Source of the DNA: Octopus vulgaris
Lineage: Eukaryota
Reading direction: 5' to 3'
Length of the DNA stretch: 64,000 nt
Assembly (NCBI GenBank): GCA_951406725.2
Contig: OX597828.1
Span: 53,134,001 to 53,198,000 of the forward strand
A program made the translations under genes and the position numbers. How positions within the stretch are numbered: the first letter of the stretch is position 1; the number at the start of each line of letters is the position of its first letter. Below, piece by piece: positions 1-64,000 of the stretch. Under the pieces are notes generated by a model that saw only the letters and a program-made list of their open reading frames with translations, was not told where the DNA came from and did no database searches.

Positions 1-126
1 AAAAAAGTCTTTGCAGCCCTTATCTACCTTTCTTTAGCTTTAATTTCATTTCTCTACTCCGCGTACCACTCATATGTATAATAAATGTAATTCTCCCTCT
101 CTCTATTTCTCTCCCTCTCTCCCCCT

Positions 127-160
<34 letters not shown>

Positions 161-413
161 CTATCTATATCTATATATATATATATAGATGAGTGTATAT
201 ATATATATATCTTGTTGATAAGTTGATACTTGTCGCTACTTCTACTACTACTACTACTACTACTACAGTTAATACTACTACTACTACAACTACAGTTAAT
301 ACTACTGCTTCTACTACTACAACTACTACATTGACTGCCTATAGATCCTCTCTTGAATACAGATCCTGCTTCTTTACTTCTCATACTGAAAAACATTCGA
401 ATATAGTACTAAC

Positions 414-680
414 CACGGAAGAACGAACTTGGGACCAGTCCAGCTGGACGACCTCTGGTATGGCCGCTAGAGAATATACAGGTGGAGAGTGGACACTGGA
501 GGAAATCGAACATCTTAGGTGAGATGTATCAAATCATCCTGGATAATCCATTCTCCATCGGAAATGACCGGTATGTTTGGTCATAAGTCGGAGAGTCACA
601 GTACACAGGTAACATTGCACCTGTAGCCCATCTGAATTCCTTGTTACAATGGAGATATCCTTGTTAGGACTGGCCTGTGG
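414..680 (-). other. Possible host-gene exon
   Basis: Non-repetitive, GC-balanced 267 bp bounded by ttgttgtacag| and |gttagt; an internal ATG frame (MFDFLQCPLSTCIF...) is open to the donor. No homology recognised. Confidence 0.25.
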
Positions 681-2460
681 CTGTACAACAATAACAATTA
701 TAATTGAAATAACTAAAAATGTCAAAAGACGATAAGTAGTTTGCCAAAGAATCGCGCTGATGATCCGGTCCTCAGTTGGAGTTGAAATTAATTTACTTGC
801 ATCATTCGAAACCACGGAGAAAGGCATGAACGTCACAAACGCCCATCAACCCTCTTTTATATAAATAATAATAATAATAATAATAATAAATATTAATAAT
901 GACGATGAGACGACCATTGCAACTAAAGAACTGTTTGATGATTGTATGAATCAGAGTGACAGACATAGTACGCTGGCTGAAAGCTAAAAGCCGATTGTGG
1001 TGAGAGAATTCTTTGAAATAAAACTTTCTTTTGTAATGCTTTCGCAATCTTGTGAAATTGCAAACCTCCCAAAGCTGGTTTCGCATGTTGTCTTTCTGGG
1101 ATTGCTTGGAAAAAAAAGGGAATCGAGATCAGTAAGAAATGGTAACGACTATCATAGAATGAATATTCAAGACAAAAAGCAGAAGAATTAACGAAAAGTT
1201 AGTACCTGCGGGAACGGAAGCATATGTATGTATCTATATACTTTAGATCATTCAATGAATACTTTATTCAAAAGAAATTCCTTGTGTGAACTCACCGAAC
1301 GAAGAACGAATCTTCATACTGTGACACAAACTCATACATTTATACACAGAGATATACAGACGCATATATGCACATATATGTATGTAAATATAGGGGAAAA
1401 AACCGACCCGACACGTTTCTGTATACACATATATGTATATGCATGCCAATATACATTTCCTGACGTATATACGCGTACATCTTTGGAGATTAAAGCCCTA
1501 ATTCCGGTCAGCTGGAAAGTCTTCGCATTGTTTATCTCTGTATGAAACAAAAGTGTTTCTTTCATTTTAACTAATCTTTGTTTTTTACAAGTTTTTAAAA
1601 TCTTAATTTACTCCCAATCCCACTCCGAAATTCCATCAATTTACATAGGCTCACCTTCTACCATCACTATCCTTCTCTCTTATATCCCTCTTTCCCCCTC
1701 TCTCTCTCTCACCATCAAACACAACTGTTGCTACCACTAATATTACTGCTGCTGCTGCTACTACTGCTACTACAACTATTACACACATGAGAAATTACGA
1801 TAAACACTAATTTATATTATTAGTTCCTACGTACGTTTCGCTTTTATTGTTGATTATATCCCTGCATTAGAAGTTCCAAGTGCATTTGTATGCCAATGAA
1901 TCATCAGGAAACTTTTTATTACATCAGCTCTTTGTAACTTGACTCATAGTACTTTCTGATGATCTGTTCTGGTTAATCATCTAAATACATTTGTTATATC
2001 CAGTACAGCGTTACAAGCAACCATAATGGTAAAACGTACGAAGGACCTAACAGTACAAACTTGTGTTTCTCGCACTCTCTCGCACATTGGCTCAACATTT
2101 CATAAATGGTAATACTATAGTAGTTACTTAAACACTGTATGGGAAGTAGACTGGACGATGATAACCTACGTCGAACTCTCAACATGGCAGTAGCGGTCGT
2201 AAGTTTATTTGCACACACAACACATAAAAAACAGTATATATTGTATGTATGTGCATATATATACATATGCATATATATAGAGAGATATAGATATAGATAT
2301 ATATAAAGATATATATATATACCTATATACATATATATGTATATACATACATATATATATACATATGTATATACATATATATATTACATATGCATATATA
2401 CATATATATTACATATATATATATATATATTATGCATATTTATACACACGCACACACACG

Positions 2461-2520
<60 letters not shown>

Positions 2521-2528
<8 letters not shown>

Positions 2529-2669
2529 GAAATGAGGTACTCAGAAATCTGGATATTTATTAGTATGTTACATGTTTTTATAAATCATGATTTATAAAAA
2601 AATGTAACATACCAATAAATATCTGTAAATATAAAACCATCCAGATTTCTGAGCTCCGCATTTCTAATA
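2521..2669. repeat. Imperfect palindrome of about 150 bp within a (TA)n tract
   Basis: Centre TAAATCA|TGATTTA at 2587/2588; arms match apart from a few substitutions and an insertion of about 18 bp in the right arm. Confidence 0.85.
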
Positions 2670-2704
2670 TATAATACCTGTACATCATCTCCAAACCTTC
2701 TAAG

Positions 2705-2753
<49 letters not shown>

Positions 2754-2902
2754 TATATACATATGTCTACAAGTGTGTTAGCGTTTGCGTAAGAAAAAGT
2801 GAAAGTAAAACTGAACAACATATTGAAGAAGAACATTAGTGAAAGAGGGCCACAAAGAGAGAATGTGTTTGTGCTTGTCTGTGTGAGTGTATGTTTGCAT
2901 TT

Positions 2903-2937
<35 letters not shown>

Positions 2938-3027
2938 ATTAGCTTCAATGAATGTTTATAGTGTTATTTCTACATGCATTCATTTATATATAGTTCAGAA
3001 CAGATTCACACACAATTACAGTATACA

Positions 3028-3067
<40 letters not shown>

Positions 3068-3155
3068 TACACACACACTCATATACATATGCATCTCCTC
3101 ACATAAAACTCTCTGATTTTGTATTATATATGCACGTTAGGTAAACTTTTTAAGA

Positions 3156-3202
<47 letters not shown>

Positions 3203-3312
3203 TATACATAAGTGCATGTATTTGTTATTGTATTTGTCTAAGCACATGTTCAATTTCTGTATGCATATATCATTTATACACGCAGTCATACTGAAAATTG
3301 GTAGGCATCCAT

Positions 3313-3407
<95 letters not shown>

Positions 3408-4028
3408 TCTGTTCTAGAAAAAAAAAAGAAAAGGACTGAAAATCACGTTACCAAAAGAAATGGAATGAATAAATAAAGTATATAAATAAATTCAGAAAAA
3501 AAATTGAAATAAAAGTTTATTTCTGGAGGAAGAGTTGAAATATACTCCGAAACGTCAGTCATTAACAAATGGAAGAAAAAAGTCGGTTTTGTGGGGAGAA
3601 AGTGAAATAAATCTAAAAAAAGATGTAATCGCAGTCAGAGTTATTGAACTGCATCGAACTGGAAAGTAAAATAACTGATATGAATATCAGTATGGATTGG
3701 AAAATGTATAACCAAACGTGTGTATGTATATGTATGTGGGTGTGTGGGAGTGTTGGAGTGTGTTGAAATGGAGAAAAAAAAAGGAAGAAAACCAGTGACC
3801 AAACAAACAAGGAACTTAAAGAGAGAAGATCCATCTTTGGACGCGAACCACAAATGGAATATAAGAAAAAAATAATAAAGAATGAGTAAAAAAACAAGAA
3901 ATAAAAATAAAATAAAATCAATTAATTACTCAATGGATTGTTTATTCTTATTTTCTTATTAGACGTATATGCATGTAAATATGTATGTATATATATATGT
4001 GGTTGTGTGTGTGTGTGTGTGTGTGTGT

Positions 4029-4315
4029 GGAAGCGCAATGGCCCAGTGGTTAGAGCAGCGGACTCGCGGTCGCGGGATCGCGGTTTCGATTCCCAGACCG
4101 GGCGTTGTGAGTGTTTATTGAGCGAAAACACCTAAATCTTCACGAGGCTCCGGCAGGGGGGTGGTGGCAATCCCTGCTGTACTCTTTCACCACAACTTTC
4201 TCTCACTCTTACTCCTGTTGGCGGGGTGGCGCCATTTGAAGGCTAAAACAATGCGAAGCGCATTGTGACCAGCGATGTGTAGCAACATCTGATAGCCTGG
4301 TCGGTCACGTGATCA
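4029..4315 (+). mobile_element. SINE family C (tRNA-Arg-like head)
   Basis: tggcccagtgg A-box, ggtttcgattccc B-box, body shared with the 13504 and 54150 copies. Confidence 0.85.
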
Positions 4316-4971
4316 CATACACACATATATATATACACATATGTACATGCGAGTGAAGAATCTTTGTAAGGAGATCAAAAAAGGTTTAATAAAATAAGGT
4401 AAATTAAAATAACATGGCTTCATTTATTTCCATTTGTATAAAACTTCTTCATTTTGGTCTTAGCACATTTTAGCCACCACATAATGTTCACCCACACCGA
4501 ATGTATAGGTAAAATTGTTCAGTTCTACAATATTTTATTTTCAGCTACATTTTAACAATTCCGTGAATTTCTTCAATTCACACACGTTTTCATATACGAA
4601 CTAGAAAATCAATGGAGTATTATATAACAGCGATTTCATTATTTTTTTTATTGCAACAACGATGAATGTTCTATCATGCATTTTTTAGTATTGTGCTCAA
4701 ATGTGTGCCAGTTGTGATGGTTTGTCGAAGTTTGAAGGAAGAGGTCTATGTTGAAAGTCGTTCCCCTCCTCTTAAAATGGCAAGTTTTCATCAATTTATA
4801 TCATTCTGTCTTAGAGAAGAACACTTTGAATAGGTTAATCCTGCGTTCTCATTTCATTGGATAAATAGAGAATGGCCATGGTTGAAATATGCTTCTCCTA
4901 ATAGTATTTTCCGAACTGGCCCATACTCATAAATAGAATGATTTTTCTTTAATATGTAGCTACAAGATATG

Positions 4972-5029
<58 letters not shown>

Positions 5030-5345
5030 ATTATTTGAGGGAATATCAATCTTAACTTACAGGGAAAAATTCAATTTAGAAATACTAAATCAAATTTCAC
5101 AGAATATAATATAATATATATATATATAAAAATTAGAAAAAAACCCACCATTTATCAATTCAAAATGAACAAATTAAATTACACTATCTAGAAAATTACA
5201 TATAATAGAAATATTAAAATTAAAATAACAATAATATAACGATGATTAAGTTAATTGCAAAAAAATAATAAAAACGTATATAATTGGTAGTATATATATG
5301 TATATATATATTTATATATGTGTGTGTGTGTATGTATGTGTGTGT

Positions 5346-5392
<47 letters not shown>

Positions 5393-5898
5393 CTGTTAAT
5401 AAACGCCTCATGTGTGTTGCGCACCGTTACTAATGGATGTTTGATTTTTATCACTCTAAGTACATGTCATCATATTACCTCACGGGTGGGACAATTAACA
5501 ACTCGCTCCGGAGCATTCGACAGTGAAGGTATGTCTGATCGGGTGACAAATAGACGCAACTCATTAAAATAGTAGTTCCGCTATATATCTTCTCATTTCG
5601 TAGGGAGAAAAGCAACAAAACGAAGGAAATATCTTCATTTACATAGATCAAAAATAAAATCACAGATTCGAAAAAGAAACGATCAAGCAATACAGCGAGA
5701 AGTGTATTAAAACTAACCGTTAACAAATATGGATGTGTGTATATACATATATATACATACACACACACATTTACTCTTCTATAACGCTGCTACACATTTT
5801 ATGTAAAGCTTTTTCTACTAGAGCAAATCTCAATCTTTTAATGACAAAATGTAGCTAGGGTCCAATCCTCTTCAAAAACTACTACTGTAGTTGAATTT

Positions 5899-6350
<452 letters not shown>

Positions 6351-7168
6351 ACGCGTGTACGTGTGCGTGTGCATGTGTGTGTAGCATAAAATCACATATA
6401 TATTTAAGCATGAATTGTTCAACATTTCCAAACAAAATCACCGTCTTGTTTTCACTCGTTTATTGAAGGGAATCTGCCCTAACGAGAATAGTATTAAAAT
6501 GTTAGAAAAATATGAGGCAATCAGCTGACAGAATCGTTAGCAAGTCAGAAAAAAAATATCTAACAGCATTACTTCCGGCTTAACGCTCTTTGTCCAAATT
6601 TTCCCCAAATTAACTTTGACCTTTTATCTTTTAAGCAACAATAAAATATTTAACTGTCAGACGCTGAGATTGATGTAATCGACTGGCCCTTCTTCCAAAA
6701 TTTCGGGTCTTGTGCGTAGAGCAGAGAGAATTATAAAGAAGACACAACTAAAAATAGAAAACATTGTGGCCTTAAATGGACACCTCATTTTTTCTTTAAT
6801 TCTTTTCTGTTTTTGTCTACGGCTTTCACCCTTTCATTCTTTCATTTTTTGTTACTTGACTGTTTTTTTTATTTATATATATTTGTTTTGTGGGGAGCTT
6901 TCTATTTCCTATTTCTTATTGTCACCTTTCCTAATAATTCTATAAAACAATCTCACTCACCTAGTAATGTTATCATCCCCTATGGAGACGCACTAGAGAC
7001 ACGATAGTGTTTTGTAAGGAAATGTTGAATACACACATATATACACATATATATATATGTACATACATGCACACGTTCATATATATATATATAGTAAACA
7101 GAAAATGGAGAAATATTGATCAACAACAATTGACTTCATCAATTATTCTTTTCATTCGATGCAAATAG

Positions 7169-7331
7169 ACTCTCTTTACTCTTTACTCTTTTTACCCTTT
7201 TACTTGCTTCAGTCATTTGACTGCGGCCATGCTGGAGCACCGCCTTTAGTCGAGCAAATCGACCCCGGGACTTATTCTTTGTAAGCCCAGTACTTATTCT
7301 ATCGGTCTCTTTTGCCGAACTGCTAAGTGAC
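7169..7331 (-). mobile_element. SINE family A 3' half
   Basis: Tail nearly identical to other copies. Confidence 0.85.
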
Positions 7332-7609
7332 ATCGGAACTTAGCCACTCTCGTGAGCTTCCTGTTGACGTAAAAATACCAGTTTTTGCTGCGGGTGACGA
7401 TACGATAAAAAAATATCTGTTATGTTCACGAGTAGCTTGATGTCGAGCGAGCAAACTGGTGGTGACAGAGGAGCACTAATGTTTGACTCTTACATTCAGA
7501 GCGTGTGGCACGAGTGCTCTGAGATTTGGCACTTTAGGTATCGAGTGAGAGTATACCATCTTAGGTATCATGAGAGTATTCCATCTGTTGGGTCAATTCC
7601 TTAGGGAAT

Positions 7610-7988
7610 TAGCGCGGAAATTCCTCAATGACCCTGTTCAATCACTACTCATTTAACTGAAAATTTCTGCTGAAAAGCGTGAAAGTCACTTCTGCGTAGT
7701 TTTTTCAGGGATAGCGCTTTCTATGTACACAGCACGACAGTCCCGAACGGTTTTGGCACCTTTGGAAACTGGATTGAAAATGAAAGGAAGCACGTTGAGG
7801 AAATTCTCTCTCTTTTTTCTCGTAGGTCTGGAAAAGCTTAAGAATTATTGAAATTTCTAAAACGATAAACAAAATAAAGACAAGCACACGAAAAGAAAAA
7901 CAAAGAAAAACATAAAACGATGAAATTATTTTTCGAGTTAATTCAAATAAGATTGGAAAGAAACGAACGAATTTATCTGACAACCCAA
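7610..7988 (-). mobile_element. Tc1/mariner transposon 5' relic
   Basis: TIR-like ttgggttgtcagataa followed by a decayed HTH (KTVRDCRAVY.ESAIPEKTTQK*LSRF..ENFQL). Confidence 0.6.
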
Positions 7989-10067
7989 GCTTCCAAGTTT
8001 GTGTACATATTAAATACTTTTGTAAGTATATAATTTTCATGCGCATGCGCATAAATTTGAGAGAGATATAAAGATACATTGAAAATAGACTGTGTCCCGT
8101 ATGTTGGTTAGATTTTTATTGACAATCTTCCACGCAGTTTCCGTTTACCCAATTTTGCTCTCAGAATATGAATCGACACCAGTCCAAGACACCTTGCAGC
8201 TGAATCGAAACTGGGATCACATGATTGCGAAAAACCTCTTTACCGTTCGACCATGCTGCACCAACTTCTGTTATTTTCATTTTATAATAAATTTTTCTTT
8301 CGTATTTTTTTCCTTTTTTTTTTTTTTTGGTTTGTTTTGTCTTGGTTACTGCAACAGCTACATCAATATCAACCACATGAAGACCAACAACAACAACAAC
8401 AACAACAACAGCAACACAAAATGAAAATTTCCTGCCGCAAATATCTTATTGATATTGTTGTGTTGTTGACAACGATGTTTCGTGTAGATATAATGGATAT
8501 TTGCTGCGGAATGTTGTAAATAATAAATAACATGTGATGTGTGTCATTGAAAAGTGTGAGTACATGGGTGCCTCTCTCTGTGTGTGTGTGTGTGTGTATG
8601 TGTGTCTGCGCGCTCGTATGTGTGTGTGTGTGTTTGTGTGTGCGTGTGTGAAAGAGTGTAGCTTGTGAGATTGAAAGTAGTCTAGATCGGTATGTGTGTG
8701 TGTGTGTGTTTGTGTGTGTGCCTGGGATGTTGGTAAGGTGACATGCTAAACGAAGCGAAAGACAAGAGACAACCATGATTTATAAGAACCGATTTCTGTC
8801 TGCTCTTCTCTTTTTTCATTGTTAATAATTCGGGTGTTAGAATTGTGGTCTAAGTCTAAAAAGTTGACAAAGATGGAAAGTGTAAGAAAATTTTTCAGAA
8901 AATTTTTCAGAAAATTTTTAAAAATAAAGAAAACAAAAGAAAAAAAAACGCAAGACTAATAATTCTAAATTATAAGGACAATCTATTGAGTGAAGCCATT
9001 TTCGTTTAAAAGACAACAACACTGCAAAGAAATACTCTCCTCCACTTTCGAAATAAGAGGATTTAAAATTTAGAGCCGCAAACAATGTCACAATAGTCTT
9101 CAAAGTAGGATGAAAACGAAGAAGAAATACAAAGAGAAAAAAATGATATTCGGAAAAATTACAAAGAATTTGCGAAAATAAAAGAAATGTATACAATACA
9201 GAGCTTCAGAACATTGCTATAGATGAGGATTTATAGAGGAGGATGGCTGCAGTTAGGAATACATTAATAGAGAAGAAGAGAAAGAAATGCGAGGAAACTC
9301 GATCGCAGACTAAGATTTAACAAGAAGCAAAAAAATAAAAGATAAAAATGGTTTGAATGTGATCTTTGTAAACCCTTGTCAACAAGGATCAGTTCATAAT
9401 GAGTAGCATCTTGTGTAGAATTCGCTGACGGTTTTGATAGTATTTAAATTTGACATTAACATTCTTCACAAGTCTTGGAGTGTGAGAACAGCGGAATTGG
9501 CGCACAAATCGGACACAATTTTGTCCGATCCAGCCAGGAATTTTTTGTGGTAAACTACACTGAGTACTCATACTACACACCTGTTTGTATTACGACAGGT
9601 GACGAAAACTCCTTATGTGTGTCTTTGTGTTTGTCTGTTTGCGTGTGTGGTAAAAAGCTTGCTTGCGAACCACGTGATTCCGGGTTCGGAATATATATAT
9701 ACATATATATATATATATATGTGTGTGTGAAGAGAGAGAGAGAGAGAGAGAGAGAGTGATTTCTTGGAAAGCTCAGTAATTAAAGGACAGAATTTTGTAA
9801 GTAACCACAAACATGTTCAGTGACCGGAGAAACACACGCTTAATTCAAATCCGAAACTTTTGTTGTTTCTCAAGAAACTGAGATGCTGCTCCATCGCAAG
9901 AAATGGAAACGTTTCAGAATTCTTAATTAAGTAAGTTTGGCAATGAATAAGTGACGTAAAATAACGCCAGGAAACATAAAGCATAATACAAATGAACCAG
10001 TAATTCAGACGTCTCTTCCATCATTCTTTAAGTGGAATTTCCAATAAGGAGATTCTCTGCGAATGCG

Positions 10068-10132
<65 letters not shown>

Positions 10133-10157
10133 GCACTCACACACACACATGTGCTGT

Positions 10158-10202
<45 letters not shown>

Positions 10203-10300
10203 CTATGAGTGTTTGTTGAGAAATAGTCTTCAAAGTAACTAGATATATTTTTGTGGTAAACTAAACTGAGTACTCATACTAGACACCTGTTTGTATTACG

Positions 10301-10488
10301 AAGTACCACCTCCGATGGACAGGGCATGTCTCCAGAATGGAGAACCATCGCCTTCCAAAGATTGCCATGTTTGACGAACTCTCCACCGGTCACCGAGTGA
10401 GAGGAGCTCCGAGGAAGCGCTACAAAGACTGCCTCAAGAAGTCTCTAACAGCATGTCAAATTAACCACCAATGCTGGTCAGACCTGGC
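10301..10488 (+). mobile_element. RTE-clade LINE C-terminal fragment
   Basis: HLRWTGHVSRMENHRLPKIAMFDELSTGHRVRGAPRKRYKDCLK...WSDLA matches the RTE C-terminal consensus. Confidence 0.85.
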
Positions 10489-10770
10489 TATGGCAGAAAT
10501 TCAAAAGATAGTGGTCATGGGAACTGCTCATATCCTACGCAAAATACTTTCTATGTAATCTCAAGGTTTAAAACAAACATAATTTTCGGTTTAAAAAAAA
10601 AAAAAAACTATTTTTAGACATTCATTAGTACAACACCCCCACCCCCCAAATATATGGCACACTAGGCATAACAACAACATGAACTTCCAACCCTGTTGTC
10701 TCTTGAGGTCTCTGGGTGAGACTTGGAGCTAACTTGTACAAACATAAAGCAAAAGTCAAACATAGAATAA
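10489..10770 (+). mobile_element. R4/Dong-like non-LTR element 3' end
   Basis: EIQKIVVMGTAHILRKILSM* (RLE C-terminus), then a 3' UTR running into (TAA)n. Confidence 0.75.
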
Positions 10771-10796
10771 TAATAATAATAATGATGATAATGATG

Positions 10797-12030
<1,234 letters not shown>

Positions 12031-12032
12031 TG

Positions 12033-12141
12033 GTGAAAGGTAAAGTGGACCTCAGCGGAATTTGACCTCAGAATGTAAAGACGGGCGAAATACCGCTAAG
12101 CATTTCGCCCTGCGTGCTCACGATTCTGCCAGCTCGCCTCC

Positions 12142-12142
<1 letters not shown>
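12033..12142 (-). mobile_element. SINE family B head
   Basis: Reverse-complement match. Confidence 0.8.
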
Positions 12143-12205
<63 letters not shown>

Positions 12206-12629
12206 CCTTTTTTTGCGTGGACATACAAAAGACTTGTCTTTTCTTTCCTTTCTCCCTGAGTATTCAAAAATGTAAGCATCCTTTTTATTGCAAAAACGCA
12301 ACTGTTTTCTCTAACTGGACATACAAACGAACATCTCTTGAAAAGTCAACTTCAATCTCTACAATTTTACCTTTATTTTCTCCCTGAGTACCCGAAATAT
12401 GCAAACATACATTTTATTGCAATAAGAGAAATTCACGAGGAAAAAAATAGATTCTCTTTGGTCGAACACAACTTCTCTATTCACAAATAATACAGAACAG
12501 AGTAAGTTGGTCCTTCCTTAATTTCTCTTAAGGTCAAGGTCACTGCTCGCTGCTAGAAGTATTAGACATTTGAACTCTTTTTGACCGATCGGACCCCATC
12601 TCACTTCAAAAAAAAATTACACGAGTCGC

Positions 12630-12750
12630 ACTACTACTACTACTACTACTATTGCTGCTGCTGCTGCTACCACTGCTGCTGCTGTCGCTACTACTACTAT
12701 TACTACCACTGCTGCTGTTACCACTGCTGCTGCTACCACTGCTGCTGCTG

Positions 12751-12793
<43 letters not shown>

Positions 12794-12811
12794 AACTACT
12801 ACTACTACTAT

Positions 12812-12866
<55 letters not shown>

Positions 12867-12980
12867 GGTACTGTTGCTATTGCTGCTGCCATTACTACTG
12901 CTATTACCACTACCGCTGCTGCTGATAGTGATATTGCTGCTGCTACTACAACTACGGGTACTGCTGCTGCTGCTGCTAAT
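12630..12980. repeat. (CTA/CTG)n compound microsatellite
   Basis: Seen directly. Confidence 0.9.
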
Positions 12981-13018
12981 GATGATAAATGCAGCCCCTG
13001 TATGAAGATTAGCTGTTA

Positions 13019-13049
<31 letters not shown>

Positions 13050-13099
13050 ATTTTTAAAAAATGAAAATTTAATAATTTAACTTAACTTAAAAAGAAAAG

Positions 13100-14540
13100 A
13101 AAATTTGAAACAGTTCACCGAATCGCTTGTCCAATGGTTATTCTGGAAGCGCGCCTGTCAGGAGGTTGTCAGCCTGACGGCGAAAGATTCTCTAAAGGCA
13201 GAATATCTTCCCCGAAAACGAACCTGGAAGGTCACTTAAACGGGATTTGTCACAAATTAAGCCAAGTTCACCACCACAACGACCACAAAATCAAAAATGT
13301 AAAAGAACTAAATGGAACCAGGAAGAATATAAAGAAGTAATATACGCTTATTACTTTGCATTAAGTAGGCCAACCCAAGAGAAACACACCGCAAACTCCT
13401 ACAGAATTTGGAGGAGCTGGAATCCAGCTAGCAGGCCAAACCTGGATGAAAACAGATTAGCAAATGTTAGAAGAGATATCTTCAGAAATACCAGACTCAC
13501 AGAAGTGGAGGCACATGGCCTAGTGGTTAGAGCAGCGGACTCACGGTCGAGGGATCGCGGGTTCGAATCTCAGACCGGGCGATGTGTGTGTTTATGAGCG
13601 AAACACCTAAGCCCCACGCGGCTCCGGCAGAAGGTAATGGCGAAACTTCTGCTGACTCTTTCGCCACAACTTTCTCTCACTCTTTCCTCCTGCATCTTGC
13701 AGCTCACCTGCGATGGACCGGCGTCCCGTCCAGGTGGGAGACCTATATGCCAAGAAACCGTGAAACTGACCCTTATGAGCCAGGCATGGCTCGAGAAGGA
13801 ACAAACAGACTCACAGATGCAGAATTAGCCTCAATTAAAAAAGTGGTAGTGAATGACCTAAATATAAGTCAGGAAAGAAATAAAGAAGCAGAGAAGAGGA
13901 ATGTTGGACCACGAGGATTGACTGAAAGGCGACCATCTACCGAAACCACTCAAGAGCCTGAAGAAAAAAGAAAATATAATGACCCTAGAAAAAACAGCCA
14001 GTAAAATGATATCGAAACAGAATTTGAAGACCACATATTTGCTGAACAGCACAGAAAATCTCTCATTGAAATGAAGCAGGAAGTTCTGAATGAGCATGCA
14101 GCTGTAGGGCATACAAATATGAATGATAGGGAACCACTCCATAAACTCTCAAATGCACACCAACATAAAACACAAGTAAAAAATTGGCAACTGCGTTACA
14201 AAAGAAATCATACAACAACTAAAACTCGATCTTAAGTTAAATGAAATTATTTACTCTGTTGCTAAGGTAATCGAAAGACGCTGTTTAACAACCAAAAAGC
14301 CAACAATACTAAATTCGAAAACAAATTCAAACTGGAGGAGTAGAATTGAAACTGAGATTGAATCATTGCGAAGGGAGATATCAATATTAACTGAGCTAAT
14401 CTCTGGAAATGATGTAAGATCAAGAAAAGGAAGGAATATTGTGAGAAAATATGGACTCTCAACAAGAGAAGAACTAATATCAGCGAAAGAAACACTTAAA
14501 CAAAAAGTTCAATCAGAAGATCAGAGAATACGCAGATTTT
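13100..14540 (+). mobile_element. R4/Dong-like ORF N-terminal region, degenerate, interrupted by a SINE
   Basis: RTKWNQEEYKEVIYAYY...YRIWR...LDENRLANVRRDI...LT[SINE]DAEL; later WRSRIETEIESLRREISIL...ETLKQKVQ...RIRRF. Confidence 0.7.
13504..13805 (+). mobile_element. SINE family C with 12-bp TSD, inserted in the R4/Dong ORF
   Basis: TSD cagactcacaga at 13492-13503 and 13806-13817; V-domain-like ctgcgatggaccggcgtcccgtccagg. Confidence 0.9.
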
Positions 14541-14848
14541 AGAGCAGTGGGGAATATTCTCTCAATTTCATGGACAGGCGAGGTAACTCAACTCTAATAA
14601 TACCTGGGAGTGATGTACATCGATGTCCCTCCATTTTGAGGTTTGTCAATATCACGTACCTGAACAGGATCGAAGATGAATTATTTCGCCAGGCAACAAC
14701 TTATATGCTTATAAAGTGCAAACCATCTGAATGTATGCCCGAACAATGCTTACGTAAGAATAAATTCAAATAGGAAATGAAGCGGCACTAGTGTAAACAT
14801 CGATAAATAAAGCACTGCTTCTATTTCATATGTGAATATATACATATA

Positions 14849-15207
14849 CAAGCAGTATCGTCCGGCGTTGCTCGGGTTTGTTTCAACCCTTTAGAATTGG
14901 AATTTTTAAAAAGTAAAAAAATTGCATTATGTAGCTTGTTATTCTCTTTAAATGAATATTTTTCTGGTTGAAATACACCGAAAAATGACGACACAGCAGT
15001 CAAAAAATCGTAAGAAATAGGGATTTTCATACAAAAAATGCACCTTTTTGATGTAAATAATTTTTGGTCTTAACATGGTCAAATTTGAATTTTATCTTCT
15101 ACGGAATGTAGAGCAAGCCTTCTTCTATCATATTCTCAATTTTGGTCAACTTTCTCCGCAGGGCCTCGGAGGGGATAGTGTTAGTTGAAGACTACCAAAC
15201 CAGCCAC
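14849..15207 (-). mobile_element. Non-autonomous Helitron, related 3' end, truncated
   Basis: agcagtatcgtccggcgttgctcgggtttg is nearly identical to 28130-28159; terminal CTAG is mutated; the other end runs into the 15208 palindrome. Confidence 0.7.
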
Positions 15208-15502
15208 ATCAGCCGAAATTGCGAGGATGATCCGGTTCTTGACTGAAGATTAAAGGCTTTGAATGACCCGTCCGTGTTTTTGTATCGTCTTCTGGATGTT
15301 TTGCGTTCTTGTCCCATTTTGAATTTTATATATAATATATATATGTAAAATACAAAATGGGACAAGAACGCAAAACATCCGGACAACTAGATGATACAAA
15401 ATAGGACAACAAAACATCCAGATAGACGATACAAAAAAAACAAACATTCGAAGCTTTCTATCCTCAGTCAAGAACCGGATCATCCTCGCAATTACGGCTG
15501 AT
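15208..15502. repeat. Inverted repeat of about 295 bp (tail-to-tail modules around a TA spacer)
   Basis: atcagccgaaattgcgaggatgatccggttcttgactga versus tcagtcaagaaccggatcatcctcgcaattacggctgat; inner ggatgttttgcgttcttgtcccattttg versus caaaatgggacaagaacgcaaaacatcc. Confidence 0.9.
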
Positions 15503-15520
15503 TAATCTTGAGATTGCTCC

Positions 15521-15718
<198 letters not shown>

Positions 15719-15779
15719 ACAGGTATGGTAATGAAAACAGGAAAAAACAGAATTCAAATAAGGGTATATGTATATTTTT

Positions 15780-15888
15780 TATTAATATTTAGCAAAAGCA
15801 ACAGAGTGATTCAAGGGCTGAGAGCTTCGCGCATTGCAAGAAACACTCGGCCCTTGAGTCACTCTGTTGCTTCAACCAAATATTAATA
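15780..15888. repeat. 109-bp hairpin/inverted repeat
   Basis: 27-bp stem 15796-15822/15846-15872 (two U.G wobbles on the + strand) plus an outer tattaatattt/aaatattaata stem. Confidence 0.85.
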
Positions 15889-16004
15889 TCAATATGTGTG
15901 CACGTACACACACACACATACACACAATGCACACATTATATTCCTACAGTCTATACAAATCGACTGCACAAAAGCAAACATTATTTCGTTCCATGTTTCG
16001 TTGC

Positions 16005-16043
<39 letters not shown>

Positions 16044-16554
16044 AGATGTCGTTGTGGTGTTTGTTGTGTGTTTTTGCTCAATAGATTTCATAATTAAATC
16101 CAGAAATGTCAGCGCAGCGTTCCATAACAGAGGAAGCCGTGTTGCTTGAACATGGCGGCTTTCTCAGATCAAAGATTTCGCAACTACCGTAATATTACAT
16201 GGTCCGCATAGCCTGTAATCATTCATTTACCGGAGTTGGGTGGATGGAGGGCGAGGAGGGGGGGCCGTCGCAATAAAATAAACACCGTCGGCATATATAC
16301 ATATGCAGATACGCATATATATATATATACACATATATATATGTATATATATATATATATGTTTGTGTGTGTGTGTGTGTGTGGCGGTGTATTCAAATTA
16401 TTGGAATAAAGGCCCAGAATGTTTAGGGGCAGGATATATGCCCACCTTCTACAAACTATACTTCCGGCCGAGAATCACTCAGACAGAAAAATACTGCGGC
16501 CCGCCTACTGTGCCTCTTTATTTTCTCCTTATATAGCAATGTAGGTATGTTGAA

Positions 16555-16604
<50 letters not shown>

Positions 16605-17038
16605 TTTCATATATATATATATGTGTGTATATATATATGAAAATGTATATATATATATGTATATATGTATAAATGCATACGTGGATGTATGCTTTTGTAC
16701 CCGTTTGTATGCGTCTGTGTAAGTGTATCGTTGTGTCCTTGTGTAAATTCTGGTATTTTTAATGAAATACGTTTATTTCTATACATTAGAAAAAAAAACT
16801 TATATGCATGTGCATATACATGCGTGTTCGTGTGTTTGCGTGTATATGAGCGTTTGTGTATGCGTATCTGTGTGGTGTGAATGTGTGTGTGTGCGTGTGA
16901 CTTTAGTAATTGAGAATTATTTTTATACCTGAATATTGTTTTTTTTTTCTTCAGCCACATGCAGACCCATGTGATTAATCGCACATGCACAGTTGTGTGT
17001 GTGTCTGTGTGTGTATGTGTGTGAGCGTGTGCGTGTGC

Positions 17039-17098
<60 letters not shown>

Positions 17099-17214
17099 AC
17101 CCATGCTGGTATGAATGTCCAGGGATTCGCACTCTTCAAAATACACAGACACATAGATACACACTTTTTTTTTAGAAAGTGTGATTAATCGATAGACAGA
17201 TGTCCCTATAGCAA

Positions 17215-17274
<60 letters not shown>

Positions 17275-17416
17275 CCTCTCTATCTTCTTTTTTCTCTTCA
17301 TCCATATTTAGATATCCGGAGTATGTAACTTGGAAATCGATTTTACATAGATACATACAAACATGCATACATACATGCACACAGATGTATACACATTTAT
17401 GTATGTAGACATATGT

Positions 17417-17469
<53 letters not shown>

Positions 17470-17767
17470 CACACACGCACAAATGTGTGTGTATATGTAC
17501 GTACGTATGTATGTATGAATGTATGTATGCATGTATGTATAGGTATGTCTCTATGTTCATATGAGACATATATAGGCTTGCGGAAAACCTTGACTATGCA
17601 TCCACGCGCATATCCACCAACACACGTCTAGACAAACACATACTGGGGCACACATAAGCACACACACACACATATATATATAAAATACAGACACGCACAC
17701 AGGCACACATATATAGATACATATACATACATACACACATATGTGCATTTACATATATAGATATATG

Positions 17768-17798
<31 letters not shown>

Positions 17799-17799
17799 A

Positions 17800-18025
17800 T
17801 TCTTTTACTTGTTTCAGTCATCTGACTTCGGCCATGCTTGAGCAGCGCCTTTAGTCGAGCAAATCGCCCCCAGGACTTATTCTTTGTAAGCCTAGTACTT
17901 AATCTATCGGTCTCTCTTGCCGAACAGCTAAGTGAAAGGGACGTAAACATACCAGCATCGGTTGTCAAGCGATGCCGGGTGGGGGGGGGGGACAAACACA
18001 GACACATAAACATATAGAGACACAC

Positions 18026-18069
<44 letters not shown>

Positions 18070-18228
18070 GACGGGCTTCTTTCAGTTTACCAAATCCATT
18101 CACAAGGCTTTGGTCGTCCTGAGGCTGTAGTAAAAGACACTTGCCCAGGGTGCCACGCAGCGGGATTGAGCCCGGAACCATGTGGTTGGTAAGCAAGCTA
18201 CTAACCACACAGCGACTTCTGCGCCTAT
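17800..18228 (-). mobile_element. SINE family A
   Basis: Full-length reverse-complement match to 41817-42175. Confidence 0.9.
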
Positions 18229-18444
18229 GTGTATATATATATATATATATATTATATGTTTTATCTTTACTTGTTTCAGTCATTAGACTGCGGCCATACT
18301 GAATCGACCCCAGTGCTTATACTTTTCGGTCTGGTACTTATTCAATCGGTGTCTTTGCCGAACCACTAAGTTAAGGAGACGTAAATGCACCAACAACGGT
18401 TGTCATGTGATGGACACACGCACACACGCACACACACGTGCACA

Positions 18445-18930
18445 GGCTTATGTCAGGTCACTTTCGAGTGCAACTGGTAACATGTAACCCAGTACAACCT
18501 GTTGCATGGTCGGGTTGTCGGCGACTAAACTGGCAACCCCAGTGAGGAGGGTGTTTATTGGACACCCTGCGGGATGAAAAACAAAACCCGTCAAAGGGCG
18601 GAGGAACTCTTGAGAGTCAACGGCCATCCAATAAATGTCTTAAGGATGTATCATGCGCGGGGACATAGAAATAATCGGACTGAATACCCGATCGCGCGGT
18701 TAAACCGTTGGATGTGAAGGACTCCTAGCCTTTGTTAGGGCATCCTTCTAGGAGAAGATAACTCAGGTAACTGGGAAAACTCCGACATAAAACCTGCGGC
18801 TCAGTGGTTACCGATGATTTTGACTTGTTCTTCTTTTCGGATTATGGTTGCTGTTGCTTAGTGAGTGGGATTGACTCAATGCACAGCCTTTCCTCACTTT
18901 AAAAATTTTCTTGCACAGGCATTGCACGAT
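18445..18930 (+). mobile_element. Non-coding retroelement segment, RTE 5'-UTR-like
   Basis: GC-balanced structured insert with gggcatccttctaggagaagataactc, resembling RTE 5'-UTR motifs; no ORF. Confidence 0.45.
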
Positions 18931-18939
18931 AACAATATT

Positions 18940-19170
18940 GGCGACGAGCTGGCAGAAACGTTAGCACACCGGGCGAAATGCTTTGCGGTATTTCGTCTGC
19001 CACTACGTTCTGAGTTCAAATTCCGCCGCGGTCGACTTTGCCTTTCATCCTTTCGGGGTCGATTAAATAAGTACCAGTTATGCACTGGAGTCGATATAAT
19101 CGACTTAATCCGTTTGTCTGTCCTTGTTTGTCCCCTCTGTGTTTAGCCCCTTGTGGGTAGTAAAGAAACA
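18940..19170 (+). mobile_element. SINE family B
   Basis: Near-identical to 37832-38062; flanking aatatt repeat. Confidence 0.9.
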
Positions 19171-19789
19171 AAAATATTGATTAATCTTCGTGCAATGGCC
19201 ATACTCGATAACGGCGGGGGGGGGGGGGGCAGCCACCATGTATGTTTGTATGTATGCTTGCATTCATTTATGTATATAAATATCGCAAATACGAGAAATT
19301 TTCTCTCTGAAGGCAGCTTAGTAATTCAAGAAAGACATCGTTTATTAAAAGGGTCACAACTTGTAGGCGGAAAAATATTTCATGCTTGAAGTAATAACGT
19401 AGTGAAATATATCTGATAACAAAAGGACGAAACACAATATTGTCACTTGATAATGTCACGTCATATATTTACATAATAATGTATCTATATGCAGATATTA
19501 AATATATATATATATATTCTCCGGATACAAGTTGGTGTTTATTAGCATTCTTAGCAGGAAACTGGTTTTCGTGGTGCCGTCATCAACGGTAAGTAAAGGG
19601 GAGACCTTAAGAGATAATTACTGCTTTTATGAAATTACGTGTGCATTCGTATATATATAACTATGTGTGTGTGATGTGTGTGTGGTGTATATGCTTATAT
19701 TTTTGTATATGTGCAATTGTTCAGTTGTCAATAGTAGTTCTCATGTTCATTATTTATATTACTATATGATCGAACACCACGCATCCTTT

Positions 19790-21225
19790 TCCAAGTAAGT
19801 TTTATCTCAATAATTACGATGCGCATTCTTCTATCTCTTCTATCTCTTCTCTGTCTATCTATCTCCCTCTCTTGTTCTTCTTTCCTTTCTGTTTTTCGCT
19901 CCCACCCTTTTCCTATTCTTCTCCTCTCCCCTTCATCGCCCCCTATCTCTCTCTCTCACTCTCCCTCCTTGACTCTCTCGTCGCTGACACGTGACGAAAG
20001 GCGATCTAATTTCTTTCTTCCACTTCCTTCGTAAAGACAAGACGTGCTTTTACCTGTCTTTTCTCATAGCTCGTATTTCTAGCATTCATAATTTTTCACC
20101 TCGTCTTGGCTTAACATCACTTACCGTTTGTTTCTACTGTCTTGTTCTCATTGTCCTGTTTTTGTTACCACTTTCACCCTCCGTAAAAAATCGCAAATTT
20201 TATTTAATTTGCTTTGCGGGAAGGACTCTTTCAAGTCGAGTCACCTTCGAAACATGGAGTAGATGAAACAAGGACAACTGATGAAGGGAATGTTCTTTAT
20301 ATTGCATGTCTCGTTTCTTTGTTTTTTTTACTTGTTTGAAAAAAAGTTCGTTTTCTATGTTTTTGTATTTATGTTTTCGTTCCTTGCTGTGTCTACGTTT
20401 TTTTATGTCCTGTACCCATATATGCATATATATATACATATATATGTAGGTATGTACATATATGTATGTATATATGCATATAATTATATATATATATATA
20501 TAATTATATATATATAATTATATATATATATATACATATATATATACATATATATATGTGTATTATATATATATATATATATAATTATAACGCGCACTCT
20601 CTAACCCTTTACTTGACTTTTCCTTCCTTCCTGTCTGTCTTCCTCTCTACGTGTCTCTCTCCTTCTTATTTTTCACCCTTTCTGGTTTCCTTTCCTCTCT
20701 ATCTCTCCCTCTCTCTCTCACTCCTCCACATCTCTCTTACTGCTGAGTAGACTACTAACTTTCTTTTGCTCGTAGCTTTCTACAAGTCAACATCGACTTT
20801 TTCTGTCTCTAGAAAGTCGATTCTAAATTGCGCTCCGAATTTTTCCATCGTCTAGGCTTAAAAAAGCCCTCAATGTTGGTTTCATTGTCCTGTTCTTATT
20901 CTTTATGCGTACTGTATTTTTATTTGTATTGCATTTACGTCCTGTTCTTGTCACTTTTTTTTCTTTCCTTGTTTTACCCCTCTGCAAAAGAATTTTATTT
21001 AATTCATTTTGCAGGAAGGATTGTTTCGGCCGGATCGTGTTCTGCCCTTACCTTCGAAACACGCATTGAGTCGAACCAGAGGCAGCTGATGAAGGGGAAT
21101 ATTCCTTGTATTGTTTGCCTTGTACTCTGTTTTTTCGTTGTTAAAAAAAGTCCAGTTCCTAGTTTGTTTTTATGTTTTCGTTTCTCGTTGTGTTCTACGT
21201 TATTTGTGGTGTCCTGTACTCATAT
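19790..21225 (+). repeat. Two diverged tandem copies of an unclassified CT-rich repeat module (pLTR/3'-UTR-like)
   Basis: About 20170-20420 aligns with about 20975-21225 (ttttatttaatt..tttgc.ggaagga...ccttcgaaac...ctgatgaaggg...tgtcctgtac.cata); both end in (TA)n. Confidence 0.75.
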
Positions 21226-21387
21226 ATATATATATATATATATATGCATATATATATACATATAGATGTAGGTACGTACATATATCTATGTATGCATATA
21301 TTTTATTTATTAAATTGTTATATATATATATATATATATATATATAAGAAAAAAGGTTTGAAAATGCAATTAAAACGATGTTTATTT

Positions 21388-21428
21388 ACTTAACCGGTTT
21401 CACTCTTTGGTAAAAGATTGTCAAAAGT
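21388..21428 (-). ncRNA. Degenerate minimal hammerhead
   Basis: Minus strand ACUU-UUGACAA-UCUUU-UACC-AAAGA-GU-GAA-ACCGGU-U-AAGU: all three stems form; the core differs from CUGACGA by two transitions. Confidence 0.5.
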
Positions 21429-21441
21429 TACATTTAAGGAA

Positions 21442-21672
21442 ACATTGAATAATATGGGTTCAAAAAAAGTTTTTTACATAATTGTCACATTGAATATTAT
21501 GCATTCAAAAAGGTTTTTTACATAATTGTCACATTGGATATTATGGGTTCAAAAAAAGTTTTTTACATAATTGTCACATTGAATATTATGCATTCAAAAA
21601 AGTTTTTTACATAATTGTCACATTGGATATTATGAATTCAAAAATGTTTTTTTATACATAATTGTCACATTA
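21442..21672. repeat. Tandem repeat, about 44-bp unit, about 5 copies
   Basis: cataattgtcacatt recurs at 21477, 21521, 21566, 21610 and 21657. Confidence 0.9.
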
Positions 21673-23207
21673 TTTGGGAAAATTTGGCAGAAAAGGATAA
21701 AACAAATATATTATTGGGAATTGGTTGCGTTAATTATTGGTTGTCGCAAATTGTCACATTACATGTATATATATACAATCTTTGGTATATATATACAGCG
21801 TTTTGACAGCAAAAATTAAAATGGATTTTTTGTCCATCTCAGAATATTTTAAGTATGTTTTTACTGACCTGTTAGTATTAGCAGAAAGGCTGAACTGAGA
21901 GAACAGAAGTAGCCAATGTGGTGTATACTTCCCCTTTATGCATGAATGATTTTGGGGTTATCAGGAGGTTAGTATGCGGGTGTGAATAGATGTGTCCGTG
22001 CCTGCTGGTCAGACAGCGTCTGTTTGTCACACACATATATATACACACAAACACACACACACACAACAACACACACACACACACACATAGTATACAAACA
22101 CAAACCACATACAGACAACACACACACACACAGAACACACACACCCACACACAACGCACCCACATATATCACATATATACACAGCACACAAATATAACAT
22201 GTATCTATATATAATATACACAGATATATAACACACATACACACACACACACACAACACACGCACACATACATACATAATATAAATATCACACAAATACA
22301 CCTAGCATATATATATACACACATACAATACACACATACAGCATGTAAGTAATATACATACACAATATATGCATGCAATATACATACGCAATACATACAT
22401 ACAATATATATATATATAGACAATGCATATACATATATACACATATACATATAAATAGTGTTTACATACACATACATAGATGTACCACATATACACACAA
22501 CACACATACATACAATGCATACACATACACGTACGCATACATATAATATATATATACACACACACACACATAACATACATGCACACACAATGCATACATA
22601 TATATACACGCAATGCATATACATGTATTCATGCACATATAGCACACCTACAATATACATATATACAGTGCACACATACACACAAATATATACACTTAAT
22701 TGTACACGTACATATACAATACACATACATGTATATACATGTATATATACACGCAATGCATATACATGTATTCATGCACATATAGCACACCTACAATATA
22801 CATATATACAGTGCACACATACACACAAATATATACACTTAATTGTACACGTACATATACAATACACATACATACAATATACATATATACAATGCGCATG
22901 CAAATAATGTACATGTTTATACACACATAAACATGCAAATAAATATACACACACACACATACACACACACACATATATATACACATATATATATATATAT
23001 ATACACACATACATACATACATACATGCACATACATATATTTTTTCACACACATACACACACACATATATATATAAAAAATTCACCACCCCCCACACACA
23101 CAAATTACAAACCTATAGCGTACACACTCAAATATATCTCTACATGCCGCACATACACACAAACAAAGTACTAACATATACACACATACCATGCATATAC
23201 ACACACA

Positions 23208-23254
<47 letters not shown>

Positions 23255-23621
23255 GATACATATGTAAATACATACACATGTATACAATGCTCACACACAC
23301 ACACACACACACATACACACACACCCGCACACAGTGCACACACACACACACATATATACACACGTGCACACACACAAACACATACAACGCGCGCACACAC
23401 ACATATACACACACACGCACACAGTGCACACACACACACACACACACATATATCACCTACATATATATAATGCATGCGTGTGCATGCCACGTATGTGTGC
23501 GGTCAATGCCCGCTAGTGTGTCCTATGCGTGCCGATGCGCGCATGTGCCCGCCCGCACGATATGCTGTGAGCGTGCGCGCGTCCCTGTGTGCTTGCTCTG
23601 GATGTGCTTCCAGGGGGTATG

Positions 23622-25244
23622 TTAGAGTATGTTTAGTTGTGGTCTGTATTTTTGAATAAGATTACTTTCCTTATTTATTCGTGTTTGGTCTGTGGTGTTG
23701 TCCGAGCACTGGTATAGTGGGAAGACTAAGAATTTGGGGGACTTATTGTGTGCACAAAGGTCTAAGTGTCCACTTAGTGGTATCTGTCTTGTGGAGGGGT
23801 CCCTCAGTTGTTGTCGGTGAACTGTCATTCTGTCTCTGAGGGTAAGGCTCGTTTGCCCTATGTAGTCTTCGTGGCATCCTTCACACCTTATGACGTAGAG
23901 TAAATTTTTTGATGCGCACGTGAAGTTATTTTTTATGATGAATGTGTGTCCCGAGTGGAACTTGTACGACGATCCCTCAATGAGGTGGATGCAGGTCTTA
24001 CAGTTGGGGCGACCACATTTTTTGATGGTGGGCGGTGGGTTTGTGTTGTGTAATTTTGCGTTGGTGAGGAGGTTTTTTAGGGATTTAGGTTGTCTCTTAC
24101 TTTTTATTATTTTATGAGCTGCCAGTATTTTTTTCAGGCGTGGGTCTTGATTTAGTTGTGGAATGTTGTTGTATATAATAGTGTAAGCTTCTGCATTCCT
24201 TGGGTTGTGTGTTGAGAGATAAGGGAGGCTATTGACTGTACTGTGGATGTGTTTGGGTTTTCGAAGGTCCTGAATGTTGATTGATTTGGCCCGTTCTATT
24301 CCGTTGTCTACTAGTGATGCCGGGTAATGTCTTTCGAGAAGAATTGCCCTTAGTTCCCGGAGTCTTCTATTTCGTGTTGTGTCATTTGAGACAATAGTGC
24401 AGATTCTTCTCGCTAGGTTGAAGGGGATATTTGTCTTTGTGTGTTTTGGGTGATTGGAGGTGAATAGAAGGTATTGTTTAGAGTCAGTGGGTTTGTAATG
24501 GATGTCAGTTTCAATGTTGACGCCTTTTTTAATGATTAGGATGTCAAGAAAAGGGAGTTGGTCCTGACTATATTCCATTGTGAATTGAATGTTGTTATTT
24601 ACACTGTTGATAAGGTTTTTGAAGTCTATAAGTTGGTCGAGTGTGTGGGACCATAGGATGAGGCAATCATCTAAGTAGCGTTTCCAGTTCTCCAACAGGT
24701 ATTTGTGGAAAGACTGGCCGTACTTATATTTGGATTTTTCATAGATATGTGATTCCAGGTAGGCCATCACCAGGTTTGCATAGGTAGGTGCAACTTTCGT
24801 ACCCATTGCAGTCCCTGAGACCTGTCTGTAAGTGTTGTTGTGGAAATACATGAAGTTGTTTTGCAGAATAAATTTGAGGCCCTCAATTATGAATTCTTTT
24901 TTAATTCTTTCCGGGATCTCATTGGGATATTTATCCAGCCAGAATTTAATGGCTTCCAGTCCAAATTCATGTGGGATTGTGGTGTAAAGATTAATAACAT
25001 CAAAAGAAACGATTAAGGTGTCTTTATCGGCATGTTTGGGGAGATGGTTTAATAGGTCCAGGTCATCTCTTACAATACTTGGAATGTGTTTCAGTATTGG
25101 CTTTAAGATGATATCTATAAAGTTGCTAAGTCTGTGTGTTTCACAACTTGGGCCTGCCACTATTGGTCTCAGTTTGAGATCAGTGGGATGTGGTATAGTG
25201 ATGCAGGTTGAAGTGGACTTTTTGCAAGCTTCTGTGATAATTAT
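23622..25244 (-). CDS. Penelope-like element ORF (RT + Cys linker + GIY-YIG endonuclease), 5'-truncated, Neptune-like
   Basis: Stop-free frame of about 540 codons. RT motifs LRPIVAGP, SFDVINLYT, SGTAMGTKVAPTYANL, WKRYLDD, LPFLDI; PLE thumb HYKPTDSKQYLLFTSNHP; linker CGRPNCKTC; GIY-YIG LLYVIRCEGC...YIGQT...R...H. Upstream of the GTG at 25160 the frame continues (IITEACKK...DLKLRPI) and breaks off at a (TA)n tract at about 25244. Confidence 0.95.
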   Translation of the reverse strand: MIITEACKKSTSTCITIPHPTDLKLRPIVAGPSCETHRLSNFIDIILKPILKHIPSIVRDDLDLLNHLPKHADKDTLIVSFDVINLYTTIPHEFGLEAIKFWLDKYPNEIPERIKKEFIIEGLKFILQNNFMYFHNNTYRQVSGTAMGTKVAPTYANLVMAYLESHIYEKSKYKYGQSFHKYLLENWKRYLDDCLILWSHTLDQLIDFKNLINSVNNNIQFTMEYSQDQLPFLDILIIKKGVNIETDIHYKPTDSKQYLLFTSNHPKHTKTNIPFNLARRICTIVSNDTTRNRRLRELRAILLERHYPASLVDNGIERAKSINIQDLRKPKHIHSTVNSLPYLSTHNPRNAEAYTIIYNNIPQLNQDPRLKKILAAHKIIKSKRQPKSLKNLLTNAKLHNTNPPPTIKKCGRPNCKTCIHLIEGSSYKFHSGHTFIIKNNFTCASKNLLYVIRCEGCHEDYIGQTSLTLRDRMTVHRQQLRDPSTRQIPLSGHLDLCAHNKSPKFLVFPLYQCSDNTTDQTRINKESNLIQKYRPQLNIL

Positions 25245-25289
25245 ATATATATATATGTCTGAGTAAGCATTTGTGTCAAGGCGTCAAAG

Positions 25290-25685
25290 TAGCACCGAGC
25301 TACTCAACTGGTGCTCGTTTTATCAACCCCGAAATGATGAAAGGCAAAGTCAACATCGGCGGAATTTGAACTCAGAGCGTAAACAGCCAGAAGAATTCTA
25401 CTAAGCATCTTGCCCAGTGTGCTAATGATTCTGCCATCTCAACACCTCGAACTTATTTCTAATATTGGTTTCACATTTTGGCAGAAGGCAAGCGATTTCC
25501 GGGAAGGAATAAATCGACTACATCGACCCCAGTGCTCAACTGGTACTTATTTTATCGACTCTGGAAGAATGGAAGGAAAAGTCGACCACTACGGAATTTG
25601 AACTCAGAACGTGAACGTACAGATGGATGAAATGCCACTAAGCATTTTGCACGATGTGGCGTGCTTAACAATTCCGTCACCTCGC
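25290..25685 (-). mobile_element. SINE family B, two diverged copies
   Basis: Repeated gaaaggcaaagtc.ac..cgg.atttgaactcag. Confidence 0.75.
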
Positions 25686-25930
25686 TATTTTACACCTAGT
25701 TCTCATAGCGATTCATTTGTCCCAAAATTTGAAATTGATATTATAATGATTATATAAAATATACGCATACATTAAGATCCCATTATTACGAACCCTTCTT
25801 CCACACTCTTTCTCCCCCTCTCTCTCTCTCCCTCACTCACTTTCTGGCGTTATCCTAAGGGTTAAGTGTATTATTATTGAAAGTCACCCTGATGAAATAC
25901 ACCTAGGCATTTGATAATGTATGTATATAT

Positions 25931-26316
25931 AGGCGTAGGAGTGGCTGTGTGGTAAGTAACTTACTTACCAACCACATGGTTCCGGGCAAGTGTCTTCTAC
26001 TATAGCCTTGGGCACCAAAGCTTTGTGAGTGGATTTGGTAGACAGAAACTGAAAGAAGCCTGTCGTATATATATTTATGTATATATATGTGTGTGTGTGT
26101 TTGTATGTTTGTGTGTCCGTTTTTGTCCACCCCAACATCGCTTGACAATCGATGCTGGTGTATTTACATCCCCGTAACCTAGCGGTTCGGCAACAGAGAC
26201 CGATAGAATAAGTACTAGACTTCCAAAGAATAAGTCCCGAGCTCGATTTGCTCGACTAAAGGCGGTGCTCCAACATGGTCGCAGTCAAATGACTGAAAGA
26301 AGGGAGAGTAAAGAGT
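25931..26316 (+). mobile_element. SINE family A
   Basis: Head, body and tail match; small internal deletion. Confidence 0.85.
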
Positions 26317-26373
26317 ATACATAATTATATTATGAATATATTACAGTCATATTGATATTAATATTTATGTGTA

Positions 26374-26582
26374 AGGCGGCGAGCTGGCAGAATCTTTAGT
26401 GCTGGGGGCATTCCATCCTTCTTTGCGTTCAGAGTTCAAATGCCGCCAGGGTCGACTTTGCCCTTCATCGTTTCGTGGGGGCGGGGGTGGATGAAACAAG
26501 TACCAGTTGAACGCTGAGGTCAATGTAATCGATTAAGCATCTCCCCGAAATTGCTGGCCTTGTTCCCAAATTTGAAACCAAT
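26374..26582 (+). mobile_element. SINE family B
   Basis: Head and domain match. Confidence 0.8.
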
Positions 26583-26739
26583 GTTTATGTTCATGGAGTG
26601 TATTTCCCATGTTAAACTGAAACGATTACGTCCACAGAATGAAAAATCTCATAATTCTTAATTTCTTGTTTATATATATTTACATATACAATTCTCGAGT
26701 CCGTGTTTTGGGTGTTTGCAGCCCTTATGAGCATATATA

Positions 26740-27080
26740 TACTCTTTTACTCTTTTACTTATTTCAGTCATTTGACTGCGGCCATGCTGGAGCACCGCCT
26801 TTAGTCGAGCAAATCGACCCCGGGACTTATTCTTTTGTAAGCCCAGTACTTATTCTATCGGTCTCTTTTGCCGAACCGCTAAGTGACGGGGACGTAAACA
26901 CACCAGCATCGGTTGTCAAGCAATGCTGGGGGGACAAACACAGACACACAAACACACACACACATACATATATATACATATATACGACAGGCTTCTTTCA
27001 GTTTCCGTCTACCAAATCCACTCACAAGACATTGGTCGACCCGGGGCTATAGCAGAAGACACTTGCCCAAGATGCCACGC
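26740..27080 (-). mobile_element. SINE family A, head truncated
   Basis: Reverse-complement match. Confidence 0.85.
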
Positions 27081-27290
27081 ATATATATATATATGGAGAG
27101 TTTACGAAAAAACAAAAGACGAAGACAGGTGGTGTACAAAACAAACAGATGTATTAGTATAACGCTAAGGAATAGAAAAAGTCTTTTACGTTTCGAGCCT
27201 ACGCTCATTCAAACCCTCGCTATTGAGTAGGAAACCAATCAAACTAAAATTATAAAAAGATGAAGGAAACTACATGCATGCATACATGTA

Positions 27291-27507
27291 TGAGGTGATA
27301 AGGAAAAGTTCTTGGCTTCAAGGGCATCGTAGACGGTCGTTTTAGAGGCCCAAAGTTCTGAGTTCTTTTACAGGGCTTAGAAAAACTGGTAGACCACTGG
27401 AATAAGTGTGTGAACCTGAAGGGAGAATATGTTGAATAAAATCATAATTAACCGATCCTCCTGCATTTTCTGTTACCCCAAACCAATAACTTTTCGACTC
27501 CCCTTTG
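27291..27507 (+). mobile_element. Internally deleted mariner (MITE-like)
   Basis: Degenerate TIRs (gaaaagttcttgg / ccaataacttttc) and transposase C-terminus [21 protein letters not shown]. Confidence 0.7.
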
Positions 27508-27531
27508 TGTATATACATGCACACATACAGA

Positions 27532-27701
<170 letters not shown>

Positions 27702-27765
27702 CATATATATGTTTATATGTATATATTCATATACATATATTTCTAAACACACTCACATGTATATA

Positions 27766-27797
<32 letters not shown>

Positions 27798-27821
27798 CAT
27801 ATACACACACACTTATGTATG

Positions 27822-27919
<98 letters not shown>

Positions 27920-28023
27920 CACGCAAAGACACATCAAAAAGTGCTTAGATATATATTTTTAAATTTTAACCAAAAAACTCCAATCTTGCGCCGATTCGCA
28001 GTGAAATCCTGACAGATATTTTT

Positions 28024-28061
<38 letters not shown>

Positions 28062-28127
28062 AAAAATACACACGCATAAATAAATGAATAAACTACACAT
28101 TTACTTACATACATATTTATGTACGAA

Positions 28128-28512
28128 CTAGCAGTATCGCCCGGCGTTGCTCAGGTTTGTAAGGGAAATAACTATAAAGCATTTTTAGAGAGTTATAGCC
28201 AAAAAATAGCAAAAAAATGGAAAAAAAATGATGGTAAATTTTTTTTGAGAGTTAAAACAGGTGGAGTTGCGTCCCCTAGACGGTCTGTGGTTTGGGTTTC
28301 TCATTCTCGACCCCATGTCGAATTTATCGATTCTTTTCAGAACTGGGGGAACTTTTCAAAATTTTCGCTGCGTTAGTTTTGAATTATGACATTGGGCTAT
28401 GTGTGTGTCAAGTTTCATCAGAATCGGTTGAAAGCCGTGGTCAGAGTGAGGGTACGAGAAAACAGACACACAGAAACACGCACAGACAAACTGCCGTTTA
28501 TATAGAGAGAGA
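28128..28512 (-). mobile_element. Non-autonomous Helitron, complete
   Basis: Minus strand starts TC, ends CTAG, has a subterminal GC-rich hairpin about 10 nt from the end, is inserted between A and T, and has no TSD. Confidence 0.8.
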
Positions 28513-28710
28513 TGTGTATGTACGTAGTAGGAGAATTAGACACAAAAAGGGCCTTCGTAAGCAAGTGTATACACATCTATTGCCATATAACGACACACTT
28601 CCACACACTCACACACACTCACACAAACAAAGACACACTCATGCACACATACACACAGAAACACACACGCAAGCACAAACATATATATATATATATACAC
28701 ATATGCAGAA

Positions 28711-28761
<51 letters not shown>

Positions 28762-29348
28762 TACACACACACATATATATATTTATATACACACACACAC
28801 ACACTCTCAAGCAACACTGTAACTACACACGCACATAACTATAGCCACTCACCATCACACACTCACAGAATCAGGGCTACACTCACACACATACACATAC
28901 ATATACACAATACAACACACACAACAGACATACACACACGCACAAACACACACACACACACGCACACACGTTAATACACTCGGTCACACATACACATACA
29001 CACTCACACACACGCACACGCACACAAAAGCCGCCAGTCTCTTTCGCAGTTGAACGCTTACAAGAAGAGATCAGGTCGGAAAAGTCAGCGTATGTGGCGA
29101 GTATTCTTGTAATCAATAAAACCATTAAGTTAATTCCATTCTCTTCTGGGAGATCTTTGCATTCTTATTCCACCACCACCACCACCACCGCCAGTACCGC
29201 CGCCGCCACCTTCTACAACCATCTCCACACTCTTCCATTCTCTTTGCAAAACCTAACAATCTCTCTCTAGATTTCGCTCTCTCCATGTTTCCGTCAGTCA
29301 CTTTCTAACGCCCTCTCTTCATCTCTTTCATTATATATATATATATAT

Positions 29349-29395
<47 letters not shown>

Positions 29396-29755
29396 TATAC
29401 ACTCATATACGCAGCTGTCTAATTTTTCTGTTGTTCCTAGCAAGGAATGGAAAAGCAAGCTTGCTCGCTTTCGCTGTTCACTAGTCGCGACTGACAGCTT
29501 GTCTATATTAATACTCAGTTACAAATTCACACACGCGCGCGCATGCCCCTTCTCCCTCCCACACACACATACGTACATACACACACACAGATAAATCAAA
29601 CACATGTATACGCATAGGCCTACAGATACCTATGAATATATATATATATACATTCATGCATGCAGTTTCACTCATATTTACATGCATAAATGATGCATTA
29701 GATATTTTCCTACTATATCTATCTGAGAATAACCACATTCACACACACACACGCT

Positions 29756-29813
<58 letters not shown>

Positions 29814-29894
29814 TGTGAGTGAGTGTGTGTGAGTGTGTGTCTATTTCTGTTTTTTTTTCTCCCTCTCTCTCTATCTATTTACCTATATTTATAG

Positions 29895-30063
<169 letters not shown>

Positions 30064-30112
30064 CATTATTATTATTATTATCATCATCATCATTATAGTA
30101 ATTATAATAGTA

Positions 30113-30151
<39 letters not shown>

Positions 30152-30340
30152 ACATACCAATAAATATATATATTCACACATGTATATATGTGTGTATATA
30201 TATTTATATATATTTATACATATATATATATACATATATATGTATATATACATATATGTACGTATATATATACATACATTCATATATATATATATATATA
30301 TATATATTATACGTATGTATATATATATATATATATACAT

Positions 30341-30399
<59 letters not shown>

Positions 30400-30739
30400 G
30401 TACATACATACAGTAACTAAAGTTCCTACTTGATGGGAAACCAAAGACCCTGGAAAAGTAAAATGAAATAAAAAAAGAAATTTTCATTCCCTTCTTTTTT
30501 TCTTTTTTCTTCACTATATCATATTTATTGCGCATAATTCAAAATTTCGTAGAACACACTAAAACAAATTAAAATCGCGCTTAAGGTTGAAAAAATCCGA
30601 TAGAACTCCCAATATTTCAGAATTTTAAATAATTCCATTCAAGGAAAAAGAGTTTCGATAACACCTGATATATTTTTCATTGTTTTTCCTGGATGACTTC
30701 TGTTTTACTTTGACAATGGTGGCTCATCTGTTGAGACTT

Positions 30740-30842
30740 ATTATTGTTATTGGTGTTGTTGTTGTTGCTATTGTTGTTGTTATTATTACTATTATTATTA
30801 TTATTATTACTATTACTATTATTATTATTGTTATTATTATTA

Positions 30843-30882
<40 letters not shown>

Positions 30883-30902
30883 TACTATTATTATTATTAT
30901 TA

Positions 30903-30942
<40 letters not shown>

Positions 30943-30962
30943 TACTATTATTATTATTATTA

Positions 30963-31034
<72 letters not shown>

Positions 31035-31076
31035 CTATTACTATTATTATTATTATTATTGTTATTATTATTATCA

Positions 31077-31107
<31 letters not shown>

Positions 31108-31187
31108 TACTATTATTATTATTATTATTGTTATTATTATTATCATTATTATTATTATTATTACTATTACTATTATTATTATTATTA

Positions 31188-31250
<63 letters not shown>

Positions 31251-31257
31251 CTATTAC

Positions 31258-31302
<45 letters not shown>

Positions 31303-31347
31303 TATTATTATTATTATTATTGTTATTATTATTATCATTATTATTAT

Positions 31348-31388
<41 letters not shown>

Positions 31389-31420
31389 TCATCATCATCA
31401 TCATCATCATCATTATTATT
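30740..31420. repeat. (ATT)n microsatellite with periodic variants
   Basis: Seen directly. Confidence 0.95.
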
Positions 31421-31533
31421 AGTATTGTTGTTGTTTTTGATGCTGCTGTTGTTAATATATAAATTATTATTATTTTTTTTATTTGTTCCTTCTATAACTG
31501 AGGTAATCCATTTATTTACATTCTGTGTGTGTG

Positions 31534-31584
<51 letters not shown>

Positions 31585-31589
31585 ACACG

Positions 31590-31880
31590 TGCAGTAGTGG
31601 CCGTGTGATAAGAAGCTTGCTTGCCATCCACATGGTTCCGGGTTCATACCGACTGCGTTTGCACCTTGGGCACCTTCTGCTATAGCCTCGGACTAACCAA
31701 AGCCTTTCGAGTGGATTTGGTTGACGGAAACTGAAAGAAGCCTGTCGTATATATATATATGATATGGTTGTGTGCCTGTGTTTGTCCCCCAAACATCATT
31801 TGACATCCGATGTATGTGTTTACGTCCCCCTAACTTCGGCAAAAGTGACCGATAGAATAAGTACTAAGCTTACAAAGAAT
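31590..31880 (+). mobile_element. SINE family A
   Basis: Head and body match. Confidence 0.8.
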
Positions 31881-32046
31881 ATATATATATACACATAGAT
31901 ATGTATGTAGTAAGCCATACTATTTATTTACCTCCAAGGCGGAAGATTCTTTGTAACCCTAGTAAGCCTAGGGGGGACAAACACAGACACACATATATAT
32001 ATATATATATATACTTTATTTTAAGCAGCAGAAAATTCAACAAAAT

Positions 32047-32084
32047 CTGTTACTCTGAGTTTCTCGTTGCCGTTCATCAGACAG
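32047..32084 (-). ncRNA. Minimal type-I hammerhead ribozyme (inverted copy)
   Basis: Exact reverse complement of 32101-32138. Confidence 0.8.
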
Positions 32085-32100
32085 TTGTTGCTAGCAAAAA

Positions 32101-32138
32101 CTGTCTGATGAACGGCAACGAGAAACTCAGAGTAACAG
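32101..32138 (+). ncRNA. Minimal type-I hammerhead ribozyme
   Basis: CUGU-CUGAUGA-A-CG-GCAA-CG-A-GAA-ACUC-A-GAGU-A-ACAG: intact core, stem I CUGU/ACAG, short stem II, self-complementary stem III, GUA cleavage triplet. Confidence 0.8.
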
Positions 32139-32223
32139 ATTTTGTTGAATTTTCTGCTGCTTAAAATAAAGCATATTACTCTACCACTGGTATTTGAGTA
32201 CTCTTTTTTCCACCTTGTTTCAC

Positions 32224-32260
<37 letters not shown>

Positions 32261-34078
32261 TACGACAGGCTTCTTACATTTTCTGCCTGCCAAAACCACC
32301 CACAAGTCTTTGATCTGCCCCAAAGATACTTGCCTAATGTACCATGTAGTGGTACTGAACCCAGAATCATATGGATTGGAGCAATCTTGTTACCACACAG
32401 CCATGCCTGCACCTACATATGTACGAATGCTTTGTGTGTTACGTATCTATATGCATGCATGCATGCATGTATGTATGTACGAACATGTGTGTATGTATGT
32501 ATGTATGTATGTATGTATGTATGTATGTATGCATGTGTGTATATTATGCATGCATCTCCCTGTATTCTAAGCTTTCATCGTGTTATCAGCAGCGAAACTG
32601 TATAAACGAAGACGAAAACAACCGATTTTCAAAACATATATAGTAACTGCCATGATTCCCATTGGAGGAGACCTATGATGAAGACCGGGACCACCTTTCT
32701 GCTTTCATCATAGCTCTCCATGACCTGCTTGTAAAGCATATACTAGCATATTTAATCCCTTTGTTTGGTCAGCTTATCTCTGATCAAGCAGACAAAAGAG
32801 CAATGGTTGGCTATATTTTTCTTTCTTTAGCAATTTCTAAAAAAGAGGAAGACCGTACATATAAAATTGAAATATTTATAATGTTGTGTATTAAAAATAT
32901 CCTTTGCTTTAGAAAACCCATCTACGCTTATCGGCTATCAGACACGATTTTACATCTAAAATCGATCGCATTATCGAAGATAAATCCCAAAATCAGTGAA
33001 TGTGCGCAGAATTTATATAAGTGTTATGAAAGAAAATGGAGTAAGTAACACGTCGCATTGCATAATACCACAATTGTTTCATAACCACTTTAGCGGAAGA
33101 CCACTGCTGAAATATTATATAATATATAAAATAGTACATCGCTACATCCCTATTTTCGCAAAACTGGCAAATGTTGATTCTTCAGGCATATTTACAACCG
33201 TTTTGTTATTTAAGCCTTATTTGATAGAATATATCAGAATATATCAACTCACGTTGATAATATAATTTCAGTCGTTGATGGTAAAATTTCACATTGGTGA
33301 TATAATTTCAATCGGAGTTTAGCGGAGATTGTTTGTTTTGTCAAACACATGTCTGATAATCCACATATATCCACAGGGATTTTAAAATTGTATCCAACTA
33401 GAATGGAGAAAGTAAGTTTGATTATACATAATTCTGAAGAGTTGAATTTTGATACATGTCAATGACCACTCATCAGTGAGGAGCTGCATTCATTATTGCA
33501 TAATATGGCAATATTCATGTGATCGACCGAAGATGAAACAATTGTAAATTGATGTAATAAAAGGACTCGCTGACTAAATTCTATTTTTTGGTGTTTTTAT
33601 TCGAATTCTTTGGATTTTTTGTTGCTTAGTTATGAGTTGCACAGTGATCGCCAGTTTACTGAAATTCTTTTTAATTTCGATATTAGAAGCAGTACGTAAA
33701 CTATGATGTCTGTGTGCACGAGCTCTGTTCAAAATGAACTTCGATGTAGGATGTTGCATCCGACGCAATGCCATCTTATTACCATATTAATATATTTAGT
33801 TCGCCATCATCCTGTTTATCATTCTTGCTTAATCTGTAGGGATGATGGGCGTAAATTTGGTTGCTAGAAATAGCAAGCAAGCCCCCAACTACTTAGTGGG
33901 TCCATGAAGAGTTGGGTCTCAAGGTGATTGTATGGTAACCTAGCTCAATACACAGTGTTTCCCTAACCATGCATACACACAAACTAATTATATATATATA
34001 TACATACACATATATTTATATATGTATATTTATATACATATATACATATACATATATACATACATATATATGTATATA

Positions 34079-34123
<45 letters not shown>

Positions 34124-34137
34124 GTATATATATATAT

Positions 34138-34336
34138 AGGCGCAAGTGTGGCTGTGTGGTAAGACAACCGATCGTCGTGAGTTTACGTCCCCGTAACTTA
34201 GTGGTTCGGCAAAAGTGTCCAATAAAATAAGTACCAGGCTTACAGAGAATAAGTCCTGGGGTTGATTTGTTCGACTATAGGCGGTGCACCAGCATGGCCG
34301 CAGTCAAATGACTGAAACAAATAAAAGAATGAAAGA

Positions 34337-34381
<45 letters not shown>

Positions 34382-34580
34382 TATGTGTGTGTGTGTGTAT
34401 GAGAGTGAGTGTGTGTGCGTGTATAAATTAATGTCTTTGTGTTTGTGTTTGCCTTCACCGAACCCGTTTGACAACCAGTGTTGGTGTGTTTACGTCCCGG
34501 TAACATAGCGGTTCGGTAAGATCGATCGATAGAATAAGTACTAGTCCATGCATTAGCCTGGCCGCAGTCAAGCAACTAAA
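34138..34580 (+). mobile_element. SINE family A, two partial copies
   Basis: Head and tail matches at 34138-34336 and 34380-34580. Confidence 0.75.
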
Positions 34581-34675
34581 ACAAATAATAGAATTATATA
34601 TATATATGTATATATATATCTTTTTTACTAATATATATATATAATTCTATTATTTGTTTTAGTCGCTTTTATCTA

Positions 34676-34752
<77 letters not shown>

Positions 34753-34761
34753 AGATAAAAG
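34570..34761. repeat. Two abutting inverted repeats around microsatellite spacers
   Basis: aagcaactaaaacaaataatagaattat / ataattctattatttgttttagtcgctt, followed by cttttatctagtaca / tgtactagataaaag. Confidence 0.8.
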
Positions 34762-34953
34762 AGAGAGCGAGAGAGAGGAAGACAGATAATGCGTGCGCAT
34801 ATGTATATTTGCAACTTTATTGTACTGGAAGGGGTAAAACAAAATGGATAAAATAGATTTTATTTAAGTGTGTATGTGCGTTCTTGCGTGTGAGTGCATG
34901 CGTTAAGACTGTGCGAGAAAGAGAGGTGGAAAAAGAGGGTGTGTGAGTGTATG

Positions 34954-35002
<49 letters not shown>

Positions 35003-35389
35003 GTATGTGAGTGTATCATGTGTGCACGTGTGTATGTGCACGTGTGTATGTGCGCGCGTGTGGGTATGTGATTAAATAACAGATATATGATAGATTTGGC
35101 TAATTAGATTAAATCCAATACATCACAATGAATTAATGTATTTTGGGAAAAGATTAGAAAAAAAGAATAAATCGTCACTTTATACATATCATTCCCACAT
35201 ATAAATATATAAATATATAAGTATATACATATGCATATATACATATATACATATATATAAACATATGTATACATTTAGACATATATTTATATATATGTAT
35301 ACATATAAACATAGTGCTTAAACATGCGTACATAATACATGTGAAACGTCACGTAAGTTCATTATTAAATATACAGTAAACTAGACACA

Positions 35390-35456
<67 letters not shown>

Positions 35457-35490
35457 TTTACACAAGTACACATATACATAAGTACATACG

Positions 35491-35531
<41 letters not shown>

Positions 35532-35791
35532 AAATACGTATATATATGTATATATACACATATATACATATGCTTACATATATTTATGTATGTATATATA
35601 CATATGTATACCTAATATATATGTGTGTGCGTGTGTGTCTGTAAATGTATATACTGAGAGGGAGAGAGAGAAAGAAAGAAAGAGAGAGTCAAAAGAAATA
35701 TTTGAGCCTTCTAAGACAAATAATTTGATAACTATATGCATACATATACGCCCATATCAATATATATTATTCCGATACATTCATCAATTTA

Positions 35792-35823
<32 letters not shown>

Positions 35824-36047
35824 AATGGAATCGATCTATAATATCAAATCACTGTGTACTCAGTTAAGGAACGAAGAAGAGGGAAGGTAAAGGGCGGAGG
35901 TTTGAAGTATCTGTCTTGAAGTCTTCGAGTCTCTTGTTAATTCTTTGTCATTCAAGACAGGAGCTTTTAATTGGCAGTCAAATGTACAGTTGCTTTCATA
36001 CTACACATACATCAGTATATATAAATGTACATACATGCATATTCGCG

Positions 36048-36078
<31 letters not shown>

Positions 36079-36101
36079 ACATGCATATATATGTATACAT
36101 G

Positions 36102-36182
<81 letters not shown>

Positions 36183-36278
36183 CGTTCGAAAATAACTTAT
36201 GATGACTGCACACCCCAAAACATGAAACATGCAAACTGATACAATAATTGACACATACATAGATACATAAATATATAT

Positions 36279-36373
<95 letters not shown>

Positions 36374-36872
36374 CATATATGTGTGTATATATGTATTCAT
36401 ATATATGTGTATATATGTATATATGTATGTATGTATGCTTGTATGTATGTATGTACACACTCCAACTCACTCACTCACTCAGACATACACTAATACAAAT
36501 AGTAATTATGGCACATATACACACTTGCTACCGGTGCAGACGCGTATATCAGTAGCGTAGAAAATGGAAAGAAATGGAAATACATTATGCTGAAGGTCAC
36601 ATGACTAGGGAAGTGCTGACTGTCAAGGAGTATAATGTATTCATTCCGACTCCATCTTACGTATACACAGTCATCAGAGTTTGAAATTATTGCCTATTCT
36701 TTTATGGGAGTGGGTGTTTAACACACACGCGTTCCCAGTTTCTTTCCCTCTCTCTCCCACTTTCTCGTTCTCATTCACACGCACACACTCACATACACGT
36801 ATACTCACTCACACACACGCACACACCCACCCACCCACACTTACACACATACTCACACTTGCACACACAATT

Positions 36873-36908
<36 letters not shown>

Positions 36909-37059
36909 GCGCTCGCACACGCACAGCCACCTGTACACTCACACATACCAAGAGTCAAGAAATTAACAGTCCACTATATTTAGGAGATTATCATTGTAGT
37001 CGTTGAAGCAACATTAATACCAGTGGGTCACGTGGTGTGTGACGTTAGCTGCGTTTCTT

Positions 37060-37560
37060 TCTTGCTCTCAAGACTGATATTAAAATATTTATGCTGTGTC
37101 GACAAATTTAGATCATCTCTAACCATTCTTCATTACTGTTATTAATGAAATTTTTGTATATCGTATTTCTCAGTCAGACATAAATTACAATTAGTGCTTT
37201 GAACCATTTATATATTGTGTGCTTCTGTTGACATATCCATCTATATATGCACTTTCCTTTGGACACTTTCCTTCGGGTGCTTTGGGAGCGACGTAGTAAA
37301 TTCTTTGCAGAAGGATCTAGAGTGAGCCCATGTGTTGTCTTTTAAGTAAACTTCGAGATAATCCGAAGACTCTTCTAGTGTTTATTTATACAGTTTCAAT
37401 GACTTCGTAGTTAATGCTTCGGAAATTACGGTTATCTCCTCTTTGATTTGTTTCAGTTCAATTTTACTGGCGAAATCTGTCATTACGAAGTGAAATGATT
37501 TTTCTTATAAAGGGAGAGCCAAGTAAACAGGTGTACATATTTTCCTGTTGCATAATCTGT
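37060..37560 (-). mobile_element. Decayed second PLE endonuclease region (different subfamily)
   Basis: Frameshifted remnants SFCKEFTTSLPKH, NGSK..CNLCLTEKY.I and CRH resemble the C-terminal GIY-YIG region of Nematis-like PLEs. Confidence 0.55.
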
Positions 37561-37802
37561 GAAGGTTTCTTCGTGGAGGAGTGTTAAATAATGAAGGATA
37601 ATGTTTTTCACGGAGGTTTTAACGTTGAACAGTAGATTAAACTAGATGATATTTCACCTCTGTATGCAAGCTTTTAGTGTTGTTTAGAGTGCGGAGTTGC
37701 ATGTTGTTATGATTTGAAGTGAGAAAGTTCTTATGCTTGTGCTCTGTATTATTAAATCCTGTCACATCAGGGCCATATAAAAAAGGTTCCACTATGAAAC
37801 AG

Positions 37803-38500
37803 GTGTGACTGTGTAGCAAGAAGCTTGCTTAAGGCGGCGAGCTGGCAGAGACGTTAGCACGCGGGGCGAAATGCTTAGAGGTATTTCGTCTGCTGTTACG
37901 TTCTGAGTTCAAATTCCGCCGAGGTCGACTTTGCCTTTCATCCTTTCGGGGTCGATAAATTAAGTACCAGTTACGCACTAGGGTCGTTGTAATCGACTTA
38001 ATCCGTTTGTCTGTCCTTGTTTGTCCCCTCTATGTTTAGCCCCTTGTGTGCAATAAAAAACAAAGCTTGCTTATCAACCACATAATTCCGGGTTCATTCC
38101 CCCTGCATTACACTTTGTGCAAGTGTCTTCTATAATCTCGGGCCAACCAAAGCCTTGTGTGTGTATTTGACAGACAGAAACTGAAAGAAGATCGTCGTGT
38201 ATATACATGTATATATATATGTATGTATATATGTGTGTGCGTGAGTGTGTCTGTGTGCGTGTGTGTGTGTGAGTGTGTGAGTGTGTGCGTGTATTTGTGT
38301 CTGTGTTCGTCCCCCACCACCGTTTGACAACCAGTTTTGGTGTGTTTACGTCTCCGTAACTTAGCAGTTCGGCACAAGAGACCAATAAAATACCTAGCTT
38401 TTAAAAAATATAAATACTGGAGTTAATTCATTCGACAAGTAATTCTTCAAGGTGATGCTCCAGCATGGCTGCAGTGTAATGACTGAAACAAATAAAAAAT
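37803..38500 (+). mobile_element. SINE family A with a nested family B SINE
   Basis: Head is split by the 37832-38062 insertion. Confidence 0.85.
37832..38062 (+). mobile_element. SINE family B (Nin/Deu-domain-like), with 11-bp TSD
   Basis: Head ggcggcgagctggcaga...gagttcaaattcc, domain gcctttcatcctttcggggtcgataaa..agtacc; TSD aagcttgctta at 37821-37831 and 38063-38073. Confidence 0.9.
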
Positions 38501-39315
38501 TAAAAAATAAACGATATGAAATCAGTTTTACAAGCGAGAAAATATACAACAACCAATGAGGCTCTCTGCGATTACGTCCTGGGAATTTTGATGTCTTACA
38601 CTGCCAAAGATTCAGTTTCTAACCAGGTCTTTTACAACGGAGAGGCATAGCAGAGTGTTCAAGCCAAAGTAACATTTAAAGAACGGTAAACATAGAATAG
38701 AAAAATATAATGGACTAAACAGAACAGGAGGAGACACGTGGAATGGAGAATCACTGAAGAAGTCACAGGATGTGTAACGAAAGATTTCCAGACATGGCAC
38801 GTAACATACGAACAATAATAAACATGAAGTGAAGAAAAAATATATAATGCGTGTGTAGAATATGTCTTATCGGATTCTACTCACTAAATCCAGATATTAA
38901 ATTGCTGAAAGAGTGCATTCAATTATGAAATGGCAACGGCTGAATTTACAGAGTAAAAAATAGATATGCCGAAAGTTGAAATATTATAGAATTAAAAAGT
39001 TTAAAACGTGAATGGGCAAAGGCATTCAAAATACCATACTTGTCGGTGAGATTTTCAATCACCTTTGTATACACACTTTCACACACAGACGCACATGCAC
39101 ATAAACACACACATGCACACACACATGCATAGTTTTCACCAACAAGGCTTGTCAGAAGGTTGACCAGGTTGAAACCGGAGGCCACTCTATGCGACATTAT
39201 ATGTGTGTATTTTTGTGTTTGTCGGTACAAATACATATATGTCTGCCTGCATACATACATACATACATACATACATACATACATACATACATACATACAT
39301 ACATACAAACATACA

Positions 39316-39349
<34 letters not shown>

Positions 39350-40153
39350 CATACATACACACACATACATACATATATGCATACATACATGTATAGATAC
39401 ATGCATGCATACATACATATATATATACATACATGCAGGCACGCATACATACATACATATATCATAAACATTGTATATCGATATATATATATCTAATATA
39501 CATAAGTATATACATACATACATATATGCATACATACATATATATCTATACACATAAGTGCATATATATATACCCATAGGTGCATACATACATACATAAC
39601 AACATACGTAGATATATGCATACACATATTGCTATTGCTCTATATCTCTTGGCATACACATGCTTATATTAATACCCTTGAGGCATACTACACATATATA
39701 TAAGAATCAGGTCTCTGTATATAAGTATTTCCAGTGCTTATGTATCGATTTTTTTTCACATGAAACACTGCCAGTTTTTGTATTGATGTGATACAGTTCA
39801 GTGAACCTAACCCAACAGATACGCTGCAAACAAAATAATGAAAATACTATTAACAAAAAATATAAATCTAAAACAATCCGGTATTTCCCGCGAGAATCAA
39901 AACTGCATCGCTGGCTCAGATTGTTGATGACATGTTGCTGATTTACCTATCTCTGTGTATTTCTGTTACAATGTACACAACCATACAAACAAACAGAAGC
40001 ATACGTACATGCATTGATACATATACAGACGCATACACAAACAGGGTTATAGTTATTTGTCAATATATATATATATATATATATATTATATTAAATGTAT
40101 TATATGTATGTATATATATATATGTATACATATATATATATACTTATATATAC

Positions 40154-40230
<77 letters not shown>

Positions 40231-40329
40231 TATATACACATATATATTTATACATATGATTGTACACATAAACATATATCTATACCTATATGTATGTATG
40301 TATCTCTCTCTCTCTCTCTCCCTCTCTCC

Positions 40330-40375
<46 letters not shown>

Positions 40376-40818
40376 CATATATACATACACATATGTATGA
40401 GTATAAATGTACATACACTCACATTCATATATATGTGTAGTATATATAATATATATTATACTATATTATATACATGTATATATACATATATGTACACTTA
40501 TATCGCTTATATAAATATGTGTGTGTATGTGCGTGCGTGTGTGTGTGCGTGTGTGTGTGTGTGTGTGTGCGTATACACGCATACATACACTGTTGATAAG
40601 ATTCTTTTTTAAGATGCAACTCAAGTTATCGCGATACAAATATCAGTAGATACAAAGAGCAGAAAGCACGTGTAGAAATGTATGTGTGTACGTGTTTGCG
40701 TGTGTTTGTTTGTGTGAATGTGAGAAAGAGAAGAAAAAAGAGGGAGAGAGAGAGGGAAGAAAGAGAAATAGCGGTGGTGGTGGTGGTGGTGGTGCATTTC
40801 ATATATGCAGAAAGCTAC

Positions 40819-40886
<68 letters not shown>

Positions 40887-41155
40887 CGATCGATTGATAG
40901 TTAGGTAAAGGTATATTCTCAAGACGCAAATGAAAACAGACTCCATATTGAACTATATTTTTGCAACGGAGTATGAGCTCAACATAAAAAGGGTGATTAT
41001 CACACACGCAGACACGCAGAAGATAAGCACATATACGCACACACATTCACATATATGCAAAAAGGCACACACAAGCTCACACACGTGTACGTACACACAC
41101 ACATGCATCTACATACACTCACACCCACATACATACATATATATATATGTATGTG

Positions 41156-41224
<69 letters not shown>

Positions 41225-41257
41225 GTATATATATACATATATATATATGTATGTATG

Positions 41258-41311
<54 letters not shown>

Positions 41312-41816
41312 TCGAGTAAAAGTACTCGCCAATGCTCGTCCACACATTATTGGCTATCTGATGTCTTCATACACTGGAAACGTTCTTGTTGCTGTATATA
41401 CATCAGGAATTCCGTAGAGCTTATATAAATAGATAACTGACACACCATCGGTTATAACCACGAGGGTTCCATTTGTCCCCCTCAAAGGAATAACCTGTCT
41501 TTGTGATTAACGTGCAAGTGGCTGAGTACCCTTTACATAGTTTTCTGGGGTTTCAGCGTGACACACAATGTGACAAGGCTGGACCCTCAAATCTCCGGCG
41601 CAACTCATCTTTGCAGATGAATTGACTCAAGCAATGAGAAATAACGTGACTTGCTGAAGTCGACAATGCGCAGACAAGAATCGATCTCACGACTTTACGA
41701 CTGTGATCCGAATACTTCAGCCACTAAACTACGTGCTTTCACATACATGTATATAGGCGAATGGTAGAAAATGGAATGAACGAAATTCTTTATTTGAAAT
41801 TACTACAGTTACTATA

Positions 41817-42175
41817 GGCGCAGGAGTGGCTGTGTGGTAAGTAGCTTGCTAACCAACCACATGGTTCCGGGTTCAGTCCCACTGCGTGGCACCTTGGGCA
41901 AGTGTCTTCTGCTATAGCCCCGAGCCGACCAATGCCTTGTGAGTGGATTTGGTAGACGGAAACTGAAAGAAGCCTGTCGTATATATATATATATGTATGT
42001 GTGTTTGTGTGCCTGTGTTTACGTCCCCGTTACTTAGCGGTTCGGCAAAAGAGACCGATAGAATAAGTACTGGGCTTACAAAGAATAAGTCCCGGGGTCG
42101 ATTTGCTCGGCTAAAGGCGGTGCTGCAGCATGGCCGCAGTCGAATGACTGAAACAAGTAAAAAAGTAAAGTAAAA
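41817..42175 (+). mobile_element. tRNA-derived SINE family A, near full-length reference copy
   Basis: A-box tggctgtgtgg, B-box ggttcagtccc, ccttgggcaag body, internal (TA)/(GT) tract, tail cagcatggccgcagtc..tgactgaaacaagtaaaa; many copies in the window. Confidence 0.9.
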
Positions 42176-42568
42176 AGTTGTTTTGATACATTTCTATAGT
42201 CGTCGTATGTAGATGTGATGTTGTGTGAAGATTTCTCACACCGAGTGAAATGACGGTAGGATCTTTCGAAAGACTTATATAATCAGTCACCTAAGGAGAT
42301 GCATTTTACATCTGGGATGTATGATAATGATTACGCAGAAAATCACCCATGTACTAAGGGTGTAGAAAAGTGTCGAAACAATTGTGGTGGTTCTAAATAA
42401 AGAATGTCTTTCTTTTCATTTTCTATCATTTACATATATATATATATATGCATTTGTGTGTACATACACTCAAACACACACACGCACACACACACTGTCA
42501 TAAAATATATGTCGCAAATACACACTATATGTTTAATATATGTATAATACTGAGAAATATACCCATCA

Positions 42569-42601
42569 CTGATGATACATAATATGCAGAAACAGGCTGT
42601 C
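42569..42601 (+). ncRNA. Minimal hammerhead-like motif (stem I decayed)
   Basis: CUGAUGA-UACAU-AAU-AUGCA-GAA-ACAG-G-CUGU-C: core, stem II and stem III are present, but stem I pairing is poor. Confidence 0.55.
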
Positions 42602-43195
42602 TATAGTAGTATAAATAAGTATAAAATATTAAATACACATTAAATGAATAACATTACTATGTAGCTGACTTGCCTACTTGAAAAGGAAACTCATATCATA
42701 CCTTTCCATGAAAAACGGCTAAGTACCACCACACAATGTACTTACACACACACATATTTACATGCATACAAACATACTTACATACACACGTATATAAGAA
42801 TGTATGTATGTATCTATGTATGTATGTCTAAGTAGGTTTATGTGTCTGCCCAAGCGTATCTAATGCTAAAGAGACTCTGAGTTTATCATTCACATCGATT
42901 AAGTAGCTTGATGTATGGATAAATTATGTTAATATGCCGACGTCGCATTATTAAAGAAAGTATTTTAATTGCTCAACCACCTGTCCACAAGTAATTATGT
43001 ATTTACATACAGATAATGTGTGCGCGCACCGAAACACACACGTATAGTCAAACACTCGCGCGCGCACATGTTTAGGATCTCATACACTCAGTCACAAATA
43101 TATACATACATACACACACACACACACACATATATTCATGTACGTATTTACGTATGTAAACATATATATATATATATACATATAAACATATGTAC

Positions 43196-43245
<50 letters not shown>

Positions 43246-43574
43246 GTATATACACGCATATCCATGAAAAAGTCATTTTGATTATACATACGTACAATTT
43301 GATAAATATGCCAGGGCCGAATTCTTCGTGCATTGGCACCTATCCAACTGATTTCGAATCAAAGGCAAACCATTTGAGCAATTTGTATTATCCACGTGAC
43401 ATCGTATTTGTGTTTATGATTTGTTCTAGAGAAATCCATTGAAACACTGGTGTCACCGCTAATTGAAATAAATTTCAGAGATGCTTTGCCCCACACAGAA
43501 ATTTCAGAGATGCTTTGCCCCACACAGAAATACTCAGAGGTTTTGCAAGTTCTTGTACATCTTTGCAAAGCTAG

Positions 43575-43842
43575 AAACACTTCCGTATCGTCAACATTTA
43601 TCTCAGGGTCTCGAGTGTTTCACCCCTGAGAGAGACATCGGGGATTGGGCTAGTCTTCACCTACAGAAGGATTCCACTCGCGGTCTTTTATCAACCATAG
43701 CCATCTTGATCTAATTTCAGCGGCCATGCTGATTCTTTTGATGGCATTCTTCATTTTTCTAAGATCAAACCCTGTCTTTTGCAGAAAATATGTCATTGGC
43801 GTCGATAGAATTCCGCGGCAGCCGACTTCAGTGCAGAATGAA
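43575..43842 (-). mobile_element. HERO-like (RLE-type) non-LTR element 3' end
   Basis: EVGCRGILS...AIKRISMAAEIRSRWLWLIKDREW resembles the HERO C-terminus (EVGCRG...AE..S.WLW); short 3' UTR follows. Confidence 0.65.
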
Positions 43843-43844
43843 AC

Positions 43845-43951
43845 CGTAAACACACCAGCATCAGTTGTCAAGCAATTTTGGGGGCCAAACACAGACACAC
43901 AAATATATACACACACACATACATACATACATACATACATACATACATACA

Positions 43952-43984
<33 letters not shown>

Positions 43985-44185
43985 GTGTGTGTGTGTATGT
44001 ATATATATATAAAAATATACGACGGGCTTCTTTCAGTTTGCGTCAACCAAATCCACTCACAAGGCTTTGGTCGGCCCGAGGCTATAGTAGAAGACACTTG
44101 CCAACGTTGCTACGCAATGGGACTGAACCCGGAACCATGTGGTTGGTAAGCAAGCCACTTACTACACATCCACTACTGCGCCTAC
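43845..44185 (-). mobile_element. SINE family A
   Basis: Reverse-complement match of head and body. Confidence 0.85.
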
Positions 44186-44534
44186 AATAATAAAAAATAA
44201 TTAATCATTTACTGTAGGGAGATTTAGTTGCTATTGCAGGTAAGTTCAACAATCCTGTCGAAACTACACGCTGGTACTTTAGGATTTTCATCATTGATGT
44301 TTAACTCAGATTAACCCACGTATATCAAACTTGTAATCAAAGAGGTTGAAACCGTGACTTTATTCAAATAGATTATCTACAACTTCCTTTTCTTGTAAAG
44401 AAATAAAGGCATGATCTTAGCAGGTCGATCGATCGCAGAGAAACGTTTTTAATGGTTTTTTAGAAATTTCGTTGTTATTGTTTAGCACAAGATCAACTCT
44501 ATTGATCAAATTTGTATTTATGAGAATATTGGTT

Positions 44535-45125
44535 TTAGATTTTGACGCAAGGCCAACAACTTCGGTGGGGCGAGGGTAGTAAGGCGATTACATAGACCCC
44601 CAATGGTTAACTGTATTTATTTTATCGACCCCGAAAGGATGAAAGGAAAAGTCAACCTCGGCGGAATTTGGAAGCAGAACCGTAAAGACGGACGAAATGC
44701 CGCTAAGCATTTCGCACGGTGTGGGGTGCTAACGATTCTACCAAGTCGCCACTTTGTATTTAAGAGAATATCGGTTTCAAATGTTGGTACAATGCCAGCA
44801 AGCTCGTGGAGTTGGGGGAGCGGTTAAGTCGCTGACATCGACACCAGTATTTAACTGGTACTTATTTGATTGTCCCCGAAAGAATAAAAGGCAAGATCGA
44901 CTCAAGATCGAATTTAGGCTCATAACATAAAGACGAACAAATACCGTTCGGGATGGGTGTTGTGGTGGTTAAGTCGATTGCATCAGCCTTAGTAGTGAAC
45001 TGGTACTTATTTTATCGACTCTGAAAGGATGAAAGGCAAAGTCGACTTCGGCGGAATTTGAAGTCAGAACGCAAAGACGGGCGAAATACCGTGCCAAAGG
45101 CGTGCTAACGATTCTGCCAGGTCGA
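44535..45125 (-). mobile_element. SINE family B, three tandem diverged copies
   Basis: Three repeats of actggtacttattt..tcgac.ccgaaagg.tgaaaggcaaagtcgac. Confidence 0.8.
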
Positions 45126-46036
45126 GGCCTTGTATTTAGGAGAATATCAATATTTACGTTATGTCCTTTGGACGACATGTTGGCAATCGAGGGAAACTTC
45201 GCTGCTATTTCTAACACATTGATCAGACACACTGACATAGACGCACGCATGTACGCGCATACAGACGCTTGAGCGATGGAGAGCATGTGCATATACGTAG
45301 TTGTGAAATATACATGTTATGTCTTTAGACGGCACGTTGGCAATCGAGGGACATTTTGCAGCTATTTCTAACACACCGATCTACCGCTTCGAGATCTCAT
45401 TGGATTCCTTTTCTCTTTCTGTGTCGCCAACAGACAGCTAACAGCCATTCCACTTACTCCAACCACATTCGCCATATGGAATTTTTGTTTATTCTGCCAC
45501 GGTTGTTTTCTATATCGAATATCGTAAATTTACCAATTGGGTATGTAATGCGATGTGGGTGCCCAGGAGGTGGGGAGAGGGCAGACGGCGCAGACCAAGC
45601 GGCCTGGTTGGACTATAATAAAGACGGAAGACTCCCAACACTTTTTGACTTCATTTATTAAAAGGGAGGAGTGGAGCGTCGTCCATTTTTTCTGTTGTTT
45701 CACCGTTATTTTATTATATTTCTTTACATATTTCTTTTGGGTGTTTTGTGGTTTTTACCTTTTACATTTCATTTTTAGAGCCTTTTTTTTTTGTCTTTTA
45801 GGATTAAAAAAAAGAAGAAGAAAGGGATGTGTTAACTTTGTTTTCGTTCGATGTTCTCTTCTGGTTATATTTTTGTTGTTTTTTTGGGGTTTTTTTTTTA
45901 CCTCAGATTTAACGAAACCATCTGCTTTTGCAAACATTTCTTCATATCAACCAATGGCAGATTGCCGACGGGAAAACGAAAATCACTTCCACGCTTCTCT
46001 CTCTTTCTCTTTCCTCCTTTTACTGCTTACACACAT

Positions 46037-46105
<69 letters not shown>

Positions 46106-46352
46106 CTCACACACGCACACACACGCACGCATGCACACAAGCACATACGCATACTCGCACATGCATTTATACAAACGTGTTTGTGTATGTCTCTGCATAT
46201 ATACACATACATACATATACTCGATCATGCATATAATCATAGATGCATGCGTATACATATATATCTTCGAGTGTGTTTGTGTGCGCGAGAATACACCAGT
46301 CTATCTGCTTCATTTTCTTTATCATCTTTTTCGTACACTAAAAGTCTTTCCT

Positions 46353-46419
<67 letters not shown>

Positions 46420-46788
46420 ATCCCCCCCTCTCTCTTAGACTTGACCAGACTCAGTTAAACCTACCAAATAATTGTGTTTCTTCCTGACAACCCGCCCCGC
46501 CTTTCTTTCACCGAATTCTCACCTACCTACCTATACACCTACCTACCTAGCTGCACCCTCACCACCACCCGATATACCCAACTCTTCTTTCTTTGATTCA
46601 CTGAGGCACCAACACTCCCTCCATCACCACCATCAGCACCATCACTAAAACAACTCCTCACAGATGGCCACATCACGTGACTGGAAATATCAACATACAT
46701 ACATCAACCCCACCCCACACCGATCTGGTCTGTGATGTGTCAAGGAAAAAAAAAGAATGAAGTCGATTCCATTCTCTCCACGCCTTTT

Positions 46789-46830
<42 letters not shown>

Positions 46831-47424
46831 TTCTGTATTTTGTCTCCCCTTCCTTTCTCTCTTTCCTCCACTCTCACTCTACCAGCTTTCTCTTTCATTC
46901 ACGCTTAAACATCATATCTCTGTCTGTCTGTCTGTCTGTCTGTCTCTGTCTGTCTGTCTCTCTCTCTCTATCTCACTTTCTATCTCTCCTCTCCCTCTTT
47001 CTTTCTACATCTCACTCTTTCTCTTTCCCTCTTTCTCCCTCTCTCATCCTCTCTCCTCCATCTTACTCTCACCAACTCTTATTTCATCAAGTATTTCTCT
47101 TTTGGCTTCCCCACTCTCTCATACTCAGGTGTTAAATTGACTTCAAATTAAATATGCTTTACGACTTGTTAAAATTTTCGTCGCAGATCTGCGGCCTTCC
47201 TACTGATACAATTCCACTGATACTTTGAAATTAAAATTAAATTACTCTTCTACGATGTACTTGCTTCAGGTTCAACAACCGCTTTCAGATCAAGCTGCAA
47301 CTTTCTGAAGTACTCCCTTTCAGTCCCGTTCATTCTCCTCCCATTTATATACTCAGGTATGTGTGTATAATATATATATATATATATATGACACCCCACA
47401 CACAGACATTTATATATACATATT

Positions 47425-47460
<36 letters not shown>

Positions 47461-47670
47461 AACACACACACACACACATATACACATACATTCGTCCCCG
47501 TAATTTAGCGGTGGCCAAAAGAGGTCGATAGAATAAGTACCTGGCTTACGAAAAAGTACTGGAGTCAATTCATTTGACTTAAGATTCTTCAAGGCGCTAC
47601 CTCAGCATGGCCGCAATTTCATGATTGAAACAATTAAATGATAAAGGATAATATATATATATATATATAT

Positions 47671-47747
<77 letters not shown>

Positions 47748-47778
47748 AAGAGAGTTAGAGAGAGAGACAGAGAAAGAG

Positions 47779-47841
<63 letters not shown>

Positions 47842-48710
47842 CAACAACCTTGCAAATGTTCTCTAAATATCAGCCAATCTTTTTTGTGTTGGTAAGAGGA
47901 AGTCTCCGTATTGGCGACAAAATTTCAAACAAGAATTTAAAAACATAAAACCACAAATATTCGTAAGGCATCGCACAGAAAAATGCGTAAACGCATATGT
48001 TAATCGATGTATATGTATAGACATAGAAACATGGGAAAAAACATACTTACTAACGGAACTCTGTACATAGAGTGCGTAAACAAAACACGATGGCTTTCTA
48101 AAATACAACTGTAAATCGTTCATGTTATTTAATCTTTGTTTATCTCGGTATGTTTAAAGAAAAAAACCAGTCCATTCAAAGAAATTGAGCAGACTACGCG
48201 CGTGCATACACATACAGACGCACACACACACACATACACACACATATATACTCACACATATACGTACACATGCGTAGTAGTGAAATATACACGAAGACAT
48301 ATATATCGTTGCTATTATGTTAAACTGTCGTATGTCGAAATTTGGCCAAATGCGGTTATTTTTTGTTTTTTTTCAATATTTAATTTTGCTTCCATTAGCC
48401 TGTTCTTTTGGTCAAACTATCGTATCTCCAGCTGCTTCAGATGCCTAAGATATGAAAATTGTCAAAGTGTCATGCAACGGTTTAGCATTTTTCAAAAGTG
48501 TAGTTAGTCCCACATACGACGGTTTTGCAAAAATATTTCTGACTAAAAATATCATACATGCATGGAGTTACGATTTTATGCCCCCAACAAAGTATTATTG
48601 TTAAGCTGAAACTATTGTTAATGTAAACAGTAATGGAATGGTGAAACTACTTTTTTCGTTTTCTGAAAAAGCAACGTTTTGGACTTACGACACTTTTGCA
48701 TAATAGCAAC

Positions 48711-48764
<54 letters not shown>

Positions 48765-48808
48765 TATATACATATATACAATATATACATATATATATAC
48801 ATATATAC

Positions 48809-48971
<163 letters not shown>

Positions 48972-49549
48972 ATACATATTGTGATAAGTAACGATAATAT
49001 ATATTTCTGTATACTCCGATCACAGCCTTATCGACTTATCGTAGACGTGCATACATACATACATATACACACACACTAAATTGGGGCGACTCAATCTCTG
49101 TATCAGTCTCAATGCATTCCCGGGCTCCGCAGGTGAGTTATGGCTATAATAAGTGCCTGATAACACACTGGATGCACAGCCAAAACACCAGGAGAGACTG
49201 ACTCACTCCAAATAAAACTATTACTTATTTCTAATATGGAATTGATTACTATTTCTACCAATAGTTAACACAAAACGTATATATACAAAAAGACAGGAAT
49301 TTTTTGCCCACGTTAGTGTTAACTCTAAAGGAGAGAGGAGGGACGAACTAAACTATTTTTCTAGGTCTATTATCTGAATTATTTTTACGATTCATATTTT
49401 TATTTAAAGACTTGTAATATGTTTTATCTTTGAAGCAGCTGTTAGCTAGAGCATTATTATTATAGTAGGAGTTTGCCTTATCAAATATTTTTGACGAAGA
49501 TATATTTAATATCCTTTTAATAATGTTAGCTATCAGATCTTTAAAAATT

Positions 49550-49760
49550 ATAGCGGGGCATGCCGGGAAAAATGCTTCGTGGCATTTCGTCCGTTTTTAT
49601 ATATTCTGAATTCAAATTCCGCCAAGGTCGACTTTACCTCCCATCCTCTAGATAGTGGGGGGGGGGTCGATAAAATGAGTATCAGTGGAGCACTGGGTTC
49701 GATGTAATCGACTTAATCCTTCATCTGAAATTGCTGGCCTTGTGCCAAAATCTGAAATGA
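49550..49760 (+). mobile_element. SINE family B
   Basis: Diverged match. Confidence 0.75.
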
Positions 49761-50254
49761 ATATTTGGTTCTTCTAAGTATGAAGACACACATATACACA
49801 TATTCATACACACACATATCCGTATGTATTGTTATTCGAGGATTTTAGTATTATATTTTAGAGATTAATATGGATTTGGGAAGCCAGCTGGAGATTTTTC
49901 AATTCCATTATGGTAATGCTGCCTCTGACGCTGATGCTGCAACAACACGAACCGATAAAAAGAAGAACAAAGAGTGAAGGTCTTCCCAATAATCCTTGCA
50001 GCTGAAATGTTACAACGCTTGAAGATTAAACATTTTGAAGAAATATCTGGTCTTCATAGAAGTCAATCAACCAGAACAAGAACTACTACAGTTCTTGTTG
50101 TTAAAAGGGTGGGAAAAAAACAGAAAAGAAAAGTAAAAAAGAAAAATAAGGAAGAAAAATAAAAGGTTATATGAAAGGAAGAATCTGATGGAAAAGTTTG
50201 CGAAGTGTAGGACTTTTTGGGAAGCAAAAATCTGTTTGACTGTGTGGTAAGAAA

Positions 50255-50415
50255 ATCTGGTGTAGCTGTGTGGTAAGGAACTTGTTTCCCAACCACGTGG
50301 TTCCGGGTTCAGTCCCACTGCGTGGCACCTTGGGCAAGTGTCTTCTGCTATAGCCTCAGGCCGACCAAAGCCGTGTGAGTGGATTTAGTAGACGGAAACC
50401 GAAAGAAGCCCGTCG

Positions 50416-50478
<63 letters not shown>

Positions 50479-50755
50479 GTGTTTGTATGTGTGTGTGCGT
50501 GCGTGCGTGTGTGTCTTTGTAAATGTGTTTGTGTGTTTTTTTGTACATATGTTTGTCCTCCACCGCCGCTTCACAAGCGCTGCTGGTGTGTTTACGTCCA
50601 CATAACTTAGTGGTTCTGCAAAAGAAATCGATAAAACTTACCAGACTTTAAAAAAAAAAATAAACCATTACCGAGGTTGATACATTTAACTGAAAATTCT
50701 CCAAGGTAGTGCCCCAGTATGGCCGCAGTGTGATGACAGAGACAAGTAAAAGATG
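50255..50755 (+). mobile_element. SINE family A
   Basis: Full-length match. Confidence 0.85.
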
Positions 50756-51417
50756 TAAGATATTACCAATTGTCATCTTTCTGATCGAAGTCCAAAAATC
50801 GGACTGAGCTCCTTTGATCTCTTTATAACCTTCATGTCAAGGTGAAGGACTTGATGAAAGTATGTCTACATCAGATATTTAGTCTCACTGATTGTCGTAT
50901 AAAAGATTTCAGAGAAAGCAACCAAAGGCCGGATGGTGATGCTAAGCCGGTTGATATATCATTTCAGTTAGTCTCATAACATATACGGTCATTTCAATGG
51001 ATTTCGTAAATGGTTCTTTCGAGGTAAAATCTCCAACATAACTTGTGACGACCACAATAGAGGACTGGTTCTTGGACTGTTACATTGTGTGATCAACTTA
51101 ATTTCAGTAGACGAGATTCAGCTAAATCCATTCAAGAACAATGGTGTAGTATTAAACGGGTCAACCGACTAAATTTAACTGTACTACTCTACGGGCGTCC
51201 ACACATTTTCCATCCATGCAGTTTCATTTACAATGTTTGGGTTACATCCGCGCAAATACTCTGGAAGACAGCTTGGATGACTCGCAAAATTATTGATTCC
51301 GTTACCACGAAATTTCCATTCAAACCATTTAACCAAAGTTTTTTTGCATAGTATGGATGTACTGCCCGTTTTCATAACAAACATTGTTTTGTGTTGTGTA
51401 TTACGTCTATCTTTTTC

Positions 51418-51517
<100 letters not shown>

Positions 51518-51590
51518 ATAGGAATTTATTCATTTATTTTTTCTATTTTTTATTGCTAAACAGTGAACAAAACGTTTCGCTGCGTGGAAA

Positions 51591-51657
<67 letters not shown>

Positions 51658-52188
51658 AAGTATTTTCTTATTCATACGATTCACCATCTCTCAAATTTCT
51701 TTCAATTAAAAAAAAATCCTATTTCATCTTAAAAACCTCATGTGCACACATTTTGCTTTCTTACCCTGAAGTGTTCGCGCGCACTAGCACACAACCTAAA
51801 GAGAAGAATGTGTTGGAACCACTGGAGCGATGTCTGCGTCCATACCGTGGAATTCGTAACACCAGGGAACTACAAAACTTTTATCGGTTAAAGTTACATG
51901 CAAACAAGCCCCAATAAACAAGAGAAATGAAGAGAGAAACATTAATTTATTGAAATTAAACTCAACAAATTCTGTTGCACAATTTCCAGAACCTAGTCTC
52001 GAATTTGGTGCCTCCTGAACTTGAACCAAAGTCTAAGTATATATATATATATATATATATAGAAACGTTGCTTTTAATAGAATACTGTAAAGAAAAAAAA
52101 ATGAACGTCCTTGGAATACACACGAGGCAGTGTTGTAGACAGAATTTCAGCCTCGCTATGTATGTGTACGTGTGTGTACATATGTATG

Positions 52189-52248
<60 letters not shown>

Positions 52249-52258
52249 TATACACACA

Positions 52259-52302
<44 letters not shown>

Positions 52303-52346
52303 TATACACACACACACATATATATATATATGTATATATATGTATA

Positions 52347-52420
<74 letters not shown>

Positions 52421-52856
52421 TTGCTTGCACCACGTCTACCCATTTGTCATTTTATGGATGTGACTGTCTGAACACTGAACTTGAGAAGTTGGTTAAAAGC
52501 TGAGAAGGAATCGATTGATTCCAAGACTAAAAATTCACTTTCTTAATGGATTTCAACTTCTGATTTACGCAAACTGGAAAACTCAATTTAGAATTTCAAC
52601 AACAAAAACAAAAGCAAAACAAACAAGAACAAACAGCAAAAATAGAAAAGAGACGAAATGGGTGAAATTGAAAATAAGCATTGACGAAAACACATTCAAC
52701 ATATGCATGGATACTCGCATATACACAAATGCATATATAGTCTTCTGTGTGTGTGTGTGAGTGTGTGTGTGTGTGAGTATGTGTGTGTGTGAGAGTGTGT
52801 GTGTGTGAGTGTGTGTGTGTGTATGTACATTATATATATATATTTATATGTATACA

Positions 52857-52887
<31 letters not shown>

Positions 52888-52888
52888 G

Positions 52889-52929
<41 letters not shown>

Positions 52930-52966
52930 GCATGTATATATATATATGCATGTATATATACATATG

Positions 52967-53008
<42 letters not shown>

Positions 53009-53022
53009 TGTATAAATATATT

Positions 53023-53089
<67 letters not shown>

Positions 53090-53757
53090 GTGTATATGTA
53101 TGTTTCTGGTTATACTCATATGTATATCAGTAGAGGAATTGTATTAGTGACCGATTGGAGATGTAGGCCAAAAACGAAAACCTCTAGAACGAAATGGAAT
53201 CAAGAAATAGAACAGAAACGACAAAATTAAACACGTCGGTGTTGTTTAATACAGCTGTTTGAATACTTCTACAAAGTAACTATCGTACGTGTATGTGTAC
53301 GCATTTTTGTGTACGTGTGCATGCCTTTATGAGTGTGGACGGACGTTCGTGAATGCAGATATGGATGTTATACACGGAACAGAGAAAATCAGAGAGACTG
53401 AAACAGGTGTGGATATTAGAAATCTTGTTCTTTAGACAAATATTTAAAATGTAAACTCATTATTTCTGTGCTTTGATGTGTACGAAGAAGACATGGGTGA
53501 CTCTCTTGACGGACCGTTTTGCAGTTTGTTAACCGCTCATCGCAACAAACACACAGATCTATATAAATTACAAGTTATCAATGGTGTGTTTATTTCACTT
53601 TATGAATAGTGAATGTTTTTCTGCTTATTTTGTATGTTGTGATACACGTACTACTAATACTACACTATCATTTATCTATTGCTCTTGAGGCGAATTTTGC
53701 ATAGTATGGATGTATTGTCCGTTTTCATAACAAACTTTGTTTTGTGTTGTGTAATAC

Positions 53758-53806
<49 letters not shown>

Positions 53807-54109
53807 ATAGGAATTATAAAGATTTACATTTATACAGACATGTAAGGAATTTCTCATTAGAAATTCGTCAGACAGGTATAAAAAAAAAAGCTGTTCTTTA
53901 TATTCTCTGTCTCACGATTTTCTGATAGTAAATTCCTCTTATGTCAACAATGATGATGATGATTAGAGCCTCTAATAGCAATTGGAACACAGGTAATGGA
54001 GAACAAATAATACCAAAATATTTCCATTTTCCTGTTTTGTATTGGATTAAGTCTTTCTTTGTTTGATTTGCATAATAGTGGTTTTGTCTCTAATTAATAT
54101 TATATAAAT

Positions 54110-54149
<40 letters not shown>

Positions 54150-54151
<2 letters not shown>

Positions 54152-54519
54152 GGTGCAATGGCCCAGTGGTTAGGGAAGCGGACTCGCGGTCGTAGGATCG
54201 CGGTTTCGATTCCCAGACCGGGCGTTGTGAGTGTTTATTGAGCTATAGGATAATAAAAAAAATAAATAAATGCGGCCTTTTAAAGCCTAGCCAAGCTTAT
54301 GGACCCGGTTTCCCGGTTTCTATGGCGTATGTGTTCCCCAGCTGGACGGGACGCCAGTCTATCGCAGCGTTACTCCTTTTTGCTTGCTGAGTGGACAGGA
54401 GCAATGTGAAATGAAGTGATTTGCTCAAGAACACAACGCGTCGCCCGGTCCAAGAATTGAAACCACAATCTTACGATCATGATGTTGACACCCTAACCAC
54501 TAAGCCACGCGCCTCCACT
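54150..54519. mobile_element. Convergent pair of family C-related SINEs
   Basis: Plus-strand head at 54150-54243; minus-strand copy at 54272-54519 with a V-domain-like motif. Confidence 0.8.
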
Positions 54520-55618
54520 AATTTCAGGATGCTTGCCACAAATTAATTTCTTTTTTTTTTGTTTGTTTTTTACTGTTGTTGCTCTTGTTCGTTTACTTAT
54601 AGTCCTTTTATTTTGCATGCAACAAACTCCATGATCCCAACAGACTCTATGATCTCTCCAGTTTTATCTTCCATTACCATGTGTTTGCACGTAGTTGCTG
54701 CTGTTTTATAGCTAAATAACATACAAAATTAATAAATCCTGGCCATTAACTAAACAAATTATGCTATGGTGAATAAAAGAAACTTGACATCAACGATCAA
54801 GGGAGAAACAGTCGAGCCCGGTGACAATGTGTAAGGGACAAACCAATAATCTTCTGAGTCCTAGCAGGGATTTAATGGCCGCTTGTAAACAACCAGTTTA
54901 AAACCATTTCTTTCCCGTTGAGAAGCGCTGAGCATGGTTTGATACATCGGTAGAATAAAGAAAAATCCACTGCTTGTAACAACGTATAAAGTGTTTTGTA
55001 ATCCTTGATTAAAATCCAGGTGGCAGAAAGAATTGAGTACTCTCGTCAGAGCATGCGATAAAATATCATGTGATGTTTCTTCTAGCTCAATGCTTTCACT
55101 GCAAATACTATATGGTTGGCTTCTATTGGACAAACACAACAGGGGTTATTATTCTTCTCAAATGGGTTTACTCTTAAAGGTATGCTCTATCTAAAATGAT
55201 ATTGTACTTAACTATTGTTTTACGAATGAATGCTTTAAACGAAAGAAGTTTTTTTGCTTTAGTCGTGATTTTGAAAAGAGTGCGTTTATGAATAAAATTT
55301 TGATTTAAATGACTTCAAGGTCATGCCGACGTAAAATTTGGGTTGTTACTAATTGTAACTAAGAATGCACACAGTATACTTAACTATGGAATTATGTTCT
55401 AGGAGTTGTTGTTAGTGTTAATGCAGCCGTTGTGTGTGTATGTGTGTGCGTGCGTGTGTGTGTTGTGTGTGTGTGCGTGTGTGTAGAATTAGGTGTTTAC
55501 ATTCCCTCACACTCACATTCACACGGGCACACATACATATACATACATCTGTACATACACATACATACATGCATGCATGCATACGCACACACATACATAC
55601 ACAGCTATTAATGAAGAC

Positions 55619-55661
55619 GCCTCTGATGAGAATCCAATAAGATATGAAAATCGATTAAGGT
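55619..55661 (+). ncRNA. Minimal type-I hammerhead ribozyme
   Basis: GCCU-CUGAUGA-GAAUC-CAAUAA-GAUAU-GAA-AAUCGAUU-A-AGGU: core intact, stem I GCCU/AGGU, palindromic stem III, UUA triplet. Confidence 0.7.
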
Positions 55662-55855
55662 TATTCATTGTTTTCTCAATCTAATGATCTTGACTCTTAT
55701 TTCTAGCAATTCTGGCGCTGACTACCACCCTTAGTCACATTAGTACTTCTATGGCCCTTAGCACACTTGGTAGGTGTTATGTACTTTAATAGCAGTTTGA
55801 TTCGGCTAGGCTTACGAACCAATAAAACTTTATGCTACACAGAGCCAAATCAAAT

Positions 55856-56234
55856 ATTCACCTCCGTCAAAGAAGGGGTTATGTTTTTCATCGCCGTTGG
55901 CTTGTCCGTCTGTGTGCAAAATAACTCAAAAAGTTGTGAACGGTATTTGGTGAAACTTGCAGGAAAAGTTGGTAATGACACAAGGAACAGATGATGAAAT
56001 TTTGGTAGTGATCCAGGAATTTTTATGGATTCTTCAAGGATTTTTCATTTGCTATGTTTACTTTACATGAAGTATTACAATCTTACGATATTTGATTATC
56101 TCCCTTGAAAATACGTTCATCGTTTCCACTTAACCTATGGTGGCGCTGCTGTTTCCAAAGTATGTTTTCATTTCTCTGTTAGTAATTTTACTCGCGTATC
56201 TATCTTAAAATGAGCTGCTTAGCAGAGGTCTGCG
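55856..56234 (+). mobile_element. Helentron/HINE-like non-autonomous element (copy 1)
   Basis: cctccgtcaa...ggttatgttttt start and aatgagctgcttagcagaggtctgcg end, matching copy 2. Confidence 0.6.
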
Positions 56235-56236
56235 AA

Positions 56237-56315
56237 GGATGTAATGACAAGCCTTGAATATTGGGATCGACTCAAAAATCTCAGGCTTTGCTCCTTCCAC
56301 CGCCGCTGCGAAACT
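56237..56315 (+). mobile_element. CR1/L2-type LINE 3' fragment
   Basis: LEYWDRLKNLRLCSFHRRCE resembles the Y.ERL..L.L.SL..RR motif. Confidence 0.6.
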
Positions 56316-56387
56316 AGCTTGTTGTTGTCATTGATGTTACTGTTTTTAAAGGGTTTTTAAAAAAAATATATGGCTGTGTACTATTTT

Positions 56388-56516
56388 AAACTCCGCCAAG
56401 GAGGTTATGTTATTGCCGGCGTTGGTTTGGGAAATTGGACGACTTTCAGTATTCGTGTATGTGGGTAGAATGAGCTGCTTGGCGGAGGTCTGCGCTCTCC
56501 GAGTGCTTTTCTAGTT
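56388..56516 (+). mobile_element. Helentron/HINE-like non-autonomous element (short copy 2)
   Basis: Subterminal inverted repeats ctccgccaag (56391-56400) and cttggcggag (56478-56487), 3' hairpin gcgctc-tcc-gagtgc, end ctagtt. Confidence 0.65.
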
Positions 56517-56962
56517 GATAATATAACACCTACTAAAGGTCGGCTCTGGCAAGTGTGGGGCCCAGTTAGAGAACTGTTAGTAGGGCTCACTACGCTACAA
56601 AAGCTGAAGAGTGATGTTTAATGTTTCGATAGTACGCCAGTCTCAGCCAAAAAGCGTTGAGAGATTGAGGCTCTACCATTAGCGACAATGATATGCTAAA
56701 AATTGATAGCTCATACGAAGGTTGCATCTCAAGTCAAAGAAGAAAATCGATCTTATTTAATTCTTAAACCTTTCAAATGATATACGTTAATTTCAAATTC
56801 TCACGTTATGTTGCACTGGCGAGCCCAGAATAGGACCGAAATAGGGTTATCTATAACTACAAGAATGTGCAATAAATGGATTTTATATAACAATAGAAAC
56901 GACATATGCTCTTTCGCTCGTAGGGAAAAGATTTCTCATGATAAGGGAAAAGAAAAAACAAA

Positions 56963-57405
56963 GTCGGCGTTTCCCTAAGGTTTGGCCTCATGATCTGTAA
57001 ACCTCACAAATGCTGCAACTGCTGATCCTCTATGGATTCTTTCGGCCTCTACCCACTGTTGTGCCATTGTAGTGCTTGCCAACTTCCACGCCATACCGCC
57101 CTTAATTAAATCATAAAGCATGTTGGAGACGCTACATGCTTCCCTTCCCAGCTCGAGCAAGTGGGGCTAAATCGAGGCGACAGTAAAACCCTGGCGGTCT
57201 CTCAGTTTTCCCCTTCCGTGACAGTAGGCCCCCTCATCTGGAATGACACGTTTTGACATCTACATCGTCAACGCTGTGTCTTCCAGACCTCCCCTGCTAG
57301 TCATCGTAAAAAAGTAAACTATCAAATATCAGTCGCTCTCTGACAGCTATATTGTTGACATATAGGCTATTCTACAAATTATTGCATAGGAAACTCTTGA
57401 AGGTG
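56963..57405 (+). mobile_element. CRE-clade non-LTR element RLE fragment, degenerate
   Basis: Manual translation VGVSLRFGLMICKPHKCCNC*SSMDSFGLYPLLC...RHTALN*IIK...SQLEQVGLNRGDSK.PGGLSVFPF...LIW resembles the CRE zinc finger plus RLE consensus. Not in the ORF track because of stops. Confidence 0.7.
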
Positions 57406-58090
57406 CTCTATAGGCTCTTCTTCCAGACGCCAACTACTTAAGCTGCACTAAAGGCTCATCTTCAAGTTTCTAATTGTTTAAGCTGTACCAAAGACTCTTC
57501 TTCAAATTGCCCTATAGGCTCTTCAAGTTGCCGAAAGGTCAATTTACTCCATAGGTTCTTCTTAAATTTGCCCTATAGGATCTTTTTCACACTGCCCTAT
57601 AGCACCCCCACTAGGAATTTCTAACTGGTCAACATGCCCTCTAAGCGCTTCTTCAATTTGCTCTATAGGCTTTTCATCAAGTATCCAACTGTTTAAGTTG
57701 CCTTATAGGCTTTTCCTTAAGATACCTCACGCAATCTTCTTTAAGTTGCGCTAAAGGTTCTTCAGTTCGTCAACTGGGGAACTTTCCCTCTAGGATATTC
57801 TTCAAGTGGCCAACTGGTCAAGTTGACACGTATTATCTTCTTCAAGTTACCACAGGATCAAATTGCCTAGTAGGATTTTCTTTAAGTTGGGCTCCTCTTC
57901 TAGTTGCCAACAGATTCTTATAGGCGCATCTTTTAGTTGCCCTACAGAGTCCTCTTGGACTTGCCAAATGGCTAAGTTGCCCTCTACGTTCCTCTTCAAG
58001 CTGCCCTATAGGCACATCTTCAGGTTGCCATATAGGCTCTTTTCCAAGCTGCTAATTCATTAAGTTGCTGTATAGGAACTTCTCCAAGTT
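57360..58090. repeat. Degenerate minisatellite, about 23-24-bp core
   Basis: Recurrent aagttgccctataggctcttcttc variants with occasional caactg spacers. Confidence 0.8.
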
Positions 58091-58107
58091 ATGTATGTAT
58101 GCATGTA

Positions 58108-58512
58108 AGGTAAGTAGCTTGTTTACCAACCACATGGTTCCGGGTTCAGTCCCACTGCGTGGCACCTTGTGCAAGTGTCTTCTACTATAGCCTCGGGCCG
58201 ACCAAAGCCTTGTGAGTGGATTTGGTAGACGGAAACTGAAAGAAGCCCGTCATATATACGTATGTATATATATATGCGTGTGTGTGTTTGTGTGTCTGTG
58301 TTTGTCCCCCTAGCATTGCTTGACAACCGATGCTGGTGTGTTTATGTCCCCGTTACTTAGCGGTTCGGCAAAAGAGACCGATAGAATGAGTACTGGGCTT
58401 ACAAAAGAATAAGTCCCGGGGTCGAGTTGCTCGATTAAAGGCGGTGCTCTAGCATGGCCGCAGTCAAATGACTGAAACAAGTAAAAGAGTAAAAGAGTAA
58501 AGAGTAAAGAGT
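58108..58512 (+). mobile_element. SINE family A
   Basis: Near full-length match with a (GAGTAAA)n tail. Confidence 0.9.
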
Positions 58513-58887
58513 ATGTATGTATGTGTGTATGTATGTATGTATGTATGTATGTATGTATGTATGTATGTATGTATGTATGTATGTATGTATGTACGTGCGT
58601 ATGTGTATGTGTATATGAATGAGTGAATGTACGTGTGTGTGCATGTATATATGTATGTGCTTATGTTTGTATGTATGCGTATATGTATGCTTGTATGTAT
58701 GTGTGTATGTATGTATGTATGTATGTATGTATGTATGTATGTATGCATGCATGTGTGTATATATGTATGCCTATATGTGTGTATGTGTGTGCACATATTT
58801 GTATGTATACATGTATGTAAGTATATATATAATGATGTAGCTCTGTATGTATGTATTTATGTATGTATGTATATATATGTATGTATG

Positions 58888-58923
<36 letters not shown>

Positions 58924-59035
58924 TGTATGTATGTATGTATGTATGTATGTATGTATGTATGTATGTATGTATGTATGTATGTATGTATGTATGTATGTAT
59001 GTATGTATGAATGGATGTATTTATGTATGTATGTA
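58513..59035. repeat. (TATG)n microsatellite
   Basis: Seen directly. Confidence 0.9.
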
Positions 59036-59281
59036 TTACTGATATCAGAGATATGGGTGACGAAATAAGCCTGAAATTGAATTGCTTCCGGGTTCTTGTC
59101 AACTATTGAGAGTCGCGTGTGCAAATGTACAATATTTTGATTCTGAAAGCAAAAAGACCAATGGCGGTGAGAGATGGAAAAAAAAAAAGAATGGAAGCGA
59201 AACAAGAACACGAGAGCAAATAATAGAAGAGCGCCTTGTGACGTTATACATGTGTGTATGCGTGTATATATGTGTGTGTAT

Positions 59282-59326
<45 letters not shown>

Positions 59327-59734
59327 TGTGTGTGTATGTGCCTATGTGTCTTTATGTGTGCACGTGCGTATGTGCACGTATACATATGCATACGCGTATG
59401 TACATATACACACATGTATATTTATATATATAAACATCTATATATATATACATGTACATATAAGTGTATGTGAATGTGTGTGTGGTGTGTGCGTGGTGTG
59501 TGATATGTGTGTGGGGGGGTGTACATTTGTATGTGTGTGCTTGTGTATATAATCAACTCTCAAATGTGAATCGCAATGTCAATTATCTTTAGGAATATCC
59601 GCCATCGTGTAGCAGGATATTAAAAAAAATTTCGAGACAAATAATGAAAAGCATCGTAGAAACAATTTTATATACGTCGTCATGATAGCATGAACATCTA
59701 TAAACTCATGCGCATGCTCATACATCGGCGTCTA

Positions 59735-59793
<59 letters not shown>

Positions 59794-60004
59794 GTGTGTG
59801 AATGTGTGTGTGTGTGTGTGTGTGCATGTAGAATATGTCTGTGTTTGTGTGCTTCATTATTACAGCTGGAATCTCGAATCTAGTTATTCAAATTTCACGT
59901 TTTCAGAGTGGATACAAAATGCCGTCTGTGTGTTTGTGTGTGTGAGTGTGTGTGTATGTGTGTGTGTGAGTGTATGTGTGTGTTTGTTTGTGTGAGTGTG
60001 TTGT

Positions 60005-60042
<38 letters not shown>

Positions 60043-60052
60043 GGCACACTCA

Positions 60053-60339
<287 letters not shown>

Positions 60340-60344
60340 ATAAA

Positions 60345-62560
60345 TATGTTTCTTTATTAGCTACACAGACGGGACAGATTACTAAGTAGAGCTTTTCTTG
60401 GGGGGAGGGGGGTAAGTTTCCGATCAAAAGGGATCGTAAAAGGGAAAGAAAAAACAATTTTTTAAAAAAGAAAAAACGATCAATAGGGATCGTGTATCAA
60501 AGAAATGTCATGATGTAAAGTGTAAAGGGGGAAGCAGATAAGGTTTATCCGTTGAAAGAAAAGCCTACGGAAAAGACCACGGTAGTCTCGGTCAATAATG
60601 TCACATGTTAACACATTTTTTTGCAACTAAGTAACCCTCAGTTTTAAATTTCTCCTGGTTCATATGCTCAAGTTGGCTTCGTCATTCATACGTGCCATCC
60701 TTGATACATTCACCCATCTTTTTTTGAAACATTCGCTACACAAAACTTGCCTCTCTACTCTCACTTTGCTTTTCAAGTGATACTTGAAGAATTTGATGAG
60801 AGATTGACTAGAGAGGAAAGTGTTTGTCTCTAATCCTTTCAGACGCGTCCACCAGACACATTCTTTCGCCATAGCCACAAGAATGATAAAAATAGCTCTC
60901 CCTTCTCGTTTGAAGGAAGGAGGCGTGACAATATTGACGATAGATTCGGCTGATAAGCCGACTCGTCCTACACGTGACAGCAGTCGTTCGACATAAGCCC
61001 ACAGGTCGGAAATTGCTGGACACTGCACGAGTGCGTGCAGACCGGTTTCGTCGCTCTGACCGCATCTCGGGCAGGTTAGCCCCGTGTTTCTCGAGCCGTG
61101 TCTGTAGAGCTTATCCCGAACGGGTAGCGCTTCTCGGTAGCATTACCAGGCCAGGGATCTCTGGAAGTTGTCCATGTGTCCTGGCCCGAAAGTTATCCTG
61201 AAAAGGCGGGTCAGGTATTCCTCGTCGACGTCCAGGTTCGCCCCAAGATCGTCGTCGTACCTCCCCTCCACTAATTCCCTATAGAATGCTTGGGTTGTGT
61301 TGAAGTCACTCAAGGTCGACCCGGGACGGCATAGTTGCTTGAGAGCAACGTGACACTCGCGGTGCCATTCGCCCTTCCTCGGCCTCTTTTTGATCCACGA
61401 CAGCAGTTCGGTCATGGAGACGAGTTGCGGGAAAGCGCGCCTCACAAACGGTGACCACACCTGTTCACCGTCGTCTACGTAGAGCCTGAGATGTCGCAGT
61501 CTCAGCGCGTGTCTGCGCATCATCAACCACGACATGTCCAGTCCTTTTAACGGGTGTTGACAGCAAATGGATCACCTGACCATCGGGACGCATCCTTTCC
61601 ACAAGAAGCGAAAGAGAATGCGTTCTAGTTTGGTGATGGTAGGGTCGGGACAAAGCACAACGGTCAGACGGTAGTAGATGACGGACGTGATGTACGTGTT
61701 CACCACCTCCACCCGACCTTTTAGGGACAGTTTCCTCTCGGCCCATTGCCGGGCGAGACTGACTACCCTACTCGTTATCTCGTTCCAGTTCTCGATTTAG
61801 AGGTTCGGACCAAACTAGCCCCCGAGCAACTCGACCGGACCGTCGGTCCAGCGTCCTATGGCGGAGGTGCTGGTGGATGGCATGGGCTTGCTTCTCCAGG
61901 TGCCGAGCCGCAAGCCTACTGACTGTTCCCGGTTGATTTTCACTCCTGTCACCGCTTCGTAGTCTTTCAGTGTCTCGTCGACCAGTTCGATGTGCTCGTG
62001 GCTAGACACTATGACGGTGACGTCGTCCACGTATGCAGACACGCTCGTCCCGCAACCTAATTCTCGCGGGATGCCCCTCAGAGTTGCCAGCTTCCGCAAT
62101 AATAACTCCACGGTCAATACGTAGAGAAGCAACGAGAGGGGACATCCCTGACGAACCGAACGTGCAATGTCGAAAGGTCTCGGTAGATGTCCATTTACGC
62201 GAATTACCGAACGGATGCCTCTGTACAAAGCGGCTATCCAGCCGCGGAAGACGGGACCGAAACCAGCCGCTCTGAGGACAGCCTCCAAGTACCGGTGGTC
62301 TACCCTATCGAAAGATTTCGATTGATCCAAATTGATCAGGGCCCCACCCATGCAATGTTCCTTAACTATCCTGTCTATGATGTAGTGCATCAGATGGTGG
62401 TTGTCATGGATGCTCCGACCCCGCCCGGCGCACATTTGCGCCCTGTCGACCAGTTTCTCGATGACAAGCGCCAACCTCTTGGTTAACACTTGGCCAAAAT
62501 TTTCAAATCTGCATTAAACAGAATGATGGGCCTAAGTTTATCTATTACGACCCCTTGTTT
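60345..62560 (-). mobile_element. Tx1/L1-clade LINE, 5'-truncated ORF2 with frameshifts and 3' UTR
   Basis: RPIILFNADLKILAK, GRSIHDN, LDQSKSFDRVDH, SVRQGCPLS, SAYVDDVTV, C-terminal CPRCGQSDETGLHALVQCP knuckle; AATAAA at 60358-60353 followed by (TATC)n. Confidence 0.9.
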
Positions 62561-62639
62561 AGATCTTTCTTCAGCAGTGGTACGGCTCCTCGGCTCACAA
62601 AACCAGGGATGCTCCCGTTTTGCTGCCAGTTGCAGTAAG

Positions 62640-62789
62640 GTTGCGTAATGCTTCGCGGTATTTCGTCTGCCGCTACGTTCTGAGTTCAAATTCCACTAAG
62701 GTCGACTTGACCTTTTCTCCTTTCGGGGTCGATTAAATAAGTACTAGTTACGTTCCCTCCTTCAATCTGCCCTTGCTGCAAAAATTTTG

Positions 62790-62850
<61 letters not shown>

Positions 62851-63040
62851 GAAAGTGGCGAGTTGACGGATTCGCTACTACGCCAGGCAAAATGCTTAAG
62901 GGCATTTTATTCCACTGAGGTCGACTTTAACTTCCATCGTTTCGAGGTCTATAAAGTCATTTGAGTAGTGGGGTCGATGCAATCCACTTACCCACTCTCC
63001 AACTCCAAGCTTACTGGCCTCGCACCAAAATATGAAATCA
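62640..63040 (+). mobile_element. SINE family B, two copies
   Basis: Matches at 62640-62790 and 62852-63040. Confidence 0.75.
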
Positions 63041-63524
63041 ATATAAATCTGCAGAAGACCATTAGCACCATTTTCAGAAATTAGAACACCTAATATCGAC
63101 ACCTTTGTGTGCATCTAGAATTTCATCAGAGTTCATTTATAGCTGATGCCACCATAGGTTGATGGCACCATTATCAAGGACATGAATTTTCTGTCGACAT
63201 TACTCTTAAAGATCTCCCAAACCTAACACTCACTGTACGAATCTGTAAAAGAGGGCTTCTAACAGGCTGTTTTACTTGCAGAAAATGCAGTTACATTTCC
63301 CTCAAATTCCACATGACTTTAACGTAGTCTTTTGATTCCTATACATAGAGAAAAGACGGGGTTGCCATGGCTGGAATGCTTTGATAAGCAGTTTACTTTC
63401 CTGATCAACTTTGACTTAGTTTTAAGCAACACCAATAACGCGATTTCCATCGCCAGTGGCTGCCCTTCCAGCCATGCCTATTCTCACATACACCATCCAG
63501 TACCACACCCCAAATCATGTTTAC

Positions 63525-64000
63525 ACCTTCACCACCACCACCACCACCACCACCACCACTACCACCACTACCATCGTAACTAACCCCCTACCACCCCACC
63601 CCAGCACCACCACTTTCTCCAATCTCTGCTGCAGTTAGATGCAATGTAAACACCACAACCAACTACAATACAACCAATACAAACACGTCCCATAACCACT
63701 ACGACAACCACCACCGCAACAATTTCTCCACCGTCGTTAACTACTGACACCACCATCAACATGATTATATCCATTATCACAATTAGTACCACCACCTTCA
63801 CCACCACTACAACACCACTGCTACCACCACAACCACCACCACCAGTACCGCTGCGATTACAACTGTGACCTACACCTTCACGCTATCACTGCTACAATTA
63901 ACATTAGAGCTACTACCGTCACCACGTTTATCACCACCTCAACCACAACCACAGCTACCACTAGCACTACCATCATACCACTGCAACCATCACCACAATA
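63525..64000. repeat. (ACC/ACT)n low-complexity tract
   Basis: Seen directly. Confidence 0.85.

Follow-up and report, generated by a model that had tools for sequence, protein, structure and literature searches.

The locus examined here is genuine but ordinary: it is the shortest insertion form of a very abundant Penelope-like element (PLE) of a known kind. In the window, the whole stretch of 64,000 nucleotides of Octopus vulgaris contig OX597828.1 that was analysed, two 5′-truncated copies of the terminal repeat (pLTR) of a high-copy PLE with Hydra-clade motifs occupy a (TA)n tract as an inverted, back-to-back pair, probably the dead-end product of a single insertion event. What the family adds is the pairing of a tailed with an untailed arm, the concordance in length of the two arms, and a pile-up of short arms 13–19 bases upstream of the ribozyme. 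The family thus offers a natural data set on PLE insertion, whose value lies in its end statistics and not in the single locus. The accessible text of PMC8557442 and PMC11167929 treats as open both the origin of the inverted ends and one-sided tails of PLEs and the question of in vivo cutting by their hammerheads.

A palindromic pair of pLTR arms splits a SINE

A palindrome of 158 bp was found at 32014–32171, with a lone mismatched pair at 32087/32098, as the initial annotation had described it. Positions within the element are numbered from the first C of the hammerhead core (position 0), negative numbers being upstream. The two cores point outward, the plus-strand core starting at 32105 and the minus-strand core at 32080, with a spacing of 24 bp. 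The features of the locus are:

31968..31992, minus strand: host SINE, short part past its TA tract (about 20 bases aligned)
31993..32013, no strand: left (TA)n, half of the split target tract
32014..32171, no strand: palindrome, two 5′-truncated pLTR copies back to back, sharing a self-complementary 4-base CTAG at 32091–32094
32014..32094, minus strand: left arm, pLTR −14 to +66, without tail, with a private substitution at 32087
32040..32091, minus strand: mirror hammerhead motif of the left arm, core starting at 32080, predicted cut at 32051/32050 by symmetry
32091..32229, plus strand: right arm, pLTR −14 to about +124, tailed
32094..32145, plus strand: minimal type I hammerhead motif of the right arm, with extended stem I, a 2-bp stem II and a palindromic stem III at 32125–32133
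32172..32229, plus strand: PLE tail, about 13 bases short of the usual tail of about 71 bases
32227..32262, no strand: right (TA)n, half of the split target tract
32263..32405, minus strand: host SINE head, up to the internal TA tract, about 71% identical to a neighbouring copy

The minus-strand host SINE is split in two by the insert at its internal TA tract, so that the flanks are two parts of one SINE, and the right arm runs to about 32229 before TA sequence follows; both the position inside a SINE TA tract and the extension into (TA)n had been noted before. For the remainder of the 3′ half of the host SINE, no alignment was found beyond the roughly 20 bases past the TA tract. Related SINE copies are present across the window. 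A second copy (31591–31881, plus strand) lies directly upstream and faces the host SINE, and a read-through transcript could pair the two. The window copy is of the common family type apart from one private substitution and a short tail, whose shorter end recurs in loci L076 and L115 (2 of 50 loci with the exact junction). The insert is 99% identical to a copy of the element with an intact frame, in agreement with the earlier view that it is very young.

The hammerhead motifs are of the dimer type

A hammerhead pattern search of the window returned a minimal motif on each arm, pointing outward on opposite strands, together with one unrelated loose match at 42563. No hammerhead family was present among the best 150 of 370 Rfam matches for the window. 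In the right arm the core lies at 32105–32111, GAAA at 32122–32125 and GUA at 32132–32134, and the predicted cut falls after 32134. In the predicted ensemble of the monomer, stem I was stable (p > 0.9 for most pairs and 0.43 for the one closing the core), stem II consisted of just 2 bp with p about 0.8, and stem III had p = 0.0. Stem III paired solely in a two-molecule cofold, and in the full palindrome it is masked by the hairpin. Thus, the initial annotation, which had all three stems forming, was right for stem I and, at p about 0.8, for the 2-bp stem II, but stem III forms in the predicted dimer cofold and not in the monomer; its description of the motif as a minimal hammerhead working as a dimer fits this result.

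Predicted folding gave −133 kcal/mol for the hairpin of the full palindrome versus −12 kcal/mol for a lone arm. A transcript of either strand would carry the antisense arm first and the sense ribozyme second. Because the hammerheads sit on opposite strands, each transcript has one ribozyme and not two, and no second sense ribozyme in cis was found in the palindrome. Given such a hairpin, with the antisense arm leading and a lone sense ribozyme, the predicted folding makes it unlikely that this locus cleaves itself. It had been suggested that a transcript could either self-cleave or fold into double-stranded RNA (dsRNA); a hairpin of about 79 bp is indeed predicted for such a transcript, but the energies do not leave an even choice between the two outcomes. 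According to the accessible part of Cervera and De la Pena (2014; PMC4209133), a single minimal motif shows no cleavage and dimers show little. The metazoan PLE hammerheads described there are, like the motif here, minimal and dimer-type, with low expected activity. In Schistosoma, the same source gives dual opposite-strand motifs 100–700 bp apart, whereas here the cores are 24 bp apart and the parent has Hydra-clade motifs.

An A>G variant was seen at 32121, adjoining stem II, at about 20–33% of depth in DNA-type runs. RNA editing at this position was rejected, since the change occurs in DNA-type runs and is hence a family variant.

The parent is a high-copy Penelope-like element

Genome-wide copies were counted by exact pattern matching. 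The results showed that the 34-base hammerhead has 1,850 + 1,824 = 3,674 exact matches in the 2.8-Gb genome, compared with 0 for the control, and that longer copies carry a PLE open reading frame. Many of the listed matches form outward-pointing pairs, from 10 bp to more than 5 kb apart. From tandem copies, the parent unit measures about 3.36 kb; its open frame of 727 codons has its first ATG 205 bases past the hammerhead core. This single frame encodes a reverse transcriptase (RT) and an endonuclease-like region. Nearly all loci inspected have TA runs bordering the arms.

Of 7,999 candidates that were scored, 1,761 proved related to the encoded protein (P0001, 727 aa) at E ≤ 1e-20. Its predicted structure (pLDDT 86.7) matched telomerase RTs in the top four fold matches, at E about 1e-8; Pfam returned no family for P0001 or three homologues, and a sequence search of solved structures with the parent protein returned no match. 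The C-terminus shows a GIY-YIG-like pattern (VVY...YTG...R) in the alignment, and homologue P0004 carries PF01541, which we take to be the GIY-YIG family; the fold matches listed for the P0001 model included no GIY-YIG structure. The YRDD motif is invariant across a 25-sequence alignment, and P0001 carries RWK and DKT, a CxCX5C linker, and CxxC and CxH in the surroundings of a conserved E and N, without CCHH. Those first five motifs are marks of the Hydra clade in the accessible text of PMC8557442. Judged by its motifs, the parent is therefore a Penelope-like element of the Hydra clade; the 727-codon frame and the telomerase-like predicted fold bear out the Penelope-like origin proposed at the outset.

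At the motif level, a hammerhead is present at both pLTRs of the tandem copies in loci L036 and L037. L037 (G000:C1:64213500-64223000) holds four hammerheads in a back-to-back arrangement of two nearly complete tandem copies; in one of these the 727-codon frame is uninterrupted, and the locus shows that templates can be longer than one unit.

Insertions pair a tailed with an untailed arm

Fetched loci were aligned with the natural copy in L037 as reference. The insertions are inverted pairs of 5′-truncated copies, from less than 200 bp to more than 5 kb long, with end points at +66 for one arm and about +138 for the other. The arms of the window, read earlier as an inverted partial pLTR, are likewise 5′-truncated pLTR copies back to back.

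The exact palindrome junction, without the substitution of the window copy, was found at 135 other loci. Among 50 of these that were classified, 42 combined a short arm with a tailed one, 6 a shorter arm with a tailed one, 1 a part-tailed with a tailed arm, and 1 a short arm with a duplicated arm. Tail sequence occurs on both arms of L086. The variant at +58 was concordant between the arms in all 38 scorable loci of the 50 (A/A 31, T/T 7, mixed 0); as it is identical in both arms, whether A or T, the same junction must have arisen in at least two subfamilies.

A sample of 100 arms was taken as the first 100 on contig C1 with an exact 26-mer, which corresponds to the first 64 Mb. The result showed that 51 were untailed and 49 tailed. 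They included 33 pairs, of which 32 joined one tailed and one untailed arm and 1 was tail/tail. The length class of the two arms matched in 33/33 pairs (21 short-short, 12 long-long; Fisher p = 3e-9).

Two loci show further arrangements. In L104 (G000:C6:27163380-27164030), one arm has a direct hammerhead duplication with two close same-strand cores, a possible cis dimer and the only such duplication among the 50 exact-junction loci. Two separate palindromic stubs of the family lie within 730 bp in L071 (639–878 and 1367–1606).

Short arms cluster upstream of the hammerhead and not where it is predicted to cut

Of the 5′ ends of the 100 arms, 31 lay at −13 to −19, 1 at −11 and 27 were scored at +29 to −9; none fell between −20 and −38, 2 lay at −39/−40, and 39 reached further, ends beyond about −60 being alignment break points counted merely as long. 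The two arms scored +28/+29 are indel artefacts, because hammerhead sequence continues upstream of them. Genome-wide, exact matches fell from 2,686 (−14) to 1,935 (−17) and 1,550 (−22), and across the 7 bases spanning the predicted cut from 4,476 to 4,126, a loss of just 350; these drops also include point mutations. Neither the genome-wide counts nor the 100 arms revealed a hot spot of truncation where the hammerhead is predicted to cut. The 5′-end counts thus place the cDNA ends 5′ of the ribozyme instead of at its cut site.

The sequence from −19 to −13 is a heptamer with A at −17 that we take to be initiator-like, a short and common motif. As a counterpoint, the region of −17 could also be taken for a splice acceptor or for the edge of the extended stem I. 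In L037 (5120–5152) and its copies, the sequence immediately 5′ of the hammerhead can be read as a branch point, a pyrimidine tract and an AG acceptor at −12/−11; the AG is missing from some older copies. The intron of Drosophila Penelope ends at helix I in the accessible part of PMC4209133.

Of 43 short loci compared, 5 had no adjacent inverted partner. In the remaining 38 short pairs, the longer 5′ reach belonged to the untailed arm in 17 and to the tailed arm in 12, with no difference in 9, so that simple copying of one arm from the other does not account for the pairs. The arms overlapped by 1–9 bases at the junction in 28 of the 38 pairs.

Origin of the inverted pairs

The end statistics suggest that two cDNAs ran off the 5′ end of uncleaved RNA, and the tail/no-tail and arm-length counts fit paired priming on one pLTR. 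The element protein would nick both strands of (TA)n, and two cDNAs would be primed at internal sites, +66 and about +138, of one pLTR on uncleaved RNA. If the front pLTR were engaged, both cDNAs would run off the RNA where it begins near −17, probably at the transcription start; they would then pair by way of the self-complementary CTAG and, after trimming and fill-in, give the palindrome. If the rear pLTR were engaged, both arms would be long. The hammerhead would be a passenger here, and a read-through transcript would fold to a long hairpin without cleavage.

This scheme has precedents in the anole PLE (PMC11167929, as far as its accessible text goes): the protein cuts and extends both strands in vitro, RT starts at two internal RNA sites bounding the tail, hammerhead cleavage is dispensable, and the protein is predicted to be a dimer. 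Counts from young copies speak for paired priming on uncleaved RNA, and from them an RNA 5′ end is predicted at about −17. Read-through of −17 in the front pLTR is seen in some tandem copies (L036 to −104, L037 to −584), and thus longer or circular templates exist. Against paired priming stand the one tail/tail pair, L086 and the 5/43 partnerless short loci, and later deletions at palindrome centres could be a source of asymmetric arms. A literature search by title returned no published twin-priming account of PLE inverted ends, which does not show that none is in print. A more specific form of the proposal is tentative: one complex would prime two cDNAs at two fixed sites of the same uncleaved pLTR, with run-off at the transcription start and CTAG pairing when that pLTR is the front one, and the majority product would be a hairpin gene of about 80 bp, leaving about a thousand potential dsRNA sources per burst against the element.

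Alternatively, the mirror arm may be made by fold-back self-priming at a junction palindrome, later central deletions then making the junctions uneven; the element would be the same and the product again a dead end. Junction palindromes in rotifers are read as self-priming on an antisense template in the accessible part of PMC3846280, and here the commonest junction is a perfect palindrome and the arms of one locus are often mutual closest relatives (L031, L032, L033, L046). However, an untailed arm that is longer 5′, as in 17/38 short pairs and several long ones (for example L038, −3191 untailed versus −2170 tailed), is hard to derive in this way. An untailed arm cannot template the tail, a hairpin loop is impossible with a 4-base palindrome, and neither the wall at −17 to −19 nor the length concordance is explained, so that we regard self-priming as rather unlikely. 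An assembly or library fold-back artefact is a negligible prospect. Fold-back chimeras can yield perfect palindromes, and no contig from four sequencing runs spans the whole locus; yet the arms stop at two fixed, element-defined points and differ by a private substitution, a single interrupted SINE surrounds the insert, and the pattern recurs genome-wide, the same junction being found at the 135 other loci beside many variant junctions.

Two further possibilities concern what the short palindromes do. They could be a non-autonomous retrozyme- or MITE-like element, with one or a few master loci whose transcripts are copied back by the Hydra protein. One exact junction common to 135 loci and the retention of both RT start sites in every unit would suit such an element, and non-autonomous PLE derivatives have been published (10.64898/2026.07.22.740005, accessible part). 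Nevertheless, both +58 subfamilies contain the same junction, junctions grade continuously between +85 and −19, nothing from the promoter side beyond −14 is retained, the RNA would be a predicted hairpin of −133 kcal/mol, and the fetched loci contain no tandem arrays of the unit; this origin is very improbable. The palindromes could also be by-products that act, inside host transcripts, as a candidate dispersed source of dsRNA for silencing of the parent or ADAR editing, much as the initial annotation had put forward a putative off-switch or siRNA source. The predicted near-perfect hairpin of about 79 bp on either strand, the at least 136 loci with the junction, and the small RNAs that Penelope copies yield in rotifer and Drosophila (PMC3846280, accessible part) are in line with such a role, but no host gene was recognized by eye in the long frames of the window, and A-to-G was not in excess among single-arm substitutions (1 A>G, 3 T>C), a count that bears on recopied RNA only. 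A search by title gave nothing on PLE palindromes as siRNA hairpins, which does not show their absence from print. Judging from the predicted fold, a dsRNA source is physically sound and compatible with paired priming on uncleaved RNA, although we think such a role improbable here.

Comparison with known systems

In the accessible part of their paper, Craig et al. (2021; PMC8557442) already describe the inverted truncated copy, the one-sided tail, the hammerhead and the insertion into (TA)n for the Hydra clade. Its PLEs, such as Penelope-13_HM, Hydra-2_Amil and Hydra-1_Obim, have, like the element here, a single RT frame with RWK, DKT and CxCX5C, their C-terminal endonuclease corresponding to an endonuclease-like region here; they also have the same (TA)n target, a type I hammerhead with palindromic stem III, and the same inverted 5′-truncated copy at the 5′ end; Penelope-13_HM has its attached inverted copy with a hammerhead on each strand. 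In contrast, the element here belongs to another family and has a 2-bp stem II, a unit of about 3.36 kb versus less than 3 kb, a tail of about 71 bases versus 30–40, and thousands of young copies, and its hammerhead differs from that of the octopus family Hydra-1_Obim.

The Penelope of Adineta vaga (Arkhipova et al., 2013; PMC3846280, accessible part) likewise shows back-to-back pLTRs with a palindrome or microhomology at the junction, an optional tail on one arm, and an initiator-like motif in the pLTR. It has few copies and palindromes of 18–38 bp, whereas here ORF-less stubs are the majority of the sample. Unlike in the account given for A. vaga, simple self-priming is disfavoured here because the arms are asymmetric.

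Non-LTR retrozymes (accessible parts of PMC7229834 and 10.64898/2026.07.22.740005) are also small, non-coding and related to PLE pLTRs, with type I hammerheads, but they are head-to-tail repeats of 150–450 bp that give circular RNAs, whereas here two inverted arms leave a single sense ribozyme on each strand. No head-to-tail tandem of same-strand hammerhead units was found, the cores in the window being on opposite strands; the same-strand tandems observed are full units of about 3.35 kb, and the sole local duplication is that in L104. The retrozyme-like label of the initial annotation was not upheld, since junctions also vary and recur in two subfamilies, and identity with a non-LTR retrozyme was rejected because the pair is inverted.

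Recently active Penelope-like families in an octopus are reported in the accessible part of PMC13282606, which gives no description of inverted stubs of this sort. Elsewhere in the window, translations inspected by eye revealed fragments of other non-LTR retrotransposon frames at 60660–62513 (minus strand), 13196–14542 (plus strand) and 10766–11209 (plus strand).
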